From the NCBI RefSeq assembly GCF_002113885.1, contig NW_018408902.1:2329490-2393489 (forward strand): a stretch of DNA of 64,000 nt. Reading direction: 5' to 3'. This document shows positions 1 through 64,000 of this stretch, in pieces. Position 1 is the stretch's first letter. Every line of letters starts with the position of its first letter. The translations under genes were made by a program, and so were the position numbers. The notes beneath the pieces were generated by a model that saw nothing but the letters and a program-made list of their open reading frames with translations, ran no database searches and was not told the DNA's origin. The stretch is from Mizuhopecten yessoensis (Eukaryota).

Positions 1-297
1 TAATTGAAATAAATTGAAAGGTAAACAAGCAAGAACACAAATCGACGCGTAATTCTGACTGACGTTTAATCACCGATATTTCTCGAGATAATCACGAAAT
101 CAAAAATCTCGAAAATATTTAATCAGACAATCTTCAAATAAATTTTTAGTCGCGAATTCAGATTATTCCGAATATGTCGTTGAAAGGACAATTGCACAAT
201 CCATGTTATTCATGATAACATTAAATGATGTTAATTGATGAACTTAAAGGGAGTGAAAAAATCACTCACAAATCAAAAGTATATAACGTTTAAGTTT

Positions 298-311
298 CAT
301 CATCATCATAG

Positions 312-363
<52 letters not shown>
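298..363. repeat. (CAT)n microsatellite in an intron
   Basis: Near-perfect CAT run; explains the spurious poly-His ORF. Confidence 0.95.
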
Positions 364-373
364 TTAAATATAC

Positions 374-484
374 CTGGGACGCCGACAGCCTTGGCGAAGA
401 GAGACGTCACTTTACACGTGTACCAGACACACTTCTGAAACCAATTATCTCCGTTGTAGTAACACTTCTTACCAACTTGACATC
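374..484 (-). CDS. Cys-rich protein coding exon 5 (GCQVGKKCYYNGDNWFQKCVWYTCKVTSLFAKAVGVP)
   Basis: ctatctgtag acceptor, CAG|gtatat donor, 111 nt, phase 1-1. Confidence 0.85.
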
Positions 485-3400
485 CTACAGATAGAAAAGT
501 TGCATTTTGGTTTTTAAGAAAATGTATGTTAGATAATCAAACAACCAACAATATTTTATAATCAATATTCTCCTGCTTTATCCAATTATTTCATCTCAAA
601 TCCAAAATCTGTGTCATCTATAGACCAAAATGGACAAAATAACTATTTAAAGTCAATAATGTCCTTTACCATAAGGCTTTCCAACACAAACCAAATCGTT
701 TTAATCCAAAATCCAAAATCTGAGGCGGAAACAACATAATTATATTACATTTCAAGGGTTTAGATCAACAATCGATGGAAAGGTCACCCTGTGTGATGGT
801 ATTTATAGAAAAGAAAGTGAGCTCTCCGAGTCTTAAGAATTCTCCGGGGCTTACATTTTTGTTACAAAATCAACACCTCTGATTGATGAAAAAACACGAT
901 TCACATCCTTAGAAGAATAAATCATTTTTCTTTCAGTTAACTTTTGAATACCTACAACATGTGTTTTGTTTTCGCACTCAGGATCTCCATTTCTCCCAGA
1001 AAGACATGTTATTTCAGGCCCCGGGTAAGTTTACTACTATTTCCCCCATTTTCATCAGTTGCATGCATCTGCGTCTGCTATGTATTCATGAAAATACGAA
1101 ACAGTCTTCCCTACCCTTCTTTATTAAGAATAAAAAGTGTTTTACACATTTAGTTTACCATCGGGGACAGCGGTATTTTTTGTACATATTTATGGATTTC
1201 CTGGCTTTACGTCCATAAAGCATCTCGTCCGATGGTGCTGTCATGAATATGTATTAAAGTGGGAAAAAGACTTACAAAATTCTTCCGTCGAAATTGTCGG
1301 TGCTTCGGGAGGAGATACATAATTTGAGGTGACATTTTTACAGTGTTGATCTAAATCCCTAAAGCGTTTAGTATATACCCTACCCATCAGGATATATCAA
1401 ACTGTATATTGTCCTGCTATTAGTTATTGGATGTGACAACATGATATTTTTCTTTTAACGCTGGAGGTGAAATTATATTTCGACAGGTGATTGGGGCTTG
1501 TTTAAACAAGCAAAGTTATACTATGACGTGCCTTGTTTGACGTTAATCACTTGTGCGGAATACTGCATTTTGGCAGTCTGGGCACTTTGACTGGTAGTAA
1601 CGTCACAGCGCTTGAAGTCACATCCCTCTTTCCACTCTGATCCGTTAGGCTTGCACTTGTTTTTACCTTTCGTATTCACTGTACACTCTGCAATGATTAC
1701 CATAAACATTAAACGAACCTATTTTACACCGAATGGTCTGAGTTTTATAATCTTCATATACATGTGGTACTTCAACAAAACAGCCGGATCAAAAGCGGAT
1801 GATTTACAAAGTTTTCTATTTAATTGTTAAACACAAGTACTTCATGAAAGAGTTTCTACAACATACAATCATAGTTTTATGCGTCATACATACCTTATAT
1901 GCATATATATATATAAAAGACATCCATTTTATATTCATCTTCTTTGGAAAGATTCCATATAAAACAAACGAAAATGTTAATATATGAGACAGCGATTAAG
2001 GCCTTCTTCATAAAACGACTTTTAAAGAGTAGGACGTTCTAAAATTATAAGAAGATCTTACTAATTGAAAATATACGTAATTGTTTGTAAAGTGATATGA
2101 AACTTAATGTGAAAAAAACATTTCAAAATCAACCGTTTCTCTTGGAGTAATGAAATGTACCACCACCTGCTATGTTATATCAAAGTTTTCGGTGGCCTTT
2201 GCCCAACTCGACCTGGATTTTATATGAAACCCTTTTTGTTTTTGTTTTGTTTCTTTGTGTAATGGTGTATTTATTCTGCCATGTTTTGTCTGAAACAAAA
2301 TAATTTACTCACGCATGTCGAGTTTTGTTTCGAAGACGGTCATGTTTCCATGTGTGTACGAGACACACTGAAAGTTGCTGCAGTCTTTCTTCCACTTCTG
2401 GTTAACATCGTAACACTTGTCATCCTTGACGCAACCTAAATCATATTTACGATTTCAAAACTGACATTAAAATAAAAACGAACTTTAAAAAAGTTTTTAA
2501 AACTTTTACTGACTGTGATTTCATTGAAAAGAAACATTGTCTCTATATTACTTTCAAAATGGGGAACGAATTTGCGTTGTAAATAAAACAAATTCGGTAG
2601 TAAGTAAAACCTAATGGTTTTATTGAATGGATAATAAGCGATATTTTGGCTAATTCGAATATCTCTTTTTTGTAAGGTTAAATATTGATATATAGTGTAA
2701 GATTTTTAGTCACATTGGTAGCCGTTCCGCAACTAACATGTGCTTTAAATTATAGGACATAGCGTCTTATAAATCAGGAATCTATTCGAAATGACAATGA
2801 CGTAATATATTGCAATGGCAGGGCGTCATGGTAACCTGGAATATATTACGTCTACATAGACATTACCCCGGCATCCTTTGTATGTTAAACATGACCACGG
2901 ACCTTCACAACGAACACCGTCACATTCAAACATTGTTTTGACGTCATAGGAACGACGTCAAAACAATACAGATCTCCTCAAACATAAACGTAATACACAG
3001 GAAGATGATTTCCTCTTTAAAATTTGGTAATGCATACAGTATGCGAAAGAATGAGTTACACTCCGTCATAAGACGCATTGGTGATGCTAGGGGCCAAAAC
3101 GATGGACATTCAAATTCATCTACTGTTGAAACAGAAGAAGAGTTGAGTAAAACTCAATCATTTACCCGTTAATTTCAAATTAATTAACAAGTAAAGGGTG
3201 TATACAGAGTTTGTTTAAACACTGATGCTGGTATCCTATTTAGTTTTAACCAGTTGATCGAAATGAAGGGGGGAAACAAGTTAAGGTTACATATGCAGTG
3301 TTTTGACAAAAAAAATTTCTATACATTACCATGGTGCTTACAAACAATGACAAAAACCTATGATATGTTTAAATATATCAGACAATGTTATATCACTGTC

Positions 3401-6193
3401 TGATTTCAGGCTATGTTTATGACGTAAAATGTTTTCAGCACAGAAGAAATATCTCCTGCAGAAGATATAAAATGACTCAATAATTCTCTATCGAGAAAGA
3501 ACTGATACTTAGAACAGACTCTGGAGAGATGAATTTATTATGACAAGATCAAATTTTAAGAAAATATAAAGCAACGTCAGCACACGAATTTAGAACTTCT
3601 GCAGTATCTATATGAAAGGACAACACCAGGAACAGAAGAGACGCTTAATCAAAACAAAACTACAACCCCCTCCCTAGAAAAGCCAGAAAGTGAAACCAAA
3701 TATCATTATTTATCTCCTTCAATATATTTATACCAACACCTCCCTGCACTCCGGTAATCAAAAATATATTGAGAAAATGTTTTTTTGATATTATGTAGCT
3801 AAAATATACATTAAGAGGATTAAAGTATGTATATTCAATAAGTATGCTTAATACCAGTATATGTGTTTTTAATGTTTAAAATGGTATTAAGTGTCAATTC
3901 ATGTTATGTATTGCACCCAGATGTTGCAAAGGTGTGTCATCATAAACACTAGTAAATATAGATTTTAAATCAAATTAAAATACAGGTAAAAATAAACCTA
4001 CCTAAAAAGTGATTTTAACCATCCTTAAAATACTACCTTAGAATCCAATAGTATTATTTAAGATAATACTATGCATTGCAAGTCGTTTTTAAAGAGGGAG
4101 AGGAAAACGTCACAACACACAGAAAAAACTAGGAACACAAAGATACACATTGGCCACCATACAAACTGTCAGGACAATAAAACAAAATGAAAGACACCGT
4201 AACCTCCTTCCACATAAAACATCAGATGCTCCAAATTACATACAAAAATATCGGCGTACTTAGATAATTATGACGTTAACGATCAATCAAAATGACTATC
4301 ATCATTTTATCACAAGTAAAATGGTTTGTCTTGTAATATAGAGCATTGACACAGAAAATAAGACAATAGGCAAAAACACAAACAAATCGTTGTTACAGAC
4401 AATAGACTAATGTTAGCACTCGCGTCAGTATGTTAAGGGTAGATAGTACCGTCCCTACACCTGTAACGTAGACAGGTAAGGATGGTGTCTGATACACTCA
4501 CCTGTATACTTGGGGTAGATAGTACCGTCCCTACACCTGTAACTTAGACAGGTGAGGATGGTGTCCGATACACTTACCTGCATAGTTGTGGTAGATAGTA
4601 CAGTCCCTACACCTGTTACTCAGACAGGTGAGGATGGTGTCTGATACACTCACCTGTGTATTTGGGGTGGATAGTACCGTCCCTACACCTGAAGCTCAGA
4701 CAGGTGAGGATGGTGTCTGATACACTCACCTGTATATTTGGGGTAGATAGTACCGTCCCTACACCTGTAACTTAGACAGGTGAGGAATGTGTCTGATACA
4801 CTCACCTGTATATTTGGTGGTAGATAGTACAGTCCCTACACCTGTAACTCAGACAGGTGAGGATGGTGTCTGATACACTCACCTGTATTTTTCGGGTAGA
4901 TAGTACCGGCCCTACACCTGTAACTCAGACAGGTGAGGATGGTGTCTGATACACTCACCTGTATATTTGGGGTAGATAGTTCCATCCCTACACCTGTAAC
5001 TCAGACAGGTGAAGAAGGTGTCTGATACACTCACCTGTATATTTGGGGTAGATGGTACCGGCCCTACACCTGTAACTCAGACAGGTGAGGAATGTGTCTG
5101 ATACACTCACCTGTATATTTGGGGTAGATAGTACCGTCCCTACTCCTGTAGTTCAGACAGGTGAGAATGGTATCCGATACACTCACCTGTATATTTGGGG
5201 TAGATAGTACCGTCCCTACACCTGTAGCTCAGACAGGTAAGGGTATCGTGGTTCCAGGTATCGCCATGGTTGTACTTTCCACATTTGGCTACAGAGATGG
5301 AAAAATACGCTTAATAGTTGCAGTGTGTTGTCAACATAACAAATCATAAAGATAAAAGTCCTTTATTCGTTTGATTGACAAAGGAGACCTTTTGTTTTAG
5401 TTCAGTTAGTTAAAACAGTATCCAGACAAATCTACCAATAGCAGACTTAACGTAAATAGTTTAACAGAATATGACAGAATAGATCAGAAGGTCGTTTTTC
5501 AAAATACATGAAGTATTTTATTTTGATACACATTCAAAATCTTGTGAATAATCTTCTCAATCTTGTGATTTCAGTTATAAAATATTCTGAAATATATATT
5601 CTAAATCGTTTGACTAGCATCCTTTGTTGATTTCTTATGATTAATATATCCTTAAAAATATTTCTTTTATCAGAACATTTGACCTTTTGCCTTTACACTT
5701 GCCATACATCATGCCTATCTAAAGGAACGCATTCCTATGAGAGCAAAGCCTTTACAGTATTATTTTATCAGTTTTTCGATTTCCAAATCCTTATATTGTC
5801 TTCATACATTGTAATTTGTGCTTTTGACAAAAAGCAATGTTATATTTTTTTATTTTTTTTTATATATAATATAAACACATTTTTAACTATCAATAAAAGA
5901 TTAAACATGAATACATTATAAGGTTTCTAGGATGTTTATGAATTTCTTAAAACCAAAAATTACTTTGAATAGAAATCAAAATATTAGATAAACATCACAA
6001 TTTTCTCTCAATAAAATCTTTACAACAGAAATCACAAAATGAAGAAAAAGATCACAAGATGTTCAGATATAGCAACCGTTGACACGCCATATTGGTCATC
6101 CATACATTTGTTCTTACCTTTAACTGAAGCCGAAGTGACGTAGGCTATCACTTGGACCAGAACACATGACACAAGCAAGTACCTCAGCATCAT
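374..6193 (-). CDS. Secreted Cys-rich modular protein (VWC/FN1-like 4-Cys+Trp modules); 5 coding exons seen, continues past the window start
   Basis: Exons 6118-6193, 5187-5288, 2313-2435, 1532-1687 and 374-484 join in frame through phase-1 introns. Hydrophobic signal-peptide-like N-terminus, then repeated C..C..W...C....C modules. Confidence 0.85.
1532..1687 (-). CDS. Cys-rich protein coding exon 4 (QCTVNTKGKNKCKPNGSEWKEGCDFKRCDV...INVKQ)
   Basis: cattgcag acceptor; 156 nt, phase 1-1 if the AG|gcacgt GC donor is used. Confidence 0.75.
2313..2435 (-). CDS. Cys-rich protein coding exon 3 (GCVKDDKCYDVNQKWKKDCSNFQCVSYTHGNMTVFETKLDM)
   Basis: atgatttag acceptor, gtgagt donor, 123 nt, phase 1-1. 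Confidence 0.85.
4436..5240 (-). repeat. 76-bp tandem array (~10 copies) of the 3' part of exon 5187-5288 plus its donor
   Basis: Period 76 bp; unit contains ...ccccaaatatacag|gtgagt...; the first copy overlaps the exon. Confidence 0.95.
5187..5288 (-). CDS. Cys-rich protein coding exon 2 (AKCGKYNHGDTWNHDTLTCLSYRCRDGTIYPKYT)
   Basis: ttttccatctctgtag acceptor, CAG|gtgagt donor, 102 nt, phase 1-1. Confidence 0.85.
6118..6193 (-). CDS. Cys-rich protein coding exon 1, signal peptide (MMLRYLLVSCVLVQVIAYVTSASVK)
   Basis: ATG follows an acceptor at 6203-6204; hydrophobic core; AAG|gtaaga donor. Confidence 0.85.
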
Positions 6194-7377
6194 GAAAATT
6201 ACCTGCAAATATCCAAAACAAAATAAATGAAGTATTGCGTTAGAGAAATATATGTGCACCATTTTAATGAATTGTTATTGGAGTAATTCTTGAAAAACTG
6301 TTTCACGTAAAAGAGGTATACATATTGCACTATGATTTAAATATTCTTAATTATCCACTTGACAGTTTTAGCAGAGGAAAATAAAAACAAAATAGAACAA
6401 AAAGGACTGGAGTCCTACCAACTTTTCAACAATTAATATTGATACATAATTGACATAAATTTCAGATGTATAAGATGCATAAGATAAGTAACACATACCA
6501 ATAATATATACTTCACATAAGGATTAAACGGCATTTTTACAAGTTTTTGTTGGTTATGAAAACACATCGGTTACATACATATTCCACGAAGCTTTGCGTT
6601 CATACCGGCATGAACAATGAAACCTGCCGTTCAGTCCTTATTTTACGTTCCAAAGTTTTAGTTGTTATTGACCTAATATATATATTACTTCATATTTGCA
6701 ATATTGAAGTGTCTTTGTCGTCAGCGCAAATGAGATTCCTAGAACAACCTAACGTCACCAACATGTTTGCCTCTAACGGTTGCATCATGTTATTCGAGGC
6801 GGGAGCTTCAATATGACGGTGACCAAATTGTGTTCATAGGTCTATGAACGACACAATTTCTTCTGGTTTTAGAGGACCTTGCAGTGGAAATGTAAATATT
6901 TGTGTATGATTATCTCTTTAACGGATAAATATACTTCCAATTGTGACCTAAAGCCTTGTTATGTTTTGGATCGACCTGTAAGAAACACTTCACATGTATA
7001 TATGATTACATTATTATAATTAAATAATCAACGCGCAACAGTTTTCGTATTAAATGTTTTCATGTGTTTATACTAATGACCCAAATATGGTATCTTGCAT
7101 TCTTTTATCTAATATGTCAAAGATAAAGAAAACAACAAAAGTAACGAAAATCTGGTCGTATTACCTCTTATGACACTAGATAATACATAATACAATATAT
7201 TATTTTATCAACTTTTCACGTTGTTAAATTCATGTCAATGTTTTCATAAAAGTCATATGTATGAATCACATATAACAATTTCATTTAGTTTAAATCTTCC
7301 AATAAAGATACATATCAAGACGATCTTTGATTGCTAATAAAGATGGTACTAAAACGTCAATAAGTGATATGTCTCAC

Positions 7378-7451
7378 CTTAGTTGCCGAGGTCCCTGGTC
7401 CCAGGTTTCTGCGTGTTAGTGTCTACCGTGACAGCTATCGGCTGTTTTATC
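7378..7451 (-). promoter_or_regulatory. Probable core promoter and non-coding first exon of the Cys-rich gene
   Basis: TATA-like GATAAAA at 7445-7451 in a CpG-rich patch; AAG|gtgaga donor at 7378/7377; the ATG exon has an acceptor, so an upstream exon is needed. Confidence 0.5.
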
Positions 7452-9529
7452 CGAGAAAAATCGCGCGCCACTCGGCACTAAACCGCGCGGATTAATATTT
7501 TAGTACTTGCTGTGATGCTTCATTTATGGGGGCAGAGCTAACATTTTTTTGGAAACGACAGCTTTTCCTTTTGTGCATTGGAAATGCCACCCAATAAAGT
7601 GTACGTATTACTGTCGGAACTGACACGTTTTATGGTAGAGACGGAGCTGACAGCTGACGTGGAGAAAACACTATGTGGACAGTCCAGGAAATTGACATAA
7701 CTTATACTTTCGCTGCTACAGTATTAAATCTATATATATTTTCATAATGACCAGTTGTGTTTACGTGGAAAGAATGGAATTAACTTGAAAATAGAGTATT
7801 AAGCGTAAGGAGAAGATGAAAACCATTTGAGTGTGTTATGCAATAAATCTTTGGCAGGGCGATAAACATAGGATTAATATACTAAAAATGGTAGAGAATT
7901 ATTTGTGATGTCAAAGCTTTCAATAAAGGGCTTCTTGTTCGTTTTTTCACACATTCTCATCGGTAACACATTGCTAATGACCAAAACGCTTTTACATTGC
8001 GAATCGTTCAGAAGAAATATCACGGAAAAAATGTCGGTAAGTTAAAATACCTTGATCAGTCCTTGTACGTAGAAAGTTGATTGATGGGTCCTTTCTATAA
8101 ATATGAATAACTTGACGCAACGTTGATCAAAGTAATCGGTATCTCTTTCCTGTATTATATATTGTTGTTGTTTGCCATCTCTATGAGTGCGCGTTAACAA
8201 TATAAATATGTTCCAATTGAAATAAGACTTGTTTTTATTTGTTAAAACATCACACTCCTAGCAACTAATTGTGATACATTGCATTATAGATATGATAATT
8301 GTTATTTTTAACCTTTTAACTCAACTAAGCATAATTTATCATTCAATCGGTTAAAGCCCCTTTCATTAAAGCTTCGGGACGACAACCTTGGTAAGTCAAT
8401 ACGCAGATCAGCGTCATAGACGGCATGCAATACTGAGTAGTCAAAAGTTTTAACATGAGTTGTTTACGATAATAATGGTGATTTAATATTCTCCAGAAGA
8501 TCTTGATATTTTTTTTCGAAAAAAAAAAGAGTTTAAGCATACTTCGATACTGATTATGCAAGTAGTGATATCATTCAATTATGGATTTTGAAAAATTCGG
8601 AAGAACTTCTGGTGACATTGAATCTCCATCATTTTGTAAAACGGCTTCTTTTAAAACCTTTGGCGTAATAAACCACCGTTTTCAAATTTCAATTTTAATT
8701 ATGTGAATAGAATTTGTTTTTCTTTCTTTTAATAAACATCATACTGGTAAAAAGAATAATACACGTATGATCATATTGACGACATATTGAAGTTTTGGTC
8801 AACATCATTGTTGATTTCAGTCGACTTTCTGTGTTAGCGTACTACTTTTGGCCGATCATCATACAACTTAACTTATTCAAAGGTTTGTCTAGTCCTTCAA
8901 GTTTGTTTTAGTTACATTTTGATGTAACAAGAAATATATTTTAAAATTCCTTCCATCTTATTTATTCTCCAAAACTAGAAATGAATATACCAGTCTCCTT
9001 AATTTCGTTATCGTTAATATTCATTTCCTGAGTAGTAACATACTAACCTTCCCTGCTTTGAAATTCACATGTAAAAGTTGATTCGCTCTTAGTTCGTGAT
9101 ATGCTTTCGTGTTTGGTGTCTCCACCGTTCATGTTGGTAGTCTATACGTGTCTTGCCCTTGTGCATTTCGTTTTTGATTTTTTGAAATTCTATTTCACTC
9201 TAAAGTAGATAATAACAGCATTGTTTTCGCGACCATGCTTTGTACAATTGCCTGTCAGCAGTCGAAAACAACGAAACGGCACCGTAGTATGGAAATACAG
9301 AAGACCATTACGAAGGATGTACAGATCTTTCGTTCGAAACGAATTGTACCATATACATGTAAGACGACTTTTATCTGGTAATAGAATGATTTGTATTATG
9401 TTGATCGGGTCATTTCCTTTCATTGAAGCTCAAGTACTGGAAAGGTTTTTTAAACACTGAAAAGCGTTGCTCGTTAGTACATCAGTAGACAGTCAAAGTA
9501 GTTAGTCCAAATCAATGTAAAGATCTGAC

Positions 9530-10390
9530 AGAGCTAGATATTGGGATGCTCCAAATTGATCAGTTCAATTGCAAACACGTACGACATTCGCCTGCTCTGG
9601 GATGACGATCTATCGTCTGTGGTACCGTTTTAAGCACGTGAGTCAACAACTGACCGCCCATACTTGGCAGACCACGTGTCACCACCTGTCATGAGGACCG
9701 TCATGTACGACTACGCCATTTACGGGACAGGTCTCTTTCAGCCGCAGTCACCAAATGAACGTTGTTTCCTAGTCCCCGTATATATGTAAGTGGCCGAATC
9801 TTATGCAATCGTTTAAAATCCAATCGTTTGCAAGCGTGTCGGCCAATTTGAAAAGACCCTATAATTGCCTTAAGTTGGATCCATGAATCACGTTCTGTTC
9901 TCAGAAGACTCGCTTTTGTTTGAATTATGGTGATCACAGACTGTTGCAATCGCCATCGTGACAATTTCGCTGTTGGCGGCATCATGGTTTTGGTTGCAAT
10001 CACGCCAGGGAAGTTGTGTTGAAATTTGACTTGGTCCGTTACAGATATGAAATATTAAGATCTTTCGTTACCCCTACTTGCAGCGTCATGGAGCAGGTGC
10101 CATTTTCCAACAAGACAAAGCAACCCCACACACTAGTAAAGCCAGCAGGACATTTCTAAGAGAAAACAATTTCACTATGTTAGATGCCCTACGAAGTCCC
10201 CGGAACTGTCGCCAATAGAACATGTTTGGTATGTCATGGGCAAATTGAGTTCGACGCTACCGGATACAACCCTGTAACTTAGAAGAATTCGCTCTTGAAA
10301 TAGTTGATAGAGGAATGGAACAACATTTCCGTTACTATGCGACGGCGCATTAATGCGGTGATGTAGGCTAATGAAAACACAACCAATTTT
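9530..10390 (+). mobile_element. Decayed Tc1/mariner-like transposase remnant
   Basis: Frameshifted fragments GRPRVTT..EDRHVRLRHLRDR, ESR(F), IFQQDKATPHT and SPELSPIEHVW match Tc1-family motifs. Confidence 0.8.
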
Positions 10391-10890
10391 AAGTTTGTTA
10401 TTTATCATTATGTAACCCACCTGTCATTCAAGACCCGTAAAAGCATCCAGGTGTTACGGCATATTTCATCTAATAAATGAAAGCTGAACGTTACACACAC
10501 ACAGTGGTGATTCCACCTTTCCCTGCGAGTAAATATTTTCACGGTTTACGTCGTTACAGATGAACCGTGACCAGAACTGAAAAGATGAACATTGTTAATA
10601 ACTCGGATACAGAAGTAACAGTAATACCAACCACGAATGTTTGTTTAATTGTGTACGTAAAACACGTGATGGTATTGTAAAGCGTCATGATTCATATATA
10701 AGGACCCCTGTCACACTGCAGACAAAACGCCCAAGAGAATTACACTAGTTTCGTACGAATCGAAACAACCCGTGACTTTATGTTTGGATACAACTAAAGC
10801 GCGACTTTGCAAGGACGCTACCGTTAACCAATTAGTTCATCTGGTTAAAGCGACAGTAAAATGATCGGAGGTCAAGTGCTCGAGTTCCCA

Positions 10891-11126
10891 GGGCCGTATT
10901 AATGTAATGCTCAAGCTTATTTTCTTTTACCGCGTTTAAGTTAATAATGAAACCTTATTTTGTCAACGATTTGGAAAATATTTTAAAGAGATTCAAAGCC
11001 GAATACTGATTTCAATGTTTACAATGGAGTTTTTGATCGTTTGACACGATTAAGTGAGTTACAAGAAAGCTGGTTTGAGCACAGGATCCATGCTTGAGCA
11101 TAAGAGCAGTTTCATGAATACGGCCC
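10891..11126. mobile_element. MITE with GGGCCGTATT terminal inverted repeats, next to a tRNA-like SINE head
   Basis: gggccgtatt...aatacggccc ends, with subterminal atgctcaagc/gcttgagcat. Confidence 0.6.
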
Positions 11127-12584
11127 AAGTCTTTATCAGTTGCATTTTCAGAGATGATTTATCAAAGCTGTAGCCATGCTTTGAAAAATCATCTAGCATA
11201 CTATTATATAGTTACAGTCTTAGCAGTGGTATGGAGATACTTATACAGTATATAAAATAAAGTGATAAAAATCATTTTTATTCATATATTTTTTATTTAC
11301 ATTTCCGCTTTATACACTGTATTTGTAATACATTGTATATCAGAGTAAAGATTCACTCTTTCATACACAGACCTAATCCACATAAAGACCAAACAAACAC
11401 AGTTTGTGTGTCTTGTCCTGTAGCTCAACAACTGACTATAACGTTTCGATTTCTCAACTTTTAAATTACTAGTATCTCTTAATACATTTTCATGTATTTC
11501 CAAACCAGTTTTCTTCCTATACAAATGACATTACTGATTTTAAATATATTTTCTTGAAATTGGATTTTACAAAATAAGTACAAAGCAAAAATCATTTTTC
11601 AAATGATACGTTTCAATTCATTCTAAAACGAATTTGTGTCAGATCTAATGTTGTAATGAAAGTAGGTTTAGAAAGCTAATAAGGATCTTAAAAAAAAGGT
11701 ATCTGTTTATCTTAAGATTTAGGTCTATTTCAAATTTGTATCAGTAATGAAAGTAAAATATTATTTAACTTATAAAAGTTGTTGTTGTTTTACATATACA
11801 AACAAATAATATCTCTGGATCATGCTTCCCTACCGGTGATAAAAAATAACTACAACTGGTTCAGAGGTCAACAGGAAGAATCAAGACATGTTCATGGAAC
11901 TAGAAACACAGATAAGTTTCCTTTGGCCTTTTTCTACAGTTTTTTTATGACTTAGTCACAAGGAAGATTGTGCTAACATGAAAGACATATATAGATATAT
12001 AATTTTAAATACAAATCATTGTACACACGTGAAAAACTTGAGAAATCTTTCTTACATGAACAGGGTTGGTACAAATCTCTACATAGACAAAAACTGAATA
12101 TTACTTATAAATGAGTCAATTTCACGGAAATATGCAAACAAATCAAGCCCACATTCAATCTTTGTGAATTTCTCAACAATTTAATGTGTGCTGTATGTAA
12201 ATTTCAACTATCTGAAATGAATCCATTATGATAATGTAAAATATAAATGAAATTTTTACAATTTGTTTTACTAATTTTTAAGCTTTTATTAATTAAATGA
12301 CACATGAAAACACTCCACAAACCTTTTAATATTAGATTAACATATCATTACCTATAATAAAAGGTTTTTGCACAATTAATGCATTTGAGGAAAATGAATA
12401 TGATTTTCTCATGAAATGAAGTAATCAAGGTGCTCTTTATCTTGATCAAGTACTGATATGAATTCAGGATATTTTAATCAACAGGCACTGACAACCATTA
12501 TAAGCAGAATTATTGGAATTTTTTGTACACCATCGAAGGACTTAATCTGAATGCAGGGTTGCACAAGGACCAACCCAGTCACCA

Positions 12585-12658
12585 GAAGACTCATTTGAAC
12601 TCTTCCAATTCAAAGGTTGGAATAGTTCATTATGAAATTTCAAGGGTGAATGAGTTAA
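12585..12658. mobile_element. Partial copy of the ~85-bp TTAA-flanked MITE
   Basis: Near-identical to 62323-62408 but lacks one terminal repeat. Confidence 0.7.
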
Positions 12659-14463
12659 AATGGACAGATCAAAATCAGTATGAATATCATCCAGTCAAGT
12701 GTGGTAAGTGCAGCCATCTTTTTCCATAGTAGAGTGTCTGAACACTGAGTGAGTTACCATGACAATTCTGTATAAAAATGTGGTGCGCAGACCACGAAAT
12801 ACTAGCTTAGTAACAGGAAAACTGGACTTACGATTGTTGGAATGATGGAACTCAACGTTTTTTTCTTCCTTTTTAAAAGAATAAAATACTTAGTAACAAT
12901 GTTATACCGAATGATTTGGTTAAGTTTATGAACATTGCTTGGTGTATTTCATGTTTCCTGGTAAATTTCAAACCAAATTTTAAATCATTCCAAAAATGAT
13001 GGTAGATAATGCATCCTTCTTAATTTGTTTACTGACAACAAAGAATCCTTCTTTATGTGTTAATTGACAACAGCTGCAAGTACACTTGGAAATGTCATTA
13101 ATATAAATTCCAGGATGCTGAAAGCTGCATATCCATGTTTTTTAAGAGAAAAGGAATATAGATGCACAGACTGCAATAAGGTGTATGCACTTTTAAAACA
13201 CACATGTAAAAAGGAATGTTACTTGCATCTTATAAAAAAGGAATGTTACTTGCATCTTATGAAAAATAAATATTTGTGAACATAATAACTTAATCCTACA
13301 AAATCCCCATAATAAAACAAGACACAGAGGAACGTTGTCATCAAGACACCATAAATCTAAATTCTCCGTAATAAAACAAGACACAGAGGAACATTGTCAT
13401 CAAGACACCATAAATCTAAAATCTCTGAAGATCTTACATTTGGAACTCAATCATACTGAATTACCAATTCTTGTATACTTATTTCCCAATATTTACAATT
13501 TATAAAAAAAAGTATGAAGTGTCTCGTCTAACAAGAACGGTTCCACTGTACATATATCCAACACAACACAACACAGTGTTTACAAACAACCATAGTACTT
13601 CCATACACGTATATAAAATGTGTCTTATTCACAATCAACTTCAATAAAATGCTTAAAATGCACATGAATTTAATATACCTAAACAAACACTTGAGTGATT
13701 CTGAGCTTATTGCATCAAATAAAAACATTCAGATGATTAAGACTCCACAAAATGGAAAGACCCTGTACTGGAAGTCATTCATCAACAAAAAATCAGCAGA
13801 AGGAGAAATACTCATACCATTGTATTTAATCATTTCTTAATCGCCAAATATCTGCATGATATATGTTACAAAAAACAATACTGAAATACAAACAAGCATT
13901 GAATTAACTTTTTTCAACTGAGCAGTCAATCTAGAACTGTTCTCACTTCAACCTTGGAGCCAATGTTCTTTTAATGGAAAAGAACTGTTCTGGACTTTCA
14001 AACTATATTGTTTACCTCCAAACCAACCTTATCCATTGTATTCATTGTCAGAAACTGTGAAAGTGTAATGCCCACCATAACAAGTGCACTAATGGTTGCC
14101 ACGTCAACATTGACTTCATGACCTTGAAAATTCACACAATAACGTCACTCATACAAGCATTCAATACACAATTTCAAATCTCTGCCTGTACGCTACATAC
14201 GTCTTTATTCCTTCTCAGATTATCTTTCCTATTGATCTGAGATCAGAAATTTGGGAAACTTCTACATTTTGTATGTAACACTGCTGAAATATCAATAGCA
14301 CTATTTTCAAAGAGATTCAAAGGTAGTATACAAGTGAAATAATGATATCCTTAAAACTAAAGAGATTTGCAGTACGCAGTTACACAATATTGTAATACAT
14401 GAACAGCTTCTTCACGGTAGTCATCAGCAATCATGAAACGTTATGGCCATTCATGGTTTTGAC

Positions 14464-14665
14464 TTAGGATGCTTTGGCCGCTAACTTGGCTTGTTCTTCT
14501 AAAAATAACAGTTGATCAACAAGAAAACAGTCACTGGGATTTTTTACAAAATGTCGCAGTCCTGCCATGATGTCTTCTTCAGCCGATTTGTCGTTGTATC
14601 GTGCGTCCTTCAGATAACTGTACGCCTTTTCAAACGCATCTTTTCCGAGCATCTTCTCACATTCT
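14464..14665 (-). CDS. NEK11: NEK11 exon 14 (ECEKMLGK...AAKAS*)
   Basis: Acceptor with a U12-like branch site; TAA stop at 14464-14466. Confidence 0.9.
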
Positions 14666-17600
14666 CTGAGGATGTAGTTAAGAAACCAACAAGAAGCACT
14701 GTCGATAATAAATCATAGATTCTCACTTCACAAAGAAACCCTTTTCTATGACCAGCAATTTTTTCTAAGTTTGAGAAAAACATCAATTTATGAAAATAAT
14801 TGATTGGTTAATTTGAATTTTGACTCTATACATTTTGGTAAATTTGTTGGTTAATAATGAAATTAAGCCACTAAATTGACTTTAGCATCAACACACTAAA
14901 TTTTATTCAAGCATCCATTCACAAAATTTGATTCAACAAAATTTACTTTAAAAAAATACTTTGGTAAAATCTCGGGAAGTTAAAGTACTCCAGTAAATGT
15001 GTAAGGATACAATCTAAGGTTTTTAATCTTCTGTTCCCGGGCTACCGGGCCAAATGCACCAGCCTCAATGTCATCTGCCAAGGTCATTGTTGACTCTGAA
15101 ATAATAATTATGATGAGTGAAATACAGATATTTGTAAAATCAATTCCCCCCTAAAATTTATTAAAATTAAAATATTTACATTCTGTATGCTTCAACCCAT
15201 TGATGAAAATGACATTCATTTTTTGCATAACACAGGTGATCTCATCATCGCGTATTGATACGCTACAATGATTTAGCACAGGGCGTAATTGGTACACGTC
15301 CACCGTGAAACAGCCCTCGATGTAGTAGTTTTGTATGCTAATATGAGTTAACATTAGACATTATTGGCTTGATTTTGAGGTAAAGTATATGATAGTAGTG
15401 TAGGACTTGTAGAAATTCTATAAATTAGATTAACAAAATTGAACTATATTTTGTTTGTTTTGTTGTTTCGCTGTTGCTAGGACCCCCATTGAAAGTTTTA
15501 TATTTTCCCACGAAAACACGCTATTCTCTCTACTGTGTTGGCCCCATGTATAAAAAGAAAAAATACCTGTTTTTTTTTAGTTATGCTTGCATCAGAAAAA
15601 ACAAGAGGCCCAGGGGCCTTAATAGCTCACCTGGTATTTTATTTTTCAATTTAAAACCTGCTGAGTACCATTCAGGTTTATCAAAGGAGTACAAGTAACA
15701 AAGTTGCATCTTCCATTTATAAATATTCAATTCCCTTTGCCCAAAGATTCTCTAAAACAAGTTTGGTTAGGTTAAAATCCCTTCAACGGTACAGAAGGAG
15801 AAGGATCTTTAATGTTTTCCTCTATTTCCCCTAATGGGCCCCACTAATCTGCCCCAAAGAAGGGGAATCCACACACCTCAGTTTAAACAAAATTGATTCT
15901 TTTCTCCCTAAGCATGCTTCAGACTGCATTTGGTTTAAATCCCTTCACTTGTATAGTAGGAGAAAAAAAATCCTCTATTTCCCCTATTGGGCCCCGCTCC
16001 TATGCCGCCAGAAGGCCCACACCCTCCGTTTATACAAACTTGAGTCTCCTTTGTCCAAAGATGCTCTAGGACAAATTTGGTCAAAATCCTTCAATTGGTT
16101 GAGGAGAAGATTTTTAAAGATTTACCTATTTTCCCCTATTTGGCCCCGTCCCTCTGCCCCCAGGGGGACCATACCCTCCGTTTATACAAAACTGAGAACC
16201 CTTTGGCCAATGATGCTCCTGACCAAGCTTCAGACTGCATTTGGTTTAAATCCCTTCACTTGTATAGTAGGAGAGAAAAAATCCTCTACTTCCCCTATTT
16301 GGCCCCGCCCCTCTGCCCCCAAAGAGGCCACACCCTCCGTTTATACAAACTTGAGTCTCCTTTGTCCAAAGATGCTCTAGGACAAATTTGGTCAAAATCC
16401 TTCTATTGGTTGAGAAGAAGAAGATTTTTAAAGATTTACCTATTTTCCCCCTATTTGGCCCCGCCCCTCTGCCCCCAGGGGGTTATACCCTCCGTTTATA
16501 CAAAACTGAGAACCCTTTGGCCAATGATGCTCCTGACCAAATTTGGTCAAAATCCTCTGAGCCATTCAGGACAAGTAGTATTTTAAAGGAAAAAGTTGCC
16601 GGACGCCGGACGCTGCACCATGGGATAAGCTCACTTGGCCCTTCGGGCCAGGTCAGCTAAAAATGTAAATATAAGGAATGAAATTTGTTTTTTCAACATT
16701 TATGAGGTCATAACAACATTGGCTTTCTGGCCATATTTACCAAGAATCGCTAACCCGACTCATGGAATATGTCCAGAAAGTCAATGTTTTTATGACCTCA
16801 TGAATGTGGAAAAAATAAATTGCATTCCTTAAATTATGCAATTCCGTCTTTTCGTATTGAAGAGTTATCTGCTCTTGTGAGCAGGTATTGATTGTTATGT
16901 CATTGTTTGTGTGAGAAAATAACGTCATTTTCTCAAAAATTTACTCTCACAAACAAATGACGTAACAATCAATTCCTGCTCACAAGAGCCGATAACTCTG
17001 CAATACAAAAAGACATAATGCATTCCTCTATTTACACAAAAGATTCTTTTCTTTATTTTCAAACTTATAATGATAAATTTTGCAACCAAATTTTGAAAAA
17101 TGTCTCGCTTTAAAAACATACAAGCCAACAATCCATCTCACTTATGTTCTTGACTCATTAGCATCAATTATTACCTACGAAACTGGTTTAATATTAAATC
17201 TACTTCAAAATATTATTTAGCAACATTGATTACATTAAATTCAAAGAAAACCCATCTTTCTTGCATGTAACCACAAAAACAACCTCATTTATTCCTTTGA
17301 TGTGAATGTTGTCCTATTAAATAGTCAGCTCATGAATTTACCAGAGAAAGTTTGACTATCATTATAGTCATTGTTATAGATACACCTTGAAGACATGTTA
17401 CCATGGATACCTACCAGCATCATCGCCCTGTTCTAACACATCCTGGAGACAGTTGAAGAAGGAATCCTCATCGTTAGAATGACCAATCACAGTGTCACTT
17501 CCTTTTGATTTGACAGTCAAGTTTTTGGCCTTGAGCGTGCTATCATTTTTTTCAACTACGGTCAACTGATTTTCGTCTTCAGAGTTCGAGTCCGAGTCAG

Positions 17601-20600
17601 AATTCTGAGTAAAGTCTTCATACTGGCTATAATAAGTGTCAGCAAGCTCTGGGCTCTCTGGTATACCTGTGAGTTGATTGGTCAATTCAGAAGTCAGTAC
17701 AATCATCGATTTACATACGTAGGAAACAAAATGATGTTCAATTTATAATTTGATTTTTTTTTACAATAACAAAGAATAGCATCTAGTGCAAGTAGCTAAA
17801 TTTGAAAATCTGATGTAAATCCTAATTAATTAGTTAAAATATCATGTTCATATATTTAATGATATCAATTCCAAGATCTGTATCTATATTTCAAGCTTCA
17901 TAGCTTTTTAATTTTTGGAAACTTAAGCTTAATGCAAAATTAAACGTAAACACTGATGGGCAAGTCCAAACTCAATATATCGTTTCCCAACTTTTGTCAT
18001 GGGTGACATGTAAGTCAGCAATGATCTGTCATGAAAACACAGGGAACAATTTAAAAAAAACACTGAAAATCAGAGAGAATCGAAATGAAGCATTCACATG
18101 TGTTATGGGTGGCAGTGAGGTTAGTTTTTGTAAGCAACACCGAAGGAGAAGTGTATCGGTATACTGTATACCAGCCATGATGAGCAACACTGGTAATGAA
18201 CCTATAAATATTGGTTGAACAGTCAAATACTAAAACAAAACATTTCAAAGTGATGAAGTATACATCCTTTCTCCAGCCTCTTCCTATGTAAGACACACAT
18301 CCCATGTGGAACACCCATGTAGGACATTTTGTGTCTCGCATGACCACACACACTGATCTCTAGTTCGGAAACTACATTGTTTCTAAATACTAGCTACAAT
18401 TTTTTTTAAAGGAAATAAAATTTTAAATATTCAATATCTTGTTGAGTGATGGTCTTAAACATTACATCATCTTAATGGGACATATCATTATCAAATTGTC
18501 ATTTTGATCAGCTGAGGATTTCTCTCGTAAAAACACGGATACTACATTGTTTTCTAAATACTAGCTACAAAATGTGTAAGTAGAAATAAAGTTTAAATCT
18601 GTTTAACATCTTGTCAAATGATGTTCTTAAACATTACATCATCTTTATGTGATGTATTATTTTCAAATTGCCATTTTGATCTGTCGAATAATATCTTCCG
18701 CCAAAACACTGTCAGCAACTGATTTTGTCTTATTGGAGTGAATAATTGTGAACCCATAATCCCCGACAAACGTTGATATTGGAAATAAACAAAGGTCCAT
18801 AACTCTGTTTAGTGGAAATAACGGGTATGTTAAATGAGCAAGGAAGTCCGATTTCTTGACACAATCAGATTTTTTAAATTTTAAAATGATATTATACATT
18901 GACCATCTATCTCAATTCACATACAAAGGAATTTTTTAATTCTAATAAACCTATCTACAAGGATTCTACATACAATATTGATTGATGCACTATGTATATG
19001 TATATATATATATATCTTTTTTGGTAAATGAATTTCTTTTCATTTCTCATGAAAAGAAATATGAGTAAATCTTACGTTTGTTGTCTGTAAAGAAAAGCAA
19101 ATAACGGTGTCAGTTTAACTCAACATGAACTATATAACTTGTGTAAAAAATTTCCCAAATTAAATTTGTTGTTCAAGCAAAAGTATTTTTGGGCACAGTT
19201 CAATCAAATTTTATTTACCTTGCTTGGTTCTTTATCTATTAGGTCACAACCAAAGGAAATGACTGATACCTCTTACAAGAATAAGTGAAACATGAACTAC
19301 CCAATATTTTAATTTTGTCATACAGACTTAAAGCCTTCATTTCTGAACTATATACCTGATTTTTTAAACAAAGATTATGACCACCCCAGAATATTAAAGG
19401 GAAGTGTTTCACAAACTTAATACCTAGATTTTTAACCAAAGATTCTTACCATCTCTGAAGTCTAAAGATGAATTTTTCACATCGTAAACCATTTTATCTC
19501 GTAAAGGTGTAATAGGTCTTTCGTCTGGACCCAAGATGACTGACGATAATTGAGCTTGGTCTACTGTTTTTGATGGTCTGAATTTTAATGTTTCCCGTTC
19601 ATCTTCAGCATCATCTGCTAGATATCTAGGTACTGCAAAACGACGAAGGAAAAAAAATATGTTCACATTTGTTTCCTTAACTTCCAGATCATTTTGTCAT
19701 TAATAGGTCTAGTTAATTTCCCATTCATCTGTTTTTCTAAAACAGTATTTAGTGGGCGTTGATGGAACAAGACTGCTAGTCAAAAAAGTCGGAATCACAT
19801 TTGTCTGATCATTGTTTTGCATGAAGGATTGGCTAAACGAATTCCACAAAAATATAGAAATCTTCAACCTACAAATGGTCATCCATTTTCATTAACTTCG
19901 ATACGAGTTCATTCAATGGAAACAAAAAAGATGATGAATATATAAATTACAGGTGAATGTTGTGTGGGAATGATAGAGAACCAGGGTACTCTCTATCTTA
20001 AACTGTTAGTAACATGTGATGGGGTGCACCTTGTCTACACTATGCTGTGAACAAATCTACTTATACTGCCATTACCTTCCATATTGATTGGTCAGTAATA
20101 TATGTGTATATTAAACAATATTCTAATTTCTTTCATACAGAAACTCTAAATTTTAAAAAGTTAACAGAACTTCATTATCTAAGCTTTCAGATATATTTTT
20201 CTTTCATATGAATTAATATTATGTCTTCTAGATGTACTTTTTTCTCTGTCTTCCAGATAAACTTTCCTCCTTTTACCTTTAAGAAATATTTTCTTTTCTT
20301 CGTCTTGTAGATATACTTTCTTCTCTTTATCTTTTAGATATGCTTTCTTTCCTTAGTGTTTAAGATATATCTTCTTTTCTGATAGTTTATATGATTATTC
20401 AATATAACTTGATGGCAGAATTGTATAACTTCAAGCTTAAAGCTGTTAAACTACTTAATTAGTCAATTGAAAGAACAAAGAACATGTTTCTCTCTCAATA
20501 TTTTAACTACCACACAAAGCACAAACACAAGGTAATGAGAGAGAGATAAGAGAGAACGCTCGGAGTTGTCTGTCCCTACCTGGTGCTGTTTTGAAATGAG

Positions 20601-23600
20601 CTGGAGTGACGGTTATTGCGGGAGGACTCTCTGGCTCCGATGATGTGGAGGAATTCCTACGGGGAGCTCCTTCAAATATTTTCCCCTCCCCTGCACCTCC
20701 CTGCCAGGCTGGAACCTGGAGAAGATGCAAAAGTAAGTCAGTGATTTATATGACATACCGTATCTAAGACAGAAGTAGATCAGCAACTTACATTATGTTT
20801 AGATCTACTTTGTAAGTATCGTAGATGTGTTTGCCAATAGATTTTGAAAGAGGCAAATGAGGATTCGGTATGTACACAATAAACATTAACTTAGATAAAT
20901 AAACAATCTTATCTTTTTGTATTTCATAGGAAGTTGATAAATACAAGAAATTCTCTCATTTAGTATTTTTTTTTTCGCTGAGAGATATTCAAAGATTTGC
21001 TTTCATAATGTTCTAATTTTTATAGAAATTTTATCTGTTTGTCCAACCACACACTGAACAGTATTAATTTAATTAACTTTTATAACTAAACGTGGGCAAC
21101 TCATTTAACGTAAGCTGGCCATCAATTGTCTCCAGATACTTACTGTTGTTTTATTGAGGTGACTCTTTATCTTCGATTTCCTCTCCTGGTTTGCTATAAG
21201 TTGTACTTTGGCGACCTCCCTGTGATAAAAAAAAATCATCAATGATATTCTTTTTACTAATATCATTGTACCATTATTCTCTCCGAGTCTAAATACCTTA
21301 AAATCTCCCCTTTATTACCAACCACATGACTGTTAGAGATTGTCTCCCCTTTATTACCAACCACACAGCTGTGCGGACAGATTATCTCCCCTTTATTTCC
21401 CCTTAAAATTTAAAAAGTTCCACAAAATTTGTAATGACTATGTCTTGAGGCTTTTTACACAGGCAATATGTTACAGAAAGAAAATAGCAAGTACTTATAC
21501 AATAATCTTTTCATTTAAAAGAGATATATAATAATCCTTTGCAGACGGTCAAAATTTGGTAGAAAGGGACTGGCCCCTGTGATCTTACTTGAGTCTCAGA
21601 GCATCCTCGTCTGCCTGAGCCATCTTTCTCAACCTCATCCTCTCTCGTGGGGGCAGGTTTTTGTACTTGACCTCCTCCTCAGTCAATCGCAGATCACTCA
21701 GGTGTGATTTCTCACGTCTACAGAGCAAAGTTGACAATTGGGATATTTCACGACTTACACTCAAAAAGAGACATTGAATTGATAGAATATAAGCTTTCCC
21801 CATGTATAGGGGTAAAGAAGTACGAAATATCTCCCTAAGAATTATGATAAAATATGCATAAAACTTGTATTGAGGGTTCAAAAAGGAATTTATATTACCC
21901 CTTCAGAAGGATGGAGAGGGTATGTAGAATGGCCTGACATTTGAGAAGGATTAGGAGGTTTTATGTAATTTATATACATTTAATATCATAAATTACCCAA
22001 ACTTACAATAATCGTGCTATCTCCTCAGCCTCTGTGCTGGCATTGTCTTGATTACGAGCTTGGTAATCCTTAGACATTTTCTGAAGAAGGAACAAAAGAT
22101 AAATGTTTTAAAATATTTTCTGAAGGCTGACCTAACTTAATATTCATCATTATCTTTCTCAATGAAAATTTTGAAATTTTAAAGATTTTTTCTTATTTGA
22201 GATTTATTTTACCTTTTATAAAGGAAGGCCAACTTTAAGCTTAACTATCCTCATACCACTACCAAAATCTGATGAAAGTTGCAATTATAATTGGAAACTT
22301 TTCTCGCCAGCATGTAATAGCATTCATAAATTATTCCTGAAAAGAAATCCCAACGTTAGGAAAGTTTTATGAAAAATGAATCTGCCTGAAGCTGATTTTG
22401 CAAATCACAGTTGAAATAGCAGGATGGTACAGAAGTATTTTGTGATAAATGAATGCTATTGGATTTAATTTGGCAAACCTAAAGCAGTGCTCTTTTTCTA
22501 ATTCTGTTATTTTGTGACAAATAACTAACAATAAATCATTAAGAATCATGTGTGCTTCTTTCACTCAAGAACTTAATCTTATTTATATTTATGTGTTAAT
22601 CAACCTTGTTCTATGTTGAGGAACTGCAAACAGGTTCAAATAGTTGAAACAGTTGCAAAGCACTAAGTGACTATAGCTTATACATTGTATGTGGCCAGAG
22701 GGAGACATCTACCTGGGGTGGTGATAAGTGGGAGACCACAGGCCTGTTCTATACGTGGACCAACCAGTGTGTCTATTAAAACGTAATACTTCAGGGATAA
22801 AGCCTGACATGCTACTATTAATACGGGCAATGAAAGTCTTTCTCAAGGCTTGCAAGACAACAACATCAAATACAAGATCCATCCCTATTTCATAAATAAA
22901 CATTTCTGGTCCAACTGTTTGATATGGGATAAACACAAATGCAACCTCTGTACTCTCAGAATGTGGTTGGTAATATTAAAAGGGGAGACACTCTGTACTC
23001 ACAGCTATGTGTGTTTTTCAGAGGTCTCTACACAACTATAAAAAGACAATTGCAATGTAATGCCCACAATGAACGGTTTACAAACTACACAGTAAAATAA
23101 AAGTCGCCCTCATCTCGTTTTTGCCATGTAAAATGAAAAAAATAATACCGCCCTGCCGCATCTCTTTTGAATAAAATTGGCCTGAGAACCAAGTAATTAA
23201 TTTTATTTGGCCTTACAGCTATATGTGTTTGATAATAAAGGGGAGACACTCTCTACCAACAGCTATGTGTGTTTGGTAATAAAGGGGAGACACTCTGTAC
23301 CAACAGCTGTGTGTTTGGTAATAAAGGGGAGACAATCTGTACTGACTGCTATATGTGGTTGGTAATAAAGGGGAGACACTCTGTACTGACAGCTATGTGG
23401 TTGGTAATAAAGGGGAGATAATCTGTACTTACAGCTATGTGGTTGGTAATAAAGGGGAGACAATCTGTACTGACAGCTATATGTGGTTGGTAATAAAGGG
23501 GAGACACTCTGTACCAACAGCTATATGTGGTTGGTAATAAAGGGGAGACACTCTGTACTGACTGCTATATGTGGTTGGTAATAAAGGGGAGACAATCTGT

Positions 23601-26600
23601 ACTGACTGCTATATGTGGTTGGTAATAAAGGGGAGACACTCTGTACCAACAGCTATGTGTGTTTGGTAATAAAAAGGAGACAATCTTTACTTACAGCAAT
23701 ATGTGGTTGGTAATAAAGGGGAGATAATCTGTACCCACAGCTATGTGTTTGGTAAAAAAGGGGAGACACTCTGTACTGACAGCTATGTGTGGTTGGTAAT
23801 AAAGGGGAGACACTCTGTACCAACAGCTGTGTGTTTGGTAATAAAGGGGAGACAATCTGTACTGACAGCTAAAAGCGGTTGGTAATAAAGGGGAGACACT
23901 CTGTACTGACAGCTATGTGGTTGGTAATAAAGGGGAGATAATCTGTACCCACAGCTATGTGGTTGGTAAAAAAGGGGAAATAATCTGTACTTATAGCTAT
24001 ATGGTTGGTAATAAAGGGGAGACAATCTGTACTTACAGCTATATGGTTGGCTATAAGAGGTTCCTTCAATAAGTCAGTCCCAGATGGTCGTTTTGCTGGG
24101 TCTTTACTTAACATTCTGGAAACAGGCAAAGATATAACAAGTTCAGGGAAAACCGTATATATTTATATTCATATGATAAAGACATTTTCCTGGAATATTT
24201 TGAAAAGTAACAAAGTCTGAAACTTCATGATATGTGTTCTTATGTGATCATGAAATCCACCTTAACAAGATGTTTATGTTAAAAGATGCAATACATTTAC
24301 TCAAACTGAACTTAAACTACTTAAAATTATGGTTGACAAAATATGTCGACAAATTTTTGAAATATTTTTCGATCAAATATTTTCCATTTTATGTATAGCT
24401 CTAGAATGTGAACATGATATGTTTTATAACAAACAAATACATTTTTTCCATACTTACAACACCATTATCCGATTAAGATCTTTGGAGAACCTATCAGGAA
24501 GTTTGGGTAGTTCTCCCTCAACAATTTTATACATGACCCCCATCAAACTGGTGCCGTCAAATGCATGGCTCAGGGTACACATCTCATACAGGATACAGCC
24601 TATAGACCTGAAAATAGTGGTATACATCTGATACAGGATGCAGCCTATAGACCTGAAAATAGTGGAATACATCTGATACAGTATACAGCCTATAGACCTG
24701 AAAATAGTGGGATACATCTCATACAGGATACAGCCTAGAGACCTGAAAATAGTGGTATACATCTTACACAGGATACAGCCTATAGACCTGAAACTAGTGG
24801 TATACATCTGATACAGGATACAGCTTATAGACCTGAAAATAGTGGTATACATCTGATACGGGATACAGCCTATAGACCTGAAAATAGTGGCATACATCTG
24901 ATACAGGATCCAGCCTATAGACCTGAAAATAGTGGCATACATCTGATACAGGATCCAGCCTATAGACCTGAAAATAGTGGGATACATCTCATACAGGATA
25001 CAGCCTAGAGACCTGAAAATAGTGGAATACATTCGATACAGAATACAGCCTATGGACCTGAAAATAGTGTTATACATCTGATACAGGATACAGCCTATGG
25101 ACCTGAAAATAGTGGTATACATCTGATCCAGGATACAGCCTATAGACCTGAAAATAGAGGTATACATCTCATACAGGATACAGCCTAGAGACCTGAAAAT
25201 AGTGGAATACATTCGATACAGAATACAGCCTATGGACCTGAAAATAGTGGTATACATCTTACACAGGATACAGCCTATAGACCTGAAAATAGTGGTATAC
25301 ATCTGATACAGTATACAGCCTATGGACCTGAAAATAGTGGTATACATCTGATACAGGATACAGCCTATAGTCCTTCACTCGTATTGATGGGAGGGACAGC
25401 TCTGTCCTTCACTCGTATTTATGGGAGGGACAGCTCTGTCCTTCACTCGTAATTTTGGGAGAAATCTATGAACTTACCATATGTCTGACTTGGAGTTGTA
25501 GCCCTCATGTTTGAGAACCTCAGGACTCATGTAGTATGGAGTTCCAGTGAAGGTTGATGCTAGGTCTGTGGTTCCCATCAATATCCGGGATATTCCAAAA
25601 TCACCAATTTTAATCATATTTTTCTTAAGGAAAATATTTCTGGAAGAAATGGGGGAAAAGAATTATGAATTTCAATTTGATACTTTGATATCACTTAGAC
25701 CATGATTGACCTACTTTTATGGTCTTATTACCTGATATACATGGTTTTGTAGTTTGATTGGTTTGGTTTAATTTTATTTAACGTCCTATTAACAGCTTAG
25801 ATCATTTAAGGAAGTGCCTCAATGTGTTCTAGTGTATGCGTTCTTGTGTGTGTGTTTGCAGGAGACGGGGTATATTGATGTGGTTTGAGGTCTGAATTAT
25901 ATTAACATTAATCTGGTTATTTAGGTCTTTGTGACCTACATTTACGTTGATTTGAAGTCATTGTGACCTGGTTTTGCCATCTTTATGGCCTATATTTAAC
26001 TAGTTTTGAGGTCACTGTGACCTCTATATTGACCTGGTTTTGAGGTAACTGTGACCTATATATTAACCTGGTTTTGAGGTCTCTGTGACCTATATATTTA
26101 CCTGGTTTATAGGTCTCTGACCTATATTTGATTAGTTTTGAGGTCAATGTGACCTATATTTACCTGGTTTTGAGGTCTCTGTGTAATACCCTGCGTGTGT
26201 GCATGTAGTGGACGGCAAGTACAAGCTGGACAAACCAGTCCAGCACCGTTTTCTCATCAAACAGTTTCTTGTTCTTCTTTAAATCATTGATCTTCATGTC
26301 CAAATCTCCTCCCTACAACGGCAACATAGGTAATCAACTAGCCATGATAGGTCACTGTTAGCCGTGATAGGTCACTGTTAGCCGTGATAGGTCACTGTTA
26401 GCCGTGATAGGTCACTGTTAACCGTGATAGGTCACTGTTAGCCATGATAGGTCACTGTTAGCCATGATAGGTCACTTTTAGCCATGATAGATCACTGTTA
26501 GCCATGATAGGTCACTGTTAGCCATGATAGGTCACTGTTAGCCATGATAGGTCACTGTTAGCCATCAACATTAACATTGTAATGACAATACTTACAGTAT

Positions 26601-29600
26601 TAACTCATTTACCCCTGAAATTTCCTAATGGACTATTCCAACCTTTGAATTGACAGAGTTCAAATATGTCTTCAGGGTGAATGAGTTAAGTCTAATTTTT
26701 AAGAAATAATGGTACAGAAATAACCTGTCAGTAGTGATACAGGTTCATTACAATAAGCTTCAGGTATTATCCTATGTGTGTCGTATGTTTATTTCCCTAC
26801 CTACCTCACAATACTCAGTGATGATACAGAACACATCCCCATCAATAAAGCTGTCGTGAAACTTGACGATGCTGGGGTGCATGAGTTTGGATAAGACACG
26901 TGCCTCCTTCGCAGCTTCCACTGTCTCATCTGGCTGTAACTCCCCTATTGAGATTTCCTTCAGCACCTTCCTGTTAATACAAACATAATCAACACTATAC
27001 TGGCTGTAAATTTGTTTTTCACCCTCTCCAAATCAAGCAACCAGGGTACCGCATTCCCCCATCTAGTCTAAACAAAAGTCAAGGATTTGATGGCCGTAAA
27101 AGCTTAATAATTTACAAGAAAATTGAAGGGTTAGTTGTCTTGAGAAGTTTGTACTGTGGCTGTTAGGCTTACATAAACAACTTTGTATACGTTGTTGTAA
27201 ATTGTTCAAAGAAATTATATCAGAACACAGAAACAGCCATAATGCAACCAGTACACAAAGGGAAGTAACTCTGATCAATAAGCATGATAGACAAACCCAA
27301 TTACAACTGATGAAAGTATAACCTAGTATGTTTCATATAAGGAAATCAGATGGAACCCATGTCTTTTTCCCACTAGTTTGGGCTCCGATTGAGAAAATTG
27401 TGACGCAGTAAACCAAATTGGGAATTTTTGGATTTGTACTAAAAAATGATTTGTTTTTGCAAAATGTCATCTAAAATGCAAATACATCCTTATTTGTAAA
27501 GTTGCAATGTCATCTGAATGCATAAGCTGAGAATTAACGGGTAAAACAATCAGACACAGTGAAATTTTAAGGAGAATTTGGGATATAATATTTTTCGTTA
27601 GAATTGAGGCCAAATTTTGGCCTCAAATTGGCTCTAGAAAAAGTCTGGACACAAATATGGGGATTATACATATAGGGGAATAACTCAGTAAATACTTATC
27701 AATTAATATATCTTGATGTATATGCATGACTATGTCTGATAGTGCTAAATCTCATACTTGGTTACAAAGGAACTCAAGCAGTAGCTATCAGGACAATATC
27801 TAACTTATTATAACTGGTCTTTGGTAAAGTCAACTTACACAAAGAAATATTCATTCATTTACCACAAATTTCTTACCTTTTCCTCAAAAATAAAACATTT
27901 TTTATAAACACACTGATGTCCAAATACAGAAATAATTCAAACATCTGGGACATTTTGGTGCAGTGGTTTAATGATATCACCACAAGAAGCTAATTCATGA
28001 TAACAAGGCTTTGGATGCCGGGGGTCTAAATCAATATCACAAAACGGTATGGCAGGTAATGCTTCACTTCCAGTCACTTCCCAGTCCTCGTAATCAATAC
28101 ATAATTGTTGGACATCAGAGCAAGGTTAGGTCTGAGAGTGAAAAACGACAAAACTATTTGTTTATAGACTTCGGACATATTTGTCTGAAGTTGTATGTCT
28201 TAGCAACATGTCTAACATGTGACTGAGGTCAGGCAATGCAAGCCGAGTCAGTGACATGCCTAACATGTGACTGAAGTCAGGCAATGCAAGCCGAGTCAGT
28301 GGGTATTGCTGTTCAAGTTATTGGGTACTGTTGGTCAGGTCATTCAGTAATACATGTACTGGCCAAGTAATTGGGCAACACTGGTAAAGTAATTGGGTAA
28401 TACTGGTCAAGTTATTGGGTAATACTGGTCAAGTTATTGGGCAATACTGGTCAAGTTATTGGGTAATATGTATACAGGTCAAGTAATTGGTTAATACATA
28501 CTGGGTGGTAGGGTGGGGCAGTGCATAGCGCACTTGCCTTTCACCAAGGCGGCCGGGGTTTGATTCCCCGATCGGACGTGAAAAGGTATGGGGTCACCTG
28601 CCCGACCAGGTGGGTTTTTCTCCGGGTACTCTGGTTTCCTCCCACAGTAAGACCCCCCGTGCGCTTACATCCGGGCTAACAAGAGTGATTAGTATTAAGA
28701 TGTAAAAACTTGTTTCATAATTGTTGTTTAATAAATATGGTTTATATCATATTAGTACATATATTTGTCAAGTAATTGGGTGATATGTATACTGGTCAAG
28801 TAATTAGGTAATATGTATACTGGTCAAGTAATTGGGTGATATGTATACTGGTCAAGTAATTGGGTGATATGTATACTGGTCCAGTAATTGGTAATATGTA
28901 TACTGGTCAAGTAGTTGGGTAATATGTATACTGGTCAAGTAGTTGGGTACCAATGGTCAATGATATAATTAGGCCAAAAATATATATAGTCTGTTTAGGG
29001 TTGCATTGGCAAAAAAACTAGGGTAGGTAGGTCAGATTTAAAAAAAAAAATTGTGTATATTTTTGGCCATGTGATTATGACCCTACTATTGTATGTAAAA
29101 CAAATAATTACATAAACAAGGTTCATTTGGAGGCAAATTGTGTGCTCCATATGATGACCTTTTTTTTTTTTTTTCATCAAAAAGTTTTGGGTAAAAAACT
29201 AGGGTCGGTCGGGAACCCTAAACAGACACTTTTTTTTTTTGCCTTATTTAAACCACTAGTAATTCCTCACTCACTAGTCCTCATAGGAAATGATATTTTA
29301 ATTAGGAAACTGGAAAACAACACAAAATGTACTTATTATTAAACCTGTTAGTGTTATGTGTCATATTTACATGTTTGCTGCCCCATGACAAATATGAGAT
29401 TGGAATGCAAGTATTCCAATAGTACCTTAATCGGGTGACAATATTAGCCTATTGCTGACATATTTCCCATGAAGTATGCCACAGTGAATACTCTATAGAA
29501 ACGTACAGATTGTGTATCAGTATTTCATGTCAGTGGAGAGATCCCTGGTCCCTGTACAAATATCTTTTTGTCAAAAACTCACAGACTTTTCATCTCTATT

Positions 29601-32600
29601 CACGTAATTGTATGCATAGATGGGAAATGATCTGACTGAGATCATGGCTTTTAGTAAACGCGGTTCCAGAAGTTTCTTAAACTCTGGTTTTGTACAGACA
29701 TTCAGCTAAACGGCTAAGGATTATCCTTTTATAGTATATGTTAAAATTTAAAAAGCTTTATTGCAAATATAAAAGAAAACATGCCCCATATTTAAATTCT
29801 CAGTATAAAACTTGCTTTGTGTTTAATGTACAGATTTTGTTGTATCAGTGAAAGCCACTGACAACGTATCACTGGCTACAACAATGGAAGGTAGACAACG
29901 TATCACTGGCTACATCAATGGAAGGTTAAATCACCTGTTAAACTTCAATTGTTGTATGATCTTATTTAACATTTCATCAAGGTAAAGCCAATTAAAGCCG
30001 TGTACACTACCATATATCGTAAATGACATAATAAGGCATTGGTAAATATCAACACATTTTTCCTCTAACAAAATACAAATGAAATGATCAGAAAAACCTG
30101 TTTTTGTTTTATGTCACGTACCGGTTAATATCTTGTTTTTCTCTGACAAATGAAAAGTGATATTAACCGAAATCTACTGTACCTCGTAATTTAACGATTT
30201 TCCAAACAATCCGAGACATTAAAATTAAAGTTATCATTGTCTTTGTGTACAATGCCATTTTGGTAGCGAAAGTTGTCTAAACTAACAAAACCAACTGCAT
30301 GACATCCGGAAATTATGATATAATCTGAAATAGAAAACTCTGCAATTTTTTAAGTTCCTGGATGGGGTATCCTTATTAGAACAACCCATTCTGATTGATA
30401 TGTCTCGCCTGTGCCCCTCTTTGACCATCAATGCACATATCAGAGAAACTAACTTAAATGCAAAAACTTAATGTTGATAGAGATGCTGACAAAGTCAATG
30501 GACCATAAAAGGTAGGCCCCATCCAGCATTTGATGCATGGGTTCAGGTGTACTACCTAAGATGCATATATGGCCTAAGTTTGGTTGGTGTAGCACTTATA
30601 TTTTCAGTGAAACTAATTTAAACGCAAAAACTGAATGTTGATGCCGCCGCCGTTGCAGGAAAAGCAACACCCGAGTCTCACTTCCGACTCTTCATCGCAG
30701 CGAGACAAACAGTGTTCTTTTTAAGTCAAATATGGTTACCCTATTATGAAATGTGCAGTACATTGTACAGCTTTGAGTACTATATATACATACAGTAGTT
30801 TAGTTGTATAAAAGATATGGTATACTGTAAAATCGCAAATTTTTCTGGTGTGGAAATGCATGTTCACATATTTTTTACATTGAGTAAATATACACTAAAA
30901 TATTCACATGCAAATATAAATTTACAGATTGTAGATACATGTATATAGGCACAGATTTCTGAAGCATTGCAGTCAATGCAAAAAATTCCAGGCTACGTTT
31001 AAAGAGTCAAGAAAATTTTCACATTTACAGTAAGATATTAGTTAGAATCTGTTCAAATACAAATTTAACAAGGTTACCGCGAGCGGTATATAATACACCC
31101 GTCACACATTGAATGAGCAGTTGTTTGTATGATTGAAATATATGAAGTATTTGTGAGTAATTGATATTAAAAGAGAAATCATTCAACATAACTGGTAGAT
31201 CAATGAGTGCAATACAACATCATGGAACGCATGCATCGCATTAATGAAACCAAGGGNNNNNNNNNNNNNNNNNNNNNNNNNNNNNNNNNNNNNNNNNNNN
31301 NNNNNNNNNNNNNNNNNNNNNNNNNNNNNNNNNNNNNNNNNNNNNNNNNNNNNNNNNNNNNNNNNNNNNNNNNNNNNNNNNNNNNNNNNNNNNNNNNNNN
31401 NNNNNNNNNNNNNNNNNNNNNNNNNNNNNNNNNNNNNNNNNNNNNNNNNNNNNNNNNNNNNNNNNNNNNNNNNNNNNNNNNNNNNNNNNNNNNNNNNNNN
31501 NNNNNNNNNNNNNNNNNNNNNNNNNNNNNNNNNNNNNNNNNNNNNNNNNNNNNNNNNNNNNNNNNNNNNNNNNNNNNNNNNNNNNNNNNNNNNNNNNNNN
31601 NNNNNNNNNNNNNNNNNNNNNNNNNNNNNNNNNNNNNNNNNNNNNNNNNNNNNNNNNNNNNNNNNNNNNNNNNNNNNNNNNNNNNNNNNNNNNNNNNNNN
31701 NNNNNNNNNNNNNNNNNNNNNNNNNNNNNNNNNNNNNNNNNNNNNNNNNNNNNNNNNNNNNNNNNNNNNNNNNNNNNNNNNNNNNNNNNNNNNNNNNNNN
31801 NNNNNCGCCCTCCCGCCCGCTCACGTGATAACATAATACGTTCCCGTCTTCGACGGGCGTATAAAAATTGAGCAAGATGCCATAAGCAGAGACAAAGGAA
31901 GGACTACTCATTCCAGCTCTGCATGTATATAATTGTAATGTTCAAACACCATAAAAAAAATTAAAAAAAAAGATTATTTCACACTTCCCATGTATAATCT
32001 ATTGATAGGTTTAAAAGATTTTTTTCCCCCAAGTCCATCATTAATGGGAACTTTAAATCCTGAATAGAAAAAAATTACCATATATTCAATAAAAGGAATA
32101 TTCAGCATAGCAAACAGTATATTGAAATTTATACACTTTTAGTAATCAGCTCAAAATATTCAAGGACATTGTGTGTTCCCTATATATGTATTAAAGAGCT
32201 AAACATAATTAAGGTGCAAGATATATATAGATATTAAAATTCTACAAAGTTTTTATAAAGCCTTATTTCCTTCCAAAACTACTGAAATTTAAACTAATAC
32301 TGTGAACTTAATTAAAAGATATCATCAGACAGTGTACAATTTGAAAATAAAATACATACAAAATTGTTTATGAAATGTCACCTATAGCTATCATTTAGCA
32401 ATACTAAACAGAATCAACACTTTTGACAAAATAATTCAGGATGATAAAACTTAACTGCTCAGGCAGAATTTCAATAGATCAACCTCTGATACATAGACAT
32501 GAAAAAATAGCCTCCTTATTTCACTCAACCTTTCCCTTCACCATGAGCTCTCCTTGCAGACATTCATCAGCCATTTTGTGATTTTTGAATTTGGGGGTCA

Positions 32601-34921
32601 ACTATATTTAGACAAGTTACAGAGGATCATGGGAATTCCTTATCTGTGGTGCACTTCTGGCGATATTCTGGTGACATTCTGGCGATATGAAATGTGTGCC
32701 AGAACATCACCAGACCGTCACCACTAGCGGCGATATTCTGTGCGCTTCTGGCAACATGTTCTGGCAAACTGATTTGTGTGCCACGATATCACCGCGATAT
32801 TGATGCAAACTTTCTTTTCTGTAAGGGCAGATATTAAACCAACTACAAACCTATACCGACTGAACAATCTGTGTCATGCCCAATTTTCACAAATTTATGT
32901 TTCAGAATTCTTAACTTAAGGATATACAAGGCAAAGATTTCTAAAGAAATTAGCACTAGTCTACTGAACTTAATTTCCTCAACTTGACATTTTTACTGTA
33001 ACTTCCCTATGCGAAAATTCAAGGATCGTTTGTGCAAAAAATGTGATTAGTTTAAATGTAAAAGATTTGAATGGAGATACTTGGCAAAGTATTGGGATGT
33101 TTTGAAAAATAGGGAAGATCTTAAAAATCCTTACAGTTAATTAAGTGCCTAGTGTAATAGCCACTAGGAATCAAAGGGGGTAAACAGACTGCTTTACTGG
33201 CAAGCTAGCTGAGCTCTTTTTAGGTTGGTCGGATGGCGCGGTAGCTATAGATAGCAAATTTGTCTTTCACCAAGGCAGCCGGGGTTCGATTCCCCGATCA
33301 GACGTGAAAAGGTATGCCCGACCATGTGGGTTTTTCTCCGGGCACTCCAGTTTCCTCCCACATGAAGAACCCACACGCTCTAAACATCCGTGCCAGCAAG
33401 AGTGTTTACTATGTTTTTTATTTTTTTACATAATTATACATGTACACTATATATATTTTTATACAGCTAGCTTTTTCAGCAATGCGGTACAACCCATAGA
33501 CACACTCACTAGCTCAGCAACGTTGTCTTAATGGGAAATTAGCAAGAGGTCATAAACTTAAGAATCTTGGATACAACATATAGTTTATAGTGGAAGCTGA
33601 TGCCTAATGTGTACACAGGCTGACAGAGTTGGGGAAATTGGTATAACAGAGATGGAGAGATTGGTATAACAGAGTTGGGAAAATTGGTATAACAGAGTTG
33701 GGGAAATTGGTATAACAGAGATGGGGAGATTGGTATAACAGAGTGGGGGAGATTGGTATAACAGAGTTGAGGAGATTGGTACAACAGAGTTTGGGAGATT
33801 GGTATAACAGAGTTGGAGAGATTGGTATAACAGAGTTGAGGAGATTGGTATAACAGAGTTGGGGAGATTGGTATAACAGAGTTGGGGAAATCGGTATAAA
33901 AGAATTGGTGAGATTGGTATAACTGTTTTGAAGAATGGGTGCTGAACAATTTGAGGACTGGGACCTTCTGACAAATTTTACTCAATGTTGGAGGATGACA
34001 TATTAGAGAATATAGAGTATGACCAATTTGAGGATGTCAGTTGAGATCTGAGAGAGGTACGGGATGGGGACTGAACATTTCAGGATGGAAGATGACAGGT
34101 GAAATATGGGGGCTGACAAATTAGAGTGTTAATATAACAGAGTTGATGCGGTGATGTCTTACGATGTCGAGGGCTATAAAGAAGGATCAAGTTGATGGGT
34201 AGGACCTGTGGAGTTAAAGGATGGACAGGGCTGACAGAACAGATGGGATTGTAAAAGGTCACAAAATTCAAGATACAATGTAGGGTCCAACGAAGTGGAG
34301 GGAGACTGCTAGCTGCGGAGAACAACCGACACAGTAACAGTGAGTCTTACAGAGCTGAAGCGTTTGGTCTAGCCCCGTTTAAGATATCACTAACCAAGTT
34401 ACAGTATACAGGGTTAAAACTTGGGGATGAGAAATGGGAGCTCATAAAGATAAGTAAGAACTTAAGAAGGGATGGCAAATTTATGTAGGGAATTGAAAGG
34501 TAGCAGAAAGAGGTAATCAGGTGGAAGCTTTGGTTTCAGTCAGATTGGAGCTGTGTGTCAAGGCTTCGGGGACGGCACTGGNGGGGGGGGGGGGGGGGGG
34601 GGGGGGGGGGCATGGTTGATGGGTGGCAGGGGACTTACAATGTTGATGAATAAGGTACATGTACCATTACAGGTTGGGTTTCACCAACTTATGATATAAT
34701 ATATAACTTGAAGGATGTCATGGGGAAAACTTCTGAGAATGGTTATATGCAGTTACTTACAAATCAGATCCATCTGTACAGTTCTTCTGTCTCAAATCCT
34801 TACAGAGGTATGCCGTCCCAAAGTTACCCTTCCCAAGTTTTTTAACAATTTCATATCGATTTGCTAAAACTCTGGGAGGTTGTTTCTTCTTCTTGGAGTT
34901 GTCAGACTTATACTGTGACAT
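14464..34921 (-). CDS. NEK11: NIMA-related kinase NEK11, complete, 14 coding exons, 667 aa
   Basis: Kinase motifs LGKGNFG, KVLKEI, HRDLKTRN, DFG, GTPYYMSPE, SDIWSIGC. C-terminal motifs PRERMRLRK, IPESPELADTYY and CFLVDQLLFLEEQ resemble NEK11 as I recall it. All phases consistent; CDS 2004 nt. Confidence 0.92.
14666..15010 (-). other. Probable U12-type (minor spliceosome) GT-AG intron
   Basis: 5' site GTATCCTT; branch TTTCTTAAC (14677-14685) ending 11 nt from the intron end; no long pyrimidine tract. Confidence 0.85.
15011..15095 (-). CDS. NEK11: NEK11 exon 13 (ESTMTLADD...IKNLRL)
   Basis: 85 nt, phase 1-2. Confidence 0.85.
15599..16660. mobile_element. Non-autonomous Helentron/HINE-like element with internal tandem repeats (~311-bp period)
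   Basis: aacaagaggccc start, agctcacctg subterminal motif repeated near the end, ggac microrepeat, terminal hairpin tggcccttcgggcca, A-rich flanks. Confidence 0.75.
16841..17018. mobile_element. Foldback MITE (second copy at 48591-48780)
   Basis: Long imperfect palindrome of the same family as 48591-48780. Confidence 0.75.
17415..17666 (-). CDS. NEK11: NEK11 exon 12 (GIPESPELADTYY...EQGDDA)
   Basis: 252 nt, phase 1-1. Confidence 0.85.
19450..19632 (-). CDS. NEK11: NEK11 exon 11 (VPRYLADD...SLDFRD)
   Basis: 183 nt, phase 1-1, canonical sites. Confidence 0.85.
20580..20715 (-). CDS. NEK11: NEK11 exon 10 (VPAWQGG...HFKTAP)
   Basis: 136 nt, phase 0-1. Confidence 0.8.
21144..21219 (-). CDS. 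NEK11: NEK11 exon 9 (EVAKVQL...LNKTT)
   Basis: 76 nt, phase 2-0. Confidence 0.85.
21304..21398 (+). repeat. Inverted ~2-unit copy of the 23215-24056 array
   Basis: tctcccctttattaccaaccaca... on the + strand is the reverse complement of the array unit. Confidence 0.9.
21589..21717 (-). CDS. NEK11: NEK11 exon 8 (REKSHL...PRERMRLRKMAQADEDALRLK)
   Basis: 129 nt, phase 2-2. Confidence 0.9.
22007..22080 (-). CDS. NEK11: NEK11 exon 7 (KMSKDYQ...EIARLL)
   Basis: 74 nt, phase 0-2. Confidence 0.85.
23215..24056 (-). repeat. 42-44-bp tandem array (~19 copies) of the NEK11 exon 6 end plus its donor; decayed copies also near 22950-23015
   Basis: Unit ...ttattaccaaccacatagct|gtNNgtacagattgtctcccc matches the exon end ...tatagccaaccatatagct|gtaagtacagattgtctcccc. 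Confidence 0.92.
24037..24115 (-). CDS. NEK11: NEK11 exon 6 (MLSKDPAKRPSGTDLLKEPLIANHIA)
   Basis: Kinase subdomain XI; 79 nt, phase 2-0. Confidence 0.9.
24458..24607 (-). CDS. NEK11: NEK11 exon 5 (WSIGCILYEMCTL...RIMVL)
   Basis: Subdomains IX-X; 150 nt, phase 2-2, using the most downstream acceptor of the array. Confidence 0.88.
24579..25370 (-). repeat. 45-bp tandem array (17 acceptor-bearing units) of the NEK11 exon 5 acceptor plus exon start
   Basis: Unit ataccactattttcag|gtctataggctgtatcctgtatcagatgt; exact 45-bp period from 24607 to 25327. Confidence 0.97.
25478..25639 (-). CDS. NEK11: NEK11 exon 4 (NIFLKKNMIKIGDFG...GTPYYMSPE...SDIW)
   Basis: 162 nt, phase 2-2. Confidence 0.95.
25748..25882 (-). 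mobile_element. 3' fragment of the SINE family at 53749-54225
   Basis: The reverse complement shares the acacacac...ccttaaatga tail. Confidence 0.5.
25880..26182 (-). repeat. Degenerate ~33-35-bp array of the NEK11 exon 3 end plus its donor
   Basis: Unit cacagagacctcaaaaccag|gtaaatatataggt; about 7-8 copies, decaying away from the exon. Confidence 0.85.
26164..26312 (-). CDS. NEK11: NEK11 exon 3 (GGDLDMKI...HRDLKTR)
   Basis: Catalytic loop; 149 nt, phase 0-2. Confidence 0.95.
26339..26565. repeat. 20-bp minisatellite x11 just upstream of the NEK11 exon 3 acceptor
   Basis: gccatgataggtcactgtta repeated from 26341 to 26560. Confidence 0.95.
26600..26689. mobile_element. ~85-bp TTAA-flanked MITE
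   Basis: ttaactcatttacccctgaa...ttcagggtgaatgagttaa; related copies at 12585, 47205 and 62323. Confidence 0.8.
26805..26970 (-). CDS. NEK11: NEK11 exon 2 (KVLKEISIGELQPDETV...ITEYCE)
   Basis: 166 nt, phase 2-0. Confidence 0.95.
28300..28960. repeat. 22-28-bp minisatellite (ctggtcaagtaattgggtaatatgtata) interrupted by a SINE
   Basis: Units lie on both sides of 28503-28745. Confidence 0.85.
28503..28745 (+). mobile_element. tRNA-derived SINE with a V-SINE-like central domain
   Basis: A/B-box-like head plus gggtttttctccgggtactctggtttcctcccac core; second copy near 33222. Confidence 0.8.
28970..29245. mobile_element. MITE with taggccaaaa...tgtttagggtt inverted ends
   Basis: Ends tgtttagggtt / aaccctaaaca and taggcc / gcctta. 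Confidence 0.6.
30823..31032. mobile_element. Short MITE with TACTGTAAA inverted ends
   Basis: tactgtaaa...tttacagta; the TA flanks fit a Tc1/mariner derivative. Confidence 0.5.
31067..31866. mobile_element. Helentron/HINE-like element spanning the assembly gap
   Basis: aacaag start, ataatacacccgtc subterminal motif, cgcc microrepeat and terminal hairpin cccgtcttcgacggg. Confidence 0.6.
31257..31805. other. Assembly gap (N run)
   Basis: 549 N. Confidence 1.
33222..33410 (+). mobile_element. tRNA-derived V-SINE-like copy
   Basis: ggttcgattccc B box and ttttctccgggcactccagtttcctcccac core; aligns with the 28503 copy. Confidence 0.78.
33623..33925. repeat. 23-bp minisatellite (~13 copies)
   Basis: Unit gattggtataacagagttgggga. 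Confidence 0.93.
34761..34921 (-). CDS. NEK11: NEK11 first coding exon (MSQYKSDNS...LANRYEIVKKLGKGNFGTAYLC...DL)
   Basis: ATG at 34921, Gly-rich loop, gtaagt donor, phase 2. Confidence 0.92.
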
Positions 34922-34938
34922 TGTCTCGATATTTATGT

Positions 34939-35525
34939 GTGTTTACATGAACCACGTAAACACGCCGAGTTGTGTGAAATATTCACCTGTGTTGTTGTAC
35001 AAATGTCAACATTGAATCACCCTCATGACATCGACTTGGCATGGGTCATTTTGACACAATAACAAAGCCGACCCAAAGTTCATTCAGTAATTGGCACAAT
35101 TATACGATCAAGTTTTCACATTTTAACCATTGAAAACAAACATATGTGTAAATATTGTTTTCATAACGTAGATGCATCGATCTCCTCATGAATTGCGTCA
35201 ACAGCGATGACGTGAAGCAGTTGTTCTTTCAGACCATGGGACAGTGCCAATAGCTCCCATTGTCCGCCATATTGGCGTCTATCGTTACCAGGTCCGAACA
35301 CACGGGGCAAAATTGAAGACTTTGTCAGTGTGTATTTTGCATTCATGGATGCATAATGTCTTTATCATTCATGATCCGGATCTTTGCAGCATGGCACGGG
35401 GTATATGTCATGTCTAAACTCCTATTTCTCCTACCGTAATACCTGCAAGCACCTGTCTTGGGGAATGGTGCATTGTGGGTAAAACTCACCTGCGCATTGC
35501 AAGTTCCGACATAAGTCCGGTTCGT
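34939..35525 (-). promoter_or_regulatory. Putative NEK11 promoter / 5' UTR region
   Basis: CpG-enriched. Inverted forkhead-like pair 34939-34963, YY1-like CCGCCATATT 35264-35273, ZNF143-like TACCCACAATGCA within 35466-35481, CAG|gtgagt donor at 35490/35489. Confidence 0.5.
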
Positions 35526-36944
35526 TAATGAACCGTGACTAAGAAAATGTATAATTGTATTTCATAATTCTTTAATCAGATCAGCATACATAAAATAATT
35601 AAAGTAGATATCGAGCTGAAATGCATAAGTCTTGTGTTTATGACGAAAATATATTTATCAAGACATTTTGTAAGTGGTGCTTTTCAATTCTATTCAAAAT
35701 AAATATGATATAGATAATGTTATTTTTAAGTGTGGTAAAAAGCAAATTGAGTTTCATCGTATTAAATACAGCAAGCGACTTGAGAGTAAGTTTAACAGTG
35801 TAATATAAAATGCACAAATATAAAATATTGCCTGATATTCAATATGAAATATCTTAATACGCGTAGATTTTTTTTTCATCGATCATGTAAACCCCTTAAA
35901 ACATGTAAAATTACTCTGAACACGTACCTTAGTTTAGGTCTAAATAAAGCTGTAAAAATTCTCAGGTCCCTGTGATCAGCATGTACAGTTTCATAACCTT
36001 AGCTGAAGTAATTAGTTCAAAAATGACCTATATACGAAAAATAATTTAGGCATTACTAAGAACACAGAGGCCAAGTTCAGAGGTAGCCGCCTTGAATCAA
36101 TCCACAAAACTAGTACTAAGTACTGCGATCGTAAATTACTGACCAAGTCAAAAACCTTACACACGTGCGTACAGACAAAAGTAGCACACTACTTCGTAGC
36201 GTGGCATAAAAATCATGTATCAAGGAAGTTGCAAAGAACGGTTAAAGATCCAGTCGAGTTAATGTATCAAGAAATCTACTTGGACCGGTTGGTTCAATTT
36301 TAAATCTATGCTCTTTGGAATGGTTTAAAAGTCGTGTTGGTGTGAAGCAAGTTAAACATTAGTTTAAGTTGGGTTTTTTTAAGTAAATTACAAGGAATGT
36401 TAAACACAACTCTAGTTTGTTTATCAAATAAGTTACCAGCAATGGTTTTACTTTAGTCTCTCATTCGAGTTGGTGTTTTCAAGACCGGCGAAGTTTAAAT
36501 CACAAAACGTAGGTCGAGTTGCTGTATCATATATACATATAATATATTTCTAGGACTGGTATATAGATAAAGTAATAGCATGTATTTGTAGGAGAAATTC
36601 AGGTGCATAAAATGTCGAAAAGTGTTCAAAAGATTGAATTAATTATACATGTATATGTATGTTTGTGTCTAACCCCGAGTTACTGTTACTGCCCAAGCGA
36701 TATTCAATAGAGCTCTACTCTTACCATTACCTATAATCAGAATCCAGTTGTAAAGGTAAGGTCACGATTCCGATCAAAAAAGACGACACATATTCCCTGA
36801 AAAGGAATTTAACGGAATCCACATTCATTAAGCTTGCGATCGTTTCAATTTAACCGTTTAAGGCTAAATACGAAGGACAACAATTTGTCAAATTAAAGCA
36901 TTACTTGTGTAACGGAACTGGATTGATCGATCACCTGTTAAAGC

Positions 36945-37352
36945 CACGTGCACACGGTCTGGAGTTTGGAGGTCCCGGGATCGAATCCTGATCTGGCCGT
37001 ACATTTTCCCTCTCCTGTTACAGTATAGTCTGTGACCAATCACTGTTTCAATTACTGAATGTAGGCTTGACAAGGGGGTTAGGCGACCAGGTTAATTTAT
37101 ACAGCGTCCGTCTAGAGTTAGGTGGTCCCGGTTTTTCATATAATGTTCGTTGTGCCTGTGTCGAACAGTTGCCAGGGGTTACACAAACCTGGTTTGTATG
37201 TAGTGTTTGAGGCGAAGACTTATAAAAGGTGGAAGGGGTGTAACAGAAGTATACTGCGTCTCCGGCGACCAGACAGAGCTTCCGACAAAAGAGTTCCGAG
37301 GTCCCACGCTCGAATTCCTGTTAGGCCGTGCATTTTCCCTCTGTTGTTTCAC
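36945..37352 (+). mobile_element. Two related tRNA-like segments (SINE heads or LTR remnants)
   Basis: gaggtccc...tcgaa(t)tcctg...ggccgt.cattttccctct near 36968-37022 and 37298-37351; no complete cloverleaf. Confidence 0.4.
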
Positions 37353-40300
37353 TAGTAAAAGAAACTAGCTTGAGCTACCTTGCAAATACATGCAGATAGA
37401 CCAAGGTTACCATTGTCCTTATCAATGGTCAGCACATGTATGTGTATGCATCGCACCTCCATGCCGAAGAAAGGACAACCGAACAGCAAACCATTGGCAC
37501 TTAGCACGGTGTACAAGGCACAGCACCAATGTCAAGGCGTCAGATACACGGAAGCAATGCGATGGTGGCAACCATCCAGCACTATCTAGCAATAGCGGTT
37601 CTAGACTAAAACATTAGTGTTACGTCAGCTACTTAGCAGGGGTTCAGATTGAATGTACAACTTATTTCGGTTACAACACTGACACCAGTCTTTCGTTTTC
37701 AATTTCACTGGTGGCATTCATAAGAACTCCAGAGCCTCTTTCCTACTGGAATGATGGCCACCATCGTGCTTATTTTCCAATAGCAGGAAATGAACGAGAA
37801 CATTTATGAGTACAACGAACAGATTATTTGGACCAATGAGTTTCATCGTAAGTAAACTTTTTAGTATATATTTAGAAAGACTAAAACCTCAAAAGACGGT
37901 AATAATGGACATCAATTACTGAATGTATGATAATACACTGCAAAGGCGAATGCCACTCTTTGTCTGTATGCTGCACTTCAGCCTTGTGAACATTCTAGAA
38001 ACTACCACTTTCTAAGTTATAGGATCCATGACATCCTCCCTCCCTAAGTTCCTAGTTACAATTAGGTTAACTAAAGCCAGAAATATTGCCAGAATGGCAG
38101 ATTAATTCGTCCGTATACAACGAAATTTTCTGAATAGTTCTGTCTATAGTTTTTAAAGGAAGGGGCACAACTCCATTAATAGGGGAGGTAACTCCAATCA
38201 ACCACAACCCATTGCTGCAAGGTTCTGCATGTAAACAATCATTAAATTCTGTGTTGTACTTTGGGCTGAGAAGTGCTAACAAACCTTTTACACAAGTATC
38301 TTTCAAATCAGTGAAGTACTTCCGTAGGAACAATGTAAACAACGGGACATACATTCATAAATTGGAAAGTAGCTCCAAAATTTATGTAATTATTCACATC
38401 CCCTCCATCTATTGTTATGTGAACAAACTTTTATTCTAATCTGTGCAGTACTTCGGAAGGAGTAATGCAAATAATGTTTTTAAACAATAGGGTGTAACTC
38501 CATAAATTGTGGAAATAATGATTTATATACTTATTTAGTACCAAGTATCAATCAGATCATTACAGTACTTTGTTTATGAGAAATGACACTTCATTGTAGC
38601 GATACTTTGGTATGAGAAATGAGATGTCACTCAAAACTTTAGTGCTGTAGATAAATTTTATCAATGAAGAGTGACTTTTCACATGACACTAGTGGTAGTC
38701 ATGTCTTGTAAATAAGAAGACACTTCAGGTGAAGCTTTAGCGAGATATTATCCATTAGAAATGATACTTTACACAACACTGCAGTTGTGTAGAAATATCT
38801 TAGGAGAAATATCAATTCACATGACATTGCAGTTGATAAATTAACACATGGTGTTAATATCCCTCGTAATGAAAAATAACACTATTTTATATATCAGCTT
38901 TCATCACAAATTTATTGTTCTCATAATGTATGTATATAAACACTGAATCATATTTGTTGAAAGTTTATCATTAATCAATGTAAGATGCAGAGGGAGAGAG
39001 GGAGAATGGTACTACATTGAAACCTGTTTAAAACAACCTCTCTATAAACTGAGCAGGGTTAACATAAAACCTGTCTTCAATGACATCTGTATAACCTGAC
39101 CAGTGTCCTTAATTTGTATTTAACAAAAATAACCAACTACAATGACCCGTGTACAAACTGATACCTGGCTTTGAATTTGACAGATAAAACCTGCCTACAA
39201 TGACCCTTATATAAACTGACCAGTATACATTTTTTTTCTATTTGACAGATAATGTCTCCACGACGGGGTCTTCGTATATAACAGATAAATTCAAGCATGA
39301 ATTGAATAAGAAAGGTTGATTGGAAACAGACTTCAGTGCAGTCCTCCTCACTGTACGATTACAGCAATATAAAATAAATACAGGGTCAACAAAAACCATC
39401 AAATCAATGTGATAAACTCTTGTGTATACAGAGAAAGGCCATGACTTCACTTTCGGTAACAAAATTGTCTAGCCTATTCCTTTCACGTAAGAATCAAATA
39501 AATCTACAGGTATTTGAATATGACATCTGTAGCAAAGTGATGATACAAGTTTTCTAAAAATTAAAGCAAGATAATAATCAGTCTGGTTATAATGCTTTAA
39601 AATATTTCCAATCATATATTATGATAATCACATTAGCAACCTGTTTTTATACTTCCAATCTCACCAGTTGCATATCTGTAACTGAAAGCTGTCTTTCTGA
39701 TGATGATGATGATCCCATATACACATAAGAGACTGTTTTTCAACTTTATCGTGTGAAGGAATCACATGCTCTCTCAATTAATAAACAAGGATGAAGTCTT
39801 AAATATTTCTACCAAACAAAAAATTATGATTTCCACCGGAAAATAACAGTGGACCCAATCTTAATGCATGTGTGGCTAGATCCCCAACTCATCGAATGGA
39901 CCATACTGACAGGAAATCAAGTTTCCTGCAAAACGTTGTATACAAATCATGACATTGAAGCTCTATATGGTTTACACAATTGAAGAAAATAGAAAAAATC
40001 TGCCAGATTCCTTGATGAAAATGAGAAAGCAAAGCTACTGAGGAGTAGACTTGTAGACAGTCACACGATGGATTAGTAGTGTTAGTTACAGTATTATGTT
40101 AAATATTGCAAGGATATGTACAGTTCCAGATGTCCACTCTTCCAAGATCTCTGGCAAAGACGTCATGGACAGAATAGACCATATCTAGTATGTACAAATT
40201 TGTTACCATCACAGTGATCAATAAATCTCGACACCCACACACTTTCACTGAATATTCATCACATTTCCTTTGAATATTTATGACATTCATGCTAAACATA

Positions 40301-43300
40301 TACACTGAATATTCATGTCAAAAACCCTAGGTGAATATTCATGACACACATATATAAAAAGGCTGTTCAGTTATGATTCTCACGCACAGGTCATTAACAA
40401 TTAAAACAAAGGGGACATCATCTATCAAAACCTCTAGTCCAGAATTCACTTTTATAAACTACCACTCTGCAAATGAATGTTCCTTAATGAGGAACATAAA
40501 ATCAGGGATTTTACCGATCCTACTGATACATAGTGTTATTCAACTGGATGATCAGCAGTTGTGTCCAACCAAATGTGAGAGAAATATGTATTTTCCTTTT
40601 GAAGCTCTTCAAAAGAAATACAAAGTAATTGGCAACAGCCTGGTGGTCTGGCTCAAGTTTCAGCTGTACCTATTTTAGAACCTGTAGCTGCTGCTATCAC
40701 TACTACCTAACTGTTTATATAACATACTACAAACCTACCCAATGAATAATTCAACACTGATCAGTTAACTCCCAATTTTCAACAATTATTCTCATTTAAT
40801 GTGTCAGTAATATATAAGCTGGCCCAGATACTATATAGCCTAGGGCATTAATGTATTTAAATTGTATTACCCACACATGTATCTGTTCTGCATGTTTGTT
40901 GTTATCTGTTCTGCATGTTTGTTGTTACTTGTACACAATGTTTCAGCGTAGATTGCTGTCATCTCTCTATGAAGTATTCATACTGCCTACAAATAGGAAG
41001 TGAACAAATAATTGTTTGCCTGCACTTTCTGATATCACTAAAATACCTTATATACAGATATATTTAGTGACAGTGTGTCACCGTGTGGTTTTTCTGGGAT
41101 GGAGGGGTGTGGTGATAGAAGATGTCCTCTCTAGCTACAACCTAACTGTTTAACAGTGCGTACAACATACACTCTTCCATACCAAAGGAAAATAACTTAG
41201 CATATTAAAAAACAAAATCAACACATTCATGCAGACTCGCATCTTCCCAAGCAGTCATTAATTTCAAACTTTCAAAGTTTTGCGTTGTGATAATCAATTA
41301 CATCTTCTTTCATTCAAAAATATCTGTCGCAGATGAGTGATTCAACATATAAAATTATCCTACATCTACAATTAGGCATTTACAAATATCATCCAAGGGA
41401 GAAAAAAATCAAATAATTCTTAGTTAAATAACAGTGGAACTTACCTTTATAAAAATAACTCAAGCTCCAAAACAATTTTTACTGAAAATTATCACTGTAC
41501 TAATGTTTATAATAAGGCATTAATTCTTATTCCAAACAATTTGGCAACATTGCATGAGTCTAGGCTAAATAACTATCAGTGAGACATCAGAATGACATTT
41601 TCTGTGTAATTAAAATTGAAGAATATTGTATAAAAGTAACACATTTATTGGCCCTACTAGATTCTCCTTGTATCCTGGTCGACACATTTCAGTTCTTAAC
41701 TACATGTCTCTGAAGCCTTACTTGACATTTCTTGAATCATAAAACGACACATTTCAGTTCTTACTAGTTATGTCTATTAGGTCATACTGTCAAGTCAAAC
41801 TAGGGCTGCTTGTGCGTATCCAGTTCAACTGTTTCAATTGGCTGCACCTGAATGAAAACAAGAAGAACAGATCTGGACTGAGGCTGACCTCTGTCAAGGG
41901 GTCCAGACGCTCCTCGCCGAAACTATAAGGTTGACTATTGCTGGTTTGCAGTATTTTTACATAAATAATGTCAATTCACACATATATTTCCAGGATATGA
42001 TGTAAAATTGAACATGAAGGTGAAAGGACCTCACATAATTCCTGATTTATTGTTCCTTATTTGTCATAAAAACTCTGCCTATAAGGTCGGCTCAGTTCTG
42101 GCCAAAGAGCCATCTGAATCATTTCAACTGGGATACTTGTTTGTTTGTTTGAGTGGTTTTAAGTCCGCTTCACTTCCAAGTAGTTCAGTTATCCAGCAGA
42201 CGTTAACTGGGATACACAAAAGCAACCTAGCTATGTCTCGGTGGCCCTACTAGACACGTCTAGCATCATATTATGTCTCTCAGGCTGTATTACACACACA
42301 TGGGGGTGATATCAGACGCATCCCCAATGAAACTAGACACATTTCTCAGGCAATACTAATGTTTCTTGACTTATACTAGACATGTCTATAATGTCAATGG
42401 AGTTCTAAAGTTCTTAAATGATCAGATATGAATTAAAACTGTGGAGAAATACCCCCTGAATCCATTATCAGGATATACAGAACATGCTCATGATATTGAA
42501 ATAAAATCTCAAAAAGTTGATAATAAAACAAACAAGGCGACTCACTCAGACAAAATAACAGAATCAACAATATATATATATATATTTGCAACATATTTTG
42601 TCCTGTGTACAAATCACAGTTGTTATAATATACAAAACAGAAACGGGAATTAAATTGCAGGTTATTTGCTAAAACTGAAAGGGAGGTAACTACAAAACTT
42701 ACAGTTCTGCCTCACATATGGGAGGTAATGGTGAACATTACAAGATGGAATTTCATTTAATCAAGATGTTTCCAATAAATGTAATTCCTTGAATAGAGAC
42801 ACTGATAAAATATGTATTAACTTCCGGTCTAGGATTCAACAAATACAATTATAGATATACAGGTGTGAAATTGTGTTTTCTATTTTAAAGTATATTTATC
42901 CTTCTTCTATAAGAAATAGGAAGCAGAAGCATAACTGATTTTAGACTTTCTATGTATTTGAGATCTACAGATAAAAGCAAAATTATCTTGACCTTAATTA
43001 TGGACTTGTACATACAGTATAAATTATAAATTGATGAGTCATATATTTGATTTTTTTCCTGGAATAATTTTGCAGGTTTAAATTAAACCTTTGAAATGCA
43101 AATAGTACACAGTTATAAAAGATTTCATTTGTCTTAATAGACTAAGATATAAAGGCAAAACAGAACTGTACATTTGAGAAAATGGGTAGGGAAAAACAAA
43201 AAATCAACATGACACTTACGCCACAGGGATTTGCCAGATTTGCCTGTGTGTATGTGCCTGGACATGAAAGCCCACTGTACTCTATAAAACCTTCTGTATA

Positions 43301-44439
43301 ACGGTAATATACCGCATGCTATACTAACACAGAATCAACGATACACAAAACTGTCCTCACCTTAACACATCATTAATTCTTATTGTCCAACATCTCAATA
43401 CAAAAATAGTATTCAATCATTATTTCACAGTTGTTCTCATTTCACTCATCATCAACTTCATTATCCCAGACTGAATCAGAAATCCTTGTGTTTTTCTGGT
43501 CATGCAAATGTTCCTTTAATTTTTGATACCACAATTGTAGGTGCTTGTACAAGTATCTTAATGTTAGAGAGGTGATCAAAATTCTTTTCCCACAGTGCAA
43601 TATTTTTTGACTCATGTGAATGGTTAAAAGATTTATTTTTATAAAGTAAATGTTTTTGCATAATATCAATTTCTGTAAAAGTGTAAATGATATTTTAAAT
43701 TATTTTGCTTTTCACAATAATAGAATTTTTTGAAAAAGTTCCACTGTAACATCATGATCACCATGTGGCCTTATCACTATTTCCTTCCTCAAACATCTGT
43801 TACCATAGCAAGGTAGGTTTATTACAAACCAGCACTCCTCACTTAACAAGTGACACATTTTCTCCATCACAATTCCTGCAACATCATTGAATTTGCTTCT
43901 AAAGGTAACTTTAACTCCATAAATGGTAGTATTTTGAGATGTACCATTCTGATGTAACATTTCTTCCCTCAGTGAAAGCCTGGGATATTCCTCTGTTCGT
44001 AAGTGATCCACTGTTGTCACCTTGATCCATGTTGAAAGGTTCCCATTTAAATTCTCCAAAAAATAATTCAAAATTCAAATTCCAGATTCTGTAGAAGAAT
44101 GATATAAGAGAAAGAGGCTGTTTTTGAGCAAATATAGATGATGTGTGTCCTGCATAGAATATTCCCTACTGCTGATCAGAGTGACCCAATAACACCTTCA
44201 CCCTCACACATGGATTTCAGTACCTGCCCTTCACAGATAATTCTACAGACACTCAGTACAAGAGAGGTGCTTCACAAAGGATTCAGTACAGTTTTGGTAT
44301 ACTTAGTGTTGGTATATAGGAACGATTCATTTACTTCATTCTCACTCAGAAATAAAAAGAGTTTTTTGTTACAATTTTTATGTACAAATATGTCCATTAC
44401 AGGTTCCTTTATCACCAGTTGTTATTTGTCAACCAAACA

Positions 44440-63276
<18,837 letters not shown>

Positions 63277-64000
63277 CTGTGAAGTGAAACAAACGAAACT
63301 AAGGAGGTGAAATTCAAAATTTGTGTTAGCTTACAAATCATATTCAACAATCGTATGAATTATTAATAGCTTACAAAGTTTTGATTAACATTGTTATTAA
63401 TGAACTTAATTTGAGCTGTAATGGAACAATTTAAACACTGGCTTTGTTTAATACCTCAAAGTTGAATTAAAACCACAGGAACAGTGAACAAAAGACAAGT
63501 TTTTGTGTTACCATCTTGTTCTTGGCTTACACTACCAAAGCGAGAGAACAATATTTTACACAGAAAGATAATTTGGGTACCTGTTCTCATCATTTGGTGC
63601 ATAGCTCTTTTAGTGAAAATAGCAAAGTTCTGAATCACAACCACTATGTAGGTAAGGGAGACAACTACAGGGGAGACAATCGTGATAAGGTATGCAACAC
63701 AGTGTGATATTAAAGGTATGCAACACAGTATGTGTTTGGCCACTATATTTTTTATCATATTTGCCACAACACATGTGACCTCTAGTATAGGCCCTGAATG
63801 ACTGTTAAGCCTCTAAATGACCTCTAGGCCCAAGTTATTTCTTTCTGGATGACTCTTAAATTAAAATATTCATATGCTTCCAACAAGCTCTTGAGTTACA
63901 TCCAGACCTGAATGAACTCCAGATCTGGGTGGCCTCTGGGCCTCTATTGGTAGTACTTATGAAACAACTGGATTGTCACAGAAAAGTTGGACAAAATACT

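Follow-up and report, generated by a model that had tools for sequence, protein, structure and literature searches.

Minisatellites that span an exon/intron boundary, known as 'mirage' minisatellites, have already been described in the Adh3 and globin genes of amphioxus and in intron 7 of human F7. The name was given in work on amphioxus Adh3 (Canestro et al. 2002), as cited in PMC3087553. In the amphioxus globin genes BflGb6 and BflGb9 (Ebner et al. 2010) mirages occur at both 5' and 3' boundaries, many of the copied AG and GT dinucleotides are kept, and regular splicing is undisturbed (PMC3087553). The BflGb6 mirage is of the acceptor type, its unit combining the 3' end of an intron with the 5' part of an exon, and the amphioxus mirages show concerted evolution within a cluster (PMC3087553).

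In human F7, the donor junction of intron 7 (IVS7) lies within the first monomer of a 37-bp VNTR (Borensztajn et al. 2006, PMC1557585). The exon-adjacent site alone is used; the 5 to 9 identical pseudo-sites are silent and become functional once the authentic site is inactivated, and the winner was explained by 5'-to-3' scanning (PMC1557585). Engineered splice-site duplications (Lang and Spritz 1983; Kuhne et al. 1983) gave contradictory outcomes, as cited in PMC1557585. A C. elegans minisatellite paper was considered as a further parallel and set aside, being concerned with regulatory motifs and not with copied junctions.

The 45-bp array analysed here, in intron 4 of the NEK11 gene of the scallop Mizuhopecten yessoensis, belongs to this class: its unit contains the boundary, its terminal unit is the authentic junction, and assembled RNA contigs show regular splicing with the other repeats silent. 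As in amphioxus, where both acceptor- and donor-type arrays occur, the unit spans an exon/intron boundary. The hosts differ, belonging to Cephalochordata and Mollusca, respectively, and so do the dimensions, the globin mirages having 3-6 copies of 150-160 bp and the NEK11 array 17 copies of 45 bp. The NEK11 unit is in frame and stop-free, unlike the amphioxus mirages, while length polymorphism has been shown in amphioxus. In both F7 and NEK11 the used site is the exon-adjacent copy; however, F7 repeats a donor, of which the most upstream copy wins, whereas NEK11 repeats an acceptor, of which the most downstream copy wins. The engineered duplications share with NEK11 the competition of identical splice sites in cis, but they involved two copies in reporter genes, whereas NEK11 presents a natural 17-fold competition with one clear winner. 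The new element is that four scallop species have junction arrays at corresponding NEK11 junctions, whether by recurrence or by persistence.

The NEK11 locus and its 45-bp array

The window, meaning the whole 64-kb stretch of DNA that was analysed, carries on its minus strand a gene that, judged by sequence, is the NEK11 orthologue. Exon 4 matches Pfam Pkinase (E=6e-14), and when its peptide was compared with 1.8 billion representative proteins the closest full-length matches and the 90% clusters were those named Nek11 or Nek11-like by their sources, in agreement with the NEK11 assignment made earlier from the letters alone. Exons were searched individually against proteins, and not as a joined spliced model. 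A tblastn search with the Pecten maximus NEK11 protein placed 14 exons in the window, the C-terminus included, at about 90-96% identity. The 90% cluster of this protein includes the NEK11-like isoforms X1 and X2 of M. yessoensis, which are 98-100% identical to the window exons; the window therefore represents either the NEK11 locus of the Yesso scallop or an extremely similar sequence. Two further features of the gene are an ordinary cassette exon of 61 aa (window 19448-19633), present in X1 (667 aa) and missing from X2 (606 aa), and a run of N in intron 1 (31257-31805).

Exon 4 ends with ...SDIW at 25478, followed by the donor GTAAGT, and the interruption falls within the kinase core, at helix alphaF. 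For the 45-bp array within the intron that follows (Table 1), TRF reported 17.8 copies with 90% matches, 0% indels and a score of 1315. Read on the minus strand, the unit consists of the final 11 nt of intron 4 and the initial 34 nt of exon 5, which corrects the sequence-only reading, where it had been divided into 29 nt of exon and 16 nt of intron. The other claims of that reading about the layout of the array were confirmed by a script and by TRF: there are 17 TTTCAG/GT sites (the slash marks the junction), all intact and in frame, whose first exonic bases (25327, 25282 and so on to 24607) are exactly 45 nt apart, and the first of them lies 150 nt from the donor at 25478. The proposed open reading frame of 297 aa (24454-25347, minus strand) also exists and remains open through the array in the kinase frame, with 16 copies of a 15-aa unit running into the exon 5 peptide. 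Pfam matches on this frame were scattered, with no stretch passing alone, and were read as repeat noise.

The final unit of the array adjoins exon 5 and is the authentic junction, its first exonic base at 24607 being continuous with the body of the exon. Unit-by-unit listing distinguished 13 unit types among the 17 units, in the order ABCDEFCGHHIJBGKLM, and the repeated types C, G, B and H point to probable recent exchanges; array copy number and unit order are taken from the assembly sequence alone. Compared with their own consensus, the 16 decoy units contain 38 differences, corresponding to 20 distinct variants. The array is a single locus: a search of the 988-Mb assembly found the unit nowhere outside it.

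Table 1. Exons, tandem arrays and splice sites around intron 4 of NEK11 (window coordinates)
Feature	Position	Strand	Evidence
NEK11 exon 3, ends HRDLKT	26164..26312 (26164..26314 in RNA contigs)	-	RNA joints, tblastn
34 bp x 5.9 array, exon 3 end + donor; used donor is the first, exon-adjacent one only (exon end 26164)	25990..26183	-	TRF, RNA joints
NEK11 exon 4 (DFG to DIW), donor after 25478; single copy in genome	25478..25639	-	Pfam Pkinase, RNA joints, own-genome search
Intron 4, 870 nt, nearly all tandem repeat	24608..25477	-	sequence, TRF, RNA joints
34-bp x 2.7 repeat between donor and 45-bp array; not junction-derived	25370..25461	-	sequence + TRF
45-bp junction-derived ('mirage') minisatellite	24574..25374	-	TRF + unit-by-unit listing
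16 decoy acceptors (TTTCAG/GT), first exonic bases every 45 nt; 0 seen joined to exon 4	24652..25327	-	site script + RNA contigs
NEK11 exon 5; acceptor 24607 is the last array unit and the sole acceptor seen used	24458..24607	-	RNA joints, tblastn of scallop NEK11 proteins
NEK11 exon 6	24037..24115	-	RNA joints, tblastn
44 bp x 19 array, exon 6 end + donor; used donor is the first only (exon end 24037); most decoys weakened	23215..24045	-	TRF, RNA joints

Splicing across the array

RNA evidence was obtained from the Logan contigs of four RNA or RNA-like runs (X15, X16, X17 and X19), belonging to four studies, on window 23900-26400. In each run one long contig (1743-4358 nt, depth 11-31) joins exons 6, 5, 4 and 3, and these four contigs contain no mismatch within the exons. 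The joints are the same in all four runs (24115/24458, 24607/25478 and 25639/26164), with CT..AC ends on the plus strand, and the joint across the array (24605 to 25476, cut +2) skips exactly 870 nt, 24608-25477, in every one of them. Exon 4 is present in a single copy in the genome, as the own-genome search found, and therefore the joined contigs represent RNA, a retrocopy being ruled out as their origin.

Among the assembled contigs of the four studies, from which assembly drops rare variants, none of the 16 upstream acceptors is listed as joined to exon 4. For the same reason decoys may still be used below the level that the assembler keeps. A decoy-spliced mRNA would be in frame and without a premature stop, and therefore nonsense-mediated decay would not hide it if it were common. 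A few short contigs do lie on the array itself (24683-24764 in X15 and 25106-25180 in X19), with a depth of 2-3 versus 11-31 for the mRNA, and are probably unspliced RNA.

The annotated proteins agree with the contigs: the canonical junction DIW/SIGCILYEMCTL is found in both M. yessoensis isoforms, X1 and X2, and this peptide is identical in the Pecten, Ylistrum and Argopecten orthologues. The decoy peptide was found in 0 proteins among candidates of 163-520 aa drawn from 5.8 billion, a weak test in that full-length ladder isoforms would exceed this range. An alternative 3' splice-site ladder would place more than one acceptor in mature mRNA, and the contigs and annotated isoforms gave only one. 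The 25478-to-24607 junction, which the sequence-only reading had named as the result that, if found alone and with no intermediates or copy-number effect, would refute its proposal, is indeed the only joint across the array in the four RNA data sets at contig level. Strict choice of the last site, one of three options offered by the sequence-only reading, is thus upheld as the outcome. The contigs show the 16 upstream acceptors to be silent decoys and use of the last site to be dominant, with minor use of the others possible.

Choice of the last acceptor

The array is most probably a tolerated, essentially neutral 'mirage' minisatellite with silent decoys, and not an isoform ladder. It would have started with a tandem duplication across the boundary of intron 4 and exon 5 of scallop NEK11 and may later have grown to about 17 units by slippage or unequal exchange. 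With the last unit alone continuous with the rest of exon 5, the spliceosome would take that acceptor and leave the upstream 16 copies inside the intron as silent decoys, the array persisting as a tolerated, essentially neutral by-product of a minisatellite-rich genome.

All 17 sites have sequence in common from about -45 to +34, so that site strength cannot decide between them and the choice must depend on sequence further downstream. The true site is followed by the body of the exon, with its putative enhancers, and, 150 nt away, by the exon 5 donor, which would act by cross-exon definition, and each decoy is followed by another pyrimidine tract and AG. Exon definition may well be the cause of last-site choice. 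A rule under which the winner is the copy joined to the complete exon agrees with cross-exon definition and disagrees with a 5'-to-3' first-site rule or with pairing of the donor with its nearest acceptor. A 'first site' rule of this kind cannot explain the choice in NEK11, since it is the acceptor that is repeated and the most downstream copy that wins. RNA structure masking the decoys was also considered and rejected, because the fold of 24560-25500 (minus strand) is less stable than those of shuffled sequences (z +1.62).

The locus therefore offers 17 acceptors in natural competition, alike over the shared span, in frame and invisible to nonsense-mediated decay, of which the exon-adjacent one alone is used. 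This outcome speaks against the 'first site reached' rule and against simple intron definition in scallop, and favours downstream exon context. A ladder of isoforms in the kinase core would have been remarkable; the findings indicate silent decoys instead.

Donor arrays of the same gene

Two further arrays of the gene copy donor junctions, those of exons 3 and 6 (Table 1), and in the RNA contigs they follow the mirror rule, the first, exon-adjacent donor being the one used. The decoy donors of the exon 6 array vary at +3/+4, with GTCAGT in eight, GTTGGT in five, GTGGGT in two and GTAAGT in only two, and most of them are therefore weakened, unlike the acceptor decoys of intron 4.

The units of the exon 3 donor array contain a palindrome, AGGTCAnnnTGACCT (at window 25923-26155), made up of two AGGTCA half-sites in inverted orientation, an arrangement known from steroid-receptor response elements. 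Two perfect and four one-mismatch matches to it occur in the window, against 0.17 expected. Its 13-nt core was found in the same intron of the other scallops, eight times in Pecten (10286-10616), three times in Ylistrum (7254-7330) and four times in Argopecten (14483-14590), each in the numbering of the species' own locus. The palindrome could be a hairpin favouring slippage or a candidate binding site.

Junction arrays in four scallops

Three other scallops, Pecten maximus, Ylistrum balloti and Argopecten irradians, supplied NEK11 loci for comparison with the M. yessoensis window; neutral divergence between the species amounts to 0.58-1.15 substitutions per 4-fold site. In all four, intron 4 has an array derived from one or other of the intron's splice junctions, of the acceptor type in Mizuhopecten and Ylistrum and of the donor type in Pecten and Argopecten. 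The Ylistrum array (34 bp x 38; Ylistrum locus 8090-9381) stands before exon 5, and its out-of-frame unit combines the intron end with an exon 5 start from which 12 internal nucleotides are deleted. CAG/GT is kept in 28 of its units and the AG is lost in about nine, including the two that adjoin the true acceptor, which is preceded by an AG-free stretch of about 100 nt. In P. maximus, intron 4 contains the exon 4 end and donor as 44 bp x 84 with 57 intact ATG/GTAGGT sites (Pecten locus 11012-14734), and in A. irradians the same junction is present as 55 bp x 8.6 with eight intact copies (Argopecten locus 15224-15698); the annotated proteins of both species use the first donor copy. All four species likewise have the donor arrays of exons 3 and 6, and 10 non-junction arrays of NEK11 had no counterpart among the compared scallops. 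Outside this set, P. maximus has a 59-bp x 16.9 acceptor array running into the start of NEK11 exon 2 (Pecten locus 8707-9704), which has no window counterpart.

Arrays at the same three NEK11 junctions in four scallops are not simply predicted by pure neutrality, and in this respect the comparison runs against the neutral reading. The number of junction-spanning arrays in the gene (three) does not differ significantly from the 1.29 expected by chance (P=0.14), and the sharing of arrays is easier to detect at junctions, because the exon part of the unit is constrained. Given this P value and the detection bias, the recurrence is reported as unexplained and not as proof of function. It is conceivable, if on balance unlikely, that scallop junction minisatellites are not random by-products and reflect either mutation directed at splice junctions or selective retention of decoys beside real sites. 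If so, the 17 acceptors would also be a natural assay in which sequence beyond +34 decides 3' splice-site choice.

A more specific proposal is that the decoy array is selected in cis, either by receiving U2AF/U2 as a sink or landing pad and so setting how fast or how efficiently intron 4 is removed, or by supplying spare acceptors as a backup for the authentic one, with no ladder proteins made. Besides the recurrence at such evolutionary distances and the sharing of the exon 3 and exon 6 arrays but not of the non-junction arrays, this is favoured by the F7 pseudo-sites, which work once the authentic site is lost (PMC1557585), and by the 9-nt acceptor core TTTCAG/GTC, which is free of all 20 distinct variants (P=0.0115). 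The variant-free core hints weakly at constraint, or at conversion with the functional unit as donor; an attempt to find selection on the acceptor core in other arrays was not relied on, the HSP-based variability profiles being biased at unit ends. Against selection in cis, unit length (45, 34, 44 and 55 bp), copy number and junction type all differ among the species, and many decoys elsewhere are degenerate, with the AG-less units in Ylistrum, exon 3 decoys without GT in Pecten and the weakened decoys of exon 6. The chance expectation and the greater detectability of shared junction arrays count against it as well, and a function in cis is considered improbable.

Reading frame and variation of the array

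The sequence-only reading had asked whether the lack of stops and indels exceeds neutral expectation, and it does not. Of the 135 single-nucleotide changes possible in the consensus unit, only 6 introduce a stop into the kinase frame, giving a probability of no stop of 0.40 for the 20 distinct variants and of 0.18 for all 38 differences; the consensus unit is open in two of the three frames, and most other arrays of the window also have 0% indels. Among the decoy variants five are synonymous and 15 non-synonymous (22% synonymous expected), and the codon changes include Cys to Trp, Leu to Pro and Tyr to Asp. Divergence within the array is 5%, as against at least 0.58 substitutions per 4-fold site between species. 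Eight junction arrays were compared in the four species (periods 45, 34, 44, 55, 59, 32-34 and 41-44), and only in the NEK11 45-bp array is the period divisible by three. Neutral drift is thus compatible with all three features of the decoy array: its open frame, its lack of indels and its 5:15 ratio.

These figures bear on the most striking suggestion of the sequence-only reading, a ladder of length isoforms that titrates active kinase. In a minor form of it, low-level use of upstream acceptors would add 15 aa per unit after DIW (alphaF), and the resulting inactive kinase would lower the dose of active NEK11. All 16 decoys are intact, in frame and stop-free, rare junctions could escape the contigs, and low-depth RNA contigs do lie on the array. 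However, no decoy joint appeared in the four studies, no annotated isoform or database protein in the 163-520 aa range contains the decoy peptide, the decoy codons drift neutrally, and the 34-nt unit of the Ylistrum counterpart is out of frame. The ladder as originally proposed is not borne out, and even its minor form is very unlikely.

Assembly and recursive splicing

A further explanation is that assembly or gap closing in a scaffold-level draft created the array or gave it its 17 units. The assembly consists of 82,659 contigs with N gaps, the share of words sampled from the stretch that DNA runs contain is just 0.37-0.43, and a mis-assembled mirage in a draft genome has been noted for amphioxus (PMC3087553). 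Yet the variant units form a consistent pattern without indels, array units are matched, with a few differences, by RNA contigs from other individuals, three other scallops with chromosome-level assemblies have homologous or analogous arrays, and a low word share is expected from the bubble-popped contigs of a variant-rich repeat. An artefact is thus a highly improbable source of the array. Recursive splicing, the remaining option of the sequence-only reading, would remove the array stepwise at the AG/GT present in every unit, and can be dismissed as barely credible: the regenerated donors (GTCTAT, GTCCAT and GTCTCT) are weak and match GTRAGT poorly, no intermediates were seen among the contigs, and intron 4 has just 870 nt, whereas introns known to need this process are far longer.

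Other repeats of the window

The 45-bp array of intron 4 is one of about 20 separate minisatellites in the 64-kb window, mostly without indels. For two of them (4437-5242 and 59641-61838) no abutting exon was seen in the window. In intron 8, a 39-bp x 2.4 repeat (window 21303-21397) resembles the unit of the exon 6 donor array, of which the sequence-only reading had taken it to be an inverted copy, and matches a Pecten array at Pecten-locus 16134-16808. Intron 3 contains a stretch of about 80 nt (window 25755-25825) at which RNA contig depth reaches thousands, with many different flanks. A search of this stretch against Rfam gave no match; with at least 1567 candidate copies in the genome, it is a dispersed repeat.
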